Origin: a bacterium
GTDB taxonomy: Bacteria; Patescibacteriota; Minisyncoccia; UBA6257; GWB1-50-10
NCBI GenBank assembly: GCA_002686365.1
Contig: NZBZ01000004.1
Coordinates: 98,752 to 162,751 of the forward strand
Reading direction: 5' to 3'
Length of the DNA: 64,000 bases
Part shown: in pieces, positions 1-64,000 of the stretch
Numbering within the stretch: the stretch's first letter is position 1
How the letters are laid out: each line of letters starts with the position of its first letter
Notes under the pieces: model-generated
What the model was told of the DNA's origin: nothing
Databases searched by the model: none
The model's input: the letters and a program-made list of their open reading frames with translations, nothing else
Made by a program: the position numbers and the translations under genes

Positions 1-308
1 CAATTGCATCGGGTAAGATTGGAGAGTCGCAAGCGAGGGTTCTGTTGGCTATTAAGGATTTAGATAAGCAAAAGGCGGCATTTGAACAGCTTTTGAAGGG
101 CGGGATGAGTGTTCGGACTCTTAAGGAGAAGGTAAGGGGTTCTCAATCTGATCCAGAGAAGAGTTTTTATGAGAAACAGCTTGAAGAGAAGATTGGTGCT
201 CCGGTTCAGATTTCAAGGCGAGGTGATAAGGGGAAGGTTGTGATTAGGTTTTTTTCAGAAGATGAGATGGATGGGGTTTTTAAAAGGCTTTTGGGGGATA
301 TTGAGTAA
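1..308 (+). CDS. parB: Chromosome partitioning protein ParB, C-terminal part; 5' end lies outside the window
   Basis: The frame is open from position 3. The translation ...IASGKIGESQARVLLAIKDLDKQKAAFEQLLKGGMSVRTLKEKV... matches the ParB HTH and C-terminal dimerisation region (the conserved GHARALL-type segment). Confidence 0.55.
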   Translation, partial: IASGKIGESQARVLLAIKDLDKQKAAFEQLLKGGMSVRTLKEKVRGSQSDPEKSFYEKQLEEKIGAPVQISRRGDKGKVVIRFFSEDEMDGVFKRLLGDIE

Positions 309-392
309 CAGAAAAAACTTTTTTCACTCACAAGTCTTTACGTGTCACCATGTGGGCCTGTTCTAGAAAGTTTTTTCTGTCTATTTTAGGCA

Positions 393-2036
393 ATGTTATT
401 TAATGATTTAAAAAATTTGGTAAAGGGGGAGGTGAGAGATGACGAGGAGACACTTGAGGAATTTAGTCATGATACGAGTTTATTTGGGGTGAGGCCGAAG
501 GTAGTTGTTTCTCCGGAAGATGTAGAGGATGTAAAGACTCTTGTCCGTTATATTTCGGAGCATAAAGATTCGGATTCTTCTTTATCTTTGACTGCGCGGT
601 CTGGTGGAACTGATATGAGTGGTGGACCTCTTAATGAGTCTATTGTTCTTGATTTTATACCGCACTTTAATCATTTTTCAGTTGATTCTGAGAGTTTGTG
701 TGCAGAGATAGAGCCGGGCGTGTTTTATCGTGATTTTGAGAAGGAAACAGGGCCTAAGGGCGTGCTTATGCCGTCATATCCTGCCTCGAAGTCTATTGCA
801 GCTTTGGGAGGGATGGTTATGAATAATGCCGGAGGCGAGAAGACTCTTAGGTATGGTCAGACAAGAAAATTTGTAGAGGAAGTTCGCATGGTGCTTCGAG
901 ATGGGAATGAGTATTCGTTTGGGTCTTTAGAGGCGGAGGAATTGGAAAGAAAACTCCAGCAGGATGATTTTGAGGGAGAGGTATATCAAGGCGTGCATAA
1001 GCTCTTGGAGGAGCATTACAAGCTTGTTCAGAGCGCGCAGCCAAAGACTTCAAAGAATTCCGCGGGATACGCGCTTTGGGATGTTTGGGATAAGGAGTCG
1101 GGCAGATTTGATCTTTCTCAGCTTTTTGTTGGTTCGCAGGGAACTCTTGGCATTATGACAGGTGCGAAACTTCGTCTTATTAAAGAGAAGAAGCATAAGA
1201 TTTTGATGCCTGTGTTTTTATCGAGCTGGGATGAACTTCCGGAGATTGTGCAGGCAGTTTTGCCTCATGATCCGGAGAGCTTAGAGCTTTTTGATATTGA
1301 GACACTAAAATTGGGTCTTCGGTTTATGCCAGAGGTTGCAAAAAAGGCGGGGTCTAGTTTTATTCCGTTTGCGCTTAAGTTTTTGCCTGAGGTGTGGGTT
1401 GGAATTCGACTTATGGGTCTTCCTAAACTTGTTGTGCTTGTTCATCTGGCTGAAGATTCAGAGAGCGAGGTAAGGAGTAAGGCTGCAAAAGTTGATGCTC
1501 TGGTTCGGAGGTTTCATGTGTGCGCTCGGACAATTTATAGTGAGGAGGAGGCGGAAAAGTATTGGATAATGAGACGGGAGAGTTTTAATTTACTTAGGCA
1601 GCATGTAAAAGGGAAGAGAACAGCGCCTTTTATTGATGACTTTTGTATTTTTCCTAAGGATGTTCCTGAATTCTTGCCGAAACTTTTGAAGATTTTGAAG
1701 GAGCATAAGATTGCGGTAAATATCGCGGGACATGCTGGAGACGGGAATTTTCATATTATTCCTCTTATGGATTTGACCAAGGAGGAGGAGCAAGCAAAGA
1801 TTTGGGTTGTGGCAGATAAGGTTTATGCTCTTGTTCTGCAGTATGGCGGAACTATAACTGCAGAACATAATGACGGGCTTATTCGGAGTCCGTATTTGGA
1901 GAAAATGTATGGAAAGGAAGTTTATGCGTTATTTGAGGAGGTGAAGCGTATTTTTGACCCTGAAGGTATTTTTAATCCTGGAAAGAAGGTGGGGTCTAGC
2001 AAGAAGTACGCGATGAGGCATTTGAAACAAGAATAA
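393..2036 (+). CDS. FAD-linked oxidase (GlcD / D-lactate dehydrogenase-like, PCMH-type FAD-binding domain)
   Basis: 547-aa ORF. N-terminal FAD-binding signature ...LTARSGGTDMSGGPL...; C-terminal FAD-oxidase_C-like region. Confidence 0.65.
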   Translation: MLFNDLKNLVKGEVRDDEETLEEFSHDTSLFGVRPKVVVSPEDVEDVKTLVRYISEHKDSDSSLSLTARSGGTDMSGGPLNESIVLDFIPHFNHFSVDSESLCAEIEPGVFYRDFEKETGPKGVLMPSYPASKSIAALGGMVMNNAGGEKTLRYGQTRKFVEEVRMVLRDGNEYSFGSLEAEELERKLQQDDFEGEVYQGVHKLLEEHYKLVQSAQPKTSKNSAGYALWDVWDKESGRFDLSQLFVGSQGTLGIMTGAKLRLIKEKKHKILMPVFLSSWDELPEIVQAVLPHDPESLELFDIETLKLGLRFMPEVAKKAGSSFIPFALKFLPEVWVGIRLMGLPKLVVLVHLAEDSESEVRSKAAKVDALVRRFHVCARTIYSEEEAEKYWIMRRESFNLLRQHVKGKRTAPFIDDFCIFPKDVPEFLPKLLKILKEHKIAVNIAGHAGDGNFHIIPLMDLTKEEEQAKIWVVADKVYALVLQYGGTITAEHNDGLIRSPYLEKMYGKEVYALFEEVKRIFDPEGIFNPGKKVGSSKKYAMRHLKQE

Positions 2037-2262
2037 GGATTCACTCTTTCCTTTCTCTCGATGACTTGTCTTTGTTCAAAGAGAACTTATCTCGCTCGGC
2101 AAAAAATCTTTTACGGAATACACCGAACTCGCTTCGCTCAGACAACGGCGTATTCCTAGATTTTTCTTCTCGCTCGGAGTTCTCTTGTTGACCAAAGATT
2201 TTTAGTCAGCTCTAAAAAAGAAAAAGTGAATTTATAGAGGAGATCTCATTGTCTCTGGGGTT
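2037..2262 (+). repeat. 3'-UTR repeat family B, copy 1; related copies at 23254-23440 and 61340-61560, and a fragment at 57916-58030
   Basis: A ~100-nt core (...CTCGCTCGGCAAAAAATCTTTTACGGAATACACCGAACTCGCTTCGCTCAGACAAC...TTTTTCTTCTCGCTCGG...) is about 80% identical to the segment after alaS and similar to the segment after groEL. Confidence 0.5.
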
Positions 2263-2282
2263 GGTGAGGGAGGTCTGAAGGT

Positions 2283-2306
2283 AGCCCCGCCTTGGCGGGG
2301 CTTTTG
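2283..2306 (+). terminator. Rho-independent terminator (AGCCCCGCC-TTGG-GGCGGGGCT plus T-run), preceded by a conserved GGGAGGTCTGAAGGT motif
   Basis: 9-bp GC stem followed by TTTTGTTT. The same hairpin type recurs at 23464-23490 and 48620-48648. Confidence 0.55.
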
Positions 2307-2317
2307 TTTAGTGTAAT

Positions 2318-2349
2318 AAAAAACCGCGGGATTTTCCCGTGGTTTTTAT
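2318..2349. terminator. Bidirectional terminator hairpin (AAAAACCGCGGGA-TTTT-CCCGTGGTTTTT) between convergent genes
   Basis: A stem flanked by an A-run and a T-run lies between the + strand oxidase and the - strand glycosyltransferase, and overlaps the stop codon of the latter. Confidence 0.4.
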
Positions 2350-3626
2350 TTCTTTCCATTCCCATTTTCTGTTTTGTAGAATTGCTTGTAAATTCTTTTG
2401 TATTTTCTTGCAGTAATTTTCCAGGTGAATTTTTGTTCAACTGTTTCTCGGGCTCGCTTCCCCATTTTTCTTCGCATTCTTTTTTTCGAAAGAAGTCTGT
2501 TAACTGCTTCTGCTACCTGTTTGCTGTTTCTTGGTCGTACAAAGGTGCCGTTTACTCCTTCTTTAACAGCTAGCGGAATTCCTCCTTTTTTTGTTACTAT
2601 TACTGGAGTTTTTGCAGCCATTGCTTCAAGGATTACAAGTCCAAGCGGCTCATCCCATACAGAAGGGGCAACAAAGACGTCTGCGCGATAGTAAAAATCT
2701 ACAAGCTCTTTTTTTCTGTTCTCTCCCATGTATCCCAGAAAGTGAACATTTTTTAGCTCTAGCTTGTGTTTTAAATCTTCTAGTCGTGCTCTTTCTGGTC
2801 CATCTCCTGCAAGATAGATTTGTCCTTTGATTTGCTTTGCTGCGTTTACAAGGTAGTACACGCCTTTTTTCTCAGTTAGTTTTCCAGAGAAAAGAACTAC
2901 CTTTTTCCCTTTGAGTTTATATTTTCTGTCTAATGTTTTTGTCTCTTTTTTTATTGGGTAGTCTTCAATTGTGATTCCGCCAGGTATGATTCTTGTTTTT
3001 GTAGAGAACTCCTCTCCAAATGTTCTTAGCATCCAGTCTTTTGTATCCTTGCTTACTGGTATTACTTTTTTTGAGTGGTGCAGAGCATCTGCTGTGAGTG
3101 GTACGTAGCTTTTGTTTTCTGTTCCAGCAAGTACTCCTGTGCCATGAGCAGTAGCTATATAGTTTATTCCATATAAAGCTTTTACGAGGTTTGCGACCCA
3201 CATCATAACTGAGATGTGATGGACGTGGATAATATCCGGTTTAAAGTCATCTACTGCGTGCATGACGCTTTGCGTGAAGTTGCGGTATACGTCTACCAAC
3301 TCTCTTGGCGTAAGGTCTTTGTAGAGTTTGCATACTGGCCATGCAGGGTGTCCGGTAAATGCAACTGGGAATGGAAGATGTAGAGGATAGAGTTTTAGTC
3401 CTTGAACTTTTTTTCTATTCTCTGGACAGACAATGGCGGTTTTGACATTGTCTGATTTATTAAGCTCCCGCGCGAGTTCTCGCGCGTAGGTTCCGGATCC
3501 TGACCCCCATAGAGGAAATGCGAGAAGCATAAGAACTTTTTTGGCCTCTTTTTTGCGCGGAGCTTTTCTTTTTTTTGGAGATTTTGATGGTTTGCCCCTT
3601 TTCTTTTTTTTAGATGCTCGTTTCAT
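2346..3626 (-). CDS. Glycosyltransferase family 4 (GT-B fold) with a 30-aa lysine-rich N-terminal tail
   Basis: C-terminal motif EPLGLVILEAMAAKTPVIVTKKGGIPLAVKEGVNGTFV is typical of GT4. The N-terminus reads MKRASKKKKRGKPSKSPKKRKAPRKKEAKK. Confidence 0.7.
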   Translation of the reverse strand: MKRASKKKKRGKPSKSPKKRKAPRKKEAKKVLMLLAFPLWGSGSGTYARELARELNKSDNVKTAIVCPENRKKVQGLKLYPLHLPFPVAFTGHPAWPVCKLYKDLTPRELVDVYRNFTQSVMHAVDDFKPDIIHVHHISVMMWVANLVKALYGINYIATAHGTGVLAGTENKSYVPLTADALHHSKKVIPVSKDTKDWMLRTFGEEFSTKTRIIPGGITIEDYPIKKETKTLDRKYKLKGKKVVLFSGKLTEKKGVYYLVNAAKQIKGQIYLAGDGPERARLEDLKHKLELKNVHFLGYMGENRKKELVDFYYRADVFVAPSVWDEPLGLVILEAMAAKTPVIVTKKGGIPLAVKEGVNGTFVRPRNSKQVAEAVNRLLSKKRMRRKMGKRARETVEQKFTWKITARKYKRIYKQFYKTENGNGKK

Positions 3627-3636
3627 GTATGTTAAA

Positions 3637-3654
3637 AGCTCACATTTGTGAGCT
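3637..3654. promoter_or_regulatory. 18-bp perfect palindrome AGCTCACA-TT-TGTGAGCT in the divergent intergenic region (candidate operator)
   Basis: Perfect 8-bp arms lie 11-30 nt upstream of the - strand GT4 start codon at 3626 and upstream of the + strand gene starting at 3807. A TATAAT at about 3791-3796 sits 11 nt before the 3807 ATG. Confidence 0.25.
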
Positions 3655-3806
3655 CTTTCCCGTGTATTGTATTCTATCTGATGTTTTTGGTCAAATTGGC
3701 TGTGTATATTGATACTGCAGTGATATTGTCTGCTTTTTTCCTCTTTTTTTCGGTCTTATGGCCATTTTTTGCGTTTTTCTTCTTTTGTTTTTAAGAGTAT
3801 AATGGT

Positions 3807-5024
3807 GTGTATATGTTTAGGGAAAAAGGAGGTTTTGAGGACCCTGCGTCTGTAGAGGGTACAGCTTCGGAGCGCGAGGAGCACAAAGAGGAGGTTTTGT
3901 GGGAAGGAGATGATATTTTCGTGCGTTTCCCTGATCGTCCGGCGATTTCTCCAGATGATGGGTCTCACATTAAAATTGTTCCTTCTGGTCAGGGAAATCA
4001 TGACTGGCGCACTGCCTCTGTTCGAGAAGTTGTTCATGAGGGGTTGTATGCTCTTCCTGCGGCGCGTATGCTGGCAGATAGCGGTCGCACTTCTGATTTG
4101 TGGGCGAACATTCATTGGAATTCTTTGGCCTCTGATGGCGCGAATGTGTTTGGTCGTGCGCCAGCATCTGAAGCTGGGTGGGCAAAGCCGGTTGTTATAC
4201 AGGAAAAAGGCGCTGATTTTCCTGATAGCGATAGTGCGCGAGAGAATTTGAAAAAGTTTTCAGAGCGGTATTTTTCAAAATGGAGTCGACTTAAGGAAGA
4301 AGGTATTAGTTTATTTTCGGGCGGGGTGCGTGAGCTTGATTCTGATAGTTCTGAGTTTCAAAAAGAGGTGGAAAGTTATGCGGAACGTGAGCATCCTTGG
4401 CAGGAAACTGTGTTGTGGGTAAATGAAAAGTTCGTTCTGGTTTCAGTGGACAATCCTCATCTTTCCGGCACGCATTTAGTCATTCATCCTAGAGACGAGT
4501 ATTGGAGTAAGAAAGGAGATTTTCGAAAGCCATGGCAGACAGAGGAGGCGCGTAGCGGAGACTTGTCTTATATTGAGGGCTTTCTTGAGTCTCTTGCGAT
4601 TCTAAAGTCCGCCCAGAAAGTTCTTTCTGAGCAGGAGGATGTTCCTTTTATGAATTCTGAAATTCATTACAGCGGTAATTGGGCTGGTGATCTTCAGTCT
4701 CAGGAGAGAGGAGGGCAATTAGCAGAGGGAGAATTCGCTCAAGCACTTTCTGAATCTGATCCTCGAATTTCGGTTCGTGATCAGAAGCGAAGATATCAAC
4801 GCGGTAGGCCGGAAGAGTTTCAAACTTCTATGCATGGGCATTTGTATGCTACTGAAGACTCTGGGGAATTTGTTCATCTTCCTACTCGTCCAAAATCAGA
4901 GGCTCCGGAAGAATGGCAAGGAATATCTCTAGCTGATCAGGGAGATGTTTCTAAGATACAGAAAGTTATTCAAGAGCGTCTTGGCGCTGTATTGGAGCGT
5001 GAGGCGAAAGAGTCTATAGTGTAA
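3807..5024 (+). CDS. Hypothetical protein with two degenerate HIT-like half-domains (GalT/HIT-like fold suspected)
   Basis: Two segments, DIFVRFPDRPAISPDDGSHIKIVP and KFVLVSVDNPHLSGTHLVIHPRDEY, resemble the HIT/GalT pattern AF.D..P...GH.LVIPK. No intact HxHxH triad was found. Confidence 0.4.
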   Translation: MYMFREKGGFEDPASVEGTASEREEHKEEVLWEGDDIFVRFPDRPAISPDDGSHIKIVPSGQGNHDWRTASVREVVHEGLYALPAARMLADSGRTSDLWANIHWNSLASDGANVFGRAPASEAGWAKPVVIQEKGADFPDSDSARENLKKFSERYFSKWSRLKEEGISLFSGGVRELDSDSSEFQKEVESYAEREHPWQETVLWVNEKFVLVSVDNPHLSGTHLVIHPRDEYWSKKGDFRKPWQTEEARSGDLSYIEGFLESLAILKSAQKVLSEQEDVPFMNSEIHYSGNWAGDLQSQERGGQLAEGEFAQALSESDPRISVRDQKRRYQRGRPEEFQTSMHGHLYATEDSGEFVHLPTRPKSEAPEEWQGISLADQGDVSKIQKVIQERLGAVLEREAKESIV

Positions 5025-5036
5025 TTTGTCTTTATT

Positions 5037-6101
5037 ATGGCTTTAAAGAAATCATTTCGTATTTGTGTTGTTGCCCCACCGTTTAGTATGGTTCCACCGC
5101 GTGGGCAGGGTGGTACTGAACGGATTGCGTATCAGATGGTGGAGGGGTTTTGCGCGCGTGATCATCGAGTTACGCTTCTTGGCGTGGGGCTGGATAAGAC
5201 GTCAGCGCGTTTTGTACAGATTTTTAAGCAGCCTATTTCTCAGCGTTCTTTTGACACTGCGAAAATTGAGGCTTCGCGCTCTTTGCGTCTTGAGCTTGCC
5301 TACACTGCTCGAGTTGTTCAGTTTTTGCGCAAACATCGCAGGAATTTTGATATTGTATTTAATCATTTGCGTGGAGGCACTGTTCTTGCAGCGCTTGGTG
5401 AGGAGATTGGGCTTCCAGTAGTATCTACTCTTCATCTTCCAATGTTTCAGGAGCTTGGGGAGGCTTATTCTTCTTTGCGGCATCCTAATCTTGTAAGTAT
5501 TTCAAATAATCAGCGTAAGGATTTTCCTAAACTTAAATATCTTGCGACAGTGTACAATGGTGTCTTATTAGATGAGTTTCCATTTTCTGCGGAGGCAGAT
5601 GATTATTTTTTGTTTATGGGTTCAATTGGGGAGCATAAGAATCCTTTGGATGCGATTCTGGCTGCTAAGAAGGCTCGAGTGAAACTTGTTCTTGCCGGAG
5701 GGAAGAAGCGGGAGCCCTATTTTTCGGAGAAGATTTTGCCTCTTATTGATGGAAAGCAGATTCAATATGCGGGAGAGGTTTCCGGCGCGAAGAGGATTCA
5801 GTTGATTCAGGGGGCTCGTGCTTTTTTGTTCCCTATCTCTTGGGAGGAGCCGTTTGGATTGGTTATGACTGAGGCAATGGCATGCGGGACTCCTGTTATT
5901 GCATATCGCAGGGGCGCGACCCGGGAAATTGTTATACATGGTAAGACTGGATTTTTGGTGTCTGGTGTTTCAGAAATGGCGCGTGCGATAGGGCGTATTG
6001 ATACTATTTGTCGGAGTGTTTGCAGAGAGCGGATTGAACGCCATTTTTCTTCTCAAAAGATGATTGAGGATTATGAGGCTCTTATTTCTAAAGTAATATG
6101 A
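5037..6101 (+). CDS. Glycosyltransferase family 4
   Basis: [39 protein letters not shown] (the GT4 E-x7-E region). Confidence 0.75.
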   Translation: MALKKSFRICVVAPPFSMVPPRGQGGTERIAYQMVEGFCARDHRVTLLGVGLDKTSARFVQIFKQPISQRSFDTAKIEASRSLRLELAYTARVVQFLRKHRRNFDIVFNHLRGGTVLAALGEEIGLPVVSTLHLPMFQELGEAYSSLRHPNLVSISNNQRKDFPKLKYLATVYNGVLLDEFPFSAEADDYFLFMGSIGEHKNPLDAILAAKKARVKLVLAGGKKREPYFSEKILPLIDGKQIQYAGEVSGAKRIQLIQGARAFLFPISWEEPFGLVMTEAMACGTPVIAYRRGATREIVIHGKTGFLVSGVSEMARAIGRIDTICRSVCRERIERHFSSQKMIEDYEALISKVI

Positions 6102-7174
6102 AGAAAAAATTACGCATAGCCATGTTTTGTTCTACTGAGTGGCCAACACCGCCTCCTCAGGACGTTATATTTGCTCCCTTGTGGATTCATTATTATGTTG
6201 CTGAGGGGTTGGCAAAGCGGGGACATGAAGTTTTTTATTTCGGACCTAAGGAGTCGAAGATGAAATATGCTAAGTTGGTATCTTGTGATATGTCTGCCAT
6301 GAGGAATAATACTGAGCTTTTTCCCCTTGTTAGCATGAAAACTAGATGGGAGGCTGTTATTTTTTATGAACAGACGTTTATTTCTAAAATGTATGAGATG
6401 AATTCAAAGAAGAAATTTGATGTTATCCATACTTATCGTAATAGTTTTCCTTTTGCCTCCCTTACAAAAACTCCTACTGTTGTAACTATCCATGATCCTA
6501 TTGAGAAGATTCGAAAATATAGATATGAGTGGACTCGTCAGTTTCCGCAAATTCATTTTATTTCTATTTCAGATGCGCAGCGGAGTCCTGCTCCTGATTT
6601 GAATTATCTGGATACGATTTATCACGGGATAGATCTTCGTAGGTTTCAATTTAACGCGAAGCCGGATGATTATTTTGTTATTGCCGGTCGGATGCTTCAG
6701 AGAAAGGGGATTGGTATTGCAATACAAGTTGCTAAGAAAGCTGGCGTGAAGCTTAAGATTGCCGGCGGTCCTGCGAAGGGTTTGTACTGGGAGAAGAGTA
6801 TTAAACCGTATCTTGGTAAGGATATAGAGTATGTGGGAATGGTGGATTATTATTGCATGGGTGATTTTTTCCGCAAAGCAAAAGGCTTTATTTCTCCTCA
6901 GCGTTGGAATGAGCCGTTTGGACTTACGTTTGTTGAGGCAATGGCATGCGGGACGCCCGTTATTACTTTTCACCGAGGATCTGCGCCTGAGGTTGTGGCC
7001 CATGGAAAGACAGGCTTTGTCGTGCGTAGTGTTCCGCAGATGATTGAGGCAATAAAGAATGTGGATACAATTAAGCGCGAAGATTGCCGGAAGCACGTTG
7101 AAGAACATTTTTCTGTTAAGAAGATGGTGGATCGTTATGAGGAGGTTTTTCTGAAATTAGCAGAGAGCAAGTAG
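6098..7174 (+). CDS. Glycosyltransferase family 4 (paralog)
   Basis: [40 protein letters not shown] 4-nt overlap with the upstream gene indicates translational coupling. Confidence 0.75.
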   Translation: MKKKLRIAMFCSTEWPTPPPQDVIFAPLWIHYYVAEGLAKRGHEVFYFGPKESKMKYAKLVSCDMSAMRNNTELFPLVSMKTRWEAVIFYEQTFISKMYEMNSKKKFDVIHTYRNSFPFASLTKTPTVVTIHDPIEKIRKYRYEWTRQFPQIHFISISDAQRSPAPDLNYLDTIYHGIDLRRFQFNAKPDDYFVIAGRMLQRKGIGIAIQVAKKAGVKLKIAGGPAKGLYWEKSIKPYLGKDIEYVGMVDYYCMGDFFRKAKGFISPQRWNEPFGLTFVEAMACGTPVITFHRGSAPEVVAHGKTGFVVRSVPQMIEAIKNVDTIKREDCRKHVEEHFSVKKMVDRYEEVFLKLAESK

Positions 7175-7237
7175 TGCTTTCGTGGTACTATATAAGATAA
7201 GGGGCGTAAGATAGCATTTTATATTAGTAGATAGTTT

Positions 7238-8434
7238 ATGAGGAAACAGCTCAAAATTGGCTTGGTACTTCCTTCAATGTATGCGGCACGGCGTTTTGCC
7301 AAGCGTATTTTTGCTCCCAAGGAGCTGCTTGCGGAATTAGGGAATTCTTTTCTAGAGAAGGGGCATAAGGTGTATGCGTATACTTCTCCGGGAGTTCTTC
7401 CTGACAAAATTACTTTTGGCGGAGATTTGGAGTTGGAAAATAAGACTATTCCGTCAGCTTGGGATATGGGCGAGAAAAGCAGGCCTCCTGCTTCTGCTGC
7501 TTCGCAGATTAATATTCGGAATGCGCGCGCATATGAGGCAACTGTTATGAGGCAGGCGGTTTTGGATGCGAATAGACGCGGACTTGATATTCTGCATGTG
7601 TATCTTGGGGATAGTCCGCATCAGTTTGTGCCGTTTGCGAACATGCCAGTCGTATTTACCGTACATGATCCTGTGTGGCCGGGAACGCTTGAAGCATGGT
7701 CTTTTAAGACGTTTGCTCAGCATAATTATATAAACATATCTCATTCACAGGCAGGTCAGTATAAAAAGGCATTTGGATTTCGGAACTCTATCGTGATTCA
7801 TCATGGAGTTGATTTAGATGATTTTTCTTTTTCTGAGAGTCCTCGTGGCGAATATGTTTCTTTTATCGGCCGGTACTTGGCAAAGAAGGGTGTTGAGGAA
7901 GCAATTCGGACAGCGCAGTCATTGAAGATTCCGCTTCTGATGGCCTCGAGTAAGGGGTATCGTACGTCAAAATATTACCAGAATCATATACGTCCTCATC
8001 TTTCTTCTCGGCTTGTCACAAGGGTTGGTTTTTTGACTCCTCATAAGAGAAATGAGTTTCTTCGGAATTCAAAGGCATTTCTTTTCCCAATCAAGTGGCC
8101 TGAGCCGTTTGGAATGGTGATGATTGAGGCAATGGCGTGCGGGACTCCTGTTGTTGCATTCGCAGAAGGGTCAGTGCCGGAAGTTGTAAAGGATGGTAAG
8201 ACTGGGTTTGTTGTAAGGCGTACTCCAGAAGCAAAAGGTAATTATATTGTGAAAAAGATTGGCATGGCAGGATTTAAGGAGGCAGTAAAGAGAGTTTATG
8301 ATATGAGTCCCGAAGAGTACAAGAAGATGCGTAATGAGTGTAGGGCTCATGTTGAGAAGTATTTTACGATTGAGAAGATGGCAGAGAATCATGAGAAGGC
8401 ATATAGGCACTTTATTAAAAGGTGGAAGAAATAG
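7238..8434 (+). CDS. Glycosyltransferase family 4 (paralog)
   Basis: [39 protein letters not shown]. Confidence 0.7.
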
Positions 8435-8457
8435 TAGTTTTTGGTACTATTTTAACA

Positions 8458-9720
8458 ATGCGGCAAACAGAACTTTTTACTAGAACTAGGAAAGAGGCGC
8501 CTAAAGATGAGGTGTCAGTAAATGCGCGGCTTTTAATGCGTGCTGGTTTTGTGAATAAGCTTATGGCTGGGGTATATTCCCTGCTTCCTTTGGGCTTGCG
8601 TGTGCATCAGAAGATAGAGAATATTATTCGTCGAGAGATGGATGCGATCGGGGGGCAGGAGCTTTTAATGCCTACGCTTCAGCCAAAGGCGAATTGGGAT
8701 AAGACAGACAGGTGGGAGACATATGACTCTCTCTTTCGATTTACGAGTCATTACACAAAGAATGAGTATGCTTTAGGTCCTACGCATGAGGAGGTGGTAA
8801 CGCCTCTGGTTCAGGATCAGAATCTCTCGTATAAGGATTTTCCTGTTTATGTATATCAGATTCAGACTAAGTTTCGGGATGAGCCAAGAGCAAAGTCCGG
8901 GCTTTTGAGGGGCAGAGAGTTTTCTATGAAGGATTTGTACTCATTTCATACGAATGAGAAGGACTTGGAGAAGTATTATGAGAAGGCAAGAGATGCGTAC
9001 TTTAAGATTTTTAAAGAGGTTGGACTTGGTGATGTGACGTACTTAACTTTTGCGTCAGGCGGGTCGTTTTCAAAGTACTCCCACGAGTTTCAGACAGTTA
9101 CAGATGCTGGAGAGGATATTATTTACTTGTGTAATAAGTGTAAGGTGGCAGTTAATAAGGAGATTATTCATGAGCAGAAGGACTGCCCAGAGTGCGGAGA
9201 GAAGAAGCTAAAAGAGGAGAAGGCAGTTGAAGTTGGAAATATATTTAAGTTAAAGACTAAGTATTCGTCTGCGTTTGGGTTGAAGTTTAAGGATGAGAAG
9301 GGAAAAGAGGGAGATGTAATAATGGGGTGTTATGGAATTGGGCTGACTCGGCTTTTGGGTACGGTTGTTGAGGCTCATTATGATAAGGATGGGATGATTT
9401 GGCCTGAGGCAGTTGCGCCATTTGCAGTACATCTTATTCGGCTTGGGATAGATTCTAAGGTAGTGAAGTTTGCAGATGATGTTTATAAAAAACTTGAGAA
9501 GAATAATGTTGAAGTTTTATATGATGACAGGGACGCGTCAGCTGGAGAGAAGTTTGCTGATTCAGATTTGATTGGGATTCCTTATCGGGTTGTGGTTAGT
9601 GAGAAGACCCTTCGACAGGCTCAGGGCAAGCTGGAAAAGAAGAAGGTTGAGTTAAAAAAGAGAAGTGAGAAGAAGGAGAAGTTGGTTGGGGTAGATGAGT
9701 TAATGAAGTTGGGGGCATAG
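8458..9720 (+). CDS. proS: Prolyl-tRNA synthetase, short form without the INS editing domain
   Basis: N-terminus MRQTELFTRTRKEAPKDEVSVNARLLMRAGFVNKLMAGVYSLLPLGLRVHQKIENIIRREMD matches bacterial ProRS. A zinc-ribbon CNKCK...CPECGEKK and a C-terminal anticodon-binding region are present. The track's GTG start at 8422 overlaps the upstream gene, so the ATG at 8458 is more likely. Confidence 0.8.
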   Translation: MRQTELFTRTRKEAPKDEVSVNARLLMRAGFVNKLMAGVYSLLPLGLRVHQKIENIIRREMDAIGGQELLMPTLQPKANWDKTDRWETYDSLFRFTSHYTKNEYALGPTHEEVVTPLVQDQNLSYKDFPVYVYQIQTKFRDEPRAKSGLLRGREFSMKDLYSFHTNEKDLEKYYEKARDAYFKIFKEVGLGDVTYLTFASGGSFSKYSHEFQTVTDAGEDIIYLCNKCKVAVNKEIIHEQKDCPECGEKKLKEEKAVEVGNIFKLKTKYSSAFGLKFKDEKGKEGDVIMGCYGIGLTRLLGTVVEAHYDKDGMIWPEAVAPFAVHLIRLGIDSKVVKFADDVYKKLEKNNVEVLYDDRDASAGEKFADSDLIGIPYRVVVSEKTLRQAQGKLEKKKVELKKRSEKKEKLVGVDELMKLGA

Positions 9721-9726
9721 GAAAGA

Positions 9727-9886
9727 TCTCTTTTTCTCGTTCGTAAGTCTCCACACATTAAAATTCTTTATTCGCTCATTACGGCAATTTGCCGCCCTGT
9801 TTCGCTTTGCTCCACGGGCACCCGGCAAATTGTCTATTCGCTCATAGAATTTAAGATGTGTTTCAACACACTCACTCTGAAAAAAA
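9727..9886 (+). repeat. Interspersed repeat family A, copy 1 (~160 bp); other copies at 48329-48485 and 63338-63495
   Basis: The copies are ~95% identical and each starts 1-9 nt after a stop codon (proS, uppS, and the hypothetical gene ending at 63336). The element carries a 12-bp inverted repeat, CGGCAATTTGCCG versus CGGCAAATTGCC, and an internal ATTCGCTCAT direct repeat. No ORF is conserved across the copies. Confidence 0.7.
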
Positions 9887-9957
9887 GTTCTTTCCTAAAG
9901 GGGAAGATGGTTTTTGTAATCTTCTGTGGGGAGGTGGTGGGAGGGCTGTTGGTGGCT

Positions 9958-9996
9958 CACTTCGTCCCGATTGGGGACTCGTGAGCTTTTTTATAT
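9958..9996 (+). terminator. Two-tier terminator hairpin GCTCAC-TTCG-TCCC...GGGAC-TCG-TGAGC plus T-run
   Basis: Followed by TTTTTTATAT. The equivalent hairpin at 63528-63570 has compensatory base changes in the inner stem (GTCCC/GGGAC versus TTCCG/CGGAA). Confidence 0.55.
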
Positions 9997-10037
9997 AAAA
10001 AAATACCCACCAAAGCGTGGGTGCTGGTGGGGTTGAG

Positions 10038-10385
10038 TCAGATGTGGAGGAGAATTGCTGCAGTACCGAGGAACGTGACGATGGCGCAGAAGATTGCGAG
10101 GCAGTTCATTGCTTGGGCAGTTCTCTTGCTCCAAGGTCTTCCTGCATCGTCGTCTATCTGTGCGAATATCCACACGTCCAGATTGAACAGGATGGTGCCG
10201 ATGGCGAACAAGAGTGCCGCCCCGATCCAGTTCGAGATCATGGCGTTTTCTTGTGCGCCTACCATGGCTCCTGAGAGACATATAAACGCTGTGATCAGAC
10301 TGACGAGGCCGGCAATGAAGGTTGCGTCGCGGCCACTGGTCTCGTGATTGCCACTTTTGTGTATTGCGGCAGCAGCGGCGGTCAT
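10038..10385 (-). CDS. Small membrane protein (115 aa); N-terminus paralogous to the 54-aa ORF at 10795-10959
   Basis: The N-terminus MTAAAAAIHKSGNHE... is followed by hydrophobic segments. The local GC content looks clearly higher than the genome background. Confidence 0.45.
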   Translation of the reverse strand: MTAAAAAIHKSGNHETSGRDATFIAGLVSLITAFICLSGAMVGAQENAMISNWIGAALLFAIGTILFNLDVWIFAQIDDDAGRPWSKRTAQAMNCLAIFCAIVTFLGTAAILLHI

Positions 10386-10433
10386 TGTGCGTTCCTTCTC
10401 GGTTAGGCGGCGGATGGCTTGTGTCCGTACGTA

Positions 10434-10751
10434 CTAGCCTCCGAAGATTAGGAAGTAGATGAGCCCTACGGCTCCGCAGAGCGCGTTGACGCCGAGGATC
10501 GTTGCAGCGTTGTAGAGTCTTCTGCGCATGTCGGGCTTTGGCTCGTTCTTTAGCCCTCCCATTCCTATCATCAGGATGAAAATGACACCGATGTAGAGCG
10601 TGAAGCCGGCGGAGTGATACCAGTGCCAGTTCGTGAGGCCTGGGGTTCCGCGTACGGCGAGTACGTTCGCCCAGAAGGAGAAGAATCCTGCAATGAGACC
10701 GAAGACAGTGTACGCGGAGAGCGAGAAGTTTCTTCGAAATGCGTCGGTCAT
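10434..10751 (-). CDS. Small membrane protein (105 aa)
   Basis: Three predicted TM segments (for example GLIAGFFSFWANVLAV and FTLYIGVIFILMIGMGGL). Same strand and same GC-rich block as its neighbours. Confidence 0.45.
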   Translation of the reverse strand: MTDAFRRNFSLSAYTVFGLIAGFFSFWANVLAVRGTPGLTNWHWYHSAGFTLYIGVIFILMIGMGGLKNEPKPDMRRRLYNAATILGVNALCGAVGLIYFLIFGG

Positions 10752-10794
10752 TGTCAGATCCCTTCGGGTTGCGGTGTGTGTGGGTGGTTTTGAG

Positions 10795-10959
10795 TTACGG
10801 GTTGAGGTAGATGTGGTAGAGAATTCCTGCAGTGCCTAGGATCGCGCTGCCCGCGTAGAAGGTTATGATGACTCCTGCGGTGATGTAGGTGATGAGGGCT
10901 ATGGCGCGATCGATGAGCCCATTGTTGCCACTCTTGTGTGTCGCTGCAGCAGCGGTCAT
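10795..10959 (-). CDS. Small membrane protein (54 aa), absent from the ORF track because it is under 60 aa
   Basis: Hand translation gives MTAAAATHKSGNNGLIDRAIALITYITAGVIITFYAGSAILGTAGILYHIYLNP. Its N-terminus is shared with the 115-aa ORF, and its start overlaps the upstream ORF's stop (ATGA). Confidence 0.4.
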   Translation of the reverse strand: MTAAAATHKSGNNGLIDRAIALITYITAGVIITFYAGSAILGTAGILYHIYLNP

Positions 10960-11153
10960 GGCGTGATCCTTTTAAGTGTTGTCGGACAGATGGGAACAAG
11001 TTTGAGTATTGTTATACGCAGCGCTATGGCGCCCACCATAACATCCAGTATGCTGTGAGAGTTGGCAACTCCGTATGCTGTGATCAGCAAGCTTGCGACA
11101 AAGAACAGCATTGTGAAGATGTATAGGGTGGACCACTTGACCTTTGTCTGCAT
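10956..11153 (-). CDS. Small membrane protein (65 aa), first gene of the - strand four-gene mini-operon
   Basis: MQTKVKWSTLYIFTMLFFVASLLITAYGVANSHSILDVMVGAIAL... is a hydrophobic helix. It is divergent from mreB. Confidence 0.35.
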   Translation of the reverse strand: MQTKVKWSTLYIFTMLFFVASLLITAYGVANSHSILDVMVGAIALRITILKLVPICPTTLKRITP

Positions 11154-11237
11154 CTACATGAAGTTCTTTGCCTCCAGGCCTTCAGTTTGGGTCGCTGAAA
11201 TTACTCTACATATTTTTGTTTTTAGTGTCAATTTTTA

Positions 11238-11266
11238 TTGATATCCTTTTTTTCTTGCAGTAGAAT
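11238..11266 (+). promoter_or_regulatory. Sigma-70-like promoter for mreB (-35 TTGATA, 17-nt spacer, -10 TAGAAT) with a near-leaderless start
   Basis: TTGATA at 11238-11243 and TAGAAT at 11261-11266. The mreB ATG at 11276 is only 9 nt after the -10 box. Confidence 0.4.
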
Positions 11267-11275
11267 CAGAGGACT

Positions 11276-12310
11276 ATGACTTTGAAGAAAATAGTAGGAA
11301 TTGACCTTGGAACAGACTCTACAAGGGTGTATTTGCGGAGAGCTGGGATTGTTGTTGATGAGCCGTCTATTGTTGCATTTAATAATAGGACTAATAGGAT
11401 TATTGCGGTTGGTCTTGAGGCTAAGCGTATGATGTCTCGGACTCCTACACACATCACTGCTATTCGTTCTATTGTGCATGGGATTGTTGGGGATTTTGAT
11501 ATGGCTCGGGAGATGCTTCAGAAACTTTTGCAGAATAAGAATCTTCCATGGTCTTGGATGACAGAGGTTGCGCTTTCTGTTCCTACGAATCTTACTGAGG
11601 TTGAGCGGAAGTCATTTGAAGATCTTGTGCGGGAGGCTGGTGCTGGACAGGTTTATTTAGTGGAGCAGCCGTTACTCGCAGCGCTCGGAAGCGGTCTTGA
11701 TATTTATCAGCCAACAGCCTACTTGGTGGTGGATATTGGGGCAGGGACGACTGATATGGCAGTTGTATCTATGAATGGCATTGTGATTTCTAAGCGTTTG
11801 AAGATTGCCGGGAATCATTTTAATAATGAGATTATTAGGGCAGTGCGGGACGAGATGAAGCTTCATATTGGAGAGCCTACTGCGGAGGAAATAAAGATTG
11901 GTGTGGGATCCGCGATTCCGCAGGAGGAGCGGCTTGAGATTATGGTTCGGGGTCGGGATGTGGCATCGGGGCTTCCTCGCGAGCTCACTGTGAAGGATGT
12001 GCAAGTCAGGACGTGGCTTGTTCGGTCCCTGAAGCTTATTCTTGAGAGCGTTCGGGATCTTGTTGAAGAGACTCCTCCGGAGCTTGTTGGAGATGTGCAT
12101 AAAAATGGAATATATATATGCGGAGGAGGAAGTCTTCTTCGCGGAATTGATGAATTGCTCGAGCGAGAGATTGGTGTTGAGGTGAAAGTTGTTGAGGATC
12201 CTCTTCATTGTGTTGCGCGCGGAGCAGGGATGATTGCCGATGACATGAAGACCTACCAGCCGATTCTTAATACATTTTCAAGCCTTGGTATTGGAGATGA
12301 GTCTGAATAA
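11276..12310 (+). CDS. mreB: Rod shape-determining protein MreB
   Basis: MTLKKIVGIDLGTDSTRVYL...; actin-like ATPase motifs; 344 aa. Confidence 0.85.
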   Translation: MTLKKIVGIDLGTDSTRVYLRRAGIVVDEPSIVAFNNRTNRIIAVGLEAKRMMSRTPTHITAIRSIVHGIVGDFDMAREMLQKLLQNKNLPWSWMTEVALSVPTNLTEVERKSFEDLVREAGAGQVYLVEQPLLAALGSGLDIYQPTAYLVVDIGAGTTDMAVVSMNGIVISKRLKIAGNHFNNEIIRAVRDEMKLHIGEPTAEEIKIGVGSAIPQEERLEIMVRGRDVASGLPRELTVKDVQVRTWLVRSLKLILESVRDLVEETPPELVGDVHKNGIYICGGGSLLRGIDELLEREIGVEVKVVEDPLHCVARGAGMIADDMKTYQPILNTFSSLGIGDESE

Positions 12311-12325
12311 TTTCTCTCTTTTTAC

Positions 12326-13069
12326 ATGAGATCATTGGGAGCATATATAGGAGTTCTGGTCTTTTTTATCGTTTTGTTTGTATTTGTTATTTTTTATCGT
12401 GAGTCTATTCGTGGGTTTTTTGTAACTCGAGGATTTTTGAAGAGTTTTTTTTCTGCTCCGTTTTATTATTCGAGGGTTGAGGATTTGGAGATAGAAAATG
12501 CAGTGTTAAAGGAGATGGTGTTTCTCTTGGCGCAGGAGTCTGAAGTTCAGCTAGACGATTCTTTTGGAGTCTCTTCGGGCGTGGAGGATGGGGGATACAA
12601 GAGAGTCGGAGTGTATTCTCGGTATCCTTATCAGGATAAGCGTTCTCTTGCGATTGATTTTGGAGAGAGGGATGGTGCAATTGTTGGTATGCCGGTTCTT
12701 GCTCATTCTCGTGTTCTTTTGGGAGAGATTGTGTCTGTTTCCCGTACACAGAGTGAAGTTCGGACTATGTTTGATACTTCGTGGGCGAGTAGCGTATCTC
12801 TTAGGTCCGCTGTAGAGCTTGGGCAATCTACACAGGGAGTTTTGAGAGGGGGATCGTCTCCTCACGTAGAACTTGTTTCTTCCGACTTTTCTCTTATGGA
12901 AGGGGATGTTGTTGTTAATGCATCTGAAGAATTTCCTTTAGGCATTTTGGTTGGTGTTGTTGAATCTTTAGAGATGGGAAGCGGAAATTTCTGGTCGCAG
13001 GTTTCTCTTAGGCCTGTTGTGCGGATTGAGGAGCTTCAAGAGGTGCTTGTTCCATTAGATTTCCCTTAA
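12326..13069 (+). CDS. mreC: Rod shape-determining protein MreC
   Basis: N-terminal TM segment, a coiled-coil (LEIENAVLKEMVFLLAQE) and a beta-rich C-terminus. It sits between mreB and mreD. Confidence 0.65.
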   Translation: MRSLGAYIGVLVFFIVLFVFVIFYRESIRGFFVTRGFLKSFFSAPFYYSRVEDLEIENAVLKEMVFLLAQESEVQLDDSFGVSSGVEDGGYKRVGVYSRYPYQDKRSLAIDFGERDGAIVGMPVLAHSRVLLGEIVSVSRTQSEVRTMFDTSWASSVSLRSAVELGQSTQGVLRGGSSPHVELVSSDFSLMEGDVVVNASEEFPLGILVGVVESLEMGSGNFWSQVSLRPVVRIEELQEVLVPLDFP

Positions 13070-13074
13070 AGAGT

Positions 13075-13575
13075 ATGATGTTTCTTTTTACTCGGTTTCT
13101 TGTGCTTTCTTTGCTTCTTTTTGCCGCTTTTGCGCTTCAGTCCGCGCACGTATTTGGTTTTTTTGGAATTCAGCCGAATATTGTACTTCTTTTGCTTGTT
13201 GTTTTCTCTCTTCTTGTTCCTATTTTTAGAATGGGCATCTTTCTTTTCTTTTTTATGGAGGCAGTGTTTCTTTTGCTGGTATTTGCTCTTTTTCCATTTT
13301 GGTTTTTCGAAACACTTTTTCTTATTCTTCTCGCTTCTTTTCTTTTTTTCGGGAAGAAGCTTCTTACAGGAACTTTTGGAATAGATTTCTTTATTTCTTT
13401 TGTTATTGTGTCTGTTGCATTTTATATAGTGCTTGGAATTTCTAATGCTTCGCTTGGATTTGTTTGGTTTGCGTTTTTTGAATTTATTTTTACTCTTTTA
13501 GTTGCGCTTTTCTTCTGGTATGTTCTTTTTTACCGGAGTAGGTTTGTTCAGGATTTTTTTCAGGTGTCACTTTAA
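13075..13575 (+). CDS. mreD: Rod shape-determining protein MreD (polytopic membrane protein)
   Basis: 166 aa, extremely hydrophobic, in the canonical mreBCD position. Confidence 0.5.
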   Translation: MMFLFTRFLVLSLLLFAAFALQSAHVFGFFGIQPNIVLLLLVVFSLLVPIFRMGIFLFFFMEAVFLLLVFALFPFWFFETLFLILLASFLFFGKKLLTGTFGIDFFISFVIVSVAFYIVLGISNASLGFVWFAFFEFIFTLLVALFFWYVLFYRSRFVQDFFQVSL

Positions 13576-13594
13576 TATTTTGTAAGTAGTTTAT

Positions 13595-15565
13595 ATGAAG
13601 AGACCCGAGTTTCATTTTGAGGATATATTGCTTGATAAGGAGGCAGAAGAAGATTTTGTGGGGTTTCCTATTGCTGAGAGGATTTTTCGGGGTTTTCGGG
13701 TGCTTGTGGTTCTTACTGTTCTTTTTGTTGGGATTCAGGTATTTCGAATTGGCGTGTTTCAGCATAGTGAATATGAGGGCTTGGCATTGCAGAATACAGA
13801 GAATTATCGAGTGCTTCAGGCAGGGAGAGGTATTATCGTGGATCGTTTTGGGAAGGTGCTTGCGGAGAATAAGAGCGCGTTTCAGGCCTATTTGGTTCCA
13901 AGGGAGATTTCAGATGATGCTAATGAGCGTGATCAGATGTTTTTATCCCTTAGTGAGTTTTTCGGAATAGACACAGAAGTTCTTCGGGAGGATGTTTCGC
14001 GGAAGGAGAAGTATTTTGATGCTCGTGTTTTTCTTTCTCGTGATGTTCCTCAGGAGGATCTTGTGCCTGCGGCATCTTTTTCTTTTCCCGGGTTTTATAT
14101 GGAGGAGGGCTCTCAGAGATTTTATGGTGAGCCGGAGATTTTTTCTCATATTTTAGGATATACGGCTCTTGTTGATGAGGAGGATTTGCTTGCGAATAGT
14201 AATCTTACTCCATATGACGAGGTGGGTAAGTCTGGGCTTGAGGCGTATTATGATGAAAGTTTACGTGGAATGCACGGAGCTGAAATATATGTTCGGGATT
14301 CGCTTGGAAGTGTTCAGGAGAGTAGGGTTTTGCGGCAGCCGGAGCAGGGATATTTTCTTCAGACATATATTGATAAGGAGTTTCAGGAGTATTTTTATAA
14401 CCGGATGAGTAAGGAGCTTCGCGGGTTGGGCCGTAGTGTTGGTGTTGGTATTGCGATGAATCCGCAGAATGGAGAGGTGCTTGCGCTTTTCGGAGTTCCT
14501 GGATTTGATTCGTCAGACCTTGTGGAATATTTAGATGACGAGAATCGTCCCCTTTTTAATCGGGCTGTGAGTGGTCTTTATAGTCCGGGTTCTACTATTA
14601 AGCCATTGGTTGCTCTTGCCGCGCTTTCAGAGGGAGTAGTGACTCCGCAAAAAAATATTTTTTCTGCTGGATTTATTGAAGTTCCTAATCCTTTTGATTC
14701 TGAGGCGTTGCCGAGCGTGTTTCGGGACTGGGCTCAACATGGGTGGGTTGATGTAAGGAGCGCGCTCGCCCGCTCTAGTAATGTATATTTTTATGAGGTT
14801 GGCGGCGGATTTGAAGATCAGGAGGGTTTGGGTATTCGTCGGCTTAAGAAGTGGTGGAAAAAGTTTAAGTTGGATAAGGAGACTGGGATTGATTTGCCTG
14901 CGGAGGCACTGGGATTTTTGCCCGATCCTCAATGGAAGGATGATGTTTTCGGTCGTATGTGGCGCGTGGGAGATACATATAACGTGAGCATTGGACAGGG
15001 AGATCTTCTTGTGACTCCTCTTGGGCTTTTGTCTTATATAAATGCTTTTGCAAATGGTGGAGAGTTTTATCGGCCTCGCCTTATGGAGAAGATTTATGAG
15101 GAGAGTGGAGGAGTTTTTGAAGAGAGTTCTCCTGCGCTTGCCGGAGATGTTGGCGGGGATGGTCAGGAGTTTTTTGAGTATGTTCAGGAAGGATTGGAAG
15201 ATGCGGTAGGTAAGCCGTATGGGACAGCGTACAAGCTTTATGACTTGCCGTTTCAAGTTGCTGCAAAGACTGGAAGCGCGCAGATTCAGAATAATTCGAA
15301 AACAAATGCGTTTTTTGTCGGGTATGGGCCTATACCGCCCCGAAACCACGAATTATCCGAATCTACAAATATTCAAATGGACGAAGATGAAATGGAGAGT
15401 GATGAGGTGAAGCCGGAGATTGCGATTCTTGTTTTGGTGGAGGATGCGCTTGAGGGGAGTTTGAATGCTATTCCTATAGCCAAAGATGTTTTTGCGTGGT
15501 ACTATGAGAATCGTATTCAGGCGCGGAATAACACGGATCTAGACGCGGATATACGCGAAGACTAG
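13595..15565 (+). CDS. mrdA: Penicillin-binding protein 2 (elongasome transpeptidase)
   Basis: N-terminal TM segment and a PBP dimerisation domain. Transpeptidase motifs STIK (SxxK), SSN (SxN) and KTGS (KTG) are present. Confidence 0.8.
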   Translation: MKRPEFHFEDILLDKEAEEDFVGFPIAERIFRGFRVLVVLTVLFVGIQVFRIGVFQHSEYEGLALQNTENYRVLQAGRGIIVDRFGKVLAENKSAFQAYLVPREISDDANERDQMFLSLSEFFGIDTEVLREDVSRKEKYFDARVFLSRDVPQEDLVPAASFSFPGFYMEEGSQRFYGEPEIFSHILGYTALVDEEDLLANSNLTPYDEVGKSGLEAYYDESLRGMHGAEIYVRDSLGSVQESRVLRQPEQGYFLQTYIDKEFQEYFYNRMSKELRGLGRSVGVGIAMNPQNGEVLALFGVPGFDSSDLVEYLDDENRPLFNRAVSGLYSPGSTIKPLVALAALSEGVVTPQKNIFSAGFIEVPNPFDSEALPSVFRDWAQHGWVDVRSALARSSNVYFYEVGGGFEDQEGLGIRRLKKWWKKFKLDKETGIDLPAEALGFLPDPQWKDDVFGRMWRVGDTYNVSIGQGDLLVTPLGLLSYINAFANGGEFYRPRLMEKIYEESGGVFEESSPALAGDVGGDGQEFFEYVQEGLEDAVGKPYGTAYKLYDLPFQVAAKTGSAQIQNNSKTNAFFVGYGPIPPRNHELSESTNIQMDEDEMESDEVKPEIAILVLVEDALEGSLNAIPIAKDVFAWYYENRIQARNNTDLDADIRED

Positions 15566-15593
15566 AGAAGTGTTTCCGTGTTTCTTTATTACT

Positions 15594-16049
15594 ATGGCTA
15601 AATATCTTACTAAAAAGAGGTATGGGGAATTAAAGGAGAAGCTTGATGAGCTTAAAAATAGTGGGCGTCGCGAGATTGCGGCGCGTCTTAAACACGCGAA
15701 GTCGTTTGGAGATCTTTCTGAGAACTCCGAATATCAGGAGGCGCGGGATTCTCAAAGACAGCTTGAGCGTCGTATTGGGGAGCTTGAGGAAGTTGTTCGA
15801 ACATCGCAGATTATTGAAAAGGCGGGAGAGTCTGAAGAGGTAGGGGTTGGCAGTAAGGTAACACTAAAGAAAAATGGGGATGAGATGGTTTATACGATTG
15901 TTGGATCGAATGAGGCGCAGCCCACACAGGGACTTATTTCTAATGAGTCTTTGATTGGTCAGGCGCTTTTAGGAAAGAAGTCCGGGGAGAGCTTTGAGGT
16001 TGAAACGCCGGCTGGAAAGATGACATATAAAATTCTTGATATAGAATAA
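15594..16049 (+). CDS. greA: Transcription elongation factor GreA
   Basis: MAKYLTKKRYGELKEKLDELK...RREIAARLKHAKSFGDLSENSEYQEARD... The ATG at 15594 is preferred over the track's GTG at 15570. Confidence 0.8.
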   Translation: MAKYLTKKRYGELKEKLDELKNSGRREIAARLKHAKSFGDLSENSEYQEARDSQRQLERRIGELEEVVRTSQIIEKAGESEEVGVGSKVTLKKNGDEMVYTIVGSNEAQPTQGLISNESLIGQALLGKKSGESFEVETPAGKMTYKILDIE

Positions 16050-16074
16050 TAACTAGGGTTGTAGACACTAGTTT

Positions 16075-17466
16075 ATGTTGAAGGATTTAATTAAGGATAG
16101 ACTGAATAAGCTCGAGAAGTATCGAGAGAGTTTTGGTGATCCGTATCCTGCCCAATCCAAGCGAACATCTGATATTGCTTCTGCGTTGAAGGATTTTTCA
16201 AAACTTGAGAAATCCTCAAAGAAAATTTCTTTGGTTGGGCGCATAACATCTTTGCGGGGGCAGGGTGGGATTTTGTTTGGAGATTTTTTTGATGAGAGTG
16301 GAAAGGCGCAATTTGTGCTTCGTAAGGGTGATACAAAAGACTTTGCGGAAAAGAAGGGGTTGTTTGATCCGGGAGACTTTGTTCAGGTTACTGGTAAGTT
16401 TTTCAAAACAAAGAGAGGGGAGAAGAGTGTTTTGGTTTCAGAGGTTGTTATGCTTTCTAAGTGTCTTAGGCCGTGGCCATCTTCGTTTTATGGTGTTTCT
16501 GATGAGGAGAAGCGTCACAGGAATCGATATTTAGATTTTATTTTTAATTCAGAGTCGAAAGAAAAGATAGAGCTTCGGACGCGGATTATCTCTGAATTAT
16601 GGGGAGCAATAGAGAAGGATGGCTTTTTAGAAGTTCAGACCCCGATTTTGCAGCCTATCCCTGGTGGTGCGCTTGCCAGGCCTTTTAAGACGCGTTTTAA
16701 CGCGTTAGATACTGATGTGTATCTGCGGATTGCCCCAGAGCTTTACTTGAAGCGTTTGCTTGTTGCTGGTTTTGAGAAAGTGTTTGAGATTGCGAAGAAT
16801 TTTCGTAATGAGGGAGTTGATAAAGACCACTACCCGGAGTTTACTATGCTTGAGCTTTACTGGGCCTATCAGGACTATGAAGGCATGATGGAGGCAACAG
16901 AGAAGTGGATTCAGTCTGCGGCAAAGAACGCGGGGATTAAGGAAGTTTCGTTCCGCGGGAAGAAACTTAAAAACTTTTTTAAGAAGTGGCCGAGGAAGAG
17001 GTATGGTGATTTGATAAAACAGTATAGCGGTAAGGAGTTGAAGGATTTGAAGACAGAGGAGATTGATGAGGTCTTTAAGAAGAGTGTTAGGCCAAAGCTT
17101 GTGGAGCCTGTGTTTGTTATAGATCATCCTAAGGCGATTTCTCCGCTTTCAAAGTCTAGGAATGACGATTCTGATTTAACAGAGCGGTTTCAGGTTGTGG
17201 TTGCGGGCACAGAGCTTTTAAATGGATTTTCAGAGTTGAATGATCCAATTGACCAGCGGGAACGAATGGAAGAGCAGGAAAAGCAGTTTCGGGCGGGAAA
17301 TGAGGAGGTCACTCGTATGGATGAGGACTTTTTGGAGGCATTGGAGTATGGTATGCCTCCTGCTGCGGGTGTGGGCATTGGTGTTGATAGACTCGTTATT
17401 TTACTTACAGACAGTCATTCAATTCGGGATGTGATGACGTTTACGAATCTGCGTCCAAAGAAGTAG
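16075..17466 (+). CDS. lysS: Lysyl-tRNA synthetase, class II
   Basis: An OB-fold N-terminus is followed by the class II core (...LRTRIISELWGAIEKDGFLEVQTPILQ..., ...GMPPAAGVGIGVDRLVILLT...). Confidence 0.85.
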   Translation: MLKDLIKDRLNKLEKYRESFGDPYPAQSKRTSDIASALKDFSKLEKSSKKISLVGRITSLRGQGGILFGDFFDESGKAQFVLRKGDTKDFAEKKGLFDPGDFVQVTGKFFKTKRGEKSVLVSEVVMLSKCLRPWPSSFYGVSDEEKRHRNRYLDFIFNSESKEKIELRTRIISELWGAIEKDGFLEVQTPILQPIPGGALARPFKTRFNALDTDVYLRIAPELYLKRLLVAGFEKVFEIAKNFRNEGVDKDHYPEFTMLELYWAYQDYEGMMEATEKWIQSAAKNAGIKEVSFRGKKLKNFFKKWPRKRYGDLIKQYSGKELKDLKTEEIDEVFKKSVRPKLVEPVFVIDHPKAISPLSKSRNDDSDLTERFQVVVAGTELLNGFSELNDPIDQRERMEEQEKQFRAGNEEVTRMDEDFLEALEYGMPPAAGVGIGVDRLVILLTDSHSIRDVMTFTNLRPKK

Positions 17467-17471
17467 TTCCT

Positions 17472-17879
17472 ATGAAAAAGGTTCTTGTGTTTGGTGTATT
17501 TGATGGGGTCCATGATGGGCACCTTTCTTTTTTGAAGCAGGCTCGCGAGTGCGGGGACTACTTAATTGTTGCAGTGGCTCAAGATGAGGTTATTCAGGCT
17601 TTGAAAGGAAGGGGCCCTTTAAAAGAATTAAAAATTAGAAAGCAGGAGGTGAAGGATACAAAATTTGTGGATGAGGTGATTGATGGAGATACTGATTTGG
17701 GAAGTTGGGGCGTGATTGGAAAAGTGAAGCCCAATGTTATAGCATTAGGATATGATCAAGAGGGGTTGAGGGGCGTTTTGGAAAGAGCCTTGAAGGAGAA
17801 GGGTCTAGATATTGAGATTGTGGTTATGGGTGGGTATAGGCCAGATAAGCTGCATTCTTCAATTTTGAGTCAAAAATAG
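17472..17879 (+). CDS. Cytidylyltransferase-like nucleotidyltransferase (FAD synthetase / RibL-like, HxGH motif)
   Basis: MKKVLVFGVFDGVHDGHLSFLKQARECGDYLIVAV is a Rossmann nucleotidyltransferase signature; 135 aa. Confidence 0.5.
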   Translation: MKKVLVFGVFDGVHDGHLSFLKQARECGDYLIVAVAQDEVIQALKGRGPLKELKIRKQEVKDTKFVDEVIDGDTDLGSWGVIGKVKPNVIALGYDQEGLRGVLERALKEKGLDIEIVVMGGYRPDKLHSSILSQK

Positions 17880-17882
17880 TTT

Positions 17883-19130
17883 ATGTTGGACGTTAATTTA
17901 ATTCGTAAAGAGCCGGATAAGGTTCGTGAGGGAGTAGAGAAGAAGGGAGTTGATCCAAAGCTCGTGGATGATTTTTTGGCTGTTGATGAGAAGTGGCGTG
18001 GTATTGTTGCATCTTTAGATGAGCTTCGGTCAAAGCAGAATGAGATTACTGATAAACTTTCAGCCGGTAAGAAGGATGATTTGATTGAGGAGGCAAAAAA
18101 GTTTAAGGAGAAAATTTCGAAACTTGAGGATGAATCGAAGGGGCTGGAGAATGAGCGGAATAAGATTTTGAATGATTTGCCGAACATTCCGTTTAGAGAT
18201 GTACTAGTTGGAAAAGATGAGAATGAAAATAAAGTTCTTCGAAAAGAGGGCAAGAAGCCAAAGTTTGGTTTTAAAGTAAAAGATTCGTTTTCTCTTGGCG
18301 AGGATTTGGGAATTATTGATACGAAAAAGGCATCTCAAGTTGCAGGTACGCGATTTGGATATCTGAAGGGAGATGCTGTGATGCTTCAGTTTGCTCTTAT
18401 GCGTCTTGGGTTTGAAATGCTTATGAAGGATGGGTTTGTTCCAGTTCTTCCTCCTGTGATGATTAAGCCGGAGGTTTTCGCGGGAATGGGGCGTCTTGCA
18501 GCAGATCAGGAGCAGGAGCGGTATCATTTTTCAAAAGATGATTTGTATCTTGTAGGAAGCGCAGAGCATACGCTCGGTCCTTTGCATATGAAAGACACTT
18601 TGGATTCAAAAGATCTTCCGAGGCGGTATGTTGGGTACTCTACTTGCTTTCGTCGTGAGGCAGGGTCTTATGGAAAGGATACAAAGGGAATTTTTCGAGT
18701 GCATCAGTTTGATAAACTTGAGATGTTTTCGTTTGTAGATCCGGAGAAGTCGGGAGAGGAGCATGAGTTTATGCTTTCTTTGCAGGAGAAGCTGATGCAG
18801 AAGCTGGAGCTGCCGTATCAGGTGGTTGATATTTGTACAGGAGATATGGGATGGACTGATGCAAAGCAGTACGATATTGAGGTGTGGTTTCCTAGTGAGG
18901 ACAGGTATCGTGAGACACATTCCTGCTCAGATACAACTGATTTTCAGGCGCGGGGAATTGGTGCAAAGTATCGAAAGGATGGTAAGACGGAATTTTTGCA
19001 CATGTTAAACGCTACTGTGTTTTCACAGCGTCCGCTTCTTGCGATTTTGGAAAACTATCAGAAGAAAGATGGGACTATTGAAGTTCCGAAAGTTTTGCAG
19101 AAGGACATGGGGAAGAAGGTTATTGGATAG
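17883..19130 (+). CDS. serS: Seryl-tRNA synthetase
   Basis: N-terminal coiled-coil (MLDVNLIRKEPDKVREGVEKKG...) and a class II core (...FRREAGSYGKDTKGIFRVHQFDKLE...). Confidence 0.85.
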   Translation: MLDVNLIRKEPDKVREGVEKKGVDPKLVDDFLAVDEKWRGIVASLDELRSKQNEITDKLSAGKKDDLIEEAKKFKEKISKLEDESKGLENERNKILNDLPNIPFRDVLVGKDENENKVLRKEGKKPKFGFKVKDSFSLGEDLGIIDTKKASQVAGTRFGYLKGDAVMLQFALMRLGFEMLMKDGFVPVLPPVMIKPEVFAGMGRLAADQEQERYHFSKDDLYLVGSAEHTLGPLHMKDTLDSKDLPRRYVGYSTCFRREAGSYGKDTKGIFRVHQFDKLEMFSFVDPEKSGEEHEFMLSLQEKLMQKLELPYQVVDICTGDMGWTDAKQYDIEVWFPSEDRYRETHSCSDTTDFQARGIGAKYRKDGKTEFLHMLNATVFSQRPLLAILENYQKKDGTIEVPKVLQKDMGKKVIG

Positions 19131-19151
19131 GATTTAGGCGATAGAAATAAA

Positions 19152-19186
19152 GAGGCGCATCTTGGTAGATGCGTCTTTTTTTCGTA
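19152..19186 (+). terminator. Rho-independent terminator after serS (GGCGCATC-TTGGTA-GATGCGTC plus T7)
   Basis: The hairpin is followed by TTTTTTT. Confidence 0.5.
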
Positions 19187-19225
19187 ACAGTGGTCCCTAT
19201 TGTCCACCTTTCGTTTGCGGTGCAG

Positions 19226-19513
19226 TTACTTTCGTCGGCTACCTTTTCTCAATGGTTTACGTCCTCTGGGTCTAGGAGGTATTGCTAGTGATGTTAGGGT
19301 TCCCTGTTCAAGGCCTAGAGCGTTTTCGTACGCTCTTAAGACTGGTTTAGATGCTCGAACTTTCCCTTTTTCAATGTATGATAGAGTCTGCCTTGTAAGC
19401 GGTTTTGGATCGACGAGTATTGCTATATTTGCCAAGCTGAGCCTTGGTCTTGTCGACTCTCTTCTTCTTCGCAGCTTTTTTCCTAATGCTCGGTCTTCAG
19501 GTCGTACTATCAT
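19226..19513 (-). CDS. Possible small XRE-family HTH protein (95 aa, basic)
   Basis: ...RLSLANIAILVDPKPLTRQTLSYIEKGKVRASKPVLRAYENALGL... resembles an HTH_XRE (helix, turn, recognition helix, then IE.G...P). It lies downstream of rel on the same strand. Coding status is uncertain; an ncRNA alternative was considered. Confidence 0.3.
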   Translation of the reverse strand: MIVRPEDRALGKKLRRRRESTRPRLSLANIAILVDPKPLTRQTLSYIEKGKVRASKPVLRAYENALGLEQGTLTSLAIPPRPRGRKPLRKGSRRK

Positions 19514-19609
19514 TGTCAGCTCTTTTCTTCTGTTTCTTGAGGGGGCGTGATGGGGAGGGGAGAGCGGAGGCCTAGTATATTTTTAAGGAATAAGTTTGTT
19601 GTTGTCAAA

Positions 19610-21226
19610 CTACTTTCTTTTCCAGAAGGATTGTTCTTTTTCTCTTAGAGCTTTTCTTATGTGAGTTTTTGCCATGGAAGTTTTTACAAATTTTAACCAT
19701 GATTCTGATGGTTTTTTCTTTTTCTGGCGCTGGATTTCTACAACATCGCCGGATTCCAGCTTGTGTTCTAATTGAACTATATTCCCGTTTACCTTTGCCC
19801 CAATACATTCATCCCCAACTTCAGAGTGGATGTGGTATGCAAAGTCAACTGGTGTTGCGTCATGAGGAAGATCTATAACATCTCCTTTTGGTGTTACTGC
19901 GAAGATTCGGTCCTTGAAGAAGTCTTTTAGAGAGTTTAGGAATTCTCCTCCTGATCCTCCGTGCGTTTCCTGCCATTCTTTTAACTGTTTTAGCCAAGCA
20001 GTCTCTTTTTTGTCCGCGAATACAGCCTTTCTTTTTTTGTATGATTTTTTTTCTTTTTCTTCTTCGTATGCCCAGTGTGCGGCCATTCCGTATTGGGCCT
20101 CTTCGTGCATCTTCTCTGTTCGTATTTGGAATTCTGCTATTTTGTTATCTAGACAGAAGACTGTGGTGTGGAGTGATTGGTAGCCGTTTGGTTTTGGTAG
20201 GGCGATATAGTCTTTTATTTTTCCCGGGAGTGGTTTCCATAGGCTGTGTATGATTCCGAGGACTTTATAACACTCCTCAACGTTTTTTACGATTATTCGC
20301 ATTGCGATAAGGTCGTGGATCTGTTCAAAGTTCATGTCGTACTTTTTGAGTTTTTTATAGATGCTTGAGAGACGTTTTGCTCTAAAGTTTATTCTTGTTG
20401 GCGTTAGATTATTTTCTTTCAGTTCTTTTTCTATAACCTTTCTTACTTTTTTTAAATACTTCTCTCTCTGCTCGAGCTTTTCCGAAACGTTTTTTTGTAG
20501 CCACTTGTAGTCTTTTGGAAAGAGATAGGGGAGACAGAGGTCTTCGAGCTCTCCTGCAACTGATGCCATTCCAAGGCGATAGGCAAGAGAGGCATAGATC
20601 TCATATGTTTCTAAAGCGATACGATTACGCTTTTCTTCTGGGAGGGCGTCCAGGGTTTTCATGTTGTGCAGGCGGTCAGCAAGTTTTATAAAGATGACGC
20701 GTATGTCATCACTTATTGCAAGGATCATTTTTTTAAAGTTTTCTCCTCGCTCTTTTTCCCGCTTTTTGTCTTCTTTTCTTTCTCGGAATTTGAAGTGTCC
20801 GAGTTTTGTTACTCCGTCTACGAGGCAGGCAATTTCTTCTCCGAATTCTTTTTTTATTTCACTTAGTGAGCTGTGCGTATCTTCTGTAGTGTCGTGGAGG
20901 ATACTGGCTGCAATTACATATGGTCCTAAGCCCCACTCACAGAGAGTTTTTGCTGTTTCAAATGGATGAATAAAATAGTCTTCTCCGGACTTTCGTTTTA
21001 GGCCTTCGTGGGCCATTTTTGAGAACTCGTAGGCGCGTTTAATAAGGTCTTTTTCCTGCTTTGAGAGCTTTCCGTTTTTTATTTTTAGTAGGTCGTTTAA
21101 GTCGTACATGATTTTTGGTGTATTTTGATGATACCTTCTTTTTCTTGACTTTTCTATGGGTCTTTTTATATACTTGGTAGGCATTAGCAGGGAAAGGTCG
21201 TCACTGCTAATAAGGCGCATATTCAC
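19610..21226 (-). CDS. rel: (p)ppGpp synthetase/hydrolase Rel/SpoT, short form (HD + synthetase + TGS, no ACT)
   Basis: HD motif ...ILHDTTEDT..., a RelA/SpoT synthetase core, and a C-terminal TGS (...FAVTPKGDVIDLPHDATPVDFAYHIHSEVGD...). 538 aa. Confidence 0.8.
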   Translation of the reverse strand: MNMRLISSDDLSLLMPTKYIKRPIEKSRKRRYHQNTPKIMYDLNDLLKIKNGKLSKQEKDLIKRAYEFSKMAHEGLKRKSGEDYFIHPFETAKTLCEWGLGPYVIAASILHDTTEDTHSSLSEIKKEFGEEIACLVDGVTKLGHFKFRERKEDKKREKERGENFKKMILAISDDIRVIFIKLADRLHNMKTLDALPEEKRNRIALETYEIYASLAYRLGMASVAGELEDLCLPYLFPKDYKWLQKNVSEKLEQREKYLKKVRKVIEKELKENNLTPTRINFRAKRLSSIYKKLKKYDMNFEQIHDLIAMRIIVKNVEECYKVLGIIHSLWKPLPGKIKDYIALPKPNGYQSLHTTVFCLDNKIAEFQIRTEKMHEEAQYGMAAHWAYEEEKEKKSYKKRKAVFADKKETAWLKQLKEWQETHGGSGGEFLNSLKDFFKDRIFAVTPKGDVIDLPHDATPVDFAYHIHSEVGDECIGAKVNGNIVQLEHKLESGDVVEIQRQKKKKPSESWLKFVKTSMAKTHIRKALREKEQSFWKRK

Positions 21227-21243
21227 TAATTTAAAGGAATTTT

Positions 21244-21537
21244 ATGAATTTTAAGCCACTTTCGAATCATGTCTTCATTGAGCCTCTAGATGAGGAGAAG
21301 ACAACAGAGTCGGGGATTGTGATTCCTGATACTGCGGATAAAGAGAAGCCTATGCAGGGCAAGGTTATTGCTGTTGGCCCTGGAAAGAAAGATGATGGCG
21401 GGAAGGTTGTCCCAATGTCAGTTAAGGTCGGAGACGTTATTCTTTTTAAGAAGTATGGTCCTGATGAGATAGAGTTCGGGGGCACGGAGTATCTTGTTGG
21501 AAGCGAGGATGACATACTTGCGATAATCGAAAAATAA
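21244..21537 (+). CDS. groES: Co-chaperonin GroES
   Basis: MNFKPLSNHVFIEPLDEEKTTESGIVIPDTADKEKPMQGKVIAVGPG... Confidence 0.85.
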   Translation: MNFKPLSNHVFIEPLDEEKTTESGIVIPDTADKEKPMQGKVIAVGPGKKDDGGKVVPMSVKVGDVILFKKYGPDEIEFGGTEYLVGSEDDILAIIEK

Positions 21538-21570
21538 TTAATGTAGTGGTGGGGCTCGTTACGCTCATAG

Positions 21571-23253
<1,683 letters not shown>

Positions 23254-23440
23254 TACTTTCTCTTTCCTCGTTTCGTGCGCTTCGCTCGAATTTTCTCATC
23301 TTTACTTGTCGTAAGAAATAACGAAATTTCGCGAACTCGCTTCGCTCAAACACCGCTCGATTTCTATTTCTTGATACTCCTCGTTCAGTGAGCATTCTCT
23401 CGCTACGCGATACTCAACAAAGGAAAGATAAAGTATCTTT
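23254..23440 (+). repeat. 3'-UTR repeat family B, copy after groEL
   Basis: ...CGCGAACTCGCTTCGCTCAAACACCGCTCGATTTCTATTTCTTGATAC... and ...CGCGATACTCAACAAAGGAAAG... are shared with the copies at 2037, 61340 and 57916. Confidence 0.45.
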
Positions 23441-23463
23441 GGGGTTGGAGGGTGATTATTGAA

Positions 23464-23490
23464 AGCCCCGCCTTGGCGGGGTTTTTGGTT
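23464..23490 (+). terminator. Rho-independent terminator AGCCCCGCC-TTGG-CGGGGTTTTT
   Basis: Same hairpin family as at 2283 and 48620. Confidence 0.5.
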
Positions 23491-23562
23491 GTAAAAAAAA
23501 TGACCCTAGCATGGTGCGTAGGGTCTATATTGCGAGGCGGCATTGGGGGACTTGCTTGTCGG

Positions 23563-23952
23563 CTAGGAGGTCGCCGAGAGTTCCGGGTCCTCGGGTTCGT
23601 CATCGAGGAGCGCCATGCTAGCTGCTTGCGGGTCGAAGTGCTCGGGGAGCTTAGTCGTGTCACTATAGCTTGCCCCGAGAAGTTTCGCTCCTGCAAGGTC
23701 TGTCTTGCTAAGATCCGCCCCCCGAAGATCTGCTCCGTGAAGATTCGCGTCTCGGAGATTCGTTTCGAGAAGAGTCGCTCCTCGGAGACTTGCTCCGCGG
23801 AAATCTGCGCCTTGTAGGTTTGCCATGCTTAGGCTTGCCATGCGTAGGTCTGCCCCTGGCGCGTGTACTCCGGGTCCGAGAGCGAGGACGACGGTAACAG
23901 TGAGCCTGCCGTTCTCTTGGTTCAGGGTCGTGATCGTGCGGGGCTTGTGCAT
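23563..23952 (-). CDS. Pentapeptide-repeat protein (129 aa) in a GC-rich islet
   Basis: Tandem A(D/N)LxG pentapeptides (ANLQGADFRGASLRGATLLETNLRDANLHGADLRGADLSKTDLAGAKL). GC content looks far above the genome background. Confidence 0.6.
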   Translation of the reverse strand: MHKPRTITTLNQENGRLTVTVVLALGPGVHAPGADLRMASLSMANLQGADFRGASLRGATLLETNLRDANLHGADLRGADLSKTDLAGAKLLGASYSDTTKLPEHFDPQAASMALLDDEPEDPELSATS

Positions 23953-24155
23953 CTTGGACTCCTGTTTCAGGTTGTTTCTGGGGAGTGGTAGCGCGGGGTT
24001 GAAGAGGGGTTGGGCCTTGAGCTTCTTAGCTTGTTATGTTGTATGATATTTTTGTCTTTGTGTCAATGTTTTTTGATTTTGTCTGGCTTTTGGTTTTTTG
24101 CGCTAGTGGGGTATAATGCTAAAAAGGCCGGATTAGTTAAATATTAAGTATTTTT

Positions 24156-24734
24156 ATGTTTTTAGGTATTTCTATTGGTTTGTGGGTTGTTATCGGGGTC
24201 GTTCTTATTGTTGTACTGTGGTTTATCGGTACATATAACCGATTTGTGCGGCTTAGGAATCGCGTAGATGAGGCATGGTCGGATATTGACGTGCAGTTAA
24301 AGCGTCGCGCTAATCTTATCCCTAATGTTATAGAGACTGTAAAGGGGTATGCAAAGCATGAAGAGGGAGTGTTTACAAAGGTAACAGATGCTAGAACGCG
24401 TGTGATGGATGCGGAGAAAAAGGGTGACGTAAAGGGAACAGCACAGGCTGAAAATATGCTTTCCGGCGCACTGAAGACTCTTTTCGCGGTTTCAGAGAAT
24501 TATCCTGATTTGAAGGCAAATGCGAACTTTTTGGATTTGCAGAGAGAGCTTGCTGATACAGAGAATAAGATTCAGGCATCACGCAGATTCTATAACACGA
24601 ACGTGAAAGAACTGAACGTGAAGATAGATTCTGTGCCGAGCAATGTTGTGGCAAGTATGATTGGCGTTAAGAAGCGTGAGTACTTTGAGGTTGAGGAAGA
24701 GGGAGAAAGGAAGCCGACTAAGGTTAGCTTCTAG
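24156..24734 (+). CDS. lemA: LemA family membrane protein
   Basis: An N-terminal TM segment followed by ...YNRFVRLRNRVDEAWSDIDVQLKRRANLIPN... (LemA signature). Confidence 0.75.
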   Translation: MFLGISIGLWVVIGVVLIVVLWFIGTYNRFVRLRNRVDEAWSDIDVQLKRRANLIPNVIETVKGYAKHEEGVFTKVTDARTRVMDAEKKGDVKGTAQAENMLSGALKTLFAVSENYPDLKANANFLDLQRELADTENKIQASRRFYNTNVKELNVKIDSVPSNVVASMIGVKKREYFEVEEEGERKPTKVSF

Positions 24735-24775
24735 CTTCTAGCTTTTAGCTTATAGCTTCATTAGCTTATAGCTTT
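24724..24775 (+). repeat. Tandem TAGCTTN heptamer repeats (family D), seven units, overlapping the lemA stop codon
   Basis: TTAGCTTCTAGCTTCTAGCTTTTAGCTTATAGCTTCATTAGCTTATAGCTTTT. A 30-nt stretch is identical to the one after rpoD. Confidence 0.55.
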
Positions 24776-24823
24776 TATTTTTAGTAGATAATAGTTACAG
24801 ACTAAAGACTATTAGCCGCGTTA

Positions 24824-25729
24824 ATGGCAACTCTTTATACACACAAGGATTCGAATATCCGGAAGACATTTTTGCTCTTTACGGTATTTTTGGTATTTGT
24901 AATTGGTGTTGGATGGATTTTTGCGCAAGTGTATGGGAATTCGCTGATTTTGTATGTTGCTGTTGCATTCAGTCTGATTATGAATGTTTTGGCGTACTGG
25001 TATTCAGATAAGATTGTTTTGAAGATGGCCCGCGCTAAGGAGATTTCTAAGAAGGATTATAGAGAGCTTTATAACATTGTAGAAAATCTTTCTATTACAG
25101 CGGGTTTGCCTACGCCAAAGATATATCTAGTTGATGAGGTTCAGCCTAATGCGTTTGCAACTGGCAGGGATCCAGAGCATGGAGTGGTGGCTGTTACGCG
25201 TGGACTTTTAGAGCGATTGGATAGGAGCGAGCTTGAAGGGGTGATTGCCCATGAGCTTTCGCACATTGGAAATCGGGATATGCTTATTTCTACTGTTGCA
25301 GTTGTGCTTGTTGGGTTTATCTCTATTCTTTCTGATATATTTATGCGTTCCATGCTTTGGGGAGGGCTTGGGAGGCGGGATAGTCGGGATAGCGGGGGAC
25401 AGGTTATGTTCTTGATTGGAATTGCCGCCTCGATTTTGGCTCCTATTGGAGCAGTTTTAATGCAGCTTGCTATTTCCAGAAAGAGAGAGTTTTTAGCTGA
25501 TGCTTCTGGGGCCTTGCTTACTCGGCATCCAGAGGGGCTTGCCCTAGCGCTTGAGAAGATTTCATCTGATCAGACTCCCATGAAGAAGGCAGCTAGTTCT
25601 ACAACAGCGCACTTGTGGCTCTCCTCTCCGTTTCGGGGGCGGAAGGGCACGCCATGGTTTGCAAAAATGTTTATGACTCATCCTCCGACTCATGATAGAA
25701 CAAAGGCTCTTCGTGGGATGGATGTTTGA
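24824..25729 (+). CDS. htpX: Zinc metalloprotease HtpX (peptidase M48)
   Basis: N-terminal TM helices, the HELSHIGNRD HExxH motif, and further C-terminal TM segments. Confidence 0.8.
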   Translation: MATLYTHKDSNIRKTFLLFTVFLVFVIGVGWIFAQVYGNSLILYVAVAFSLIMNVLAYWYSDKIVLKMARAKEISKKDYRELYNIVENLSITAGLPTPKIYLVDEVQPNAFATGRDPEHGVVAVTRGLLERLDRSELEGVIAHELSHIGNRDMLISTVAVVLVGFISILSDIFMRSMLWGGLGRRDSRDSGGQVMFLIGIAASILAPIGAVLMQLAISRKREFLADASGALLTRHPEGLALALEKISSDQTPMKKAASSTTAHLWLSSPFRGRKGTPWFAKMFMTHPPTHDRTKALRGMDV

Positions 25730-25747
25730 TTGTGTGTGTGATAAACT

Positions 25748-26449
25748 TTGTTCGCTATGAGACATGAATTTGGAAAGACAATAATTATTGCGCTTGGGGG
25801 GTCTGTTATTTTTCCAGAGAAGATTGATATAAAGTTTTTGAAAGAATTTCGGGCTCTTATTATGAGTCAGATTAATCGTCACAAGAGGCGATTTATTATT
25901 GTTACTGGTGGTGGAAGAATTTGCCGGGTGTATCAGCAGGCCGCGAAAAGAGTTGTGCGTGTTGCAGATGAGGATACGGATTGGCTTGGGATTCATACTA
26001 CAAGGTGTAATGCGCATCTTTTGCGGACTATTTTTCGGAAGGATGCAAATCCTATTGTGTTTGATAAGCGGCATCGAATAAAGGGTTTGAAATATCCAAT
26101 TACGATTGCATCTGGTTGGAGGCCGGGCAATTCAACGGATTATATTGCAGTTCGTCTTGCTTGTGATTTTAAGGTGTCAGAAATTGTGATTTTAGGAAAA
26201 CCAAAGTATGTGTATGATAAGGATCCAGATAAATATAAGGGAGCAAATCCTATTCAAGATATGAGTTGGAAGGAGTGTCGCAAGCTTGTCCCTGAAAAGT
26301 GGGTGCCGGGAGCTAATTCTCCGGTAGATCCTATTGCTGCGCGAATTGGAGAGGAGCGTAATGTGAATGCTCTTGTTTTGGGTAAGAATTTAAAAAACCT
26401 TAAAAACCTTTTGGAAGGACGCGATTTCCAAGGAACTTTAATTTCATAA
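25748..26449 (+). CDS. pyrH: UMP kinase, archaeal-type (amino-acid kinase family)
   Basis: IIIALGGSVIFPEKIDIKFLKEF...FIIVTGGG...GIHTTRCNAHLL...SGWRPGNSTDYIAVRLA...VDPIAARI. This follows the archaeal PyrH pattern rather than the bacterial KRVLLKLSGE type. Confidence 0.7.
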   Translation: MFAMRHEFGKTIIIALGGSVIFPEKIDIKFLKEFRALIMSQINRHKRRFIIVTGGGRICRVYQQAAKRVVRVADEDTDWLGIHTTRCNAHLLRTIFRKDANPIVFDKRHRIKGLKYPITIASGWRPGNSTDYIAVRLACDFKVSEIVILGKPKYVYDKDPDKYKGANPIQDMSWKECRKLVPEKWVPGANSPVDPIAARIGEERNVNALVLGKNLKNLKNLLEGRDFQGTLIS

Positions 26450-26517
26450 TGTATTGCGGGGGTGTTTAGTAGGTATGGTTCTTGGCAGTTTTTTGTTATT
26501 TTACTATTTTACGATTT

Positions 26518-26557
26518 ACGATGCAGTTATGTGACGGTCGTGCTATAATTGCATCGT
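26518..26557 (+). promoter_or_regulatory. Hairpin element E (arms ACGATGCA/TGCATCGT, inner ACGGTCGTG) overlapping a TATAAT (26544-26549) and the GTG start of the downstream gene
   Basis: It forms a direct repeat pair with 27085-27124 (~85% identical). The -10-like TATAAT is 6 nt before the start codon, so the transcript is likely leaderless. Confidence 0.4.
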
Positions 26558-27056
26558 GGGTGTTGCAGATGACATTTTAACAATACTTTTTAGCTATTCC
26601 GCTGGGTATAAGCGTCTGCGTCAATTGACGTATGGGGGCTCTCCTTATCAATCGTCAGATTCTCGAAGGAAGATTAGAGATGAAACTCTTCGTTCTACAC
26701 TTTCTCGAATGAGGAAGAATAAGCTTGTGTCCCGCAAGGGGGATGAATGGGTTATCACCGCGAAAGGCAAGGCTTTTTATCGTCGTCGTAGGGAAAAGCG
26801 GAAACTTGAAGAGATTTCTGATGAATTGCGAAGTAGAAAGAAGTCTGTGATTATTGCGTTTGATGTTCCAGAAGAAAGGCGTGTTATTCGCGCATGGTTG
26901 CGGAGAGAATTAGTATTTTTAGGATTTGAGCCTATTCAGAAGAGTGTTTGGTTTGGTCCGGGTCCTTTGCCCGAGATATTTATTCAAGAATTGGGTGATA
27001 GAGATCTTTTGGGCTGTTTAAAATTTTTTAGGGCGACTGAGGATGATGTTGTTTAA
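26556..27056 (+). CDS. Winged-helix + Cas2/PaaX-like domain protein (166 aa), paralog 1
   Basis: The N-terminal wHTH region is ...TLSRMRKNKLVSRKGDEWVITAKGKAF.... The C-terminus VIIAFDVPEERRVIRAWLRRELVFLGFEPIQKSVWFGP matches the Cas2 N-terminal strand pattern (hhhYDI...RR...L...G.R.Q.SVF) and the PaaX middle domain. 57% identity-level paralog at 50061-50546. Confidence 0.5.
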   Translation: MGVADDILTILFSYSAGYKRLRQLTYGGSPYQSSDSRRKIRDETLRSTLSRMRKNKLVSRKGDEWVITAKGKAFYRRRREKRKLEEISDELRSRKKSVIIAFDVPEERRVIRAWLRRELVFLGFEPIQKSVWFGPGPLPEIFIQELGDRDLLGCLKFFRATEDDVV

Positions 27057-27084
27057 ATATTGTTTAGTATTGTTTAGTGATTTT

Positions 27085-27124
27085 ACGATGCACTTTTAGC
27101 ACGACCGTGCTATAGGTGCATCGT
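27085..27124 (+). repeat. Hairpin element E, downstream copy (ACGATGCAC...ACGACCGTG...GTGCATCGT)
   Basis: A 9-bp outer stem plus a 6-bp inner stem. Direct repeat of 26518-26557. Confidence 0.4.
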
Positions 27125-27699
27125 TGGTTGGTTTTTGATTGATAGATTAATGCTTGAGGGTTTTGGGGATTTGCAGATTCGCGGATTTGCGGATTTATCT
27201 CATTGTTTGTATATTGTTTGTACGTTCTTTGACCTATGGAATGGAGAAAATGCGCTATGTCGTTAAGAAAAGGCGTCAGGCGGCAGGTTCGCAAGAGGCG
27301 CGCTTCTAAGGCGCGCAGAGAGGCTCTGGTTAATGAGCAGTTCTTAAGTCTAGTCGGTCGAATTCCAGGAGAAGGAGAATTGGATCGTCTTGCTGCTCAG
27401 ATATAATTCGGAGATGCTCAGCCCTTGTCTGAGGCATTGGGCTTTGTGGGCGCCTATGTGGTGGCAACTGATGATCGTGATGTCTGGGTAAGTGTCCGCT
27501 TTAATAGCGCCACCAGGCAGATCTTCGGTGTGTCGCGGCCGCCCTCTAATGAGCATCTTGACAGCTTGCACAATCTCAGTGCCTGTGGGGAGTCTTCTGG
27601 TTCTGATTGGGTTTCGTCGTAGACGTCCCGCATGCCTTTATGGATGCGGGACGTTGTCATGTTTAGATAATGCTTATAACTTGAGAAGTTTGGATTTTT

Positions 27700-27733
27700 C
27701 CATGTATCAGTGTACTAGTACACTGATACATGG
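27700..27733. repeat. 34-bp perfect palindrome CCATGTATCAGTGTAC-TA-GTACACTGATACATGG
   Basis: Reverse-complement identity checked base by base. Located ~110 bp upstream of tRNA-Ser, and preceded by an 11-bp-stem hairpin at 27634-27667 (ACGTCCCGCAT...ATGCGGGACGT). Confidence 0.6.
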
Positions 27734-27841
27734 AGTGGGCGGAGCGGACTGCGGAGAGGACTTGAGAAATTTGGGGGTTTGGGTATTGTAAGTGTATTGA
27801 AGGTCGTTTTTTCCGCCAATTGGCGGATTCGGCGTACCAAT

Positions 27842-27926
27842 GGAGGGATGCCGGAGTGGTCAAACGGAACGGCTTGGAAAGCCGTGGCCCTAACAGGCCC
27901 CGTGGGTTCGAATCCCACTCCCTCCG
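27842..27926 (+). tRNA. tRNA-Ser (anticodon GGA), long variable arm, no encoded CCA
   Basis: Acceptor stem GGAGGGA/TCCCTCC. Anticodon stem-loop ACGGC-TTGGAAA-GCCGT. Long variable arm. T-arm GTGGG-TTCGAAT-CCCAC. Discriminator G. Confidence 0.85.
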
Positions 27927-28014
27927 CAGAATGCTTCTCCAAGAGCCCCCATGGGGCTTATGGAGAAGCATAGTGTTGATGAAGTAGCGGGATTCGAAGG
28001 GTGTTTTTAGAAAG

Positions 28015-28046
28015 CAAACTGCTTTGCTTTCTAAAAAACCCGGGCT
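28015..28046. other. Perfect 14-bp-stem hairpin TTTTAGAAAGCAAA-CTGC-TTTGCTTTCTAAAA
   Basis: Perfect inverted repeat with a 4-nt loop, lying between the tRNA and repeat C. A/T-rich ends suggest a terminator or attachment-site-like element. Confidence 0.4.
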
Positions 28047-28077
28047 CCGAAGGAGGAGCGGAGCATGTGCCAGAGGC

Positions 28078-28200
28078 ACCGCGGAGCGACGGGTGAGGAG
28101 GAATTCCTGCCTACCGGCAGGCAGGTCACTCTTACATTCATTTAGCCATTCAACAATTCCATGGAATTGTTGAATGGGCGGGGGAGCGGGAATCCCACCT
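28078..28200 (+). repeat. Repeat family C, copy 1 (X module GAGCGACGGGTGAGGAGGAAT, 30-bp palindrome CATTCAACAATTCCATGGAATTGTTGAATG, Y module GGGCGGGGGAGCGGGAATCCCACCT)
   Basis: Near-identical copy at 31478-31565. Partial Y-X copy at 49937-49990, and a related hairpin at 33926-33948. Confidence 0.6.
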
Positions 28201-28217
28201 ATGTTAAAATAAATACA

Positions 28218-30593
28218 ATGATGGAATTAACAAAAAATTTTAGAAATTTAAATAAAGATGATGTTTTTTTAGCTGGCGGCAAAGGTGCTTCTCTTGGCGA
28301 GATGACGTATGCAGGAATTCCAGTGCCCCCTGGCTTTGTTGTGTTATCTACTACTTTTGATGAATTTATTAAAAAATCTGATTTGGCTCAAGAGATAGAT
28401 GCTATTTTAGACAAAGTTGATCACAAGGAAGTTCATTTGGTTGAAAATGCTTCAGAAAAAATTCAAGGTTTGATTAAAAATGCGGTGATGCCAGAAAATA
28501 TCGCTAAAGAAATCAAAAAAAAGTTCAAACAATTGAATACTGAGTATGTTGCTGTTCGTTCTTCTGCTACTGCAGAAGATGGTGTTGAAAATGCTTGGGC
28601 TGGACAGCTTGACTCATTTTTAAACACGAAAGACGATAATTTATTGGGAAAGATACAACATTGTTGGGCGTCTCTTTTTACTCCGAGAGCAATATTTTAT
28701 AGATTTGAGAAGGGTTTGCACTCAACCAAAATATCAGTAGCCGTAGTAGTGCAGAAAATGGTCAATTCTGAAATTTCAGGCATTGCTTTTTCTGTCCATC
28801 CAATTACAGAAGATCGAAATCAAATTATTATTGAGTCAGGGTTTGGATTAGGTGAAGCTATTGTGTCGGGACAAATTACACCAGATAGTTATGTGGTAGA
28901 AAAAGAACCGAGAAGAATTATTGATATTAATATTGCTACTCAAAGCAAGGGACTTTATCGTATTACCACTGGTGGTAATGAATGGATTGATATTCCTGAG
29001 CCAAAATCATCGTCTCAGGTTCTTTCTGAAGCTCAGATTTTAGAATTTGCTGATTTGATAATGAAAATCGAAAATCACTATGGCTTCCCCTGTGATATTG
29101 AATGGGCATATGAAGACGGGAAATTTTATATTGTTCAAAGTAGACCGATCACCACTCTCTTGAATGAGAAACATAATGATTTAAACAGGTTTACAAATAA
29201 AAATACATCACTTGAGCATGCGGACGGATTGCCTGTGTATTTTGAAATGACAATGGCAGGATTTACCGATAGATTGAGAAATAATAATTTATCATCGTAC
29301 GAAATTGGAATCAGTCACTTCATGAAAGATGAGCTTGATTACATTTCTCTTATTCAAGATCAGAATAAAATTGGTAGCGCAATTATAAAAGATTTTCTAA
29401 ATAATCCATCGAGTATATACAATCTCTATAAAGAATGGGCGATCGGGTACGAAAAAATGCTTGATCGTTTTAGTGTGGTTTTTGATTACGATTTAAAGAA
29501 ATTTAGTGATAAAAAACTTTTGTCATTATCAGATGATCTTTACTCTTTTTATCGCGAAGAGGTGTCAATGCCCGGTTTTACTGATGGCTTTATGTTCTAT
29601 GCCGAGAAGCGCTTGAACGATTTAATAATGGAATATTGCGATATTAATAAATTAAAGAATTTTACAGAAATATTCACAACGCTTACAGCTTCTACTGAAC
29701 CATCATTCTTTAACGAAAAAGAGTCTGATTTAAGTCATGTTTCGGATACAGAGTCAAAAAATAATTTATTAAAAAAATATGCGTGGTTAAATTCAAGTTA
29801 TTCAGGCTATAAACCATATTCAAAGAAAAATCTTGAGGATGACTTAAAAGATGTTAAAGACCCAGCTTTGGCGAAAAAACAATTGTCTGACAATAAATTA
29901 GCAAAGCAGGATTTAATAAAGAAGCATAAATTTAATGATGAGATATTGGCAATAGTTAAGCTAACTGATTTATTTATTAAATGGCAAGATCAAAGAAAGG
30001 TCTACACTCTTTCGTATGCAGTATTGCGAAGCAGGATATTGCATGAAATTGCTCAGCGTTTTAAGTTTGATATAAAACTTCTTGAATTTGCATTAACAGA
30101 AGAACTTCCACTAGTTTTAAATAGAAGTCTCAGTATCGATGTTTTAAAAAATCGTAGAGATAGTGGAGTGTTATTTATTCATAAAAATGGAAAATTGCAG
30201 GAAATTATAGTTGGCGAGGCGTCTGAATCTTTTGTTGCCAAATTGCAGGCTCCAGAAAATAGTGGGGCTTCTGAAATTTCAGGAACAATTGCCTCAAGAG
30301 GTAAAGTTACTGGAAAAGTTAGAATAGTTATGACTGCAAAAAATATAAACGAGGTTGAGGAAGGCGAAATTTTGGTTGCTCCAATGACTAGACCCGAACA
30401 CTTAATAGGCATGAAAAAAGCCGCGGCGATTGTTACTGATGATGGCGGAATCACATGTCATGCGGCAATTGTTTCTCGAGAGCTTGGCAAACCTTGTATT
30501 ATTGGAACAAAGAATGCCACTAAGATTTTAAAAAATGGCGATTTGGTTGAGGTTGACGCGGAAAATGGCGTAGTGAAAATTATTAAGAAGTAA
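28218..30593 (+). CDS. PEP-utilising phosphotransferase, PEP-synthase-like N-terminus and C-terminal phospho-His swivel domain but no PEP-binding TIM barrel (rifampin-phosphotransferase-like architecture)
   Basis: N-terminus: LAGGKGASLGEMTYAGIPVPPGF and VAVRSSATAEDGVENAWAGQLDSF (PPDK_N ATP-grasp). C-terminus: DDGGITCHAAIVSRELGKPCIIGT (PEP-utilisers mobile His domain). The ORF ends immediately after it. The ATG at 28218 is preferred because the track's start at 28161 lies inside repeat C. The gene is noticeably AT-rich. Confidence 0.65.
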   Translation: MMELTKNFRNLNKDDVFLAGGKGASLGEMTYAGIPVPPGFVVLSTTFDEFIKKSDLAQEIDAILDKVDHKEVHLVENASEKIQGLIKNAVMPENIAKEIKKKFKQLNTEYVAVRSSATAEDGVENAWAGQLDSFLNTKDDNLLGKIQHCWASLFTPRAIFYRFEKGLHSTKISVAVVVQKMVNSEISGIAFSVHPITEDRNQIIIESGFGLGEAIVSGQITPDSYVVEKEPRRIIDINIATQSKGLYRITTGGNEWIDIPEPKSSSQVLSEAQILEFADLIMKIENHYGFPCDIEWAYEDGKFYIVQSRPITTLLNEKHNDLNRFTNKNTSLEHADGLPVYFEMTMAGFTDRLRNNNLSSYEIGISHFMKDELDYISLIQDQNKIGSAIIKDFLNNPSSIYNLYKEWAIGYEKMLDRFSVVFDYDLKKFSDKKLLSLSDDLYSFYREEVSMPGFTDGFMFYAEKRLNDLIMEYCDINKLKNFTEIFTTLTASTEPSFFNEKESDLSHVSDTESKNNLLKKYAWLNSSYSGYKPYSKKNLEDDLKDVKDPALAKKQLSDNKLAKQDLIKKHKFNDEILAIVKLTDLFIKWQDQRKVYTLSYAVLRSRILHEIAQRFKFDIKLLEFALTEELPLVLNRSLSIDVLKNRRDSGVLFIHKNGKLQEIIVGEASESFVAKLQAPENSGASEISGTIASRGKVTGKVRIVMTAKNINEVEEGEILVAPMTRPEHLIGMKKAAAIVTDDGGITCHAAIVSRELGKPCIIGTKNATKILKNGDLVEVDAENGVVKIIKK

Positions 30594-30599
30594 TTAAAT

Positions 30600-31427
30600 A
30601 TGCGTGGAGAAGATTTTTTTACAAGACATTCAACCAAACCAAAGGATGAAGATCCAGAATCCTCGGAATTTTCCGGCATTTCTGAAAAAGGGGTTGAACT
30701 TGCAAAAGAGAGAGCAGGAGAAATTTTAGCGAATTTAGAGAAACAAGAAAATGGAACTGTGATGTTAATTAGTGGTGTTTCGGAAATGCCGAGAACAAAA
30801 TCAACGGCCATGATTTATGGTCAGGAAATTAAAAATATAATAGAACTGCAAAAAATAGATGATGTGCTTGTTTTTTTGCCAGAGGATTTAGGGAATATTG
30901 ATGGATATACAAATAAAGTTAATTTTTTGATTGAACAAATTAAAGCAAATCCAAACAAAAAAATAGTATTGGATTTCCCGTTGTTTATTAAAGAACTTTC
31001 TTTCAAAGATAGATGGGCAGATGAAGAAGGAAATTTATCAGAATATACGAAACAATTATTAGAACGAAACAGTGACGATGACGAGGAAGCGATGAAGGAT
31101 TGGTTTGATAATCAAGGCAGAATTGATGATTTAATTGGTCCAAATCCAACTGAAGTTGCGGAGCAGCAATTGGCTGGAATTGAAAGATTAAGAGAGTTTG
31201 CCAAAAAATATATTTCAGACAGGCCATTAGTCATTGGTTCGGTTGGACATAGTTGGAGTTTAGACGCAGTTGCTGTTTATCTGGCAAACAACGGAGAAAT
31301 AAACAAAGAATCGTTTGAGAAAATGAAAGCTAAAATGATTGGAGAAACAAAAATGATTAAACTATCGGAACGAGATGGAAAACAAGTTTTGGAGTATGGA
31401 GATCTTGTAATTCCTTTAGAAAAATAA
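30600..31427 (+). CDS. Hypothetical protein (275 aa), possibly a degenerate histidine-phosphatase (SixA/PGM-like) fold
   Basis: The C-terminal PLVIGSVGHSWSLDAVAVYL resembles the second His motif of the histidine-phosphatase superfamily. The N-terminal RHG motif is replaced (VMLISGVSEMPRTKS). It is 6 nt downstream of the phosphotransferase gene. Confidence 0.4.
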   Translation: MRGEDFFTRHSTKPKDEDPESSEFSGISEKGVELAKERAGEILANLEKQENGTVMLISGVSEMPRTKSTAMIYGQEIKNIIELQKIDDVLVFLPEDLGNIDGYTNKVNFLIEQIKANPNKKIVLDFPLFIKELSFKDRWADEEGNLSEYTKQLLERNSDDDEEAMKDWFDNQGRIDDLIGPNPTEVAEQQLAGIERLREFAKKYISDRPLVIGSVGHSWSLDAVAVYLANNGEINKESFEKMKAKMIGETKMIKLSERDGKQVLEYGDLVIPLEK

Positions 31428-31477
31428 GACAGCGCGTCAATGAAATTGGTACAGCTACATTATTCGTAGGAGCGACG

Positions 31478-31565
31478 GGTGAGGAGGAATCCCACTCCTA
31501 CATTCATTTAGTCATTCAACAATTCCATGGAATTGTTGAATGGGCGGGTGAGCGGGAATCCCACC
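31478..31565 (+). repeat. Repeat family C, copy 2 (same X, palindrome and Y modules)
   Basis: ...GGAGCGACGGGTGAGGAGGAATCCCACTCCTACATTCATTTAGTCATTCAACAATTCCATGGAATTGTTGAATGGGCGGGTGAGCGGGAATCCCACCT... Confidence 0.6.
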
Positions 31566-31594
31566 TCCTCTAGCTAGCCTTAGGTGGGTTTTAT

Positions 31595-31789
31595 ATGAAA
31601 ATTTTTACAAGGACAACAATTAATATTATATCGGTAATTGGTATTACTTTTGTTTCGATTCTTATACAAATGGCAGATAGTAGGTTAACGTCTCATCAAA
31701 ATGAAATTATTATCAAACAAGGTTCTATTAACCAAACGCTGATTGAGCAGGCGGAGATATCTCGCGATTTGTATGACTTGTATGAATAG
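31595..31789 (+). CDS. Small membrane-anchored hypothetical protein (64 aa)
   Basis: An N-terminal TM helix (TINIISVIGITFVSILIQ). AT-rich. Confidence 0.25.
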   Translation: MKIFTRTTINIISVIGITFVSILIQMADSRLTSHQNEIIIKQGSINQTLIEQAEISRDLYDLYE

Positions 31790-32121
31790 CATGGTGATGC
31801 CACATCTCAACCGATTAAGCTGTTTTTAGAAGGTAGAATTGGGAATCAAAGAAGAAGTTATTTTGAATTTGTCTCAAGTACTGATGAATTGATAATAGGG
31901 CGAGATGAATTGAAGGGCGAGACCCCGCATTTTCTTGGATTCAATGCCGAGACAATAAAGAGCGTCTTGTATGTTGTTCAGTTTTTTACGATTATTCTTT
32001 TAATTATTTCACAAAACTGGACTAACAAAAAAGAAGATCATGTCTAAAAAACAAGGTGTTTGAGGATTCTTGTTTTAATAAAACAAGCTTGGCACGCGGA
32101 TTATAAGAGATAAACCCTCCC

Positions 32122-32793
32122 ATGAAAAACCGTTACGAAAATAAGTTAAAAAAATATAACGCGCAAATACTTAATTTGTATCCTGCGCATTTCATTTCAA
32201 GGCTTATTCTTGCTCTTGAAATGAAAAAAATTGAGAAAGAGGGCTTAATCGTATTAGAAATAGGTTGTGGCGAGGGGGATTCGGCAATGCCGATTTTGGA
32301 AAACACTAATCTGCATTTGGATTTGTCTGATGTTTCAGAAGAAATGATTGAGGAGTGCAAATCCAAGTTGAGTTCTTACAAAGACCGTATTAATTATATC
32401 TGCGAAGATGGTTTATCGTATTTACAAAATTGTAAGCCCTACGACATTATATTTTCAGAATGGGTAATTCATAATTTTACTTGGGATGAAAAAAAAGATC
32501 TGTTTAGCGCGATTTACAACAAATTGAATCAGGGAGGATCCTTTTTTCTTATGGATAAAATTTATCCAGCTGAAGGCGCAAAAGAAATGTTTGATACGCA
32601 GATGAAGAGATTTGAATATTTAGAGACTGAAGCAAAAGAAGGAATAGTGAAATACGAAACTCAAGATTGCCTTCCTGAGTTTAAGATGGATGAAAAAAAT
32701 ACAATGGAGGGTCTGAAAGATGCAGGATTCAATGATGTTGTCATTGTTGATAGATTAGAAAGAGATGTGGTTTTAATAGCTAAGAAAGAATAA
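32122..32793 (+). CDS. Class I SAM-dependent methyltransferase
   Basis: Motif I VLEIGCGEGDSAMPILE, followed by the acidic loop and DIIFSEWVIHNF (motif IV region). Confidence 0.6.
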   Translation: MKNRYENKLKKYNAQILNLYPAHFISRLILALEMKKIEKEGLIVLEIGCGEGDSAMPILENTNLHLDLSDVSEEMIEECKSKLSSYKDRINYICEDGLSYLQNCKPYDIIFSEWVIHNFTWDEKKDLFSAIYNKLNQGGSFFLMDKIYPAEGAKEMFDTQMKRFEYLETEAKEGIVKYETQDCLPEFKMDEKNTMEGLKDAGFNDVVIVDRLERDVVLIAKKE

Positions 32794-32826
32794 GTCGTGC
32801 GAGAAAAATCTCATTAAATTTATTGT

Positions 32827-33396
32827 ATGACTAAGATTATACTTCACGGTGGGTTTACTAGTGAGGATAATGAGCTAAATAGGGGATATTATCGTGAAAT
32901 AACCAAAGACTTGAAAGATGGAGCAACTGTTCTGGCGGTTTTATTTGCCAGAGAGAAAGAGGAACATTCAAAACTATTTCAAGATGAAATACAAAAACTT
33001 ACTGCAAGCATAGATAAGCATTTGGATATAGTTCAGGCCTCAGAAGATAAATTTATCAATCAGGTTAAAGAAGCTGATGTGATAGTAATTAGGGGAGGTG
33101 ATACATCTAAGTTAATTAAGACATTTAAACAGTATCCAGACTTTATGGAATCGGCCAGAGATAAGGTGATAGGTGGTTCCTCTGCGGGAGCGTATTTGTT
33201 TTCTAAATATTATCACTCGGCTAGCAAGGGCAAGGTATTTGAGGGATTAGGGATTTTACCTATACGTATTGTTTGTCATCACAACAGCAAGGAGTTCAAG
33301 GTGAAGAAAAGCGCTGTTGAGCAACTAGAAAAATATCCTAATGATTTAGAATTAGTTATTCTCAAAGACTACGAATGGCGAGTGTTTGAGATATAA
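32827..33396 (+). CDS. Peptidase S51-like (dipeptidase E / cyanophycinase family) protein
   Basis: VIVIRGGDTSKLIKTF and VIGGSSAGAYLFS (G-x-S-A-G nucleophile elbow). Confidence 0.45.
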   Translation: MTKIILHGGFTSEDNELNRGYYREITKDLKDGATVLAVLFAREKEEHSKLFQDEIQKLTASIDKHLDIVQASEDKFINQVKEADVIVIRGGDTSKLIKTFKQYPDFMESARDKVIGGSSAGAYLFSKYYHSASKGKVFEGLGILPIRIVCHHNSKEFKVKKSAVEQLEKYPNDLELVILKDYEWRVFEI

Positions 33397-33443
33397 ATCT
33401 TTTTTATCTTGAAACGTATTTGTTACGAATATATCATGGAGAT

Positions 33444-33839
33444 ATGGCTAAATTGGTAGCAAGGAAAGGGGGCACTGTCGTATACAGAGTTGCTTTTGGT
33501 TTTGGGCTTGCAGGAGCCTTTCTCCTTTTTTGGGTAAATGGCGCTGTTGGTATTATTGGGAATGAGGCACAGCCTGCTAATTTGTTGTATGGAGCAGTAT
33601 TTGCTGTTGGGCTTGTTGGTTCTCTTATATCACGTTTTAAGCCGCGCGGAATGGCGCGTACACTCATTGCTGCAGCATTTACTCAAATGTTAGTTCCTAT
33701 AGTCGCGCTTTTTATCTGGCCTCCTCCAGCTATTTCATGGTCGCCTAGTGTATTTGGTGTGTTTGTTCTTAGCGCGTTCTTTGCTATGCTGTTTATCATA
33801 TCAGCCTTGCTTTTTCGACGCGCAAGCGCTGCGGGCTAG
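33444..33839 (+). CDS. Hypothetical membrane protein (about four TM segments)
   Basis: Hydrophobic throughout. ATG at 33444; the track's TTG start at 33420 is less likely. Confidence 0.4.
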   Translation: MAKLVARKGGTVVYRVAFGFGLAGAFLLFWVNGAVGIIGNEAQPANLLYGAVFAVGLVGSLISRFKPRGMARTLIAAAFTQMLVPIVALFIWPPPAISWSPSVFGVFVLSAFFAMLFIISALLFRRASAAG

Positions 33840-33982
33840 GGCCTATTGGTAGACAGGCCATTTATGTTTATGACCACAATCAATTACGACGAATTTGAAA
33901 AAGTAGATATTCGTTTGGAAAAATAGATTAGGGGAGTGGAATTCCCACTCCCCTCTGAGCGCTTCTCCTTTGTATTGGGTCG

Positions 33983-34765
33983 CTATGTAGCCTTTACTAC
34001 TAGGGGCTTGTGGTCTGAACCGGGCATGTCGAGCATGTAGGCTGAATCGATGCCCATGTTTTTGGTGAAGATGTAGTCTAACCGGAATCGTAACTTCACC
34101 CTCAGCACTCTGCATATTTTTGCGACGGTTTCCCACTTGTCCTGTGGAGCCGTATAGGACATGTCACAACTCCATGGAAGATCCGGCAAGACATTTCTGT
34201 ACTTTTTGCCTAATAGCACCTCTATCTGTTGTATGTGGCGCTTTTTAGAACCGGGCGGTGTGACTGTGTTGAAATCTCCGGCAAGGATGACCCCGCCGGT
34301 TTTGTGCAAATCCATCACTTCTTTGATACATCGCAATTGAGCTAATCTGTGGCGCGTGCCGCCTTCCCATGCTAAATGGGTATTCACGACGATCACAACT
34401 TTATTGCCGTATCGGAACGTTCCGAATACGGCTGCTCTCTGTATCACCGTGTTGGGAAACTTTAGGCGCTGTATTGGGCCCGGTGATGTGGTTGGAAGTA
34501 AAAGCGTCTCCGTGTTTTCCAGTCGTACTCTAGAGCTGTTCCGCACAAAGGCCAGATGAGTGCCTACTCCGTGATGGGTGGAGCTTATTTTCCAAGAGCT
34601 TAAACCGTTGGCGTCGAGATGTTTCCCAAGACTCGTCTCAAATGGACTGTCGGCCTCTTGGAGGCAGATGATATCCATTCCTTTTTGGATCAATGCGCTT
34701 ACGTTCCCTAGGATAAGGCCTTCATAATGCCCGTGAAGAATGTTATATGTAGCCAATGTGAACAT
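33983..34765 (-). CDS. Endonuclease/exonuclease/phosphatase (EEP) family protein
   Basis: MFTLATYNILHG...DIICLQEAD...GDFN...SDHKPLVVKAT (EEP catalytic motifs). Confidence 0.7.
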   Translation of the reverse strand: MFTLATYNILHGHYEGLILGNVSALIQKGMDIICLQEADSPFETSLGKHLDANGLSSWKISSTHHGVGTHLAFVRNSSRVRLENTETLLLPTTSPGPIQRLKFPNTVIQRAAVFGTFRYGNKVVIVVNTHLAWEGGTRHRLAQLRCIKEVMDLHKTGGVILAGDFNTVTPPGSKKRHIQQIEVLLGKKYRNVLPDLPWSCDMSYTAPQDKWETVAKICRVLRVKLRFRLDYIFTKNMGIDSAYMLDMPGSDHKPLVVKAT

Positions 34766-34831
34766 AGCTTTAACCCTTCTCCTACTTTGTTCTTATGTGG
34801 TGATCTATAGGTAGATTATCAACACTGTATT

Positions 34832-35464
34832 TTGGTTGCAAGGGTTTGTGCTATAGTGTTATTAAGTATGAGTATATTACGTATCCGTAAAGAGCTTTTA
34901 CCTCTTTTATATGTGAACCTCGCAGTTATCGGGGTGTTTTCAGTCCTCTTTTTTCAGCGGAAGAATTATGAGTTTTTGATTTATGAGGGGGTGGTGGTGT
35001 TTTTCTTTCTTCTTATTATATATAGCGATAAGAAGGTTCAATATCCTTTAGATGTGCTTTGGGGACTTAGCTTCTGGTCTCTTATGCATATGGCAGGGGG
35101 AGGGATTTTTATTAAAGGAGTGAAGCTTTATGAGATGATGATACTTCCGCTTTCTTCTGAGTATTCAATTTTGCGATATGATCAGGTGGTGCATATTATT
35201 GGTTTTGGAGTGGCAACGTATCTGATGTATATTCTTTTGCGACCGCTTTTGGACATGGAAAAAATCACGTGGGTCAGACTTGGTATTGTTGTGGTCATGG
35301 CTGGGCTTGGAGTGGGCGCATTAAATGAGATTATTGAGTTTTCTCTTGTTGTTATTTTGCCGGAAACAGGAGTTGGGGGATATATAAATACCTCGCTTGA
35401 TTTAGTTGCGGACCTTGTTGGAGCGCTTTTGGCGCTTTGGTATATCAAGTTTCGTAAAATTTAG
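34832..35464 (+). CDS. Hypothetical polytopic membrane protein
   Basis: About five TM segments; no recognised motif. Confidence 0.45.
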   Translation: MVARVCAIVLLSMSILRIRKELLPLLYVNLAVIGVFSVLFFQRKNYEFLIYEGVVVFFFLLIIYSDKKVQYPLDVLWGLSFWSLMHMAGGGIFIKGVKLYEMMILPLSSEYSILRYDQVVHIIGFGVATYLMYILLRPLLDMEKITWVRLGIVVVMAGLGVGALNEIIEFSLVVILPETGVGGYINTSLDLVADLVGALLALWYIKFRKI

Positions 35465-35481
35465 AATATAGATAACTCATT

Positions 35482-36099
35482 ATGAAACCCCCCATCAAAC
35501 ACATTTGGTTTGATTTTAGTCAGACACTCGCGTTTATTAAAAAAGAGCCGCACGATCGATTGTGCTATGAAACCTATTCTCAAATAATAGGGAAGCCTGT
35601 TAGTGAAGAGCTGATTGCTGAATATAAAGATTTGTATAAAAAATACAGCAGTAATTCAGCTGTTTTTCGTTCTCTGGGCCAGACTTCGAATTTTTGGTCT
35701 GAAAAGCTTAATTCTCTCGAGTCTGGTGACTTATACAAGATTACAGATGAAAATGTGCCAGAGGTTTTGCAGAAGGTTAGGGAGCTTGTTCCTATGTCGC
35801 TTTTTTCTAATATGCATCTTGAAAAGGTTTTACCAGCGCTTAATATTAATCTGGATTGGTTTACGCATATTATTAGCGCTGGAATGGTTAAGGAGCCTAA
35901 GCCGGTATTGGATGGCTTTTATAAAATGATTGAGTTGAGCAAGGTGTCTGCTAAAGAGATTTTGTATATTGGTGATGATATTGAAAAAGATGTAAGGCCT
36001 GCAAAAAAAGTAGGAATTCAAACAGGATTAGTGTGGAAGAAGTCATATGAGGCAGATTACTCATTTGAGAAGTTTGAGGATATTTTAACGATTTTTTAA
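35482..36099 (+). CDS. HAD-superfamily hydrolase
   Basis: Motif I IWFDFSQTL and motif IV LYIGDDIEKDVRPAKKVG. Confidence 0.55.
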   Translation: MKPPIKHIWFDFSQTLAFIKKEPHDRLCYETYSQIIGKPVSEELIAEYKDLYKKYSSNSAVFRSLGQTSNFWSEKLNSLESGDLYKITDENVPEVLQKVRELVPMSLFSNMHLEKVLPALNINLDWFTHIISAGMVKEPKPVLDGFYKMIELSKVSAKEILYIGDDIEKDVRPAKKVGIQTGLVWKKSYEADYSFEKFEDILTIF

Positions 36100-36150
36100 A
36101 TAATTCTTGGTTTAGCATTCTCCTTCTGTATAATATGGTATACTGGTTTT

Positions 36151-37404
36151 ATGGCAAATCAGCAGTTGCTTGACTATATTAGGGGGCAGAAACAGCAGGG
36201 TGTAGATCAGCAGAGTCTTCGAGGCTCGCTTCTTGCAAGTGGTTGGGATACTGCTCAGGTTGATGAGGCATTCCGTCTTTTAGATTCTCCTGTTCAACAG
36301 CCCGTTCAGCCAGTTCCTCCAGAGAGCAGTGCGCCCGCACAGACATTTTCTGCTCAGCCATCGCGAAAGCTTATTCGAATCTTGCTGATAAGCATTTTTG
36401 TGATTGCGGTCTTAGTGATTGGCGCAGGAGCGTTTGGCTATTTGCCTGGTTTTCAGTCACTTGCACCTGAGGAAGTTATCCAGAAAATGTTTTCTCGTTT
36501 GTCTGATATTCGGTCTTTAGAGTATTCGGGAGAGGTGGAGGCTTTATTTGATACTGGGGGAGTGCCTATTGGCGGGGCTGGTTTTTCTTCGCTTACTCGA
36601 TCATTTTCAGGAGGGGTAGGTATTTTTTCCATTAGCTTTGACGGGGCTTTTGATTATCGTGATTCTGAAGATCCTTTGTATTCTTTATCTTTGCGAGTGG
36701 AAGATGATTCATTGTTGGAGAAGAGTGTTGTTGCTGATGTGGAGGCGAGGGTTCTTGATGGGATTGTATACATTAAGCTTAATCGTGTGCCGGAATTAGA
36801 CATTTTTGATATTAGTTTTCTTCAGGGTCAGTGGGTGAAGATTGATCCTGAAGTTCTTAGAAAGCAGTTCGGATTGAATGCGGAGGAATATTTTGCCAAC
36901 ATACAGGAGCAGCAGGGAGTATCTTTGCGTCAAGCCGAGGACATTAGAGAAGCTGTTTCGCGTGTTCAGATCCTTGATGTGACTGATGTGCTGCCGGATG
37001 AAAAGATTGGGGGAGTAGATACGCATCATTATGCGTTTACTGTTCGTAAGGAGGGCTTGAGAGAGTTGGTTATTGATCTGTATTATAATACGCAGGGCCA
37101 TTCATTAGATGAGAGAGAACTTGCTGAGTTTGATAGAAACTTGGAATTAGCAGAGTTTCCTAATGGTGAGATTTGGATTGGCAAGAAAGATTCATTCCCT
37201 TATAAGCTTGTTTTGAGTTCTGTTGCTGAAGATTCTTATGGATATGGGTTTACTGGATCGTTTTCTACTGTTTTGCTGTTTAAGAGCTTTAATCAGCCTG
37301 TTCGTGTGGATGTTCCTGCTTCGGCTATTCCGCTGGAGGAAATTTTTGGCGCATTACTTGGGGGCGTACAGGGTTCCTCAAGTGGTACATTTTTTCCTGA
37401 ATAA
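36151..37404 (+). CDS. Hypothetical membrane-anchored protein (N-terminal soluble domain, Pro-rich linker, TM segment, large ectodomain)
   Basis: PVQQPVQPVPPESSAPAQ, then the TM segment LIRILLISIFVIAVLVIGAGAF. No catalytic motif seen. Confidence 0.45.
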   Translation: MANQQLLDYIRGQKQQGVDQQSLRGSLLASGWDTAQVDEAFRLLDSPVQQPVQPVPPESSAPAQTFSAQPSRKLIRILLISIFVIAVLVIGAGAFGYLPGFQSLAPEEVIQKMFSRLSDIRSLEYSGEVEALFDTGGVPIGGAGFSSLTRSFSGGVGIFSISFDGAFDYRDSEDPLYSLSLRVEDDSLLEKSVVADVEARVLDGIVYIKLNRVPELDIFDISFLQGQWVKIDPEVLRKQFGLNAEEYFANIQEQQGVSLRQAEDIREAVSRVQILDVTDVLPDEKIGGVDTHHYAFTVRKEGLRELVIDLYYNTQGHSLDERELAEFDRNLELAEFPNGEIWIGKKDSFPYKLVLSSVAEDSYGYGFTGSFSTVLLFKSFNQPVRVDVPASAIPLEEIFGALLGGVQGSSSGTFFPE

Positions 37405-37506
37405 ATAAGTTGATGAGGGTTCTGATTTTGTCTGCGTTGGTTTTTAGCAGGTTGGTTTGAGATTTTTTCCTCCGCCATTTTTGAAAAGAGTGTATAATAA
37501 AAAGCA

Positions 37507-39051
37507 ATGAAAAAGTTTCTAATATTTTTTCTCATTATTTTGATTGGGATTGTGGTGGGGGTGTTTTTGCTTACATCTCGTGATGAGGAGTCTGCATATG
37601 ATACGGTTGAGGCAGAAAGAACCGAGCTTATTCAGGAGGTTAATGTAACAGGAAGTGTTCGGCCTGCTGATGAGGTTCAGCTTGCGTTTGAGAAGGCAGG
37701 AAAGGTTACTTCAGTTTTGGCTCGTGTGGGGAGTCAGGTTCGCACTGGGGATTCGCTTGTTCGGCTTGATAGTGATGAGCTTGAGGCTCAGCTTGCAGGA
37801 GCAGAGGCAACGCTTCAGAAACGAAATGCTGAGCTTGATGAGCTTCTTCGCGGAACTCGTGAAGAGGAGGTGAAGATAAAGGAGTCTGAGCTTGATACAG
37901 CAAAACAGACTCTTCAGAATTATTATGATAATGCACTTACTGTTTTGGACGATGTATATTTGAAGGCGGATGACGCGGTTCTTACTAAGACTGCCGGAGT
38001 TTTTCAGGGCACTGGAGGGGCAAGTATTTATAGTCTTACATTTACGACATGCAATAGTGAGTTGGAGCTGGATGTTGTTGCAGGAAGGGTTCAGAGCGCG
38101 GATAAGCTGAATTCTTGGCTTGGAGAATTAAATGAGTTTGACTCTGGTTTTATTCAGTCTGAGCTTGATGATGCTTTTCAGAGCAGTAAGGCGTATCTCA
38201 CATTTTTCAGAGGCTTTTTGGATGATGTGAGCGCGGCGCTTACTGATAATTGTGTGGCAGATGATTCCTCTTTGGATACATATCGTACAGCTGTAAGTAC
38301 AGCCCGTACGAATATTCTTACAGCGCTTACTTCTATAGATAGTCAGGAACAGGATATTGCTTCACAGAAGATAGCAGTTCAGTCTGCCTTAGACGAGCTT
38401 GATTTGAAGCTTGCTGGCTCAAGGCCGGAGCAGATTTCAGCGCAGAGAGCATTGGTGCTGCAGGCAGAGGCAGATATTGATGTTATTGAGGCTCAAATTA
38501 TAAAGACTGTGCTTATCTCACCTATTGATGGTGTTGTGACATTGCGGGATGTTGAGGTTGGAGAGATTGTGTCTGCCAATACATCAGTTGTTTCTATTAT
38601 TTCTGATGGCGCGTTTGAGATTGAGGCGAATATCCCAGAAGTTGATATTGCAAATGTTAGGGCGGGAAATTTGGCAGAGGTTACTCTTGATCCATATGGA
38701 GATGATGTGAAGTTCAGGGCAAAGGTGCTTTCTATTGATCCTGCAGAGACGGTTATTGACGGCGTTGTTACTTACAAGACTACTCTGCTTTTTGAGGAAG
38801 ATGATTCCCGCATAAGGTCTGGGATGACTGCAAATGTTGATATTCTTACTGCTGAGCGATTTGGTGTGATTACTATTCCTCAACGGACAGTTATATTTAA
38901 GAATGGCTCGAAGATTGTTCGTCTGCTTGAAGGAGAAAAGGTAGTAGAGACAGAGGTTCGCACTGGTCTTAGCGGAACTCATGGAGAGATTGAGATTCTG
39001 GATGGGATTCAGGAAGGGGATATTATTGTTACCTCAATTAGAGAAAAATAA
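37507..39051 (+). CDS. Periplasmic adaptor / membrane-fusion protein (HlyD/MacA-like)
   Basis: N-terminal TM segment, a long coiled-coil (LEAQLAGAEATLQKRNAELDELL...) and C-terminal beta-barrel domains. Confidence 0.7.
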   Translation: MKKFLIFFLIILIGIVVGVFLLTSRDEESAYDTVEAERTELIQEVNVTGSVRPADEVQLAFEKAGKVTSVLARVGSQVRTGDSLVRLDSDELEAQLAGAEATLQKRNAELDELLRGTREEEVKIKESELDTAKQTLQNYYDNALTVLDDVYLKADDAVLTKTAGVFQGTGGASIYSLTFTTCNSELELDVVAGRVQSADKLNSWLGELNEFDSGFIQSELDDAFQSSKAYLTFFRGFLDDVSAALTDNCVADDSSLDTYRTAVSTARTNILTALTSIDSQEQDIASQKIAVQSALDELDLKLAGSRPEQISAQRALVLQAEADIDVIEAQIIKTVLISPIDGVVTLRDVEVGEIVSANTSVVSIISDGAFEIEANIPEVDIANVRAGNLAEVTLDPYGDDVKFRAKVLSIDPAETVIDGVVTYKTTLLFEEDDSRIRSGMTANVDILTAERFGVITIPQRTVIFKNGSKIVRLLEGEKVVETEVRTGLSGTHGEIEILDGIQEGDIIVTSIREK

Positions 39052-39178
39052 TAAATAATAAATGCGTAGCGGATACCCACGCACTCATTTTGTAAACGTG
39101 TAGAGTAGGAGACGGCAAAATGAGTGCGGGATGCTCATATTTCTAGCTACTCGCTGCGCTCGTAAAGAAATATGGCAC

Positions 39179-39901
39179 ATGGCACTCATTGAGGTCAATG
39201 ACTTAGAGAAAACCTATTTTGGAGAGGAGGTAGAGACGCGCGTACTTCACGGGCTTACTTTTGATATTAAAGAGGGCGAGTTTGTAACGATTATGGGTCC
39301 ATCCGGCTCTGGCAAATCTACTCTTATGCATATTTTGGGATTTTTGGACAGATTGACTGGGGGGCGGTATATATTTGACGGGAAGAATGTTGATACGTTT
39401 TCAGACAAGGAGCTTGCTTTGCTTCGCGGTGAGCAGATTGGATTTGTTTTTCAGGCATTTAACTTATTGCCTCGGACTACTTTGTTTGAGAATGTGAAAC
39501 TTCCTCTTACTTATATTAAGAGGCGCGGGAGTATGAAGGACAGGGTTGAGAGCGTGCTTGAAAGTGTTGGGCTTTCTCATCGGCTTCATTATTATACTAA
39601 TCAGATTTCTGGAGGTGAGCAGCAGAGAGCTGCGATTGCGCGCGCCTTAGTGAATGAGCCGTCTGTTGTATTTGCTGATGAGCCCACCGGGAATCTGGAT
39701 TCAAAGTCCGGAGCGCAGGTTATAGAGGTTTTGCAGAAATTAAATGACGCGGGTACTACTATTATCTTGGTTACTCATGATGGGAATCTTGCAAAGAGCG
39801 CAAAGAGGATAATTCATATAAAGGATGGGCTCATTACTACTGATAGTGAGGTAAAGCACAGGAGGATTGCTCGGGATGGGGAGATACATATTAGCGAGTG
39901 A
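39179..39901 (+). CDS. ABC transporter ATP-binding protein (MacB/LolD-type)
   Basis: Walker A GPSGSGKST; signature LSGGEQQRAAIARAL; Walker B VVFADEPTGNLD. The ATG at 39179 is preferred over the track's 39131. Confidence 0.85.
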   Translation: MALIEVNDLEKTYFGEEVETRVLHGLTFDIKEGEFVTIMGPSGSGKSTLMHILGFLDRLTGGRYIFDGKNVDTFSDKELALLRGEQIGFVFQAFNLLPRTTLFENVKLPLTYIKRRGSMKDRVESVLESVGLSHRLHYYTNQISGGEQQRAAIARALVNEPSVVFADEPTGNLDSKSGAQVIEVLQKLNDAGTTIILVTHDGNLAKSAKRIIHIKDGLITTDSEVKHRRIARDGEIHISE

Positions 39902-39951
39902 CCTGTAACGTGGGACCAGTAACCAGTAATTTGTAACCTGTAGTTCGTACA

Positions 39952-41205
39952 ATGATTCAGATGTTTGCACAATCTGTTCGGATGGCAATTACTGCTCTCC
40001 TTTCTAACAAAGGAAGGAGCTTTTTAACTATGCTTGGGATTATTATTGGTGTTTCAGCTGTGATTATTATTGTTTCTATTGGGGCTGGAGCGCAGAGTAT
40101 GATTTTGTCGCAGATTGAGGATTTGGGAACTAATCTGGTTGGCGTTATGCCCGGATATTCTGAAGAGGGTTCTCCTCCTACTTCTGTTATGGGCATTGTT
40201 ATTACTACTCTTACCTATGAAGATGCGATGGCTTTGGGGGAGAAGAGAAATGTTCCGAATATTGTAGAGGCGGTTGCGTATTATAAGAGTGTTGGGACTG
40301 TGACGTGGAGGTCTGAGTCGTATGATACGAATTTGAATGGTGTGAGTGCGGGCTATCTTGATGTGGAGGGCGGTGAGATAGAGAAGGGACGATTTTTTAC
40401 AGAAGAGGAGGAGAGAACTTTGGGAAGAGTTGCAATTTTGGGCAGCGCTGTTCGAGATGAGCTCTTTGGCCCGTCTGAAGCAATAGGGCAGAAGGTAAAG
40501 ATTGAGAATCAGGCATTTGAGGTGATTGGAGTTATGGAGGAGCGTGGGGTTGTTGCTATGCAGGATTATGATGATCAGGTGTTTGTTCCGGTTCGTACTA
40601 TGCAGAAACTCGTTGCAGGCGTAAATCATCTAGGGCTTATTCGCGCTAAAGTTGATTCAGAGGATAATATAAATGCTGCATTGGAAGACATTAGAGCAGT
40701 GCTTAGGGAGCGTCATGATATTCGGGATTCGAGCGGGGCAGGTGATGATTTTACGGTTCGGAGCGCAACGCAGGCGCTTGAGATGATTACTTCTATTACT
40801 GATGGGCTTAGATTTTTTCTTGCTGGAATGGCAGCTCTTTCTTTGATTGTTGGGGGGGTGGGAATAATGAATATTATGCTTATCTCTGTTGCAGAGAGGA
40901 CGCGGGAGATTGGTTTGCGTAAGGCGATTGGCGCGGACAATCTTCATGTGTTTATTCAATTTTTGGCAGAGGCGATTACCATTACTGTTTTGAGCGGAGC
41001 TTTGGGAGTTGTTGGCGGAATTCTTATCTCGTATCTTATCTCGCTTGGCGTGCAGTTTGCCGGATTTGACTGGGAGTTTATTGTTTCTCCTTTTTCAGTA
41101 GGCTTGGCTTTATCAGTATCTCTTTTTGTTGGACTTTTGTTTGGTATGTATCCCGCAAGTAAGGCGTCTCGGCTCGATCCTATTGATGCTTTACGATACG
41201 AATAG
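39952..41205 (+). CDS. ABC transporter permease, MacB periplasmic core domain + FtsX
   Basis: N-terminal TM segment, a large periplasmic domain and a C-terminal FtsX four-TM bundle (...AIGADNLHVFIQFLAEAITI...). Confidence 0.75.
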   Translation: MIQMFAQSVRMAITALLSNKGRSFLTMLGIIIGVSAVIIIVSIGAGAQSMILSQIEDLGTNLVGVMPGYSEEGSPPTSVMGIVITTLTYEDAMALGEKRNVPNIVEAVAYYKSVGTVTWRSESYDTNLNGVSAGYLDVEGGEIEKGRFFTEEEERTLGRVAILGSAVRDELFGPSEAIGQKVKIENQAFEVIGVMEERGVVAMQDYDDQVFVPVRTMQKLVAGVNHLGLIRAKVDSEDNINAALEDIRAVLRERHDIRDSSGAGDDFTVRSATQALEMITSITDGLRFFLAGMAALSLIVGGVGIMNIMLISVAERTREIGLRKAIGADNLHVFIQFLAEAITITVLSGALGVVGGILISYLISLGVQFAGFDWEFIVSPFSVGLALSVSLFVGLLFGMYPASKASRLDPIDALRYE

Positions 41206-41231
41206 GACATAAGATATAGGACATAAGACAC

Positions 41232-42521
41232 ATGAGATTTTTAATACTTTTTAAAATTTCAATTAAGGCCATGCATTCGAATCTTGTTCGGACTGGTCTT
41301 ACAGTTTTAGGAATGGTGATTGGTATTGCAACTATTGTTGTTGTATTTTCCGCAGGAGAAGGTGTTCGCGGGCTTCTACTTGGACAGATTGAGGCGTTTG
41401 GTACTGATGTGATTGAGACAGAGATTAAGGTTCCTTCCAGTAAGACTGGGGGAGCGAGTGAGCGGCAGAGCGCTACAAATCTTGCCCAGGGTGTTCAGGT
41501 TACTACTCTTACTTTGGATGATATGGAGGATATTATGAGGTTGCCTAATGTGAAGGATGGATATGCTGGAATTATGAGTCAGGAGACGGTTAGTTATGAG
41601 GGGGAGAGGAGGAAGGCATTTCTTTTGGGCGCGAGCGCGAGCTATATTGATATTGATCAGAGTGAGATGGGTGAGGGGCGGTTTTTCACTGATGGAGAGG
41701 ATCGTTCCCTTTCTCCTGTTGTTGTTTTGGGTACGAAGATGAAGGAGATACTTTTTGGAGAGAGTGATGCTATTGGGAGGTCTGTTAAGATTCGGGATGC
41801 CAAGTACAGGGTGATAGGCATTATGGAGGAGCGGGGCGCGGTTATGGGTATAGACTTTGATGATTTTGTGTATATGCCTTTAGAGACTCTCCAGAAGCGG
41901 GTGTCGGGGATTGGTCACATTCTTTATATGGTTCATCAGCTGCATGATTTAGAGATTGCAGAGGAGACTGCAGAGGATATTCGGGCTATTTTGAGGATGA
42001 ATCATAGTATTCCGCCTCCTGCCTTGGATGAGAAAAGGGGATGGGCTGATACAGGCAAGGATGATTTTCGAGTAATGACTATGGCTGAGGCTATGGATGT
42101 ATGGGAGAACATTATGAGTACCCTTACTATTCTTTTGCTTGGCATTGTGGCTGTCTCTCTTGTGGTTGGCGGAGTTGGGATTATGAATGTGATGTACGTT
42201 ATTGTTACAGAAAGGACGCACGAGATTGGTTTGCGTAAGGCAGTTGGAGCAAAGTATTCGGATATTATGTGGCAGTTTTTGATTGAGGCAGTTCTTATTG
42301 CTCTTACTGGAGGGATTGTTGGTATTATTCTTGGGTTGCTTCTTTCATATGGAATGTCTATTGGGGCGGGCTCGTATGGTTTGGATTGGGGCTTTTCAGT
42401 GCCTATTCAGGCGTTTGTTGTATCAATTCTTTTCTCTTTTGGATTTGGAATACTTTTTGGAGTTTTCCCTGCGCGAAAAGCAGCGCGAATGGATCCTATT
42501 GTTGCGCTTAGAAGTGAATAG
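41232..42521 (+). CDS. ABC transporter permease, MacB periplasmic core domain + FtsX (paralog)
   Basis: Same architecture as the preceding permease. Confidence 0.75.
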   Translation: MRFLILFKISIKAMHSNLVRTGLTVLGMVIGIATIVVVFSAGEGVRGLLLGQIEAFGTDVIETEIKVPSSKTGGASERQSATNLAQGVQVTTLTLDDMEDIMRLPNVKDGYAGIMSQETVSYEGERRKAFLLGASASYIDIDQSEMGEGRFFTDGEDRSLSPVVVLGTKMKEILFGESDAIGRSVKIRDAKYRVIGIMEERGAVMGIDFDDFVYMPLETLQKRVSGIGHILYMVHQLHDLEIAEETAEDIRAILRMNHSIPPPALDEKRGWADTGKDDFRVMTMAEAMDVWENIMSTLTILLLGIVAVSLVVGGVGIMNVMYVIVTERTHEIGLRKAVGAKYSDIMWQFLIEAVLIALTGGIVGIILGLLLSYGMSIGAGSYGLDWGFSVPIQAFVVSILFSFGFGILFGVFPARKAARMDPIVALRSE

Positions 42522-42532
42522 GTTGTTTGGAA

Positions 42533-44335
42533 TTAGGCAACTTCTTTTTGGTAGCAAGTCTCGCAGTAGACAATTTCTTTTCGTTCTGGGTCGTAGGATG
42601 TTTCGAATTCATTTGTACATCGTCCTTCTGGATGGTGTTCGTGTTTTGCGGAATTTTTGTATACTTCGTAGTCACATACGCACTGTCTATGCCAGAGTTT
42701 TAATGGGGTTCGTTTTGCAAGGCGCGCGTAATGCCTACAGTTTGGGCAGAGGCGAGGAAGGGGGAGCGATGCGTTTTTATACATCTGGAGTTCCTCGGGC
42801 AGAATACGGAATGCTGTTGTGCACTGGTGTGTGCATTTTCCCCCATGTTCGCATCCTATGATGTCTTTCGTTATAGAAGTTGGTGCGTTTTCTATATTGT
42901 CTGGCAGGGTCTCTGTTGGAAGGGAAATTTTATAATTTTTGGTTTCTGGCTCATTCCATTGGTATCCTTGTTTTTCTATCTCGTTTTTTGAGAGTGGAAA
43001 AAATTCTTGACTTAACGATTCATTATATGCGTGAGGTGAGCAATTAAATGGAAAGAATTCGCCGTAGCGGTATTTTTTTTCTTTTGTGTCTGTGTATGGT
43101 ATTGCATTCATCTGCTCTATTATTTCCGGAACAAGTTTTTCGTATTCCTCTTTTGAGTATTTCTTATTTAAGATGTAGTATTCTGCGTTTTGAAGACCAA
43201 TACATCCGAAAAGGTTTTTTGAGTTGTGGCAGTTCATTACATATTGGCTTTCTGTAAGTCCGCTCCAGCATTCGTGTGCAAATGCGACATTCGAGCATTG
43301 GATTCCTATGTTTACGGCTTCGTAGATGAGTTCTGACTCTTTTCCCCAATATGTATAGTCCATTACATCTTTTGCTCCGCTTATTGCAAAGCAATATCGT
43401 CCGTCTTCGACGTCGAGTGAGCTAAATGAATCCCGTAGGTTTTTTGAGTTCTCAATCCAGTTTCCGCTTACGTTTTTATTTCGGTGGCCCGAGATTGCGG
43501 GGACTATGAATTGCTTTCGAAAATCTTGAAATTTTGCGTGGATCCCCGCGAGCGTAAGTGCACTTCCGGATCGGAGTGGCTGAACCATTTTTTCGTATTC
43601 TTCTTTGGAGTATTGCTTATTCCAAATGCAGTAGTTTTTGTTTCTGAGATTGACGCACCCAAAGCAGTTTTGGCAATTTATGCAGTCCATAAGAAACCAA
43701 GAGTCTATGCAGTTTGAAGATTCTTCAGAAAATGCCGTTTGGTAGCATTGCACGCAGTCAATGCATTCGTAGCATTGTTCGGACTTTTGGACGTTGTAGC
43801 AGTCCATACATTCTTTGGAGTCGTTCAGCCACACGCTGTATTTGCAAAATTCATCGTTGATGGCTCCGAAGACTAGGTAGCAGTTTCGCATGTCCGTTAC
43901 TCGATTGGTATATTCGCTGTCTGTATTATTTCCTTGTTGAATTGTACCTGGCCTAGGTACAGCGTGGAGAAGTTCTTTGAATTGTTTGAAGAATGGTTTT
44001 GATGGATTATATTCTTTTGCATATGATTTTGGGTCCCATGTATCAGACCACCAGCATTCTTTGCAGTAGACCGTATATGGGGCGTTTGTGTGGTACATGA
44101 AGATTTTTTCCTTTTTACAGAGATCGCAGGTGCGTTTGTAGAGCGACCTCTCATTTCGGAAAGTCATTCGTCGTACGAGGCGGCACTCTGGGCACCATGT
44201 TGGCGGAGGGGTTTTTACCTTCTCGTAGAAATCGAGGTCGTCAGGAGTGATTTGGAAGTCTGTGTTGCAGTTTGCGCACTTTTTGGTTTCTGTAGTCATG
44301 CTGGGATTATATCTTGTTTTTTTGCGCGAGTACAT
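42533..44335 (-). CDS. Large cysteine-rich protein (~600 aa) with multiple CxxC zinc-ribbon pairs and an internal duplication
   Basis: N-terminal CANC...CPEC and CDLC...CKEC. The central repeats NCQNCFGCVNLRNKNYCIWNKQYSKEEYEKMV and NCHNSKNLFGCIGLQNAEYYILNKKYSKEEYEKLV are duplicates. C-terminal CPNC...CVC. The ATG at 44335 is preferred because the track's first ~84 codons look like low-complexity read-through. Confidence 0.5.
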   Translation of the reverse strand: MYSRKKTRYNPSMTTETKKCANCNTDFQITPDDLDFYEKVKTPPPTWCPECRLVRRMTFRNERSLYKRTCDLCKKEKIFMYHTNAPYTVYCKECWWSDTWDPKSYAKEYNPSKPFFKQFKELLHAVPRPGTIQQGNNTDSEYTNRVTDMRNCYLVFGAINDEFCKYSVWLNDSKECMDCYNVQKSEQCYECIDCVQCYQTAFSEESSNCIDSWFLMDCINCQNCFGCVNLRNKNYCIWNKQYSKEEYEKMVQPLRSGSALTLAGIHAKFQDFRKQFIVPAISGHRNKNVSGNWIENSKNLRDSFSSLDVEDGRYCFAISGAKDVMDYTYWGKESELIYEAVNIGIQCSNVAFAHECWSGLTESQYVMNCHNSKNLFGCIGLQNAEYYILNKKYSKEEYEKLVPEIIEQMNAIPYTDTKEKKYRYGEFFPFNCSPHAYNESLSQEFFPLSKNEIEKQGYQWNEPETKNYKISLPTETLPDNIENAPTSITKDIIGCEHGGKCTHQCTTAFRILPEELQMYKNASLPLPRLCPNCRHYARLAKRTPLKLWHRQCVCDYEVYKNSAKHEHHPEGRCTNEFETSYDPERKEIVYCETCYQKEVA

Positions 44336-44375
44336 ATTGTTTGCTTTCCCAGCCTTCTCTTTGTAGACTGGATAG

Positions 44376-44942
44376 ATGAGTGATACAGAGATTGAAATTA
44401 AGGTTGGGGTAGAGCATACAGACAAGCTTTTAGAATTCTTGGAGAAGGAGGGAAAGTTTTTAGGAGAAAGACAACAGAAGGATGAGTATTTTACTCCAGC
44501 ACATCGTGACTTTTTGAAAGTGCGGCCTGTTAAGGAGTGGCTTCGTTTGCGGGATGCGGATGGGCAGTGTTCTTTCACGTACAAGAACTATTACTATGAT
44601 GAGCGCGGCAAGAGTAGTCATTGTGATGAGTATGAGGCGGAACTTACAAGCATGGATCAGTCTAAGAAGATGTTTAACGCGCTTGATTTTAAATCTATCT
44701 GCTTGGTGGATAAGGTACGGAGGAGTTGGATGTATAAGGATTATGAAGTATCACTCGACTCGGTGAAGGATTTAGGAGATTTTGTGGAAATTGAGTATAA
44801 AGGCAAGGATGAGAACGTGGAGCCAAAAAAGGTAACAGCAGATATGGTGAAGTTTTTAAAGGATTTGGGGTGCGGAAAGATTCAGAGGGATTATGTTGGG
44901 TATCCGTTTCTTTTAATGTTTCCAGATGAGGCAGATAGGTAG
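44376..44942 (+). CDS. CYTH-domain protein (class IV adenylate cyclase CyaB / triphosphate-tunnel metalloenzyme-like)
   Basis: The N-terminal EIEIKV motif is the hallmark of the CYTH tunnel (ExExK). 188 aa. Confidence 0.55.
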   Translation: MSDTEIEIKVGVEHTDKLLEFLEKEGKFLGERQQKDEYFTPAHRDFLKVRPVKEWLRLRDADGQCSFTYKNYYYDERGKSSHCDEYEAELTSMDQSKKMFNALDFKSICLVDKVRRSWMYKDYEVSLDSVKDLGDFVEIEYKGKDENVEPKKVTADMVKFLKDLGCGKIQRDYVGYPFLLMFPDEADR

Positions 44943-44993
44943 GAGGTTTGACGAAATTTTCAATTTCTAATTTTCAATATTTTTGATAATTTA

Positions 44994-45308
44994 ATGGATC
45001 ATTATCTAAAACTTGAGCTTGCAGCAACGTCTGAGGAAGAGGCAGGACAATTTTTGGATGTGCTCTTGGAAAAGCATTTAGTTGCGGGCGGACACCTTTT
45101 TCCTGGTGAGACGCGGCATTGGTGGAAAGGAAAAATTGATATTGCGAAGTATTGGTATGTGAAGGCGTATACAGTTTCTGCTCACAAAAAGAAAATTATT
45201 TCGGAGATTGAGTCTATTTCAAAAGACGAGGTTCCGGGTATCGTGTTTTATGAAATCAGTTCTGCGAATGAGAGCTTTTTGAAGTGGATTCGAGATAATA
45301 CATTATGA
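44994..45308 (+). CDS. cutA: Divalent-cation tolerance protein CutA-like
   Basis: ...HLVAGGHLFPGETRHWWKGKI...DEVPGIVFYEI...FLKWIRDN fits the CutA1 pattern (AC..Q.P..S.Y.WKG.I...HPYE.PE...YL.WI). Confidence 0.45.
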   Translation: MDHYLKLELAATSEEEAGQFLDVLLEKHLVAGGHLFPGETRHWWKGKIDIAKYWYVKAYTVSAHKKKIISEIESISKDEVPGIVFYEISSANESFLKWIRDNTL

Positions 45309-45862
45309 AGAAGCGTTGTGCGTGGGCTACGGAGGAGTCTTTGCTCGAGTATCATGATAAGGAGTGGGGAGTGCCATCGCATGATGATCGGCTGCTTTTT
45401 GAGTTTTTGATTTTAGAGGGAGCTCAAGCAGGACTTAGTTGGACTACTATTTTGAAGAAGCGGGAGAATTATCGGAAAGCATTTGATAATTTTGATGCAA
45501 AGAAGATTGCGAAGTATGGAGAGAAGAAGATTCAGTCTTTATTGCAGGATGAGAGTATTGTGCGTAACCGTCTGAAGATACGGGGGGCAGTGCAGAATGC
45601 GAAAGTATTTTTGGAGATTCAGAGAGAGTTTGGGTCCTTTGACGCATATATCTGGCAGTTTGTTGTTGGTCGAGTGAAGAAGAATAGATTGAGAAGCGAA
45701 AAGCAGATTCCAGCAACAACTTTAGAGTCAGATGCAATGAGTAAGGACTTGAAGAAGCGCGGATGCACATTCGTAGGGGCAACGATTTGTTATGCCTTTA
45801 TGCAGGCAGTAGGGATGGTCAATGACCATACAGTGAACTGTTTTCGTTACAAGCAGGTTTAG
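45305..45862 (+). CDS. tag: DNA-3-methyladenine glycosylase I
   Basis: EYHDKEWGVPSHDDRLLFEFLILEGAQAGLSWTTILKKRENYRKAF... is the canonical Tag sequence. Confidence 0.8.
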   Translation: MKKRCAWATEESLLEYHDKEWGVPSHDDRLLFEFLILEGAQAGLSWTTILKKRENYRKAFDNFDAKKIAKYGEKKIQSLLQDESIVRNRLKIRGAVQNAKVFLEIQREFGSFDAYIWQFVVGRVKKNRLRSEKQIPATTLESDAMSKDLKKRGCTFVGATICYAFMQAVGMVNDHTVNCFRYKQV

Positions 45863-46431
45863 GATACTATATGGTCTAAGATTGCGTGTAGGATGACAGA
45901 GTGTGAGCTTTCCGCAACTCCATAAGAGGCGGTAGGAGTGTAGATGTTTATGTCGCCTTTTTGGGAAAGTGGATTTCCTTCCTCAAATCCTGATAGTGTA
46001 ATTGTTTTACATCCAATACTTTTTGCTGCTTTTACACCATTCAAGATGTTTGGAGACTTGCCAGAGCTTGAGATTGCAAAGAGTACATCGCCCTCATCAG
46101 CATATATTTCAATTGCTTTTTCAAAGGCCTCCTCAAATGAGTAGTCATTTGAAAGGCAGGTTAGGAGGGGTCCGTTATTAAATGAGAGTCCGCGGATATT
46201 TGCCATTTTTGAGAAGTCTTCTGCAAGATGGTCTGCTATTGTGGCGCTTCCTCCATTTCCAATAAAGAGAAGTTTTTTCTTATTCGCTTTTACTTCTTTT
46301 ATTGTGTTTTCTATCTCTTTTAGCGCCTCTTCTTTGGAGATTTCTTTTTGTCCTTGTCTAAGGAACTTTGCGTTTTTGATGCAGTTTTGGATTCCAGAGA
46401 TATAGGCCTCAAGATTTGTATTTTGTGTCAT
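45859..46431 (-). CDS. gmhA: SIS-domain phosphoheptose isomerase (GmhA/DiaA-like)
   Basis: ...LLFIGNGGSATIADHLAEDF... and ...DVLFAISSSGKSPNIL... Confidence 0.6.
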   Translation of the reverse strand: MTQNTNLEAYISGIQNCIKNAKFLRQGQKEISKEEALKEIENTIKEVKANKKKLLFIGNGGSATIADHLAEDFSKMANIRGLSFNNGPLLTCLSNDYSFEEAFEKAIEIYADEGDVLFAISSSGKSPNILNGVKAAKSIGCKTITLSGFEEGNPLSQKGDINIYTPTASYGVAESSHSVILHAILDHIVS

Positions 46432-46481
46432 TGGAACATTATACTACAGTAGTAAGTATTGGGTATCAATAGTAAATAATT

Positions 46482-46817
46482 ATGAAAGACACAATTTCTT
46501 TTGGTGATTTTCAAAAATTGGATTTGCGAATAGGCAAGGTTTTGGAGGCAGAGTCTGTGGAGGAGTCAGATAAACTTGTGAAACTGCAGGTTGATTTGGG
46601 GCCTGATATTGGAGCGCGGCAGATTTTGGCTGGTGTGGGAAAGAAGTACTCTGCTGCAGACTTAGTTGGGCGTATGATTGTAGTAGTTGTGAATCTTGAA
46701 TCAAAAGAGATGATGGGTTTGGAGAGTGAGGGAATGCTTTTGGCTGCAAGTAAAGATGAAGGGCCTGTTTTACTTACGATTTCAGAGGATATTTTGCCTG
46801 GGGCAGAGGTTGGGTGA
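46482..46817 (+). CDS. tRNA-binding protein (CsaA/Trbp111, EMAP-like OB fold)
   Basis: ...DLRIGKVLEAESVEESDKLVKLQVDLG... (Myf-domain pattern). Confidence 0.65.
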   Translation: MKDTISFGDFQKLDLRIGKVLEAESVEESDKLVKLQVDLGPDIGARQILAGVGKKYSAADLVGRMIVVVVNLESKEMMGLESEGMLLAASKDEGPVLLTISEDILPGAEVG

Positions 46818-46928
46818 TTTTTGCCTTTTTTTGAGGATTTTGATAGGATATTTGTCGTATACAGAGCTTCCATAATTTGAGGGAGCAAGGGGGTATAGGT
46901 CGATTTTTTCTATTTTTCTTGAATAATT

Positions 46929-47543
46929 ATGAATAAAAATACTTGGATTGCGGCAATTATAGCCTTTATTCTTGGATTCGTTATTTCTTGGGGCATTTTT
47001 GGACGTAATGATGTTCCTGCGCTTCAGGATGGTGATGATGCTGATATTTCTGATATAGGGGAAGTATTAGAAGATGGTACACCTTTGGATTCTTCTGATT
47101 CTTTGGGTCTAGATGAGGTGATTCCTCCTTCTTCTTCTACTCAGACAGGAGAGGGATCTATCATAGTTTCTAATCAGTTGGCAGGAGATATGGTTTCGAT
47201 TGCTGAAGCTACTCTTGGAGCTGGTGGATGGATTGCTATTCGGGAAGATCTTGATGGAGAGCCATGGAATATTCTTGGAGCTGGCTGGTTCCCTGAAGGA
47301 GTTTCGAATTCTGTAATTGTTGAGCTTCTTCGCGCAACAGATCCCGGAAGTGTATATTATGCAGAACTTCGAAGTGATGATGGCGATCGAGAGTTCGACA
47401 ACAAGAAAGATTTGCTGCTTGAGGATCTTGATGGAAAGATCTTGAGGGTGAGTTTTGAGACTCTTCCTGATTCTGTTGATTTAGTTCCTGATGATTCAGA
47501 GGAGGCATGGGATTCAGGGGAGTCAGAGGAGGTAGAGCTTTAG
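46929..47543 (+). CDS. Hypothetical membrane-anchored acidic protein
   Basis: An N-terminal TM segment followed by an Asp/Glu-rich ectodomain. Confidence 0.4.
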   Translation: MNKNTWIAAIIAFILGFVISWGIFGRNDVPALQDGDDADISDIGEVLEDGTPLDSSDSLGLDEVIPPSSSTQTGEGSIIVSNQLAGDMVSIAEATLGAGGWIAIREDLDGEPWNILGAGWFPEGVSNSVIVELLRATDPGSVYYAELRSDDGDREFDNKKDLLLEDLDGKILRVSFETLPDSVDLVPDDSEEAWDSGESEEVEL

Positions 47544-47607
47544 TAGATATTATGCAAGACTGCCCATAGCTGGGCAGTCTTGTGTTTTATAGTGGTATAC
47601 TAAGTAG

Positions 47608-48327
47608 TTGAAATGGATAAATAATATGGAAAATGTTCCACAACATGTTGCTGCTATCCCTGATGGGAATAGGCGGTGGGCAAAGAAGCGGGGCCTTCCC
47701 GGTACTGCTGGCCATACAGAAGGGGTAAAGCGTTTTTATGATGTAATGGAGGAGGCGTTTGATAAGGGCGTCAAGTACTTTACGTTTTGGGGCGCATCAG
47801 AGAGTAATCTTACCAATCGTACAAAGGTAGAGGTGAAATTTTTGATGGATATTTTTCAAAATGAGATTTTGCGGCATTTTGATTCAAAGAAGTTTAAGGA
47901 GAATAAGATTCGGGTTCGGGTTCGCGGCAAGGGTGTGGAAATGATTGATAATCCAAAGCTTACTGAGACTGTGAAAAAGCTTGAGGAGGAGTCTGCGGAG
48001 TTTACAGATAAGAACTTAACAATTCTTTTTGGATATAGCGGGACTACAGAGATACGTGAGGCGATTTCTAAAATAAAGGAAGAGGATTTGGAAGTTACTG
48101 ATGAGAATATAAAGAAGTCTTTGTGGACTGGGGATTTGCCGCCAGTAGATTTTGTGATAAGAACTGGAATAGAAGGAGATCCTCATGTTTCTGCTGGATT
48201 TATGATGTGGCAGACAGCAGAGAGTCAGCTTTACTTTACAGAAATGTGCTGGCCTGATTTTGGAAAGAAGGAGCTTGCAAAGGTTTTGGAAGAGTATGGG
48301 GCAAGGGAGAGGAGGTTGGGGAAATAA
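47608..48327 (+). CDS. uppS: Undecaprenyl-diphosphate synthase
   Basis: HVAAIPDGNRRWAKKRGLP... is the canonical cis-prenyltransferase motif. Confidence 0.85.
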   Translation: MKWINNMENVPQHVAAIPDGNRRWAKKRGLPGTAGHTEGVKRFYDVMEEAFDKGVKYFTFWGASESNLTNRTKVEVKFLMDIFQNEILRHFDSKKFKENKIRVRVRGKGVEMIDNPKLTETVKKLEEESAEFTDKNLTILFGYSGTTEIREAISKIKEEDLEVTDENIKKSLWTGDLPPVDFVIRTGIEGDPHVSAGFMMWQTAESQLYFTEMCWPDFGKKELAKVLEEYGARERRLGK

Positions 48328-48328
48328 A

Positions 48329-48485
48329 ATCCTTTTTCTCGTTCGTAAGTCTCCACACATTAAAATTCTTTATTTGCTCATTACGGCAATTTGCCGCCCT
48401 GTTTCGCTTTGCTCCACGGGCACCCGGCAAATTGCCTATTCGCTCATAGAATTTAAGATGTGTTTCAACACACTCACTCTGAAAA
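48329..48485 (+). repeat. Interspersed repeat family A, copy 2
   Basis: Starts 2 nt after the uppS TAA; ~95% identical to copies 1 and 3. Confidence 0.7.
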
Positions 48486-48619
48486 ATAATTTTATTTTTC
48501 TATGGGAAGTCGTTCTAGGTGCTTTTTACAAAGTAACTTTTTTAAGTCGTCTCAAGAAAGAAAAGATGAATTGTGAGTAATAGAATTTTTCCTCATTCTG
48601 TAGTGGGATGGAGGAGGTC

Positions 48620-48648
48620 TGTAGGTAGCCCCGCCAGGGCGGGGCTTT
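48620..48648 (+). terminator. Rho-independent terminator AGCCCCGCC-AGG-GCGGGGCT plus T7, preceded by GGAGGAGGTCTGTAGGT
   Basis: GC-rich hairpin followed by TTTTTTT. Confidence 0.55.
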
Positions 48649-48697
48649 TTTTGTAATTTCTTGAACCTTTTGGGAGGTTTGGTACAATTGGTTTTGT

Positions 48698-49765
48698 ATG
48701 GAGCTTTTATCCTTTTTAGACCGCATTCCATATGCGGATTATGTAATTTTAGGGAATAGTGTGCGGGATTATGTTGTTGCTTTGGCAGTGCTTGCTGCAG
48801 CGCTTATTGTGTTTCGAATATTTCAGCAGGTTCTTATACAGCGTTTTAAGAAGTTTGCAAAGCAAACAAAGACAGATATTGATGATATGTTTTTGCAGAT
48901 TGTGGAGAGCTTGAGACCTCCTTTCTATGTATTTCTCGCGTTTTATGTTGGGATTCGATTTTTGGCAGTTGATGTAACAGTTCAGAAGGTTATTGATTCT
49001 CTTCTTGTTATTTGGGTTGTGTATCAGGTGGTTTTGGCAGTTCAGATTTTGATTGATTATGGAATAAAGAAGGGTGTTCGTGGAGGGGAGGATAAGGGTA
49101 CAAAGGCGGCGCTTGGGGCAATGAGCAGAATTGTTAAGTGGGTGCTTTGGGCAGTTGCTATACTTTTTGTACTTTCTAACTTGGGGGTGAATGTGAGTTC
49201 TGTTCTTGCAGGGCTTGGTATTGGCGGAATCGCGATTGCGCTTGCTGCTCAGAATATCTTGGGAGATTTGTTTAGTTCGTTTGCAATTTATTTTGATAAG
49301 CCGTTTATGGTTGGGGACTTTATTGTATTGGGTAAGCATAAGGGTACGGTTGAGAAGATTGGCATAAAGACTACGCGACTTCGGTCTTTAAGCGGTGAGG
49401 AGATTGTTATTTCTAATAAGGAGCTTACCTCTACTAGAATTCAGAACTTTCGGAGAATGGAGAAACGGAGGATTGCTTTTAAGATTGGAGTTATATATGA
49501 GACTTCAACGGAGAAATTGAAGAAAATACCAAAGATTGTAAAGGAGATTTTTAATAAAGTTGAAACAGCAGAGTTAAACCGAGTACATTTCGCGCAATTT
49601 GATGATTTTGCTTTAACGTTTGAGATTGTGTATTATGTGACCTCGCGAGAGTTTGAAATATATATGGATACACAGCAGGATGTGAATTTTGCTCTGAAAG
49701 AACGGTTTGAAAAGGAGGGTATTGAATTTGCCTATCCAACGCAGATGGTATATGTAAAGAAATGA
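48698..49765 (+). CDS. Mechanosensitive ion channel, MscS family
   Basis: N-terminal TM helices and an MscS beta domain (...GDFIVLGKHKGTVEKIGIKTTRLRSLSGEEIVISN...). Confidence 0.75.
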   Translation: MELLSFLDRIPYADYVILGNSVRDYVVALAVLAAALIVFRIFQQVLIQRFKKFAKQTKTDIDDMFLQIVESLRPPFYVFLAFYVGIRFLAVDVTVQKVIDSLLVIWVVYQVVLAVQILIDYGIKKGVRGGEDKGTKAALGAMSRIVKWVLWAVAILFVLSNLGVNVSSVLAGLGIGGIAIALAAQNILGDLFSSFAIYFDKPFMVGDFIVLGKHKGTVEKIGIKTTRLRSLSGEEIVISNKELTSTRIQNFRRMEKRRIAFKIGVIYETSTEKLKKIPKIVKEIFNKVETAELNRVHFAQFDDFALTFEIVYYVTSREFEIYMDTQQDVNFALKERFEKEGIEFAYPTQMVYVKK

Positions 49766-49784
49766 TACGGGCAAAGAAATGGTG

Positions 49785-49855
49785 CGGGCCGTAGTATACC
49801 GGTAGTACGCCTGTTTTGGGAACAGGTAGACCGGGTTCGATTCCCGGCGGCCCGA
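49785..49855 (+). tRNA. tRNA-Pro (anticodon UGG)
   Basis: Acceptor stem CGGGCCG/CGGCCCG. D-arm GTAT-ACCGGTA-GTAC. Anticodon stem-loop CCTGT-TTTGGGA-ACAGG. T-arm CCGGG-TTCGATT-CCCGG. Discriminator A. Confidence 0.8.
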
Positions 49856-49865
49856 CTAAGGTATC

Positions 49866-49894
49866 AAAAGGAGCTCTCATGAGCTCCTTTTGAG
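49866..49894 (+). terminator. Terminator hairpin AAGGAGCTC-TCAT-GAGCTCCTT plus TTTT
   Basis: 9-bp stem followed by a U-run, directly after tRNA-Pro. Confidence 0.5.
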
Positions 49895-50019
49895 ACTCTA
49901 TGTGGTCGGGAATCGAAGGGAACCCCGACATTTATCGTCGGGGTGGGGGAGCGGGATTCCCGGCCTCCTATTGAGCGACGTGAGATTCCCCGGCCCGACA
50001 GCGATTTTTATAGATTTTT

Positions 50020-50054
50020 ATAACATTTCCTACGATCGTAGGAAATGTTATAAT
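50020..50054 (+). promoter_or_regulatory. 32-bp perfect palindrome ATAACATTTCCTACGA|TCGTAGGAAATGTTAT overlapping a TATAAT (50049-50054) 6 nt before the start codon: candidate autoregulated, leaderless promoter-operator
   Basis: Perfect 16-bp arms with the same ACGATCGT core as hairpins 26518, 27085 and 50556. Confidence 0.45.
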
Positions 50055-50060
50055 TTGTGT

Positions 50061-50546
50061 ATGGCTTTTAATAATGATTTGCTTACAGTTCTTTTTCGCA
50101 ACACGATGAGCTATAAACTGCTTAGGGAGTTTGCGCATAAACGTCGTCAAAAAGAAGTAAAGGATTCGGTTTTGCGAACAACTCTCTATCGTTTACGAAA
50201 ACAGGGCTTGGTTGTTCAAAAAGATGGAAAGTGGAGCATAACAAATCTAGGTAAGGACTTTTTGAAACGTAAGGAAAAGGCAAAGATTTGGGAGCATGGT
50301 TTGTACGACAAGTCTTTACGTGAGCGTGACAAGAATATGATTATTGCTTTTGATATTCCAGAATCTGAAAGGAGAAAACGGGATTGGTTAAGAGTTGAGC
50401 TGCGTCTTCTTGGCTTTGATCCTATTCAGAAGAGTGTTTGGTTTGGTCCATATCCGTTGCCTCGAGAGTTTATTCAGTCTTTGGGTAAATTGGAGCTTAT
50501 TACGTACTTGAAGTTTTTTCGTGCTCGGAAAGATGAGGTTGTTTGA
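50061..50546 (+). CDS. Winged-helix + Cas2/PaaX-like domain protein (161 aa), paralog 2
   Basis: MAFNNDLLTVLF...TLYRLRKQGLVVQKDGKWSITNLGKDF...MIIAFDIPESERRKRDWLRVELRLLGFDPIQKSVWFGPYPLP. It aligns end to end with 26556-27056. The ATG at 50061 is preferred; the track's 49890 start runs through repeat sequence. Confidence 0.5.
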   Translation: MAFNNDLLTVLFRNTMSYKLLREFAHKRRQKEVKDSVLRTTLYRLRKQGLVVQKDGKWSITNLGKDFLKRKEKAKIWEHGLYDKSLRERDKNMIIAFDIPESERRKRDWLRVELRLLGFDPIQKSVWFGPYPLPREFIQSLGKLELITYLKFFRARKDEVV

Positions 50547-50555
50547 CTTTTTGTA

Positions 50556-50583
50556 AACAAACCTTACGATCGTGAGGTTTGTT
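50556..50583 (+). repeat. Hairpin element E (AACAAACCT-TACGATCGTG-AGGTTTGTT) downstream of paralog 2
   Basis: Direct repeat of the upstream palindrome, with the ACGATCGT core. Confidence 0.4.
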
Positions 50584-50621
50584 ATATTTTTTTGAGTGTG
50601 ATTTTTTGGTATACTAAAAGC

Positions 50622-51005
50622 ATGAATAAAAAAGATTCGAAGACAATACTTTTAGTCGAGGATGATCAGATTTTATTGAAGACTGTTACGGAGGAGCTAG
50701 AAGAGCATGGGTATAATGTCCTTTAGGCTATAGATGGTGAGGTTGGTTTGAAGTCCGCATTTGAAGCTCATCCGGATTTGGTGATGCTTGATGTAAAGCT
50801 TCCTGGTATGGATGGAATGGAGGTGATGAAAAATATCCGTGAGGATTCGTGGGGGAAGAATGTTCCTCTTATTATTTTTACTGTTATTCATCCTGATGAT
50901 GAGATGGTAAAAATGATAGAGAAGTATGAGCCTTCGCATTATCTTGTAAAGTCTGAGTGGAGTTTGGAGAAGGTTGTTGAAAAGGTAAAGGATGTTTTGA
51001 AATAA
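50622..51005 (+). pseudogene. CheY-like single-domain response regulator (REC) interrupted by an in-frame TAG at about 50724-50726
   Basis: MNKKDSKTILLVEDDQILLKTVTEELEEHGYNVL*AIDGEVGLKSAFEAHPDLVMLDVKLPGMDGMEV... The stop falls between V-L and A-x-DG of the conserved receiver core. The track reports only the C-terminal 85 aa (50748-51005, TTG start). The minus-strand track ORF 50697-50939 is consistent with a single TAG and no frameshift. By eye I could not exclude an additional 1-nt indel near 50700. Confidence 0.45.
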
Positions 51006-51103
51006 GTAGAATGTCGGGGGCTATGAGAAATAATTTATTTATAGCTGAATCTTTGGTTTGGCTTTTTATTGATTAGTTTAGGGGCCATAGATTTTCTTAT
51101 GTA

Positions 51104-51319
51104 GTGAAATTGCGTATAGTGAAAAAGCGTAAGAAGCAGACTCGAGAAATGAATCAGATACTTCGTAAGGCGTTTGATTCGCTAGATAAGGGTGTTCGTG
51201 AGCAAATTAAAGTATTAGAGAAAGCTAAATCAAAACGTAGACTTACTAAAGAAGAGGAAGAGGTAATGAGGGGGCTTAGAAAGGAGGTGCGCGACGCAAA
51301 AAAGTCAGCAAAGAAATAG
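51104..51319 (+). CDS. Small basic hypothetical protein (71 aa)
   Basis: Lys/Arg/Glu-rich helical sequence with no motif; weak support. Confidence 0.25.
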   Translation: MKLRIVKKRKKQTREMNQILRKAFDSLDKGVREQIKVLEKAKSKRRLTKEEEEVMRGLRKEVRDAKKSAKK

Positions 51320-51395
51320 GGTAATCAATAAGGAATAATTATCTTAGTAATACACAGAGGTCTTCTTCTGGGATGGTTTTTTGTGGTACATTTAG

Positions 51396-52673
51396 GTGTA
51401 TATGAGAATACAAAATTATAAAGAGCTTGCTCAGTCGGATTTGCGGGAGAAGGCATTTCAGATTGTTAATGCTGGCTTGGAGGCGATTGATACGGAGAGG
51501 GCTGTACGTAATGGAATTCGTTTAGAGGGTAATACATTTTTTGTCAGGGATGAGAAGTTTTCTCTTACAGGAGTAGAGAAGATTCATGTAGTTGGATTTG
51601 GGAAGGTGTCTTTGGACGCGTGCAAAGCCTTAGAGGAGGTTTTGGGAGATCGTTTAGATGGAGGCATTTGTTTGGATGTCCGAGAAGGAGATTTGAAGAA
51701 GATTCAGGTGTTGGTTGGGACGCATCCATTTCCATCTGAAGATAATGAGAGGGCAACAAAGGAGATTATTGAGTTTTTGTCTGGGCTTACAGAAAAGGAT
51801 TTTGTGATTTTTGTGATTTCCGGCGGAGGATCTACGCTTTTGGTTCAGCCTGAAGGTATGTCTGTTGAAGATGAGGTAGAGACCTTAAAGGCGCTTTTCG
51901 TAGGAGGCGCGAATATTGAAGAGATGAATACGATTCGTAAGCATGTTTCGCATGCGCGCGGAGGATGGCTTGCGCGCCATGTGTATCCCGCATCATCTTT
52001 GTCTTTGATTTTTTCTGATGTGCCGGGTGATGATGTTCAAGTGATTTCTTCAGGACCAACTGTGAAAGATGGAACCACAATGGAAGATGCGCGTCGTGTT
52101 ATGAAGAGGTATAAGGTTAGCTTGCCAAATGAGGCGATTTTTGAGACGCCAAAAGAAGAGAAGTGTTTTAAGAATGCAAAGCATGTGATTTTTGTTTCAA
52201 ATAAAATTGCGCTTGGTGCTATGGAGGAGAAGGCAAAAGAGCTTGGTATGAGTCCGGATATACGAGAGACCGCGCTTCAGGGTGAGGCGCAGGATGTTGG
52301 CAAGAAGGTTTTGGGCGATTTGCGTAAAGCTTCGTCTGGGGATGTGCTTTTGTATGGCGGGGAGACTACGGTTACGATTTCTGGGGATGGTAAGGGAGGA
52401 CGGAATCAGGAGGTTTCTCTTGGAGCACTTTCAGGCGTGGAGGATGGAGAGCTCTTGCTTCCGTTTGCTTCAGACGGGAGAGATAATACTGATTTTGCGG
52501 GAGGAGTGTGTGATATACTAACTAAGAAGAAGGCAGAGAGGATGGATTTGAGTCCAGAAGAGTTTCTTAAAAATAATGATTCGTTTCATTTTTTTGAGAG
52601 AGTTGGGAGTGCTTTGATTTTGGGGAGGACAGGGTCAAATGTTTCAGACTTAATTATTGCTATGAAGGCCTAG
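51396..52673 (+). CDS. Glycerate 2-kinase (MOFRL family)
   Basis: N-terminal DUF4147-like region (...HVVGFGKVSLDAC...) and C-terminal MOFRL (...LLYGGETTVTISGDGKGGRNQEVSLGAL...). Confidence 0.7.
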   Translation: MYMRIQNYKELAQSDLREKAFQIVNAGLEAIDTERAVRNGIRLEGNTFFVRDEKFSLTGVEKIHVVGFGKVSLDACKALEEVLGDRLDGGICLDVREGDLKKIQVLVGTHPFPSEDNERATKEIIEFLSGLTEKDFVIFVISGGGSTLLVQPEGMSVEDEVETLKALFVGGANIEEMNTIRKHVSHARGGWLARHVYPASSLSLIFSDVPGDDVQVISSGPTVKDGTTMEDARRVMKRYKVSLPNEAIFETPKEEKCFKNAKHVIFVSNKIALGAMEEKAKELGMSPDIRETALQGEAQDVGKKVLGDLRKASSGDVLLYGGETTVTISGDGKGGRNQEVSLGALSGVEDGELLLPFASDGRDNTDFAGGVCDILTKKKAERMDLSPEEFLKNNDSFHFFERVGSALILGRTGSNVSDLIIAMKA

Positions 52674-52682
52674 TGGTAGATT

Positions 52683-53885
52683 ATGACAATACAGGATATA
52701 CGAATTCGGCAGATATTTGATTCGAGGGGGGATAAGACTCTTGAGATAGTTTTATATGATGCAGGGGGTCGAGAGTTTACTGCGCAGATTCCTTCTGGTA
52801 AGGGAAGAGGCGAGGAGGAGGTTCAGTCATTTGATTATGAAAAGGCAGAGGATGTACTTTTGAATATTTTGAAGAAGGAGATTGTTGGGAAAGACCTCCC
52901 TTCAGTTATGGAGCTGGATAAGGCGCTTATTGCGCTTGACGGGACTCCTTCTAAAGAGAAGATTGGAGGGAATGTGATGCTTGGTATATCGATTGCGTTT
53001 GCTAGGGCCTTGGCTTTTCAGGAAAAGAAGCAGTTGTGGGAGATTTTTAGGGGGGAGTTTTTTTCTGGGATAGCAGAAGAAAAGAAGCCGCTTATTTTTT
53101 CGAACTTTATTAATGGCGGGGTTCATGCGCGGAATAATCTGGATATTCAGGAGTATTTGGTAGTTGTAGATCCAAAGGATTCTTTGGTGGACAGTATTCA
53201 TCGTTTGAGTGTGCTTTATAAGAACTTGGGGACGTTTTTGGAGCAGAGGGACAATGTGAATAATCCTCCTATTGGAGATGAGAGCGGGTATTCTGTTGAT
53301 TTTCCGAATAATTTTGAGCCTTTGAATGTGTTGGGTGAGTTTATTACAGAGTTTCATTTGGAAAATGAGGTTTTGATTGGTCTTGATGCTGCTGCTTCAG
53401 GATTTTATAAGGATGGCAAGTATGTATTTGAGAGCAATACATTCTCAAATGAGGATTTGCTTTCTCTTTATGTTGATTATTACAGGCGATCCAAGTTTCT
53501 GTATTCGATTGAGGATCCGTTTGATCCAGAAGATGGGGAGTCGTTTAGGAAGCTTTTGGGAGAGTTGCGGGATAAGCTCGTAGTTGGAGATGATCTTACT
53601 ACGACGCATCCTGATTCTATTGAGAAGTATGCGACAATGGAGGCGGTAAATAGTGTGATTATTAAGCCGAATCAGATTGGGACGGTTTCAGAGGCGTGCC
53701 AGGCAATGAAGATTGCTCGGGAGAGGAAGGTGAAGACGATTGTGTCGCATAGGTCAGGGGAGACAGAGGATAATTTTATTATTCATCTTGCAAAAGCCGG
53801 AGGAGCGGATGGAGTGAAGATTGGAGTTCCTGTTCATGAGCGTATTTTTAAATTCAACGAGCTCATAAGAGTTTATGAGGATTAG
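52683..53885 (+). CDS. eno: Enolase
   Basis: ...IRIRQIFDSRGDKTLEIV...IPSGKGRGEEE... and the C-terminal ...SHRSGETEDNFIIHLA... Confidence 0.85.
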   Translation: MTIQDIRIRQIFDSRGDKTLEIVLYDAGGREFTAQIPSGKGRGEEEVQSFDYEKAEDVLLNILKKEIVGKDLPSVMELDKALIALDGTPSKEKIGGNVMLGISIAFARALAFQEKKQLWEIFRGEFFSGIAEEKKPLIFSNFINGGVHARNNLDIQEYLVVVDPKDSLVDSIHRLSVLYKNLGTFLEQRDNVNNPPIGDESGYSVDFPNNFEPLNVLGEFITEFHLENEVLIGLDAAASGFYKDGKYVFESNTFSNEDLLSLYVDYYRRSKFLYSIEDPFDPEDGESFRKLLGELRDKLVVGDDLTTTHPDSIEKYATMEAVNSVIIKPNQIGTVSEACQAMKIARERKVKTIVSHRSGETEDNFIIHLAKAGGADGVKIGVPVHERIFKFNELIRVYED

Positions 53886-53896
53886 ACTTATTCGGT

Positions 53897-53930
53897 TTTA
53901 GGAAAAAAACCGACCTTGCGGTCGGTTTTT
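53897..53930 (+). terminator. Rho-independent terminator AAACCGACC-TTGC-GGTCGGTTT plus T-run
   Basis: 9-bp stem followed by TTTGATTT, directly after eno. Confidence 0.55.
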
Positions 53931-53943
53931 GATTTAGGGTACA

Positions 53944-54219
53944 ATGGTGAACATGGTAAAACAGATGGAAAAAATGCTGGAATTGTACCAGTTTGAGGAG
54001 TGTCCGTATTGTAAGGTAGTTCGAACTAAGCTCACAGACTTGGGAATTAGCTATATTATTCATAATGTGTCGCGAGAGCAAGAGGAGCGAACAGATCTGG
54101 AGAAAATTTCAGAGCAGAAGTTTGTTCCGGTTTTAGTTGATCCAAATACTGATATGATGATTTCAGATGATGATGAGAAGGCAGTTAAGTATTTAGAAGA
54201 GACATATGGGGCTGAATAA
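53944..54219 (+). CDS. Glutaredoxin-like protein (CPYC active site)
   Basis: ...LELYQFEECPYCKVVRTKL... is a thioredoxin-fold CxxC motif. Confidence 0.6.
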   Translation: MVNMVKQMEKMLELYQFEECPYCKVVRTKLTDLGISYIIHNVSREQEERTDLEKISEQKFVPVLVDPNTDMMISDDDEKAVKYLEETYGAE

Positions 54220-54254
54220 ATATATAGGTCGAGTTTATTAATTTTTTTGTTCTT

Positions 54255-54716
54255 ATGAAGAAATTTTTAATTTTTGTGATTTTGGTGGCTGCAGTCGGGG
54301 TTTTGGTATTTTTGCTTCGAACAGATAGGAGTCTTTTGCCTGGGTCTGGAGATGAAGGTTCGGAAGATGCGGCGACAGAGGAGGATGCTGCTGCAGACTA
54401 TGGAGAAAATACAATAGTGTACACTGATGATGGATTCTCTCCTGTTGAGATTATTGTAAGTGTTGGTGAGATAGTTACATTTGTGAATGACTCAAGCCGT
54501 GTGGTTTGGCCTGCGACAGCAGAGCATCCTACACATACTGTCTATCCTGGGAGTGATATAACAAAGTGTGATTCTGCAGAGGCAGCAGATATGTTTGACT
54601 CCTGTGGACCTGTGATGTCAGATGAGAGTTGGTCTTTTGCGTTTGATGAGGTAGGAGAGTGGGGATACCACGATCATCTGGATTCTAGTTATTTTGGAAA
54701 AGTTATCGTTGAATAA
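54255..54716 (+). CDS. Secreted or membrane-anchored cupredoxin-like protein (plastocyanin/amicyanin fold suspected)
   Basis: An N-terminal TM or signal segment. GEIVTFVNDSSRVVWPATAEHPTH resembles the amicyanin GDTVTWVN.D..HN strand. The C-terminal YHDHL...GKVIV lacks the canonical Cys. Confidence 0.35.
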   Translation: MKKFLIFVILVAAVGVLVFLLRTDRSLLPGSGDEGSEDAATEEDAAADYGENTIVYTDDGFSPVEIIVSVGEIVTFVNDSSRVVWPATAEHPTHTVYPGSDITKCDSAEAADMFDSCGPVMSDESWSFAFDEVGEWGYHDHLDSSYFGKVIVE

Positions 54717-54744
54717 CTTCGTTAGCTTATTAGCTTCAGATCCG
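54717..54744 (+). repeat. TAGCTT-type short repeat (family D) immediately after the stop codon
   Basis: CTTCGTTAGCTTATTAGCTTCAG. Confidence 0.4.
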
Positions 54745-54807
54745 TTGTTCTTTATAGAGCGGCGGATTTGTTTTGCTTTTGGGTTTTTGAGTGATAGAAT
54801 CTAGGTA

Positions 54808-56538
54808 ATGTCTGGTGAGGTTGAAGAGATAAAAAAGAGGATTGACGTGGTGGAGTTTTTGAAGGGTTATCTGGACTTACAGCCGGCTGGGAAGAATTTT
54901 AAGGCGCTTTGTCCATTTCACTCGGAGAAGACGCCGTCTTTTGTTGTGTCTCCTGATAGATCAAGGTGGCACTGCTTTGGCTCGTGCGGAGAGGGAGGTG
55001 ACATCTTCACCTTTCTTATGAAGTATGAGAATTTGGAGTTTTATGAGGCGCTTCAGGTTTTAGCAGAACGGGCAGGAGTTCCTTTGAGACAGCTTGATCC
55101 GCAGAAGCAGAAAGAGTTTGGAATTCTGTACGATATTAATGAGGAGGCAAATAATTTCTTTCAAGAAGAGTTAAAGAAGAATGAGGAGGCATTAGGATAT
55201 CTTCGGGCGCGTGGTTTGAAGGATAAAACTATAGAGGAGTTTGAGCTTGGTTATTCGCCCGGAGGTGAGGCTCTTACTATGCACTTACTTCAGAAGGGTC
55301 ATTCTATTGAGGATATTGTTCGTGCCGGAGTTTCGTATAAAAATAGGCGGGGTATGTATTGGGATAAGTTTCAGCGCAGGATTATGTTTCCTATTGCCAG
55401 CGGCGTAGGCAAGACAGTAGCGTTTACCGGACGGATGATGCCTTCGGATGAGGAGCGCGGGATTGAGGCGCCGAAATATTTGAATAGTCCCGAAACTCTT
55501 ATTTTCAGCAAATCAAAGATTTTGTACGGGCTTCATCTTTCAAAAAGAGACATTTCAAAGTCGAGGACTGCGTTTTTAGTGGAGGGGCAGATGGATGTTT
55601 TGATGGCGTGGCAGTCAGGAGTGAAAAATGTTATTGCAGTCTCTGGTACCGGACTTACGCAGTTTCATCTGCAGAGACTTGGGCGTATTGCTGATACTAT
55701 ACTTCTTAGTTTTGATAATGATGAGGCAGGGCTGAAAGCTATGGAGCGTGGACTTGATATTTTTGGTGATTTCGACTTTTATGTTAAGGTAGTTCATTTG
55801 GGGGAGCATAAGGATCCGGCAGATGCTGCGCAGGCGGATCCTGAATTTTTGAAAGGCGCGATGGAGAAGGCGCGAGGCGCGTTTACCAATCTTTTTGAGA
55901 CTCGTTTTCATGGGGTTCAGGGGGATGATGTGGCAGAGCGGAAGCGGTTAGTTCGGCACTTTCTTTCAAAGATAAGGGGGGTTCGAAGCGCTACAGAGCA
56001 GGATGCATGGATAAAGGAGCTTTCTAGAGTGTCTGGAGTGCCGGAGACAGCTCTTCTTGAGGAGTTTTCTTCAGCTGAAGCGCCTTCTTCCGGTAGCCCT
56101 AATGTGATTTCTGAGGCAGAGGGTAGTGAATCTGAAACATTGGATTTTTCTTCCTCGAATCTTCAGAGAGTTGATAGGATTTGCAGAAGGTTGTTTTCTT
56201 TAGCGTTTGCCTATGATGGATTTCTTGAAGAGCTAAAAAAGAAGGCAGAGCTTGTTCCTAATGAATATAGGAAGATGCTTGATAATCCAGAGAGTGAAGA
56301 TGCACTTCAATTTAGTATGCAGGGGACGTATAATGCAGGAGATTTGGAAGAAGAGATACTTCAGGCAGAATTTGAGGGTCTTTTACTTCAGCTTCATATA
56401 GAGGCGTTAAAGAGGCAGAAGAATGAGATTCGTACAAAAATACGTGAATCAGAACAGCAGGGGTCAGAGGAGGATTCCTTGCGATTTTTAGAAGAGTTTC
56501 AGCAGGTTGCGATTGAGATGGATAAGTTGAAGCAGTAA
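54808..56538 (+). CDS. dnaG: DNA primase
   Basis: Zinc-binding CPFHSEKTPSF...WHCFGCGEGGD and TOPRIM (...FLVEGQMDVLM...). Confidence 0.85.
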   Translation: MSGEVEEIKKRIDVVEFLKGYLDLQPAGKNFKALCPFHSEKTPSFVVSPDRSRWHCFGSCGEGGDIFTFLMKYENLEFYEALQVLAERAGVPLRQLDPQKQKEFGILYDINEEANNFFQEELKKNEEALGYLRARGLKDKTIEEFELGYSPGGEALTMHLLQKGHSIEDIVRAGVSYKNRRGMYWDKFQRRIMFPIASGVGKTVAFTGRMMPSDEERGIEAPKYLNSPETLIFSKSKILYGLHLSKRDISKSRTAFLVEGQMDVLMAWQSGVKNVIAVSGTGLTQFHLQRLGRIADTILLSFDNDEAGLKAMERGLDIFGDFDFYVKVVHLGEHKDPADAAQADPEFLKGAMEKARGAFTNLFETRFHGVQGDDVAERKRLVRHFLSKIRGVRSATEQDAWIKELSRVSGVPETALLEEFSSAEAPSSGSPNVISEAEGSESETLDFSSSNLQRVDRICRRLFSLAFAYDGFLEELKKKAELVPNEYRKMLDNPESEDALQFSMQGTYNAGDLEEEILQAEFEGLLLQLHIEALKRQKNEIRTKIRESEQQGSEEDSLRFLEEFQQVAIEMDKLKQ

Positions 56539-56541
56539 TAT

Positions 56542-57873
56542 ATGGCTACTAAAAGAAAAAAAACTACAAGCTCACGAACTCGAAAAAAGACAAAAGTTCG
56601 AAAGAATGCAGCTCCTCGGAAAAAGGCGTCTAAGAAACGGGCACAGAAGAGAGCTGCGCGAGGCCGTAAGCCGACAAAGAGACAGCCTCGAAAAACTTCG
56701 TCTCGTGGCAGGCCTAAAAAGACTTCTGCGCAGGTTCGTAAGGCGTATCCGCGTAAGAAAGTTCCGCGCAGGAAGCTTACAAAAAAGCAGCAGGAGCTTT
56801 TGGATGAGTATAATAAGCGGCTTGATGATCTTGCATATCGTGGGCGGTCCCGCGGATTTGTTACTGATTCAGAGGTCTTGAGTTTCTTCCCTGATATTGA
56901 GCAGTATCTTCCATTTTTGGAGACTGTGTATGAGCGTCTTGAAAATGATGGAATTAAGATTCGTGAGTCATCTTCTTTGAAGGGCGATGTTCGGGAGGAG
57001 ATCTCCGCGAAGGAGTTAAAGGATGCTACGCGTATTGGGCAGGACTTGCCGGATGCAGTACAGATGTATTTGAAAGAGATTGGGCGGACTCTATTGCTTA
57101 CTTCAAAGGATGAGAAGGAGCTTGCAAAACGCGCTGAAGGAGGAGATGAGGAGGCGCGTAAGAAACTTATTCAGGCGAACTTGAGACTCGTTGTCTCTAT
57201 CGCAAAGCGGTATGTGAATCGCAGTCCGCATCTTTCGATTTTGGATTTGATTCAGGAGGGGAATATTGGGCTTTCGCGGGCGGTTGATAAGTTTGATTAT
57301 CGAAAGGGATTTAAGTTTTCAACGTATGCAACATGGTGGATTCGTCAGGCGATTACTCGCGCTCTTGCGGATTATTCTAGGACAATCCGCATACCTGTGC
57401 ATATGGTTGAGACGATTACAAAATATACACAGTTGAAGCGGCGGCTTATGCAGGAGCTTGGGCGTGAGCCATTGCCGGAAGAGGTGGCAGCAGAGATGGG
57501 TGTGGAGGTAGATAAGGTGCATTATATTCAGAAGATTTCACAAGAGGTTGTATCTTTAGAGGCGCCAATTGGAGATGATGAGGAGGACTCGGTTTTATCT
57601 GATTTTATTAAGGATGAGCAGAGTTTGTCTCCGGACCAGCAGGCAAGTTTTGGGCTTTTGAAAGATCAGATTCGGGAGGTAATGTCAGACCTTAGTGAGC
57701 GGGAGAGGAAAATTTTGTCTATGCGGTTTGGGCTGGATGATGGAATTTCTCGTACTCTTGAGGAGGTTGGAAAGGTGTTTGGAGTTACACGTGAGAGGAT
57801 TCGGCAGATTGAGGCAAAGGCTTTAGAGAAGATTAGGCAGAATGATAAGGTTAGGAAGTTGGAGGGATATTAA
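56542..57873 (+). CDS. rpoD: RNA polymerase sigma factor RpoD with an ~85-aa Lys/Arg-rich N-terminal tail
   Basis: Regions 2-4 are conserved (...[29 protein letters not shown]..., ...[23 protein letters not shown]...). The N-terminus reads [51 protein letters not shown]... Confidence 0.9.
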
Positions 57874-57915
57874 CGTTAGCTTTTAGCTTATAGCTTCATT
57901 AGCTTTTAGGTTTTC
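57874..57915 (+). repeat. Tandem TAGCTTN heptamers (family D) directly after the rpoD stop
   Basis: CGTTAGCTTTTAGCTTATAGCTTCATTAGCTTTTAG shares a 30-nt identical stretch with 24740-24770. A B-family fragment follows (GCGATACTCAAAGACGAAAAGGA). Confidence 0.55.
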
Positions 57916-58076
57916 GCCTTTTTCTTTGTTTTCGTCGTTTAATATTTCATTTCCTCACTTTGCGATACTCAAAGACGAAAAGGATGTGTGCTTCCTAGCC
58001 TTTTCATTTTTTGAGAGGTTGGGGGGTGGATGGTTATTGACACTGGGCCTGTAGAGTGTAGGATATAGGCCATTAT

Positions 58077-59402
58077 ATGAGATATCTTTCTTTTCTGGTT
58101 TTTGGCTTTATTTTTTTTGGCCTTGTAATTGGAGCGCGAGTTATAGGGGATAATCCGGGAGGCCGGGCTCTTTTAACTGAGCCAAAGATTTCCAGAACAA
58201 GAACAATGCCGGGAAGTTCTTTGTACTTTTTTAAGGAGTTTCGTAGGAGCATTGATCAGGCGCTTTCATTTGGAAGTCTTTCAAAAATTCGAAATCGGCT
58301 AGATGTTCTTGATGAGCGCCTTGGCGAGCTGCATGAGCTTTTAGTGCATCGTGAGGCTTCTCCAGATGAGTTTTTGAGTGTTTCAGGGGAGTATCAGAAT
58401 GATTTAGATTATATTCGTTCGAAGATTGGCGCGTCTGAAGAACGCGCTTTGGATTTTTCAGATGAGTTTTTGGAGAGGACTTTTTATCATTTCCAGATTT
58501 TTGAGAAGCTTCGATGGGAAGTTCCTGAATTTCGTTCTGATGTAGTTTTTTTGGAGGAGAAGATGCTTGAGACAGCGGCATTTGTTTTTGGTATAGCAGG
58601 GGATGGGGCAGAGGTTGATACTGATATATTTGAAAAAAACTCTCTTCCTGGGCTTCAGTTTCTTCAGAAATTTGCTGATTTTTTGCCGGCAGCAATTTCT
58701 CGCGCGCGTGTTTCCGCGGCCAAGCAGGAAATTGTTTCCATTCTTCGGGGATACTACTTAGCTAACGAACTTTCTCCTACCAGCCTTGTTGGATTTTTAA
58801 TAGATGAGGCGAATGGTGATTTTATTTCTCGCGTGAGGGCTGTAGATGTTTTGCGGGAGGGTTTTCAGGATGAGGAGATGAAGAATCAGCTTGTATTTTT
58901 GCGGCAGAAGATGTTTGAGGAAGTTGATGCGTCTTTGTTTTTTGAGGATGGAGTGATTGATGATGAGATTGAGCGTCTTTCTTCTTTTATTTCTGAGCTT
59001 AGGGAAAATGATGCTGATTTGAGTGAGGATCTGCAGGAGAAGTTAGAGAAGGCGGAGTTTACTTATGATAGATCTCTTGAGTTTTATTCTTCAGGGCTTT
59101 ATGATCGGGTGTTTAGCCAGCTTTCTCTTACTTCTGTAACTTTGGATTCTTTGCTTTTGGATGTTTCTCTTCCTTCTGCTTTTTTTGAACACTCTGTAAA
59201 TTCTTTGAAGAATGAGTTTGAGTCGTTGAAGGGTAAGATTGACGGCAATGGAGAGGATGGTGTTATTTCGGAATTTTTTCATGAGGCAGAGGAGAATATC
59301 GCGGAACTTTTGGTTTCTATAGGACAGGAAGTTTCTTTTGACTTTCGTCTTATTTCTAGAACCAAGTCTATTTTGGTGGCGTTGAGGGAGGCGCTTCGTT
59401 AG
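58077..59402 (+). CDS. Hypothetical membrane-anchored helical protein
   Basis: An N-terminal TM segment; Glu/Leu/Phe-rich and predicted helical; no motif. Confidence 0.45.
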   Translation: MRYLSFLVFGFIFFGLVIGARVIGDNPGGRALLTEPKISRTRTMPGSSLYFFKEFRRSIDQALSFGSLSKIRNRLDVLDERLGELHELLVHREASPDEFLSVSGEYQNDLDYIRSKIGASEERALDFSDEFLERTFYHFQIFEKLRWEVPEFRSDVVFLEEKMLETAAFVFGIAGDGAEVDTDIFEKNSLPGLQFLQKFADFLPAAISRARVSAAKQEIVSILRGYYLANELSPTSLVGFLIDEANGDFISRVRAVDVLREGFQDEEMKNQLVFLRQKMFEEVDASLFFEDGVIDDEIERLSSFISELRENDADLSEDLQEKLEKAEFTYDRSLEFYSSGLYDRVFSQLSLTSVTLDSLLLDVSLPSAFFEHSVNSLKNEFESLKGKIDGNGEDGVISEFFHEAEENIAELLVSIGQEVSFDFRLISRTKSILVALREALR

Positions 59403-59459
59403 CTTATAGCTTCGTTAGCTTTCAGCTTCGTTAGCTTCTGGAGCTTCCGGAGCTTTTTT
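59393..59459 (+). repeat. Family D repeat variant (GCTTCGTTAGCTTATA x3, then GCTTC(T/C)GGAGCTT) overlapping the stop codon
   Basis: GCTTCGTTAGCTTATAGCTTCGTTAGCTTTCAGCTTCGTTAGCTTCTGGAGCTTCCGGAGCTTTTTT. Confidence 0.5.
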
Positions 59460-59473
59460 GATACCATAACTTC

Positions 59474-61339
59474 ATGACCATTCATGAGGTTCGAAAAAAG
59501 TACCTCGAGTTTTTTGAGAGTAGGGGGCATGTTGTTATTTCTTCAGCCTCTCTTTATCCAGAGAATGATCCAACAACTTTGTTTACGGGTTCTGGCATGC
59601 AGTCTATGATTCCGTATCTGCTTGGCGAGGAGTATCCAAAGGGCAATAGAGTTGCTGATTCGCAAAAGTGTTTTCGAACACAGGACATAGAAGAAGTGGG
59701 CGATAATCGGCATACGACATATTTTGAGATGCTTGGGAACTGGTCTTTGGGCGACTATTTTAAGAAGGAACAGATTCCGTGGGTGTTTGAATTTTATACA
59801 AAGGTTCTTGGACTTGATCCTAAGCGGCTTTACGTTACGGTATTTTGTGGAAATGAGGATATAGGTATTCCAAAAGATGAAGAGAGCGTGAATATTTGGA
59901 AGGAGGTGTTTTCAAATGTTGGGATTGAGGCAAAGGATGTGGATAATTCAGAAGATAGGGGCATGTGTGATGGGAGAATTTTTTATTATGATGAGACTAA
60001 AAATTGGTGGTCACGCGCAGGAGCTCCTCAAGATATGCCGGAGGGAGAGTTGGGTGGGCCGGATTCGGAAGTGTTTTGGGATTTTGACCCTGATGAGTTA
60101 AAGAAAACTCATGAAAATTCAGAGTTTTCAAAAAAACCATGCCATGTGAATTGTGATTGCGGGAGATTTTTGGAGATTGGGAATAGCGTGTTTATGGAGT
60201 ATCAGAAGACTGCGGATGGATTTGAGCAGTTGAAGCAGAAGAATGTAGACTTTGGCGGAGGGCTTGAGAGAATGGTTGCGGCAGCTTTAGATGAGCAGGA
60301 CATGTTAAGGATTCCCGTGTTTACATCTTCTCGAAGAGTTTTAGAGTCTTTGTCTGGAAAAAAGTATGGTGATGACAAGGAAGAGACTCGCGCGTTTCGG
60401 GTTATTCTGGATCATTTGCGCGCCGCATCATTTCTTATGGGTGATGAGTGTGGAGTAGAGCCGTCGAATACTGATCAGGGATATGTTGTTCGTCGGCTTG
60501 TTAGAAGAGCTATTCGGTATGGAAGGCAGCTTGGGATAAAGGAGGGTCCTTGGACGCAAAAGCTTGTAGAGGCAGTTGCAGGCGAGTATGAGGAGTCGTA
60601 TCCGGAAATTCGTAAGAACGAGAAGCGAATTTCAAAATGGATGCAGGACGAGGAGGAGAAATTTATGAAGACTGTTGAGAGGGGACTGAAGGAACTGCAG
60701 AAGATGGAAAAGCCGACTGGCAAAGAGCTTTTTGTTCTTTATTCCACCTATGGATTTCCTCTTGAGATGAGCTTTGAGGAGCTTGGGACTTTGGCAAGTG
60801 ATCAAGAGGTGCTTACAGAGGAGTTTCATAAGGAGGCAAAGAAGCATGGTGAGCTTTCGCGGACTGCTTCAGCAGGGAAGTTTACCGGAGGATTGGCAGA
60901 TCAGTCAGAGGAGGTTATTCGTCTTCATACTGCAACGCATCTGCTGAATGAGGCTCTTCGGCAGAAAGTTGATCCTAGTATTACGCAGAAGGGATCAAAT
61001 ATAACATCAGAGCGGCTTCGATTTGACTTTAGTTTTGACAGGAAACTCACAGATAAGGAGGTTGCAGATGTTGAAGAGCTTGTGAATAAAAAGATAGGGG
61101 AGGGGATTTCAGTTGAGCGAAAGGAGATGCCTTTACAGAAGGCATTGGATTCCGGAGCACAGGCTGAGTTTGGAGCAAAATATCCTGATACGGTTTCCGT
61201 ATATTCTATTGGAGATTTTTCTAAGGAGCTTTGCGCAGGTCCGCATGTTTCAAGTACTTCGGAAATTGGGAAGTTTAAGGTTTTAAAGCAGGAGGCAGTT
61301 GCAGCAGGAGTGCGGAGGATTAAGGCTACGGTTGAGTGA
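59474..61339 (+). CDS. alaS: Alanyl-tRNA synthetase, short form lacking the C-terminal C-Ala domain
   Basis: The N-terminal catalytic core (...FFESRGHVVISSASLYPENDPTTLFTGSGMQ...WSLGDYFK...) and the editing-domain HxxxH (HTATHLLNEAL) plus CAGPHV are present. 621 aa. Confidence 0.85.
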   Translation: MTIHEVRKKYLEFFESRGHVVISSASLYPENDPTTLFTGSGMQSMIPYLLGEEYPKGNRVADSQKCFRTQDIEEVGDNRHTTYFEMLGNWSLGDYFKKEQIPWVFEFYTKVLGLDPKRLYVTVFCGNEDIGIPKDEESVNIWKEVFSNVGIEAKDVDNSEDRGMCDGRIFYYDETKNWWSRAGAPQDMPEGELGGPDSEVFWDFDPDELKKTHENSEFSKKPCHVNCDCGRFLEIGNSVFMEYQKTADGFEQLKQKNVDFGGGLERMVAAALDEQDMLRIPVFTSSRRVLESLSGKKYGDDKEETRAFRVILDHLRAASFLMGDECGVEPSNTDQGYVVRRLVRRAIRYGRQLGIKEGPWTQKLVEAVAGEYEESYPEIRKNEKRISKWMQDEEEKFMKTVERGLKELQKMEKPTGKELFVLYSTYGFPLEMSFEELGTLASDQEVLTEEFHKEAKKHGELSRTASAGKFTGGLADQSEEVIRLHTATHLLNEALRQKVDPSITQKGSNITSERLRFDFSFDRKLTDKEVADVEELVNKKIGEGISVERKEMPLQKALDSGAQAEFGAKYPDTVSVYSIGDFSKELCAGPHVSSTSEIGKFKVLKQEAVAAGVRRIKATVE

Positions 61340-61560
61340 TTTCACCCCTTCTTTCTTTCGTCTCCTTTTCCGTTCCTTAGATAACACAATTTTCACTCGT
61401 CAGAAAAAACTTACGGAAAAGAGTGAACTCGCTACGCTCAAACAACACTCTTTTCCTATTTTTTCTTTCTCGCTCAACGTGTTCTTTACGAAGGAACTCT
61501 TTTAAGTCGTCGAGAAGAAAGAAGCGGTGAAGTTAAGGAGGAAAATGTTTGGTTGAGGTT
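61340..61560 (+). repeat. 3'-UTR repeat family B, copy after alaS
   Basis: ...CACTCGTCAGAAAAAACTTACGGAAAAGAGTGAACTCGCTACGCTCAAACAAC...TTTTTTCTTTCTCGCTCAAC... Confidence 0.5.
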
Positions 61561-61608
61561 TTCCACTGGTCAGAACAGCTTTTCGGGTTTATAATTTAAG
61601 TAATCATT

Positions 61609-63336
61609 ATGGCGAAAGCAGGTTCAACAAAGAAGCTTTTTTTGGAGGCAGAGGATGATATAGATGAAGCATTGGAGAGGATTTCCGCGTTTGAAGGGAA
61701 GAATGTTGTTTTGAATATTCCAAAGGGTTCTGTGCTCGGAGGTTCTGTTAAGAACTTCCGTTTTTTGCGTAAGAAGACGGATGAGCTTGAGAAGAATTTG
61801 GTTATTGAGTCTGTTGATGATCATGTGCTTGAGCTTGCAGAGGTTGCTGATATTGATGCTGTAAATCCCGTGTTTCGTACAAAAGGCAAGGCAGTTGTTG
61901 ATATTGTTCCGGGCGGTTCTGGAGAGTCTCGTTCAGGGCGCAGTAAAAAGACTGAGAAAATATCTCTTCAGCAAGTAAAAGAAGAGGAGGTTGAAGAGGA
62001 AGAGGGTGAAGAAGAGCCTGACGCAGAGCCAGAGGAGAAAGCAGAGGATGTGGTTCAGGATGAGATTCCGCAAAAGGTAGTTCATTTTTGGGAGAGAGAT
62101 CGTGCAGCAAAGGCGCCTCAGCCCGCGAAGATGGGTTTTCTTTCGTTTTTGCAGAGAGGTAAGAAGTCGAAGGGCGGCATTCAGCTTCCTTCTGCGCGTT
62201 TTGTCCGGTTTGCTGTAGTTTTTCTTGTGATTATTGCTTTAGGTTGGGGACTTGCGACAATTCTTCCTAAGGCAACTATTACACTTGCGCTTAAGCGATA
62301 CCCAGTATCTTTTGTTGAGACGGTGAAGGTTGATACAAAGACTCCTCTGCCAAGCTTTGCCGGAGAGACGGTCTTTTTACCCGGAGAGCTTCTTACTGCA
62401 GTAAAAAATCTTGAGATGAGTTTTCCTGCTACTGGAGAGGATGAGGTAGAGCGGAAAGCAACAGGGAAGATTAAAATTTTTAATGAGTTTAGTTCAAAAT
62501 CTCAGGCTTTGGTTGCGCGTACTAGATTTGAGACGCCGGATGGGCTTGTATACCGATTGTTTGAGCAGGTCACTGTGCCTGGGGCAGATGTTGTAGAAGG
62601 GGAGATAGAGGCATCATCTATTGAGGTTGAGGTATATGCTGATGAAGCAGGAGAGGAGTATAACATTGGGCCGGTTCCGAAGTTTACTATTCCCGGATTT
62701 AAGGGAGGACCTCGGTACGATGGATTTTATGCCGCGTCCGTCGGGTCCATGAAGGGAGGATTTGTAGGAGTTCAGAGAGTTCCAACAGATGCGGACTTAG
62801 AGGTGGCTACAGAGACAATTACGGACAGCTTGCTTGATTCTCTTGAGGGAGAGCTTGCTATTTTAATGAGTGACAGCTTTAAAGTTTTTGATGACACAAC
62901 ATTGTTTCAGATAGTTCGGGAGGAGGTTTATCCGCCTTCCCCCGGAGAGGAGATGTTTAGCGTATTTGTTGAGGGGCAGCTTCAGCAGTTTGTGTTTCGG
63001 GAGGATGATTTGGAGGAGGCTCTTGTTGGCCGCGCTAAGGAGAGTTTAACAGAGGATGTGAGTTTTAATGTTGATGATTTTTCCGTGGAGTTTACAGACC
63101 TTTCAGTTGATTTGTCAGCTGAACGTTTACAGTTTGGAGTTGAGGGAGAGGCTGTGTTTATCGCGGACATTGATTCTTCTGGGCTTACAGCAGAGCTTTT
63201 AGGTAAGAGTTCTGAAGATGTGAAAAAGGAGATTTTTAAACTTCCTGGGCTTGATAGGGCACGTGTGTCGCTTTGGCCATTCTGGGTAAAGAAGGTTCCT
63301 GGGAAAGAAGGGAAGGTGACGATTGAGGTAGAATAA
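61609..63336 (+). CDS. Hypothetical membrane protein with a poly-Glu acidic segment
   Basis: EEEVEEEEGEEEPDAEPEEKAED, then the TM segment FVRFAVVFLVIIALGWGLATIL, then a large C-terminal domain. Confidence 0.45.
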   Translation: MAKAGSTKKLFLEAEDDIDEALERISAFEGKNVVLNIPKGSVLGGSVKNFRFLRKKTDELEKNLVIESVDDHVLELAEVADIDAVNPVFRTKGKAVVDIVPGGSGESRSGRSKKTEKISLQQVKEEEVEEEEGEEEPDAEPEEKAEDVVQDEIPQKVVHFWERDRAAKAPQPAKMGFLSFLQRGKKSKGGIQLPSARFVRFAVVFLVIIALGWGLATILPKATITLALKRYPVSFVETVKVDTKTPLPSFAGETVFLPGELLTAVKNLEMSFPATGEDEVERKATGKIKIFNEFSSKSQALVARTRFETPDGLVYRLFEQVTVPGADVVEGEIEASSIEVEVYADEAGEEYNIGPVPKFTIPGFKGGPRYDGFYAASVGSMKGGFVGVQRVPTDADLEVATETITDSLLDSLEGELAILMSDSFKVFDDTTLFQIVREEVYPPSPGEEMFSVFVEGQLQQFVFREDDLEEALVGRAKESLTEDVSFNVDDFSVEFTDLSVDLSAERLQFGVEGEAVFIADIDSSGLTAELLGKSSEDVKKEIFKLPGLDRARVSLWPFWVKKVPGKEGKVTIEVE

Positions 63337-63337
63337 A

Positions 63338-63495
63338 CTCCTTTTTCTCGTTCGTAAGTCTCCACACATTAAAATTCTTTATTCACTCATTACGGCAATT
63401 TGCCGCCCTGTTTCGCTTTGCTTCACGGGCACCCGGCAAATTGCCTATTCGCTCATAGAATTTAAGATGTGCTCCAACACACTCACTCTGAAAAA
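63338..63495 (+). repeat. Interspersed repeat family A, copy 3
   Basis: Starts 2 nt after the TAA at 63334-63336. Confidence 0.7.
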
Positions 63496-63527
63496 GGAGT
63501 TTATTCTTATGGGTTTATGGGAGGTCT

Positions 63528-63570
63528 GATGGTAGCTCACTTCGTTCCGGCTCGGAACTAGTGAGCTTTT
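63528..63570 (+). terminator. Two-tier terminator hairpin GCTCAC-TTCG-TTCCG-GCT-CGGAA-CTAG-TGAGC plus T5
   Basis: Covaries with the hairpin at 9958-9996. Preceded by TGGGAGGTCTGATGGTA. Confidence 0.55.
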
Positions 63571-63623
63571 TAATTATGTATAGGGGTTTACATGTTTGGT
63601 TTTATGTGGCATAATTGTCCATT

Positions 63624-64000
63624 ATGAAACTTGGGTATTTTGCGCTTATATCTCTTATAGTATTTACCCTGCTTTTTGCAGTTTTAGGGCTATTTGGGCC
63701 TGTTTTTGCGCATTCTGGGGTATCAGTGGATGAAGATGGGTGTCATGAGTGTCGTTCTGAAGATGGATGCTTATTTTTCAATTATTGGAGTGTTCCATAT
63801 GTTAGGAAGCACTGCCATGGCTTGCCTGCGACTTCCACTATTCACATAGGATTTTTTGCAGCAACTTCTACTACAAAAGTTATTGAGGTTTTGCAGGGAG
63901 ATTTGCTTGAAGTTGAGTTTTCTGATGGAGACACTGCGGAGATTCGGCTTCTTGGAGTTCAGAATCCTGATGCTCATGAGTCTCATGACGCATCAGAGTG
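63624..64000 (+). CDS. Secreted thermonuclease (SNase-like) protein; 3' end lies outside the window
   Basis: Hand translation gives MKLGYFALISLIVFTLLFAVLGLFGPVFA... (signal peptide), then ...KVIEVLQGDLLEVEFSDGDTAEIRLLGVQNPDAHE, which matches the SNase pattern V.RVIDGDT......G....VRL.GID.PE. Confidence 0.4.
   Translation, partial: MKLGYFALISLIVFTLLFAVLGLFGPVFAHSGVSVDEDGCHECRSEDGCLFFNYWSVPYVRKHCHGLPATSTIHIGFFAATSTTKVIEVLQGDLLEVEFSDGDTAEIRLLGVQNPDAHESHDASE

What the first reader, a model, noticed from the sequence alone, without database searches (positions are those of the whole stretch)
24724..24775. TAGCTTN heptamer tandem repeats placed exactly at stop codons of four genes (also 54717-54744, 57874-57915, 59393-59459)
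After lemA, the cupredoxin-like gene, rpoD and the 58077-59402 gene, the stop codon is embedded in 4-8 tandem copies of (T)TAGCTT(A/C/T). A 30-nt stretch (TAGCTTTTAGCTTATAGCTTCATTAGCTT) is identical after lemA and rpoD. Each unit contains the self-complementary AGCT and an in-frame-capable TAG. Such arrays could be protein-binding arrays, stop-codon context elements, or slipped-strand hotspots. I know of no described motif like it.
Basis: seen in the sequence. Interest (0 to 1): 0.55.

Follow-up and report, generated by a model that had tools for sequence, protein, structure and literature searches.

The report
Stop-codon-anchored 7-base repeat arrays
Short runs of a 7-base unit that starts with a stop codon (here mostly TAGCTTN) sit exactly at the ends of several genes in this tiny marine bacterium and its close relatives; they are a lineage-specific version of the 7-base intergenic repeats already known in bacteria, and they put a stop codon into every reading frame right after the gene.

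Summary
Four + strand TAGCTT arrays start at, or within 3 nt of, the stop codons of lemA, a cupredoxin-like gene, rpoD and a DUF5667 gene. A fifth sits at the rpsF stop just outside the window. Chance placement is about 1e-6.

TAGCTT is not the essential feature. The same genome has other stop-registered period-7 chains, such as TAGGACA/TAAGATA, GTAANNN and TAGgatt-TAGgcga-TAG. Close relatives (83-90% RpoD identity; Jorgensenbacteria/Wolfebacteria-like Parcubacteria) carry (TAG/TAA N4)n arrays with other units (TAGAAAG, TAGAATC, TAGAAGC, TAATTTC), sometimes at the same gene ends. TAR at +7 and +14 after a TAR stop occurs in 12 of 126 clade genes against 2 of 574 in a broad bacterial sample (p=5e-8).

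The arrays do not fold better than shuffles. They lie in the spacer before terminators, promoters or the next ATG.

They belong to the known class of over-represented heptameric intergenic repeats, whose function is unknown. The nearest described cases are the TAACTGA and GGGAATC repeats.

Best reading: slippage duplicated a heptamer containing the stop codon, and the copies are tolerated, perhaps weakly favoured, as stops in all three frames. The function is inferred, not shown.

The parts
24725..24774 (+). Array 1: seven TAGCTT units with spacers C, C, T, A, CAT, A. The lemA stop TAG at 24732-24734 is the TAG of unit 2. A T-rich run (TTTTATTTTT) follows.
   Evidence: Stops fall in frames 2,0,1,2,0,0,1 relative to lemA.
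54714..54736 (+). Array 2: TAACTTCGT TAGCTTAT TAGCTT. The stop TAA of the cupredoxin-like gene (54255-54716) is a degenerate first unit.
   Evidence: Only frames 0 and 2 are closed by this short array.
54737..54780 (+). Canonical intrinsic terminator (15-pair stem plus T-rich tail) immediately after array 2.
   Evidence: -31.2 kcal/mol, z -5.9.
57871..57913 (+). Array 3: rpoD stop TAA, CGT, four TAGCTT units (57877, 57884, 57891, 57900) and one TAGGTT. A 29-nt stretch is identical to part of array 1.
   Evidence: All three frames are closed.
59393..59459 (+). Array 4: GCTTCGT (last codons of the DUF5667 gene), then TAGCTTA TAGCTTCGT TAGCTTTC AGCTTCGT TAGCTT CTGG AGCTT CCGG AGCTT TTTTT. The stop TAG at 59400 is the first unit. 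The last units form a 7-pair hairpin (59436-59452) followed by T6.
19128..19150 (+). Stop-registered heptad chain with unrelated spacers: TAGgatt TAGgcga TAGaaa TAA, after gene 17883-19130. A hairpin terminator follows at 19154-19175.
39899..39951 (+). Period-7 array (NNNGTAA)n that starts at the TGA stop of gene 39131-39901 and fills the spacer to the next ATG (39952).
41203..41231 (+). TAGGACA TAAGATA TAGGACA TAAGACA C: starts with the stop of gene 39952-41205 and ends 1 nt before the next ATG (41232).
16047..16074 (+). TAA TAA C TAG ggttg TAG acac TAG ttt, after gene 15570-16049 and up to the next ATG. Stops are spaced 7-8 nt apart.
39049..39063 (+). TAATAAA TAATAAA T at the stop of gene 37507-39051. 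A low-complexity period-7 repeat.
35462..35474 (+). TAGaata TAGa TAA at the stop of gene 34832-35464. A weak example.

Best explanation
These are stop-codon-registered heptanucleotide simple-sequence repeats.

Origin. In this marine Parcubacteria lineage, a 7-nt segment that begins with a gene's own stop codon (TAG or TAA plus 4 nt) was tandemly duplicated. The likely cause is replication slippage, the process thought to make 7-nt units the commonest long simple repeat in bacteria. Copies then became similar across gene ends within one genome. That is why this genome uses mostly TAGCTTN and its relatives use TAGAAAG, TAGAATC, TAGAAGC or TAATTTC.

Effect. Seven is not a multiple of three, so three or more units put a stop codon into each reading frame within about 14-21 nt of the gene end. 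(The shortest array, array 2, closes only frames 0 and 2.) The arrays occupy the only slack DNA in these packed genomes: the spacer between the stop codon and the terminator hairpin, T-run, promoter or next start codon.

Why they persist. I think they persist because they are harmless there. They may also be weakly favoured as a frame-independent translational stop, or insulator. Such a stop would keep read-through or frameshifted ribosomes out of the terminator and off the next gene's start.

Shown: position, strand, register with the stop, period 7, unit diversity, enrichment in the clade, and lack of self-structure.

Inferred: origin by slippage, copying between loci, and the insulator function.
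For: - Position and register: 5 of 5 TAGCTT arrays on the 83-kb scaffold are on the gene strand with the gene's stop in array register. Chance is about 9e-7.
- Period 7: TRF finds periods 7, 14, 16 and 21. Period 7 dominates intergenic tandem repeats in the clade, with 12 of 13 period-7 arrays intergenic.
- TAGCTT is not needed: other stop-registered heptads occur in the same genome and in relatives. They include orthologous ends: the cupredoxin-like gene in the window, L126 and L128; the dnaG-rpoD junction in L126, L211 and L214; and the rpoD end in the window, L128 and L211.
- Clade enrichment: TAR at +7 occurs in 21 of 126 clade genes against 28 of 574 in a broad sample (p=2e-5). TAR at +7 and +14 occurs in 12 of 126 against 2 of 574 (p=5e-8). 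The relatives alone, which were chosen without regard to the finding, give p=2.5e-8.
- Stop content: 13 of 17 period-7/14 units contain TAR in sense, against about 35% expected (p=6e-4). Unit variants TAACTT and TAGGTT, and the TAG/TAA alternation, all keep a stop.
- Context: arrays precede terminators, a T-run, a promoter or the next ATG.
- Known class: heptameric repeats are over-represented and attributed to slippage (PMC4679880, PMC4692102). They lie close to the 5'-neighbour ORF, including overlapping stop codons on the coding strand. TAGCTT arrays in other CPR genomes follow the same rule: median 7 nt to the 5' gene against 51 nt to the 3' gene, and 19 against 3 arrays within 10 nt.
Against: - No copy-number difference was seen between independent assemblies. 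Those assemblies are nearly identical, so this is a weak test.
- Local slippage alone does not explain why five gene ends share one unit, or why two arrays share a 29-nt stretch with the irregular CAT spacer. Some copying between loci, or a common selective target, is needed, and I have no mechanism for the first insertion at a new gene end.
- Array 2 closes only two frames, and several arrays have more units than three-frame closure needs.
- A large survey found no selection for in-frame fail-safe stops in bacteria generally (PMC6764699).
- GGGAATC arrays follow the same anchoring rule without containing stops. Anchoring therefore does not require stop codons.
- In more distant CPR genomes, half of the TAGCTT arrays are antisense and abut start codons, or form inverted pairs. 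The insulator idea does not predict this.
Confidence: 0.45

Rival explanations
1. Purely neutral microsatellites. Heptamer slippage products survive only where a 7-nt indel is harmless: the stop codon plus the short spacer after it. The stop register and three-frame stops are by-products with no function.
For: - Heptamers are the commonest long simple repeat in bacteria, and their function is unknown.
- The arrays come and go between relatives with 83-90% RpoD identity, and they are absent at 77-78%.
- Copy numbers exceed any functional need.
- A rough tolerance model, with 5 stop-including positions against a 10-25 nt spacer, already predicts that 20-55% of new duplications include the stop.
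Against: - Stop-including arrays outnumber stop-adjacent stop-free ones by about 12 to 2, which is more than the rough null predicts.
- TAG is kept at exact 7-nt spacing at the dnaG-rpoD junction in three genomes while the N4 positions differ.
- Chains such as TAGgatt TAGgcga TAG keep only the stops.
- The orientation rule in the CPR-wide sample, 19 against 3, is not expected from an orientation-blind process.
Confidence: 0.25
2. A platform for an RNA-binding protein that reads RNA in a 7-nt register. Candidates are a HutP-like hexamer, which binds (XAG N4)3, or cold-shock-domain proteins with a heptanucleotide footprint. Bound just upstream of terminators, the protein would tune termination or antitermination, or mRNA 3'-end stability.
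For: - (UAG N4) with three or more repeats is exactly the HutP site-I pattern, and HutP sites flank a terminator stem (PMC2425495).
- The arrays are strand-specific, unstructured and lie directly 5' of terminator hairpins.
- Cold-shock and S1 proteins were proposed as binders of TAACTGA repeats (PMC4679880).
- Units are genome-specific.
Against: - Several unrelated units coexist in one genome.
- TAA-based arrays (TAATTTC, GTAANNN, TAAGATA) lack the G that HutP reads.
- There is no second XAG-rich site 12-17 nt downstream.
- The arrays occur at many unrelated housekeeping genes and also between cotranscribed genes with no terminator (41203-41231; the dnaG-rpoD junction in relatives).
- No candidate protein was identified.
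Confidence: 0.15
3. Structural RNA or DNA element. The array would be the stem of an unconventional terminator, through register-slipping AGCU pairing. Or it would be one arm of an intercistronic hairpin that links a stop codon to the next start codon, as in other CPR genomes.
For: - AGCT is self-complementary.
- The last units of array 4 form a hairpin followed by T6.
- In other CPR genomes, TAGCTT arrays pair with AAGCTA arrays across whole intergenic spacers. This includes the spacers between ribosomal-protein genes in L103.
Against: - Arrays 1 and 3 fold no better than shuffles (z +0.9 and 0.0). Array 4 is only marginal (z -1.5).
- The window has only 8 AAGCTA hexamers, none next to an array, so there is no partner arm.
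- Units such as TAGAAAG and TAATTTC have no palindrome.
Confidence: 0.07
4. A mobile or recombination-related DNA element: a small array-bearing cassette that inserts at TAG/TAA, or a recombination or uptake site, spread within and between CPR genomes.
For: - Arrays 1 and 3 share 29 nt including the irregular CAT spacer. The sub-motif TAGCTT-CRT-TAGCTT recurs in distant CPR lineages.
- About a quarter of the 118 genome hits for a three-unit TAGCTT pattern are CPR genomes. By my estimate from outside knowledge, not checked with a tool here, CPR make up only a few percent of species.
- L103 carries at least five near-identical modules in 8 kb.
Against: - No terminal inverted repeats, target-site duplications or transposase are linked to the window arrays.
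- Relatives use different units at the same sites.
Confidence: 0.08

Closest known systems
Over-represented heptameric intergenic simple sequence repeats (Mrazek 2007, as cited in PMC4679880 and PMC4692102), e.g. GGGAATC in Xanthomonas and GGGGAYT in Nostoc (PMC4692102)
   Same: 7-nt unit, 2-8 head-to-tail copies and intergenic location. The arrays lie next to the 5'-neighbour ORF on its coding strand, including overlap with the stop codon. They are found at housekeeping genes. Length and sequence differ between related genomes, and function is unknown.
   Different: Here the unit begins with the stop codon itself, in register. Several unrelated stop-bearing units coexist in one genome. There is no G-quadruplex potential. 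The host is a CPR bacterium with very short spacers, so the distance to the ORF is 0-3 nt rather than about 28 nt.
TAACTGA direct repeats of marine Beggiatoaceae, cyanobacteria and Bacteroidetes (MacGregor 2015, PMC4679880)
   Same: A heptamer carrying stop codons, in sense orientation between ORFs, with stops in all three frames. It has 2-6 copies with 'split' variant units, no predicted RNA structure and some arrays overlapping the end of the upstream ORF. It occurs in genomes with few Shine-Dalgarno sites.
   Different: TAACTGA arrays are anchored on the downstream start codon, most often ending 1 nt before it, and use one fixed unit. The window arrays are anchored on the upstream stop codon and use varying units. 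Only 41203-41231 and the dnaG-rpoD arrays of relatives touch both.
HutP binding site of the Bacillus subtilis hut terminator (PMC2425495), and the TRAP (G/U)AG repeats
   Same: (UAG N4) with three or more repeats in single-stranded RNA, immediately 5' of a terminator stem.
   Different: HutP needs two XAG-rich sites 12-17 nt apart around one terminator and regulates one operon. Here there are single runs at many genes and TAA-based units, and no HutP gene was identified. TRAP uses 2-3 nt spacers.
Fail-safe tandem or additional stop codons, and the 'ambush' idea of out-of-frame stops (PMC6764699, PMC1088959, PMC5909447)
   Same: Extra stop codons just after the real stop that would catch read-through or frameshifted ribosomes.
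   Different: The classic cases are single in-frame codons at +1 to +6 codons. Here they are periodic, mostly out of frame, and made by tandem duplication. Bacteria in general show no enrichment of in-frame additional stops.
REP/BIME elements and uptake-sequence pairs in terminators
   Same: Short repeated elements placed directly after stop codons. In other CPR genomes the TAGCTT arrays form inverted pairs, as these elements do.
   Different: The window arrays are direct repeats only, with no palindrome and no associated transposase.

Membership tests
Heptameric intergenic simple sequence repeats | Unit of 7 nt in head-to-tail copies beyond chance | tested here: met
   TRF finds periods 7, 14, 16 and 21 with 2.3-6.9 copies. 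There are 10 two-unit matches against 0.55 expected.
Heptameric intergenic simple sequence repeats | Intergenic location close to the 5'-neighbour ORF, on the coding strand when downstream, and possibly overlapping the stop codon (PMC4692102) | tested here: met
   5 of 5 arrays start -7 to +6 nt from a same-strand stop. The CPR-wide TAGCTT sample gives a median of 7 nt on the 5' side against 51 nt on the 3' side.
Heptameric intergenic simple sequence repeats | Copy number or sequence varies between related genomes | tested here: inconclusive
   Arrays are identical in near-identical assemblies. Units and copy numbers differ at orthologous ends in relatives with 83-90% RpoD identity.
TAACTGA-type repeats | Unit TAACTGA | tested here: not met
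   The units are TAGCTTN and others.
TAACTGA-type repeats | Forward orientation ending within a few nt of the downstream start codon | tested here: not met
   The TAGCTT arrays end 18-164 nt before the next ATG. Only 41203-41231 ends 1 nt before an ATG.
HutP antitermination site | Three XAG triplets separated by 4 nt | tested here: met
   Arrays 1 and 3 have TAG at exact 7-nt spacing (arrays 1, 3, 4); so does the chain at 19128-19150.
HutP antitermination site | A second XAG-rich site 12-17 nt downstream, the two sites flanking a GC-rich terminator stem | tested here: not met
   No TAG or XAG run follows the hairpins at 54737-54770 or 59436-59452.
HutP antitermination site | HutP-family protein encoded in the genome | not tested
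   Only 10 window proteins were scanned against Pfam. The genome is incomplete here.
Intrinsic (rho-independent) terminator | Stable GC-rich stem-loop followed by a U tract | tested here: not met
   The arrays themselves give z +0.9, 0.0 and -1.5 against shuffles. Separate terminators follow array 2, and the last units of array 4 form one.
REP/BIME or MITE-like palindromic element | Imperfect palindrome or terminal inverted repeats | tested here: not met
   No AAGCTA array occurs anywhere in the window. Inverted pairs exist only in other CPR genomes.
Fail-safe additional stop codons | A further in-frame stop within a few codons of the primary stop | tested here: inconclusive
   The next in-frame stop lies at +21 (lemA), +9 (cupredoxin-like) and +6 (rpoD). 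Within array 4 there is none. Most array stops are out of frame.
Rfam RNA families | Match to a curated covariance model | tested here: not met
   Only two tRNAs reach the gathering score in the window.

The most novel reading that the evidence does not exclude
(UAR N4)n 'stop-codon heptads' would be a selected class of cis-element in a Parcubacteria clade. They would be read in a 7-nt register by the terminating ribosome or by an abundant RNA-binding protein (HutP-like or cold-shock-domain). Their role would be to couple the end of translation to transcription termination or antitermination, or to re-initiation at the next gene. If so, this would give the long-unexplained excess of heptameric repeats in bacteria its first function.
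Probability: 0.15. Interest if true: 0.75.

Novelty: new variant of a known kind. Interest (0 to 1): 0.45.

Why it matters
Heptameric repeats have been known since 2007 to be the most over-represented long simple repeats in bacterial intergenic DNA, and no function has been shown for them.

This lineage offers a clean case. About one TAR-ending gene in six (21 of 126) has a second stop at +7, and about one in ten also has a third at +14. Unit sequence turns over between relatives, while the stop triplet and the 7-nt spacing persist. That makes selection on stop codons directly testable against plain slippage, using comparative genomics of uncultured CPR bacteria.

There is also a practical use. 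The arrays mark true gene 3' ends, and they explain the odd 3' flanks seen in these metagenome-assembled genomes.

Tried and rejected
- Self-folding of the arrays as RNA on both strands: no better than shuffles. Rejected as hairpins or terminators in their own right.
- Rfam: no family matched.
- A TAGCTT-specific conserved motif: rejected as the essential feature, because other units behave the same way.
- Partner AAGCTA arms, as in other CPR genomes: absent from the window.
- Copy-number polymorphism: none between the TARA scaffold and four other assemblies, or between L128 and L129. All of these are near-identical strains, so the test is uninformative for older variation.
- TAG reassigned to a sense codon: rejected. 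Genes are intact and match Pfam profiles to their ends under the standard code.
- The metagenome search with RpoD was meant to bring in many close relatives. It returned mostly distant bacteria. I used them instead as a negative control, and they show no lag-7 signal.
It cannot show that TAGCTT is special or give true frequencies.
- Literature search for the exact arrays: no paper held any of the four array strings searched for. All listed matches were to the general hexamer UAGCUU in unrelated RNAs.

Full report
**Observation.** The four arrays are real and all lie on the + strand.
- Array 1 (24725-24774) has seven TAGCTT units. The lemA stop TAG at 24732 is the TAG of the second unit. The first unit overlaps the last codons (V-S-F), which still match the Pfam LemA profile to its final position.
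- Array 2 (54714-54736) reads TAACTTCGT TAGCTTAT TAGCTT. It has only two exact units, and the TAA stop sits in a degenerate first unit.
- Array 3 (57871-57913) is the rpoD TAA, then CGT, four TAGCTT units and one TAGGTT.
- Array 4 (59393-59459) starts with the TAG stop of a DUF5667 gene. It decays into AGCTT-only units.
- The stretch shared by arrays 1 and 3 is 29 nt.
- Two-unit matches number 10 against 0.55 expected. Every cluster of three or more AGCTT in the window is one of these arrays, and none lies on the - strand.

**Source and extension.** The window comes from a 137-kb TARA Oceans metagenome scaffold.
- RpoD homologues place the organism among Parcubacteria, near Candidatus Jorgensenbacteria and Wolfebacteria.
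- I extended the sequence to 83 kb. This revealed a fifth array at the stop of rpsF: TAGCTTA TAACTT TAGCTTC TAGCTTT TAGCTTCAT TAGCTT.
- Five of five arrays are on the gene strand and in register with the stop. Under random intergenic placement the chance is about 9e-7.
- Independent assemblies carry identical arrays.

**TAGCTT is not the essential feature.** The same contig holds other chains of TAG/TAA spaced 7 nt apart that begin with a gene's stop codon:
- TAGgatt TAGgcga TAGaaa TAA (19128);
- an (NNNGTAA)n array (39899);
- TAGGACA TAAGATA TAGGACA TAAGACA, running up to the next ATG (41203);
- weaker cases at 16047, 35462 and 39049.

Syntenic loci from relatives, chosen only by RpoD similarity, show the same thing with different units:
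- L126 (89%) has (TAGAAAG/TAGAAAA/TAGAGAG)n after the cupredoxin-like gene and after dnaG, and (TAAATYC)4 after grx.
- L128 (84%) has TAGAATC and TAGAAGC arrays after the cupredoxin-like gene, alaS and another gene, and (TAANTTN)4 after rpoD.
- L211 (90%) has (TAATTWC)n after rpoD, and TAGAAGC TAGAATA TAAATAT ATG between dnaG and rpoD.
- L214 (88%) has TAGaatc TAGaaag TAGaaTAA after dnaG.

Some gene ends therefore keep an array while its unit changes. The triplet and the 7-nt spacing persist.

**Statistics.** After a TAG/TAA stop, a second TAG/TAA at +7 occurs in:
- 9 of 63 genes on the window's own contig;
- 12 of 63 genes in relatives with at least 83% RpoD identity;
- 28 of 574 genes in a broad bacterial sample of rpoD neighbourhoods.

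Stops at both +7 and +14 occur in 3, 9 and 2 genes respectively. Clade against broad sample gives p=5e-8, and the relatives alone give p=2.5e-8. Other lags show nothing. Two more distant relatives, at 77-78% identity, lack the double signal.

Period 7 dominates the intergenic tandem repeats of the clade. Of 17 period-7/14 units, 13 carry TAR in sense, against about 35% expected (p=6e-4).

**What the arrays are not.**
- They do not fold better than shuffled sequence (z +0.9, 0.0, -1.5).
- They match no Rfam family.
- They have no inverted AAGCTA partner in the window.
- TAG is a genuine stop here, because genes are intact under the standard code.

**Where they sit.** They occupy the spacer after the stop.
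- Array 2 is followed at once by a strong terminator (54737-54770).
- The last units of array 4 form a small hairpin followed by T6.
- Array 1 runs into TTTTATTTTT.
- Array 3 precedes a diverged copy of a larger repeat and a TTGACA/TAGGAT promoter.
- The arrays at 39899 and 41203, and the dnaG-rpoD arrays of relatives, fill the gap to the next ATG.

- About a quarter of these are CPR genomes of many lineages. The rest are mostly long pure microsatellites in other phyla.
- In the CPR loci, the TAGCTT strand has a gene a median of 7 nt from its 5' end and 51 nt from its 3' end.
- Within 10 nt, there are ten sense arrays at stops and nine antisense arrays at start codons, against three in the opposite configuration (p=9e-4).
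- Many CPR loci have inverted pairs spanning the whole spacer. An example is between ribosomal-protein genes in L103: stop-(TAGCTTCAC TAGCTTT)n-short hairpin-(AAGCTAACG)n-ATG.
- These configurations do not occur in the window.

**Literature.**
- Heptanucleotide repeats are reported as the most abundant long simple repeat in bacteria and are attributed to polymerase slippage (Mrazek 2007, as cited in PMC4679880, and PMC4692102).
- Rehm et al. found that GGGAATC and GGGGAYT arrays lie close to the 5'-neighbour ORF whatever its orientation. Downstream arrays are on the coding strand, including all that overlap the stop codon. The genes involved are ordinary and the function is unknown. My CPR sample follows the same rule.
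- MacGregor described TAACTGA arrays that have stops in all frames and sit in sense orientation just upstream of start codons. Some overlap the end of the upstream ORF.
- HutP binds (XAG N4)3 at two sites around a terminator.
- Ho and Hurst found no selection for in-frame additional stops in bacteria in general.

**Interpretation.** The arrays are a lineage-specific variant of the known heptameric intergenic repeats, seeded on and registered with the stop codon.
- Slippage explains the period and the turnover.
- Three observations suggest weak selection for stops in all frames just ahead of terminators and start sites: the preference for stop-bearing units, the persistence of TAR at fixed spacing while N4 varies, and the recurrence at the same gene ends.
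- Plain tolerance in the only slack DNA remains a serious alternative.
- A sequence-specific binder is disfavoured by the mix of units and by the TAA-based arrays.
- Two things remain unexplained. One is how one unit comes to occupy several gene ends in a genome, including the shared 29 nt. The other is why more distant CPR genomes show the antisense-at-start and inverted-pair forms.

Noticed in passing
window 9730-9884, 48330-48506, 63337-63520; diverged copies about 2037-2250, 23254-23440 and 57915-57990: An element of about 180 nt is repeated directly after the stop codons of at least five genes, including hisS-like, groEL and rpoD (after its array). Each copy is followed by a canonical hairpin terminator. 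Three copies are 94-97% identical. There is no Rfam match. A related sequence follows rpoD in relative L126.
   Followed up: partly
window 28080-28160 and 31469-31526: A second short repeat (gagcgacgggtgaggaggaat...cattcaacaattccatg) occurs twice, each time just upstream of, or overlapping, a start codon.
   Followed up: partly
window, e.g. 24110-24156, 26530-26556, 37480-37507, 54790-54808, 58037-58077: Many genes have a TATAAT-like box only 6-14 nt before the start codon and no Shine-Dalgarno sequence. This suggests leaderless or near-leaderless mRNAs. TAG is unusually common as a stop: 32 of 83 genes, against 13 TGA.
   Followed up: no
L103 2440-2680, 5740-5900, 6120-6290, 6630-6800, 7590-7780 (Patescibacteria UBA2135): Inside a ribosomal-protein operon, each gene junction carries a near-identical module: stop-(TAGCTTCAC TAGCTTT)n-ttaggacggacgacaaacgtcgttaactta-(AAGCTAACG)n-ATG. 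The ATG overlaps the last unit. This looks like a hairpin linking one gene's stop to the next gene's start.
   Followed up: partly
L017 and L214 (GCA_030695805.1, labelled Nanoarchaeota archaeon): This MAG encodes a bacterial sigma-70 that is 88% identical to the window's RpoD. It also has a TAGCTT array at a gene stop. It is a Parcubacteria relative that has been mislabelled or mis-binned.
   Followed up: partly
window 23700-23860, - strand ORF 23563-23952: Two 15-nt tandem repeats (5-residue period) lie inside a small - strand ORF that has higher G+C than its surroundings. It is possibly a pentapeptide-repeat protein.
   Followed up: no
L212 1250-1330: After a TGA stop in a close relative, a run of TGACAA, TGACAC and TGACTA units repeats TGA many times. 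It is a TGA-based counterpart of the TAG/TAA arrays, with a different period.
   Followed up: no
L127 9909-10000 and L128 7216-7314: Two relatives share a homologous element of about 90 nt (ccgctccgaaactacgaat...tagattcggatgaat) at different gene ends. This is another mobile or copied intergenic repeat in the clade.
   Followed up: no

What the first reader, a model, noticed from the sequence alone, without database searches (positions are those of the whole stretch)
27634..27733. 34-bp perfect palindrome and strong hairpins in a 1.1-kb non-coding stretch upstream of tRNA-Ser
CCATGTATCAGTGTACTAGTACACTGATACATGG at 27700-27733 is a perfect palindrome with 17-bp arms. It is preceded by an 11-bp-stem hairpin at 27634-27667 and a GC-rich ~250-nt segment at 27400-27660 with protein-like fragments in both strands, possibly a gene remnant. 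It is followed downstream of the tRNA by a 14-bp-stem perfect hairpin at 28015-28046. Perfect palindromes of this length next to a tRNA gene are typical of recombination or attachment sites, or of high-affinity dimeric regulator sites. A possible 49-55-codon basic ORF at about 27236-27403 (MSLRKGVRRQVRKRRASKARREAL...) also lies here.
Basis: seen in the sequence. Interest (0 to 1): 0.5.

Follow-up and report, generated by a model that had tools for sequence, protein, structure and literature searches.

The report
Palindromic protein-binding site before tRNA genes
The 36-bp perfect palindrome is real, and a second copy in the same genome also sits between a terminator and a tRNA gene, so it is most likely a binding site for a dimeric regulator of tRNA promoters in a small marine CPR bacterium, not an attachment site.

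Summary
The palindrome exists and is slightly longer than reported: 27699-27734, 36 bp, perfect, no spacer. The genome is a marine CPR bacterium whose nearest relatives are Candidatus Jorgensenbacteria.

In 82.9 kb of this genome the 30-bp core ATGTATCAGTGTACTAGTACRCTGATACAT occurs twice. One copy lies 108 bp upstream of tRNA-Ser(GGA). The other lies 44 kb away, 49 bp upstream of tRNA-Gln(UUG). Both follow a terminator-like hairpin and precede a sigma-70-like promoter. Only the palindrome is shared between the two loci.

Related CPR genomes use 30-46-bp zero-spacer palindromes around their PaaX-like genes (winged helix-turn-helix plus Cas2-like domain). Such palindromes are 14.5 times denser in those flanks than elsewhere, and the upstream and downstream copies at one gene match. 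The target palindrome lacks their CGATCG centre and spacing, and matches neither PaaX-like gene in the window.

Best reading: an orphan operator for an unidentified dimeric DNA-binding protein acting at tRNA promoters (confidence about 0.45). The attachment-site reading is not supported. The signs of an island lie downstream of the tRNA instead: synteny with the relative ends there, GC drops from 0.43 to 0.33, and a 74-nt direct repeat brackets two genes. No close relative exists in the databases, so conservation could not be tested.

The parts
27699..27734 (.). Target: perfect 36-bp zero-spacer palindrome TCCATGTATCAGTGTACT|AGTACACTGATACATGGA. The 30-bp core shared with the second genomic copy is 27702-27731.
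   Evidence: The second copy (29/30 identical) is at L095 20186-20215, which is window-equivalent 71794.
27623..27654 (+). GC-rich terminator-like hairpin directly after the stop codon of the 65-codon orphan ORF. It has no clean T-run (TTGTCATGTTT follows).
   Evidence: DNA fold -14.9 kcal/mol, z -6.3. In the second locus the same position holds a canonical intrinsic terminator.
27679..27693 (+). Direct repeat 1, ACTTGAGAAGTTTGG. It contains a -35-like TTGAGA and lies immediately left of the palindrome.
   Evidence: 14/15 identical to 27760-27774, 81 bp apart
27760..27789 (+). Direct repeat 2, ACTTGAGAAATTTGG, plus a sigma-70-like promoter TTGAGA-16-TATTGT (27762-27789). This is the presumed tRNA-Ser promoter.
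   Evidence: A consensus match only.
27842..27927 (+). tRNA-Ser(GGA)
   Evidence: 57.6 bits
27257..27406 (+). 49-aa basic orphan ORF with GGAG 9 nt upstream of the ATG. It has no homologue.
27425..27622 (+). 65-codon orphan ORF (TTG start) in the GC-rich segment. It has no homologue. Two independently assembled contigs end at 27438 and another at 27404.
26556..27056 (+). PaaX-like gene 1 (wHTH plus Cas2-like PaaX_M domain). It is context for the target, not shown to bind it.
   Evidence: PF20803, 9e-14; model pLDDT 83 with E. coli PaaX 8a39 as best fold match
26518..26557 (.). Upstream cognate box of PaaX-like gene 1 (ACGATGCA...TGCATCGT, centre GACGGTCG). It overlaps TATAAT (26544-26549) and the GTG start codon.
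   Evidence: (D18)
27085..27124 (.). Downstream cognate box of PaaX-like gene 1 (19-nt arms, 2 mismatches, centre CGACCG)
27931..27971 (+). Hairpin directly after tRNA-Ser
28004..28037 (.). 15-bp-stem hairpin flanked by T5 and A5, resembling a bidirectional terminator.
28127..28200 (+). 74-nt direct repeat, copy 1. It contains the perfect 32-bp palindrome CCATTCAACAATTCCATGGAATTGTTGAATGG (28146-28177) and a GGGGGAGCGGGAATCCCACC motif.
   Evidence: (D6)
31493..31566 (+). 74-nt direct repeat, copy 2 (96% identical), with the palindrome at 31513-31542. Together with copy 1 it brackets the low-GC PPDK-like gene and the 275-aa gene.

Best explanation
The palindrome is a DNA-level, high-affinity binding site (an operator) for a dimeric sequence-specific DNA-binding protein. 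It acts on tRNA gene promoters.

Shown:
- It is one of at least two copies of a 30-bp dyad in this genome.
- Each copy lies between a terminator-type hairpin that ends the upstream gene and a tRNA gene. A sigma-70-like promoter match precedes each tRNA, but that is a consensus match only.
- Sequence identity between the two loci is confined to the dyad.

Inferred:
- The bound protein activates or represses the adjacent tRNA promoter. The dyad centres lie about 50 bp and about 80 bp upstream of the predicted transcription starts, a difference of about three helical turns.
- Alternatively, the bound protein blocks read-through from the upstream, compositionally foreign genes.
- The binder is unidentified. 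A further paralogue of the wHTH-Cas2-like (PaaX-like) family is the leading candidate on prior grounds, but this dyad is not a canonical box of that family.
For: 1. The dyad is perfect, 36 bp and has no spacer. The central bases are symmetric too, which an RNA hairpin loop would not require.
2. The second copy is at L095 20186-20215, 29/30 identical and the same in two independent assemblies. There are only two copies in 82,944 bp, and no half-sites elsewhere.
3. The second copy lies 49 bp upstream of tRNA-Gln(UUG) and just after a tool-called intrinsic terminator, 20149-20171 plus a T-run. In the window the order is the same: hairpin 27623-27654, dyad, TTGAGA-16-TATTGT, tRNA-Ser.
4. blastn and tblastx between the two loci find only the dyad.
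5. tRNA-Leu in the same genome has a textbook TTGATA-17-TATTAT promoter, and the genome encodes an RpoD-type sigma factor. Sigma-70-type promoter reading is therefore reasonable.
6. Precedent in the clade comes from 64 dereplicated loci carrying PaaX-like genes. Zero-spacer palindromes of 30-56 bp occur within 130 bp upstream in 29 of 61 loci and downstream in 35 of 61. Their density there is 3.6 per kb against 0.25 per kb elsewhere. Upstream and downstream boxes at one gene match in 9.5 of 11 outer bases, against 4.9 of 11 between loci. The upstream boxes overlap a -10 element 6-9 nt before the start codon.
7. The E. coli PaaX operator also spans 39 bp, as TGATTC-N27-GAATCA (PMC9493321).
Against: - No cognate regulator was identified.
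- The dyad differs from all canonical PaaX-type boxes. Its centre is ACTAGT, whereas 60 of 66 boxes have CG[AG][TC]CG. Its TATCA motif sits 8-12 nt from the centre, not 11-15.
- It resembles neither set of boxes belonging to the two PaaX-like genes in the window.
- There are only two copies, and only 2 of the 4 tRNA genes seen carry one.
- The tRNA-Gln promoter is a weak consensus match that the scanning tool did not call.
- The Jorgensenbacteria relative with conserved synteny has no counterpart.
- No relative closer than 57% protein identity exists, so conservation or covariation could not be tested.
- Both copies sit next to GC-rich orphan genes, which also fits an origin as imported DNA.
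Confidence: 0.45

Rival explanations
1. The dyad is a small mobile or imported palindromic element, or the end-scar of inserted foreign DNA. On this view it arrived with, or marks the boundary of, the GC-rich orphan genes lying just upstream of both tRNAs, and it has no regulatory role of its own.
For: - The window copy is bracketed by a 15-nt direct repeat, 14/15 identical (27679-27693 and 27760-27774), resembling a target-site duplication.
- Both copies lie immediately downstream of orphan genes of GC 0.52-0.54 in a background of 0.38-0.43.
- About 490 bp, comprising the ORFs, hairpin and dyad, is extra relative to the Jorgensenbacteria relative.
- Two independent assemblies end at exactly 27438 and a third at 27404. 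No repeat in the sequence examined explains this, which suggests strain-level variation there.
Against: - The second copy has no flanking direct repeat.
- Nothing beyond about 33-37 bp is shared between the loci.
- No transposase, RAYT or integrase appears in the gene tables, which cover most of the 83 kb.
- The sequence is absent from viral contigs, phage records and plasmids.
- The direct repeat contains a -35-like hexamer, so a tandem promoter duplication explains it equally well.
Confidence: 0.2
2. The dyad works as an RNA hairpin: a 16-bp stem that stops, stabilises or directs processing (for example by RNase III) of read-through transcripts between the upstream gene and the tRNA.
For: - The fold is strong: -16 kcal/mol as DNA with z -8.3, and the 336-nt region has z -5.1 as RNA.
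- The single difference in the second copy leaves a G-U-compatible pair on the + strand (my reading).
- In related genomes many downstream PaaX-type boxes are followed by T-runs and probably double as terminators.
Against: - No U-tract follows the hairpin on either strand.
- A separate terminator already precedes it in both loci.
- The predicted promoters lie downstream of it.
- An RNA hairpin does not need 29/30 sequence identity between copies or a symmetric loop.
- Any transition in a Watson-Crick pair gives G-U on one strand half the time, so that point is weak.
Confidence: 0.15
3. The dyad is an attachment or recombination site of an integrative element targeting the tRNA.
For: It lies next to a tRNA gene that marks a synteny break and a GC drop.
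Against: - It lies 5' of the tRNA and has no similarity to the tRNA.
- The second copy is at a different tRNA 44 kb away, not at the far end of the low-GC block.
- No integrase is listed in the gene tables for this region or for the 10-kb extensions.
- The repeats that do bracket the low-GC genes are a different sequence (28127-28200 and 31493-31566).
Confidence: 0.04
4. The dyad is an unconventional centromere (parS-like) site for the ParB encoded just upstream of the window.
For: - No canonical parS (up to 3 mismatches) occurs in 83 kb around parAB.
- The outer arms TGTATCAG and CTGATACA match the parS half-site TGTTTCAC in 6 of 8 positions (my comparison).
Against: The half-sites are separated by 14 bp, whereas in parS they abut. 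A location upstream of tRNAs is not expected for parS. No experimental or comparative support was found.
Confidence: 0.03

Closest known systems
PaaX operator of E. coli (TGATTC-N27-GAATCA; autorepression at Px)
   Same: It is a long (about 39 bp) inverted-repeat site bound by a dimeric wHTH protein at promoters (PMC9493321). The window encodes two truncated PaaX-like proteins (PF20803; best fold match PDB 8a39).
   Different: The target is a fully symmetric 30-36-bp dyad, not two hexamers with an unrelated spacer. No phenylacetate pathway genes are present. The CPR proteins lack the C-terminal ligand-binding domain of PaaX (166 aa against about 305-aa). Binding of any of them to this dyad has not been shown.
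CPR 'PaaX-type boxes' defined here: palindromes flanking wHTH-Cas2-like genes, with centre ACGATCGT
   Same: Both are zero-spacer, perfect or near-perfect palindromes of 30-46 bp lying in intergenic DNA next to promoters. The TATCA outer motif also occurs in several boxes (for example L006, L064, L019).
   Different: The centre is ACTAGT instead of CG[AG][TC]CG. The outer motif is 3 nt closer to the centre on each side. The target lies 643 bp from the nearest PaaX-like gene, which has its own cognate boxes.
Upstream activator sites of stable-RNA promoters (FIS sites and UP elements of E. coli rrn and tRNA promoters; established knowledge)
   Same: It lies upstream of the -35 element of tRNA promoters, with the two sites offset by about three helical turns.
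   Different: FIS sites are degenerate 15-bp motifs, not 30-bp perfect dyads. No fis gene was seen. The promoter positions here are predictions only.
REP/BIME elements and their RAYT transposases
   Same: These are short palindromic intergenic repeats. The pattern of 'a gene flanked by its own cognate palindromes' seen for the PaaX-like genes resembles RAYT genes flanked by REPs.
   Different: REPs are imperfect palindromes and highly repeated, and RAYTs are HUH enzymes. No such gene was seen here, there are only two copies of the target, and PaaX-like gene 1 is syntenic between distant relatives, so it is not mobile.
tRNA-gene attachment sites of integrative elements
   Same: The dyad is next to a tRNA that marks a synteny and composition break.
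   Different: Attachment cores are direct repeats of the tRNA 3' end that flank the element. The target is a palindrome 5' of the tRNA and unrelated to it.

Membership tests
CPR PaaX-type box (operator of wHTH-Cas2-like proteins) | Zero-spacer dyad of about 30-46 bp | tested here: met
   36 bp, perfect
CPR PaaX-type box (operator of wHTH-Cas2-like proteins) | Centre CG[AG][TC]CG (usually ACGATCGT) | tested here: not met
   The centre is ACTAGT. 60 of 66 flanking boxes have the CG-type centre.
CPR PaaX-type box (operator of wHTH-Cas2-like proteins) | Lies within about 130 bp of the start or stop of a PaaX_M gene and matches that gene's other box | tested here: not met
   It lies 643 bp after the stop of gene 1. 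That gene's boxes at 26518-26557 and 27085-27124 are unrelated in sequence.
CPR PaaX-type box (operator of wHTH-Cas2-like proteins) | Outer specificity motif 11-15 nt from the dyad centre | tested here: not met
   TATCA lies at 8-12 nt from the centre (for the boxes, for the target).
Transcription-factor operator (generic) | Dyad symmetry, recurrence at promoters, and conservation limited to the site | tested here: met
   Two copies, each upstream of a tRNA promoter-like site. Only the dyad is shared between loci.
Transcription-factor operator (generic) | A protein that binds it | not testable with these tools
   Needs EMSA, DAP-seq or ChIP.
Intrinsic (Rho-independent) terminator | GC-rich stem followed by a U-tract | tested here: not met
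   The stem is 41% GC. AGTGGGCGG follows on the + strand and AAAAATCC on the - strand. The scan did not call it.
tRNA attachment site (attL/attR) | Core identical to the tRNA 3' end, repeated directly at the far end of the element, with an integrase nearby | tested here: not met
   No similarity to tRNA-Ser. The other copy is at tRNA-Gln 44 kb away. No integrase or recombinase family appears in the gene tables, which cover most of the 83 kb.
REP/MITE-type mobile palindrome | Many copies, terminal or target-site repeats at each copy, and an associated transposase | tested here: inconclusive
   Two copies in 83 kb. A 15-nt direct repeat flanks one copy only. No transposase was seen.
parS centromere | 16-bp TGTTNCACGTGAAACA | tested here: not met
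   The similar half-sites are separated by 14 bp. No canonical parS was found in 83 kb.
Known RNA family (Rfam 15) | Covariance-model match | tested here: not met
   Only the tRNAs pass threshold. Permissive hits over the dyad are chance matches to miRNA hairpin models.

The most novel reading that the evidence does not exclude
This reduced-genome CPR bacterium controls a subset of its tRNA promoters through a dedicated 30-bp dyad and an as-yet unknown dimeric regulator. That regulator may be a divergent member of the wHTH-Cas2-like ('mini-PaaX') family. The family itself forms a system not found in the literature searched: each paralogue is flanked on both sides by its own cognate 30-46-bp palindrome, with a shared CGATCG centre and a paralogue-specific outer motif.
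Probability: 0.2. Interest if true: 0.6.

Novelty: new member of a known kind. Interest (0 to 1): 0.4.

Why it matters
CPR/Patescibacteria have tiny genomes and almost nothing is known about their transcriptional regulation. A sequence-specific site shared by two tRNA promoters would be a concrete, testable entry point into stable-RNA control in an uncultivated lineage.

The side result may matter more. A family of truncated PaaX-like proteins shows paralogue-specific operators on both sides of each gene. This gives ready-made protein-DNA pairs for specificity studies, and it suggests that this family is a significant group of regulators in Paceibacteria-type genomes. The literature searches found no paper linking PaaX to CPR or Patescibacteria.

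For the scan itself, the result warns that 'a palindrome next to a tRNA' does not imply an attachment site.

Tried and rejected
- **Known RNA.** Rfam at gathering and permissive thresholds found only the tRNAs.
- **Palindrome half-site near the wHTH genes.** It is absent there and in the other 89 fetched loci outside this genome.
- **Conservation in relatives.**
  - The nearest syntenic relative is a Jorgensenbacteria genome (HtpX 67%, AA-kinase 60%, PaaX-like 57% identity, followed by tRNA-Ser).
  - It has no counterpart of the dyad or of the small ORFs.
  - The next-best homologue contig is not syntenic.
  - No protein above 57% identity exists in 5.8 billion sequences.
- **The small ORFs and other frames as genes or gene remnants.** The 49-aa and 65-aa ORFs find only themselves in the protein database. 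Pfam, NCBIfam and PHROGs give no match for any ORF in the segment.
- **PaaX-like genes are generally tRNA-linked.** Rejected: only 9 tRNAs in 60 loci.
- **Phage or plasmid origin.** The dyad, the 28146 palindrome and the PaaX-like family are absent from viral contigs, and the dyad region is absent from the phage and plasmid records.
- **The two dyad loci share a larger duplicated module.** Rejected: only 33-37 bp are shared.
- **Canonical parS.** None found.
- **A repeat causing the contig ends at 27404-27438.** None in the 83 kb examined.
- **Integron attC.** Considered and dropped, because the site is a perfect palindrome, lacks the R'/R'' core sites, and no intI is present.

Full report
**Observation**

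The sequence is as described. The palindrome at 27700-27733 is perfect and extends by one pair on each side to 36 bp (27699-27734). A perfect palindrome of this length is not expected by chance in 64 kb, and its half-site is unique in the window at up to 3 mismatches. tRNA-Ser(GGA) is at 27842-27927.

One is 27623-27654, directly after the stop codon of a 65-codon ORF. The other is 28004-28037, a 15-bp stem flanked by T5 and A5. The segment 27300-27600 has GC 0.52-0.54 against a window mean near 0.43.

Long hairpins are very unevenly distributed. Only 10 in the window have at least 13 matched pairs per arm. Five of them lie in 27085-28177 and three in 49861-50583.

**Source and neighbours**

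Identical or near-identical contigs come from Tara Oceans marine metagenomes, including a 137-kb scaffold. NCBI holds the gene as CL629_01505 of an unclassified 'bacterium'.

The gene order upstream is LemA, HtpX, an amino-acid-kinase-family protein, and then a 166-aa protein with a winged helix-turn-helix and a PaaX_M (Cas2-like) domain. The closest syntenic genome is Candidatus Jorgensenbacteria RIFCSPLOWO2_01_FULL_45_25b. It has HtpX at 67%, the kinase at 60% and the PaaX-like protein at 57% identity, followed by tRNA-Ser(GGA). The organism is therefore a CPR/Patescibacteria bacterium. An AlphaFold model of the PaaX-like protein (pLDDT 83) has E. coli PaaX (8a39) and Rv0674 as best fold matches, followed by PadR-type wHTH and Cas2 structures.

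**A second copy of the palindrome**

Two look-ups extended the same genome by 10 kb at each end of the window, giving 82,944 bp in all. The 30-bp core ATGTATCAGTGTACTAGTACRCTGATACAT occurs exactly twice. One copy is the target. The other is at L095 20186-20215, 29/30 identical, 44 kb downstream, and the same in two independent assemblies.

That second copy lies 49 bp upstream of tRNA-Gln(UUG). It also lies 14 bp after a canonical intrinsic terminator, GGACACGCATGCATTGCGTGTCC plus a T-run, which ends a 262-aa orphan gene.

Both loci therefore share the order: terminator-type hairpin, dyad, promoter-like site, tRNA.
- In the window the promoter-like site is TTGAGA-16-TATTGT at 27762-27789.
- At tRNA-Gln I read TTGAAG-17-TAAAAA preceded by TG. 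This is weak and was not called by the tool.
- tRNA-Leu in the same genome has TTGATA-17-TATTAT, and an RpoD-type sigma factor is encoded.

With these promoters the dyad centres lie near -80 and -50, about three helical turns apart. This is inference from two cases. blastn and tblastx find nothing shared between the loci other than the dyad.

By my estimate, 120-bp zones upstream of the four tRNAs make up about 0.6% of the 83 kb, or roughly 5% of its intergenic DNA. The second copy falling in such a zone is therefore suggestive, not conclusive.

**Context: palindromes around PaaX-like genes**

The window has a second PaaX-like gene at 50061-50546, just after tRNA-Pro. It is preceded by a perfect 36-bp palindrome (50018-50053) and followed by a 28-bp one (50556-50583). 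Gene 1 is likewise flanked by related dyads at 26518-26557 and 27085-27124.

I collected 83 loci carrying relatives of this protein from genomes and metagenomes, 64 after dereplication. The results were:
- Palindromes with at least 12 matched pairs per arm and at most 2 mismatches lie within 130 bp upstream of the gene in 29 of 61 loci, and within 130 bp downstream in 35 of 61.
- Their density in those flanks is 3.6 per kb, against 0.25 per kb in the rest of the loci.
- 60 of 66 have the centre CG[AG][TC]CG, usually ACGATCGT.
- Upstream and downstream boxes at one gene share 9.5 of 11 outer bases, against 4.9 of 11 between loci.
- The right arm of the upstream box commonly contains TAATAT or TATAAT 6-9 nt before the start codon. 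The box therefore covers the core promoter of a leaderless mRNA.

This is the pattern expected of autoregulating dimeric repressors with paralogue-specific operators. The E. coli PaaX operator also spans 39 bp (PMC9493321). I found no paper linking PaaX to CPR or Patescibacteria. The family is absent from viral contigs and is not preferentially next to tRNAs. Gene 1 is syntenic across distant relatives, so these are resident regulators and not mobile units.

**Where the target fits**

The target shares the style: zero spacer, 30-36 bp, a TATCA-type outer motif, and an intergenic position beside a promoter. It fails the features that define the PaaX-type box. Its centre is ACTAGT. Its outer motif is 3 nt closer to the centre on each side. 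It is 643 bp from gene 1, whose own boxes are unrelated to it.

Other zero-spacer palindromes with non-CG centres occur in intergenic DNA of related genomes. One PaaX-like locus, L063, has boxes centred on CAATTG. A divergent paralogue encoded elsewhere in the genome therefore remains a reasonable candidate binder, but nothing shows this.

**Best explanation and rivals**

I favour a DNA-level operator for an unidentified dimeric protein acting on tRNA promoters (confidence 0.45).

The strongest rival is that the dyad came in with foreign DNA or is a small mobile palindrome (0.2).
- For: the window copy is bracketed by a 15-nt direct repeat. Both copies sit just after GC-rich orphan genes. The roughly 490 bp holding the ORFs, hairpin and dyad is absent from the relative. 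Two independent assemblies end at exactly 27438 and a third at 27404, with no repeat to explain it.
- Against: the second copy has no flanking repeat, nothing else is shared between the loci, and no transposase or integrase is listed in the gene tables.

An RNA-hairpin role (0.15) is weakened by three points: no U-tract follows, a separate terminator precedes each copy, and the centre is symmetric. The attachment-site reading (0.04) and a parS-like reading (0.03) fail their defining features.

**Downstream of the tRNA**

The island idea has some support, but from features other than the target palindrome.
- Synteny with the relative ends at tRNA-Ser.
- GC falls to 0.29-0.38 from about 28200 to about 33400.
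- A 74-nt direct repeat (96% identical; 28127-28200 and 31493-31566), containing a perfect 30-32-bp palindrome, brackets the PPDK-like gene and a 275-aa orphan gene.
- The motif GGGNGAGSRGGAWTCCC occurs five times, against 0.17 expected by chance. All five copies lie in these junctions or after tRNA-Pro.
- Read on the minus strand, the motif resembles a tRNA 3' end, GATTCCCGCTCCCCCGCCCA.
- No integrase is present. Each repeat also sits just upstream of a gene start, so a shared promoter-operator cassette is an equally good reading.

**Limits**

Only 83 kb of the genome could be read. No close relative exists in the databases. All promoter assignments are consensus matches. No binding protein was identified.

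Noticed in passing
window 26518-26557, 27085-27124, 50018-50053, 50556-50583; loci L005-L008 and L014-L092: wHTH-Cas2-like (PaaX_M) genes of CPR bacteria are flanked on both sides by cognate zero-spacer palindromes of 30-56 bp. The centre is a shared ACGATCGT and the outer motif is specific to each paralogue. The upstream box overlaps the -10 element of a leaderless promoter. Enrichment in the flanks is 14.5-fold. The literature searches found no paper linking PaaX to CPR or Patescibacteria.
   Followed up: yes
window 28127-28200 and 31493-31566: A 74-nt direct repeat (96% identical), containing the perfect palindrome CCATTCAACAATTCCATGGAATTGTTGAATGG, brackets the low-GC PPDK-like gene and a 275-aa orphan gene. 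The palindrome shares the 11-mer ATTCAACAATT with the PaaX-flanking boxes of metagenome locus L063.
   Followed up: partly
window 28091, 28180, 31477, 31546, 49945; also 27986-28000 and 49911-49925: The motif GGGNGAGSRGGAWTCCC occurs five times against 0.17 expected by chance, only in the junctions after tRNA-Ser, at the low-GC block, and after tRNA-Pro. Read on the minus strand it resembles a tRNA 3' end (GATTCCCGCTCCCCCGCCCA) followed by a hairpin. These may be relics of attachment sites or of tRNA genes.
   Followed up: partly
window ~9730-9885, ~48332-48487, ~63341-63496: A repeat of about 160 nt occurs in three copies, 92-94% identical. Each copy starts right after a stop codon and is followed by GGGAGGTCTGNTGGTAGC and a terminator hairpin. 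It is internally structured and has no Rfam match. It could be a MITE or a small RNA.
   Followed up: partly
window 50622-50997: A stand-alone response-regulator receiver gene after PaaX-like gene 2 is interrupted by a single in-frame TAG at 50724-50726. Both parts match PF00072 (profile positions 1-25 and 30-110). It may be a pseudogene, a recoded codon or a sequencing error.
   Followed up: partly
window 23563-23952 (-) and 10000-11160: Two GC-rich patches (0.55-0.59) sit in a 0.43 background. One holds a 129-aa pentapeptide-repeat ORF (PF00805, 4.5e-17). The other is a block of small minus-strand ORFs that look like membrane proteins. Both are likely acquired DNA.
   Followed up: partly
window 27404-27438: Two independently assembled contigs end at exactly 27438 and another at 27404. 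No repeat in the 83 kb examined explains this. It suggests a strain-variable junction at the start of the GC-rich segment.
   Followed up: partly
L093 7680-9916 and the whole 83 kb: parA and parB lie just upstream of the window start, yet no canonical parS (TGTTTCACGTGAAACA, up to 3 mismatches) occurs in 83 kb.
   Followed up: partly
L022 2774-2799 and L035 6300-6337: The palindrome GGTGCTAYAGTTAACTRTAGCACC is conserved in two different CPR metagenome loci. It may be another operator type or a conserved hairpin.
   Followed up: no
L095 16248-16285: The same genome has a perfect 38-bp GC-rich palindrome, TCTCACTGCCCCCATTCGCGCGAATGGGGGCAGTGAGA, between two small ORFs.
   Followed up: no

What the first reader, a model, noticed from the sequence alone, without database searches (positions are those of the whole stretch)
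28078..31565. AT-rich islet next to tRNA-Ser: Rph-like PEP-utilising phosphotransferase + degenerate His-phosphatase-like gene, bracketed by ~100-bp direct repeats containing a 30-bp palindrome
Repeat C (X module, CATTCAACAATTCCATGGAATTGTTGAATG palindrome, Y module) occurs in direct orientation at 28078-28200 and 31478-31565, flanking two co-directional genes. Gene 1 (28218-30593) has a PEP-synthase-type ATP-grasp N-terminus and a C-terminal phospho-His swivel domain (GGITCHAAIVSRELGKPCIIGT) but no PEP/pyruvate-binding barrel. That domain order is the one seen in rifampin phosphotransferases and related antibiotic- or small-molecule-kinases. Gene 2 (30600-31427) has a C-terminal motif like the second catalytic His motif of SixA/PGM-type histidine phosphatases but lacks the N-terminal RHG. 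Taken together this looks like a horizontally acquired phospho-His relay or resistance-like module. It is unexpected in a reduced genome and may be mobile via the flanking repeats.
Basis: partly seen in the sequence, partly recalled or inferred. Interest (0 to 1): 0.7.

Follow-up and report, generated by a model that had tools for sequence, protein, structure and literature searches.

The report
Transferred dikinase–phosphatase cassette between palindrome repeats
A tiny-genome (CPR) bacterium has recently acquired a two-gene unit, a rifampin-phosphotransferase-like kinase and an intact but unannotated histidine phosphatase, that sits between two copies of a repeat built round a palindrome found scattered through many such genomes; both gene types are common there, not exceptional.

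Summary

Window 28205-31428 is 90% identical in DNA to contigs from other samples. A flanking host gene has no relative above 50% protein identity. The pair is therefore a recently transferred cassette.

Such dikinases are abundant in CPR and DPANN genomes, so "unexpected in a reduced genome" is wrong.

The palindrome core recurs at about 70 intergenic sites in other CPR and DPANN assemblies and often flanks a small ArsR-family gene. It is more likely a protein-bound operator or hairpin element than a mobility site. Substrate and mobility mechanism remain unknown.

The parts
27842..27927 (+). tRNA-Ser(GGA). Its 3' T-arm and acceptor sequence GAATCCCACTCC recurs in the repeat modules.
   Evidence: ARAGORN; Rfam tRNA 57.6 bits; 9-mer count.
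27928..28082 (.). GC-rich, hairpin-rich spacer. It contains an inverted tRNA T-arm-like fragment (27981-27998) and a terminator-like perfect hairpin (28004-28037).
   Evidence: Inverted repeats I3, I17 and I18; terminator-like sites.
28083..28201 (+). Repeat copy A. It consists of the X module (28083-28107 plus a 20-nt hairpin insertion found only in this copy), a spacer, the palindrome and the Y module (28178-28201).
   Evidence: no X or Y module in any other genome fetched.
28146..28177 (.). Perfect 32-bp palindrome A, CCATTCAACAATTCCATGGAATTGTTGAATGG. The 26-bp core is shared with about 70 sites in other CPR and DPANN assemblies.
28205..31428 (+). Horizontally transferred two-gene cassette. 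It is 90% identical in DNA to L013, L014 and L015; gene 1 alone is 84% identical to L010.
   Evidence: blastn; 34.0% GC.
28218..30593 (+). Gene 1, an RPH-architecture small-molecule dikinase of 790-791 aa. By homology the start is probably the ATG at 28221. It has an ATP-grasp domain (18-320), a helical central domain (about 330-680) and a swivel domain with T746-C747-H748.
   Evidence: Pfam; NCBIfam; AF2 model pLDDT 84; Foldseek top hit RPH 5hv1, E = 6e-41; profile matches RPH as one stretch, 3-792.
30600..31427 (+). Gene 2, a 275-aa member of a histidine-phosphatase superfamily branch with no Pfam model. The catalytic residues are R9, H10, R65 and H217.
31469..31567 (+). Repeat copy B. It consists of the X module (31469-31498), a spacer, the palindrome and the Y module (31544-31567). 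It is followed by a CCCACCT...AGGTGGG hairpin and TTTTAT (31560-31592).
   Evidence: the sequence itself.
31513..31542 (.). Perfect 30-bp palindrome B.
31595..33396 (+). Second AT-rich segment (34.6% GC). It holds orf64 (31595-31789, one TM helix), a SAM-dependent methyltransferase (32122-32793) and an S51 peptidase (32827-33396). This segment is not found next to the gene pair in relatives.

Best explanation
A 3.2-kb two-gene operon (28205-31428) has recently been transferred into a 5.2-kb AT-rich islet beside tRNA-Ser in a marine Patescibacteria (CPR) genome.

Gene 1 is a single-chain small-molecule dikinase built like rifampin phosphotransferase. The ATP-grasp domain passes the beta-phosphate of ATP to His748 on the C-terminal swivel domain. 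The swivel domain then carries it to a substrate held by the helical central domain. The substrate is unknown. This mechanism is inferred from the family, not shown here.

Gene 2 is a catalytically intact, previously unannotated branch of the histidine-phosphatase superfamily. It is the obligate neighbour of 'central + swivel' proteins in CPR genomes. It most likely removes the phosphate again, either from the phosphorylated product or a later intermediate (my preference, about 45%) or from the swivel domain's phospho-His or phospho-Thr (about 35%).

The flanking repeats are two copies of a genome-specific composite built round a 26-34-bp perfect palindrome. That palindrome is a dispersed intergenic element of CPR and DPANN genomes and is linked to a small ArsR-family winged-helix gene. 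It is therefore most likely a protein-bound operator or hairpin element. The local duplication probably marks the recombination joint at which the cassette entered. It is not shown to be a device that moves the cassette.
For: Architecture. PPDK_N plus PEP-utilizers and no PEP-utilizers_C. The central region is helical. The best full-length structural match is RPH, E = 6e-41, against 1e-12 for PPDK. The family profile aligns to RPH in one stretch, 3-792 against 4-866, but to true PEP synthases only at the N-terminus. [quoted passage not shown]

Linkage. Every gene 2 homologue context examined has a swivel-domain gene within one or two genes, directly upstream in most: L002, L003, L004/5, L006, L007, L008/9, L013-15, L082 and L083. 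Partners without an ATP-grasp domain still share the central and swivel regions with gene 1.

Transfer. 90% nucleotide identity over exactly 28205-31428; a host flank gene reaches at most 50% amino-acid identity to anything else; composition is deviant.

Palindrome. 11 genome contigs and 55 metagenome contigs carry the core. An ArsR-family gene (PF01022) lies 22-62 nt from it in 11 of 66 loci and is flanked by two copies in 6 contigs. At those sites the right arm supplies a TTGAAT-type -35 hexamer 17-18 nt upstream of TATAGT or TATCAT (sequence).
Against: The substrate is unknown and no activity has been measured.

Gene 1 at 85% identity in Parcubacteria GW2011_GWA2_45_14 is paired with an APH-like kinase instead of gene 2. 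The pairing is therefore not obligatory from gene 1's side.

No ArsR-like gene lies in the 64-kb window.

In the window the Y module occupies the position where a -10 hexamer would be, so the promoter-overlap model seen elsewhere does not transfer directly.

Genes beside other palindrome sites are unrelated housekeeping genes, and the palindromy extends a further 4.4 bp on average with covarying sequence. Both fit a structural hairpin element better than a classical operator.

The claim of recent transfer rests on one host gene for comparison.
Confidence: 0.6

Rival explanations
1. Phospho-His relay or regulator. Gene 2 acts on gene 1 itself rather than on a small molecule. It would strip or exchange phosphate on the swivel His748, as SixA does on phospho-His carriers, or on the neighbouring Thr746, as the PPDK/PEPS regulatory proteins do. 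This would gate the dikinase.
Against: The closest structural matches are small-molecule phosphatases: RosC, PhoE and phosphoserine phosphatase. At 275 aa, gene 2 is much larger than SixA (131-135 residues aligned). A constitutive phospho-His phosphatase would turn the kinase into an ATPase. No interaction has been tested.
Confidence: 0.3
2. The repeats are site-specific recombination sites, so the cassette is an excisable module. The site could be the 12-6-12 palindrome acting as a tyrosine-recombinase core (dif, lox or attC-like), or the tRNA-like GAATCCCAC cores acting as att remnants. Recombination between the direct copies would release a 3.37-kb circle.
For: The repeats sit at the edges of the transferred segment: copy A ends 3-4 nt before the homology with L013 starts, and copy B starts 41 nt after it ends. 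The arms ATTCAAC and GTTGAAT fit the integron core patterns RYYYAAC and GTTRRRY (sequence; the pattern is recalled from memory). The 12-mer GAATCCCACTCC is shared with the 3' end of tRNA-Ser. Relatives also hold the cassette between repeats: inverted repeats of at least 145 nt in L013-15, three direct copies beside a tyrosine recombinase in L002, and direct repeats in L010. The Tara contig L086 ends inside repeat B.
Against: No recombinase lies in the window. There is no third copy at the islet's end near 33397. The palindrome is perfect and symmetric, so it gives no directionality and has no extrahelical bases. About 70 other sites lie beside ordinary genes, and none lies beside gene 1 or gene 2 homologues. 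The repeats in relatives are unrelated in sequence. A contig break at a repeat is expected from assembly alone.
Confidence: 0.2
3. The palindrome is a REP-like structural or RNA element, such as a hairpin for mRNA 3'-end formation, mRNA stability or DNA structure. The ArsR-like protein would be its associated binding protein, rather than the palindrome being a gene-specific operator.
For: In 61 unique sites the palindromy extends 4.4 bp on average beyond the conserved 24-mer, against about 0.33 expected, with variable sequence. The first flanking position is T.A at 39 sites and C.G at 18, with only 4 non-complementary sites. Sites lie both 5' and 3' of genes and between convergent genes. Neighbouring genes have no common function. 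The layout of a small gene flanked by two palindromes mirrors REP/RAYT.
Against: No U-tract follows the hairpin. At the ArsR loci the arm coincides with a -35 hexamer at correct spacing from a -10 hexamer. The associated protein is a dsDNA-binding winged helix, not a transposase.
Confidence: 0.3
4. Gene 1 is a true rifamycin-inactivating phosphotransferase, and the pair is an antibiotic-resistance module.
For: Gene 1 has the same three-domain order as RPH-Lm and matches it best over its full length. CPR genomes have been reported to carry rph-like hits (PMC8651080).
Against: The NCBIfam RPH equivalog scores are 337.6 against a cut-off of 999, and 241.9 against 1700. Identity to RPH-Lm is only about 22%. 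Central-domain similarity is detectable only with a profile. Thousands of paralogues have different central domains, some fused to Epimerase_2. RPH needs no phosphatase partner.
Confidence: 0.05
5. Gene 1 is an ordinary PEP synthase or PPDK of central metabolism.
For: The highest NCBIfam bit scores are to PEP synthase models. Public annotations call relatives 'phosphoenolpyruvate synthase'.
Against: Those matches cover only residues 3-337. TIGR01418 scores 431 against a cut-off of 739.75. There is no PEP-utilizers_C domain. The swivel domain is C-terminal and the protein ends at residue 791. The predicted central region (about 380-650) is mainly helical, not a beta/alpha barrel.
Confidence: 0.02

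Closest known systems
Rifampin phosphotransferase RPH-Lm (PDB 5hv1, 5fbs) and the wider small-molecule dikinase family
   Same: Same order of domains: ATP-grasp, helical substrate-binding domain, C-terminal His swivel domain. It is the best full-length structural and profile match. The T-x-H phospho-carrier motif is conserved.
   Different: About 22% identity. It scores far below the RPH equivalog cut-offs. The central domain is shorter (791 against 867 aa), so the substrate is probably different. It has a dedicated phosphatase partner and a CPR host.
Two-component phenolic dikinases HpeHI, CreHI and PpsAB (PMC12167813)
   Same: They belong to the same family. The ATP-grasp subunit HpeI (PDB 9goj) matches gene 1's N-terminus, E = 1e-25. 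In those pathways the phosphate is removed again later. Relatives of the window locus have 'central + swivel' proteins without an ATP-grasp domain.
   Different: The window protein is fused. No carboxylase or oxidase genes accompany it. CPR bacteria are not known to catabolise aromatics.
Histidine-phosphatase superfamily branch 1 (RosC, PhoE, PspA phosphoserine phosphatase, CobC, SixA)
   Different: 10-20% identity. The window protein has no Pfam hit. It carries about 70-100 extra residues. Its gene is always linked to swivel-domain proteins.
ArsR/SmtB repressors and their inverted-repeat operators
   Same: A small (88-91 aa) PF01022 winged-helix gene has the palindrome 32-43 nt upstream of its start in the two-copy contigs, overlapping a -35-like hexamer.
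   Different: The protein has no Cys or metal-site motifs in the sequences seen. A second palindrome lies downstream of the gene. Dozens of further sites lie beside unrelated genes. The palindromy is extended by covarying bases.
REP elements with their RAYT genes
   Same: Short palindromes are dispersed in intergenic DNA, and the associated gene is flanked by two copies.
   Different: The associated protein is a winged-helix DNA binder, not a Y1 transposase. There are few copies per genome. The same core sequence is shared across very distant lineages.
tRNA-adjacent genomic islands, integron cassettes and pdif modules
   Same: The locus lies next to a tRNA, has deviant composition, has repeats at the cassette edges and contains tRNA 3'-like fragments.
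   Different: No integrase is present. No repeat lies at the distal end of the islet. The palindrome is perfect and symmetric. Genomic islands are common in Patescibacteria (PMC12455944).

Membership tests
Rifamycin-inactivating phosphotransferase (RPH) | Three domains in the order ATP-grasp, central substrate-binding domain, C-terminal His swivel domain | tested here: met
   Pfam; Foldseek 5hv1 E = 6e-41 over the full length; the profile aligns 3-792 to 4-866 of RPH.
Rifamycin-inactivating phosphotransferase (RPH) | Score above the curated equivalog cut-off (NF041857: 999; NF000283: 1700) | tested here: not met
   337.6 and 241.9 bits.
Rifamycin-inactivating phosphotransferase (RPH) | Binds and phosphorylates rifamycins | not testable with these tools
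   Needs an enzyme assay or a resistance test.
PEP synthase / PPDK | C-terminal PEP/pyruvate-binding TIM barrel (PF02896) after a central swivel domain | tested here: not met
   No PF02896 hit. The swivel domain is at 714-784 and the protein ends at 791. The central region is helical.
PEP synthase / PPDK | Score above the TIGR01418 or NF005057 cut-off | tested here: not met
   431 against 739.75 and 455 against 598; only the N-terminus is matched.
Histidine-phosphatase superfamily | The characteristic alpha/beta fold | tested here: met
Histidine-phosphatase superfamily | N-terminal Arg-His-Gly-type motif carrying the nucleophilic His, plus a second Arg and a second His | tested here: met
   R9-H10-S11 conserved in at least 90% of members; R65 and H217 invariant in 45 sequences. 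Placement in the active site is inferred, because no structural alignment was printed.
Histidine-phosphatase superfamily | Pfam PF00300 match above threshold | tested here: not met
   No hit for the window protein even at E <= 10. 2 of 45 relatives hit, best E = 2.5e-4.
SixA-type phospho-histidine phosphatase | Minimal (~160 aa) histidine-phosphatase domain acting on phospho-His carrier proteins | tested here: inconclusive
ArsR-family operator | Inverted repeat next to, and overlapping the promoter of, the regulator gene | tested here: met
   Met in other genomes: the ArsR-family gene lies 22-62 nt from the palindrome in 11 of 66 loci, 6 contigs have two flanking copies, and there is overlap with a -35 hexamer.
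ArsR-family operator | Cognate regulator encoded in this genome | tested here: inconclusive
   No tblastn hit in the 64-kb window. The rest of the genome was not available.
Integron cassette / attC | IntI integrase and attI nearby, with an attC after each cassette | tested here: not met
   No tyrosine recombinase in the window. Only two copies are present and none lies after the second AT-rich segment.
Integron cassette / attC | Imperfect hairpin with extrahelical bases and RYYYAAC...GTTRRRY cores | tested here: inconclusive
   The cores fit (ATTCAAC and GTTGAAT), but the hairpin is perfect and symmetric. The defining pattern is recalled from memory.
tRNA-integrated genomic island | Integrase gene, and a direct repeat of the tRNA 3' end at the far border | tested here: not met
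   No integrase. tRNA-like cores lie at 28190, 31487 and 31556, but none at the 33397 border.
REP/RAYT | Dispersed palindromes plus a Y1-transposase-like gene flanked by them | tested here: not met
   The palindromes are dispersed, but the flanked gene is an ArsR-type winged helix.

The most novel reading that the evidence does not exclude
The perfectly conserved 26-34-bp palindrome and its small ArsR-type winged-helix gene form an undescribed dispersed-palindrome system. It is shared by CPR bacteria and by assemblies labelled as DPANN archaea. Its layout resembles REP/RAYT, but the partner is a DNA-binding protein rather than a transposase. Copies of it would mark or create the joints at which gene cassettes such as this dikinase-phosphatase pair are exchanged between ultra-small genomes.

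A second, independent novel reading: the gene 2 family is a dedicated phospho-His partner of swivel domains, which would make a His-to-His relay.
Probability: 0.2. Interest if true: 0.75.

Novelty: new variant of a known kind. Interest (0 to 1): 0.5.

Why it matters
Genes annotated as 'PEP synthase' are among the few apparent metabolic genes kept by the most reduced CPR and DPANN genomes, and their role there is an acknowledged puzzle. This locus shows that at least one abundant class of them is an RPH-type small-molecule dikinase and not a PEP synthase. It also shows that this class travels with a conserved, catalytically intact histidine phosphatase that no domain library recognises. That gives a concrete two-protein system to express and assay.

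The palindrome and ArsR-gene association is a candidate regulatory or structural DNA element shared across very distant ultra-small organisms, and I found no description of it in the papers searched. The islet itself is ordinary: genomic islands are common in Patescibacteria.

Tried and rejected
Searches that found nothing for the repeats or for gene 2:
- Rfam at a permissive threshold gave nothing for the repeats; a RAGATH-33 hit at 24.9 bits against a 120-bit threshold is noise.
- PADLOC gave no defence-system hit for gene 1 or gene 2. The methyltransferase hits mad2 only through its generic MTase domain.
- Sequence-only searches of gene 2 against PDB, with a single sequence and with a profile, found nothing meaningful.
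- Longer members of the gene 2 family (up to 696 aa) carry no Pfam domain that could serve as a fusion clue.
- tblastn with a tyrosine recombinase and with ArsR-like proteins found nothing in the window.
- The palindrome is absent from the viral collection and from the papers searched.
- The X and Y modules are absent from all 86 loci fetched except those from the source population.

Regulon idea. Genes next to other palindrome sites are unrelated housekeeping genes, so I dropped the idea of a specific stress or resistance regulon.

Empty-site test. The nearest relatives of a flanking host gene are only 50% identical. All three assemblies of the source population carry the cassette. No empty site could therefore be examined.

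Promoter scan. The number of sigma-70-like sites in the islet equals the shuffle expectation, 20 against 20.3. No promoter is claimed for gene 1.

Procedural. I re-ran it with alignment A3.

Full report
OBSERVATION

The sequence shows tRNA-Ser(GGA) at 27842-27927. It is followed by a GC-rich, hairpin-rich spacer and then two direct copies of a composite repeat. Copy A spans 28083-28201 and copy B spans 31469-31567. They differ at 4 of 98 shared positions, and copy A has an extra 20-nt hairpin (TCCTGCCTACCGGCAGGCAGG).

Each copy consists of an X module, a 13-nt spacer, a perfect 30-32-bp palindrome and a Y module. The palindrome occurs exactly twice in the window, against none in 100 shuffles. 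X and Y resemble each other (GGGTGAGnGGGAATCCCAC) and share GAATCCCAC with the tRNA-Ser T-arm. In copy B's X module the shared stretch is GAATCCCACTCC. That 9-mer occurs 4 times in the window against 0.53 expected. As single strands the copies fold into long hairpins, z = -2.7 to -4.0.

Segment 28205-31428 is 34.0% GC and 31595-33396 is 34.6% GC, both with positive AT skew. The flanks are 43-44% GC with negative AT skew. The tetranucleotide deviation here is the largest in the window, z = 3.2-3.4. The repeats themselves are 48-55% GC.

GENE 1

Pfam finds PPDK_N at residues 18-320 (E = 2e-96) and the PEP-utilizers swivel domain at 714-784 (E = 9e-27). It finds nothing in between and no PEP-utilizers_C. 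NCBIfam PEP-synthase models match only residues 3-337 and fall below their cut-offs. The RPH equivalog scores 338 against 999.

An AlphaFold model built with 22 homologues (pLDDT 84) gives a mainly helical central region, about residues 380-650. Its best PDB matches are the Listeria rifampin phosphotransferase structures over the full length, E = 6e-41. PPDK reaches only E = 1e-12, and PEP synthase matches only the N-terminal domain. A family profile aligns to RPH as one stretch, 3-792 against 4-866.

Gene 1 therefore works like RPH. It has the architecture of the small-molecule dikinase family described in PMC12167813, but it fails the membership test for RPH proper. It is not a PEP synthase.

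The family is very large in Patescibacteria. A 2026 preprint reports 'PEP synthase (K01007)' in nearly all ultra-reduced Nanobdellota and calls its role unresolved. Rph-like hits in CPR have also been noted. I infer, but did not test, that many of those annotations are proteins of this kind.

GENE 2

Pfam, NCBIfam, PADLOC and PDB sequence searches give nothing for gene 2. Even so it has 116 homologues down to 36% identity and 264 cluster representatives in 1.84 billion proteins.

The protein looks catalytically intact.

LINKAGE OF THE TWO GENES

I examined eleven independent contexts of gene 2 homologues. In every one, a gene whose product ends in a swivel domain lies directly upstream or one gene away.

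| Locus | Swivel-domain gene(s) next to the gene 2 homologue |
|---|---|
| L002, L003 | 829 or 844 aa |
| L004, L005 | 683 aa, plus an extra 326-aa swivel protein |
| L006 | 662 aa and 383 aa |
| L007 | 1520 aa with Epimerase_2, then an HD protein |
| L008, L009 | arrays of five to seven swivel proteins |
| L013, L014, L015 | 790 aa |
| L082 | 487 aa |
| L083 | 490 aa and 407 aa |

Partners that lack the ATP-grasp domain still align with gene 1's central and swivel regions, at 33-41% identity. This parallels the two-component dikinases.

The linkage is looser from gene 1's side. The 85%-identical gene 1 of Parcubacteria GW2011_GWA2_45_14 is followed by an APH-like kinase and a hydrolase instead of gene 2.

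What is shown is a conserved dikinase or swivel-protein plus histidine-phosphatase gene pair. What is inferred is that the phosphatase reverses the phosphorylation. It could act on the product or a later intermediate, as in the Hpe and Cre pathways where the phosphate is removed downstream. Alternatively it could act on the swivel domain's phospho-His or phospho-Thr, since the swivel domain is the only constant feature of the partners and SixA-type enzymes share the fold.

HORIZONTAL TRANSFER

Window 28205-31428 aligns at 90% nucleotide identity over 3224 nt with three contigs from other samples (L013-L015). Gene 1 alone aligns at 84% with the Rifle groundwater Parcubacteria contig. The homology starts 3-4 nt after repeat A and stops one base after gene 2's stop codon.

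By contrast the flanking Exo_endo_phos gene has no relative above 50% amino-acid identity among 5.8 billion proteins. Together with the composition, this supports recent acquisition of the pair. The comparison rests on one host gene.

The second AT-rich segment (orf64, methyltransferase, S51 peptidase) is not associated with the pair elsewhere.

No empty site could be found. All assemblies of the source population (TARA_037 mesopelagic) carry the cassette, and one Tara contig ends inside repeat B, as expected at a repeat.

WHAT THE REPEATS ARE

The X and Y modules are unique to this genome. The 24-26-bp palindrome core is not. It occurs in 11 contigs of 7 other species-representative genomes: Patescibacteria including Saccharibacteria and Paceibacterota, two 'bacterium' MAGs, and one MAG labelled Nanoarchaeota. 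It also occurs in 55 metagenome contigs, mostly groundwater. It is absent from viral contigs and from the literature searched. Flanks differ completely between sites.

In 11 of 66 loci an 88-91-aa ArsR-family gene (PF01022) lies 22-62 nt from the palindrome. In six contigs two palindromes 357-416 nt apart (about 357 nt in four) bracket that gene. At those sites the right arm provides TTGAAT, TTGAAA or TTGAGT 17-18 nt upstream of TATAGT or TATCAT. The palindrome therefore overlaps the -35 region of the regulator's promoter (sequence).

Three observations complicate a simple operator reading.
- Other sites lie beside unrelated housekeeping genes, and some lie between convergent genes.
- Across 61 unique sites the palindromy continues 4.4 bp on average beyond the conserved core, with covarying sequence. 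The first flanking position is T.A at 39 sites and C.G at 18. This suggests selection for a hairpin, or a copying mechanism that produces perfect palindromes.
- In the window the Y module occupies the -10 position, and no ArsR-like gene or recombinase is present in the 64 kb.

My reading is that the palindrome is a dispersed, protein-recognised element. An operator of an ArsR-type regulator is the most likely role, and a REP-like structural hairpin is a serious rival. The roughly 100-nt duplication round the cassette is a local event tied to its insertion, for example homologous recombination of a circular intermediate carrying the same element.

A role as an active recombination site cannot be excluded. 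The cassette is also bracketed by unrelated repeats in relatives: perfect inverted repeats of at least 145 nt in L013-15, three direct copies next to a tyrosine recombinase in L002, and direct repeats in L010. The X and Y modules look like remnants of the tRNA 3' end.

VERDICT

The finding is real and was read partly correctly. It is a new variant of known kinds: an RPH-family dikinase and a histidine phosphatase on a small genomic islet, in a lineage where both islets and such dikinases are common. The less ordinary parts are the tight, previously unannotated dikinase-phosphatase pairing and the cross-lineage palindrome linked to an ArsR-family gene. Interest is moderate.

Noticed in passing
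window 26515-27128: The PaaX-like winged-helix gene (26556-27056) is flanked on both sides by a 40-47-nt element of the form ACGATGCA-N24-TGCATCGT. The two copies are 79% identical and are the only two in the window. The upstream copy contains TGCTATAAT just before the GTG start. This is the same 'regulator between two palindromes' layout seen for the ArsR-like gene in other genomes.
   Followed up: partly
window 49785-50546: A paralogue of the PaaX-like gene (49890-50546) lies directly after tRNA-Pro. It shares a 55-nt stretch at 85% identity with the copy upstream of tRNA-Ser (26917-26971 against 50407-50461).
   Followed up: no
window 9721-9897, 48323-48499, 63332-63508: Three copies of a 177-nt direct repeat, 92-94% identical, are spread over 54 kb. 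Their nature is unknown.
   Followed up: no
window 24739-24799, 57877-57914, 59377-59430: Short TAGCTT(A/T)TAGCTT-type repeat clusters lie in intergenic DNA at three places.
   Followed up: no
window 27975-28000: An inverted tRNA T-arm-like fragment (reverse complement TTCGAATCCCGCTACTTC) lies just downstream of tRNA-Ser. With the X and Y modules, this suggests repeated recombination at this tRNA.
   Followed up: partly
L013 285-429 and 3963-4107; also L014, L015: In the closest relatives, an XRE-type HTH gene plus gene 1 and gene 2 are bracketed by perfect inverted repeats of at least 145 nt. The contigs end at the repeat, which suggests an invertible or composite element.
   Followed up: partly
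L002 4399-4590, 8821-9047, 11464-11689: Three direct copies of a ~90-210-nt repeat containing a 16-bp hairpin separate successive gene groups, one of which is the dikinase-phosphatase pair. They lie next to a tyrosine recombinase and a restriction-modification system.
   Followed up: no
L008 1360-10766; L009 476-9431: Arrays of five to seven paralogous genes whose products end in a PEP-utilizers swivel domain (164-688 aa) surround one gene 2 homologue. No ATP-grasp domain is on record in these loci.
   Followed up: partly
L007 802-5364: A 1520-aa protein combines PPDK_N, an Epimerase_2-like region (faint hit) and a swivel domain. It is followed by an HD-domain protein and a gene 2 homologue. 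This hints at sugar-nucleotide-type substrates for some family members.
   Followed up: no
window 32827-33396; L017, L018 1169-1828, L019 2222-2977, L042: S51-type peptidase genes lie within a few kb of the palindrome in the window and in at least four other loci. In L018 the gene is directly adjacent. This may be coincidence.
   Followed up: no
window 33931-33954: A palindrome GGGGAGTGGAATTCCCACTCCCC lies between the convergent genes orf139 and Exo_endo_phos. It resembles the X and Y modules (3 mismatches) and is probably a terminator hairpin.
   Followed up: no
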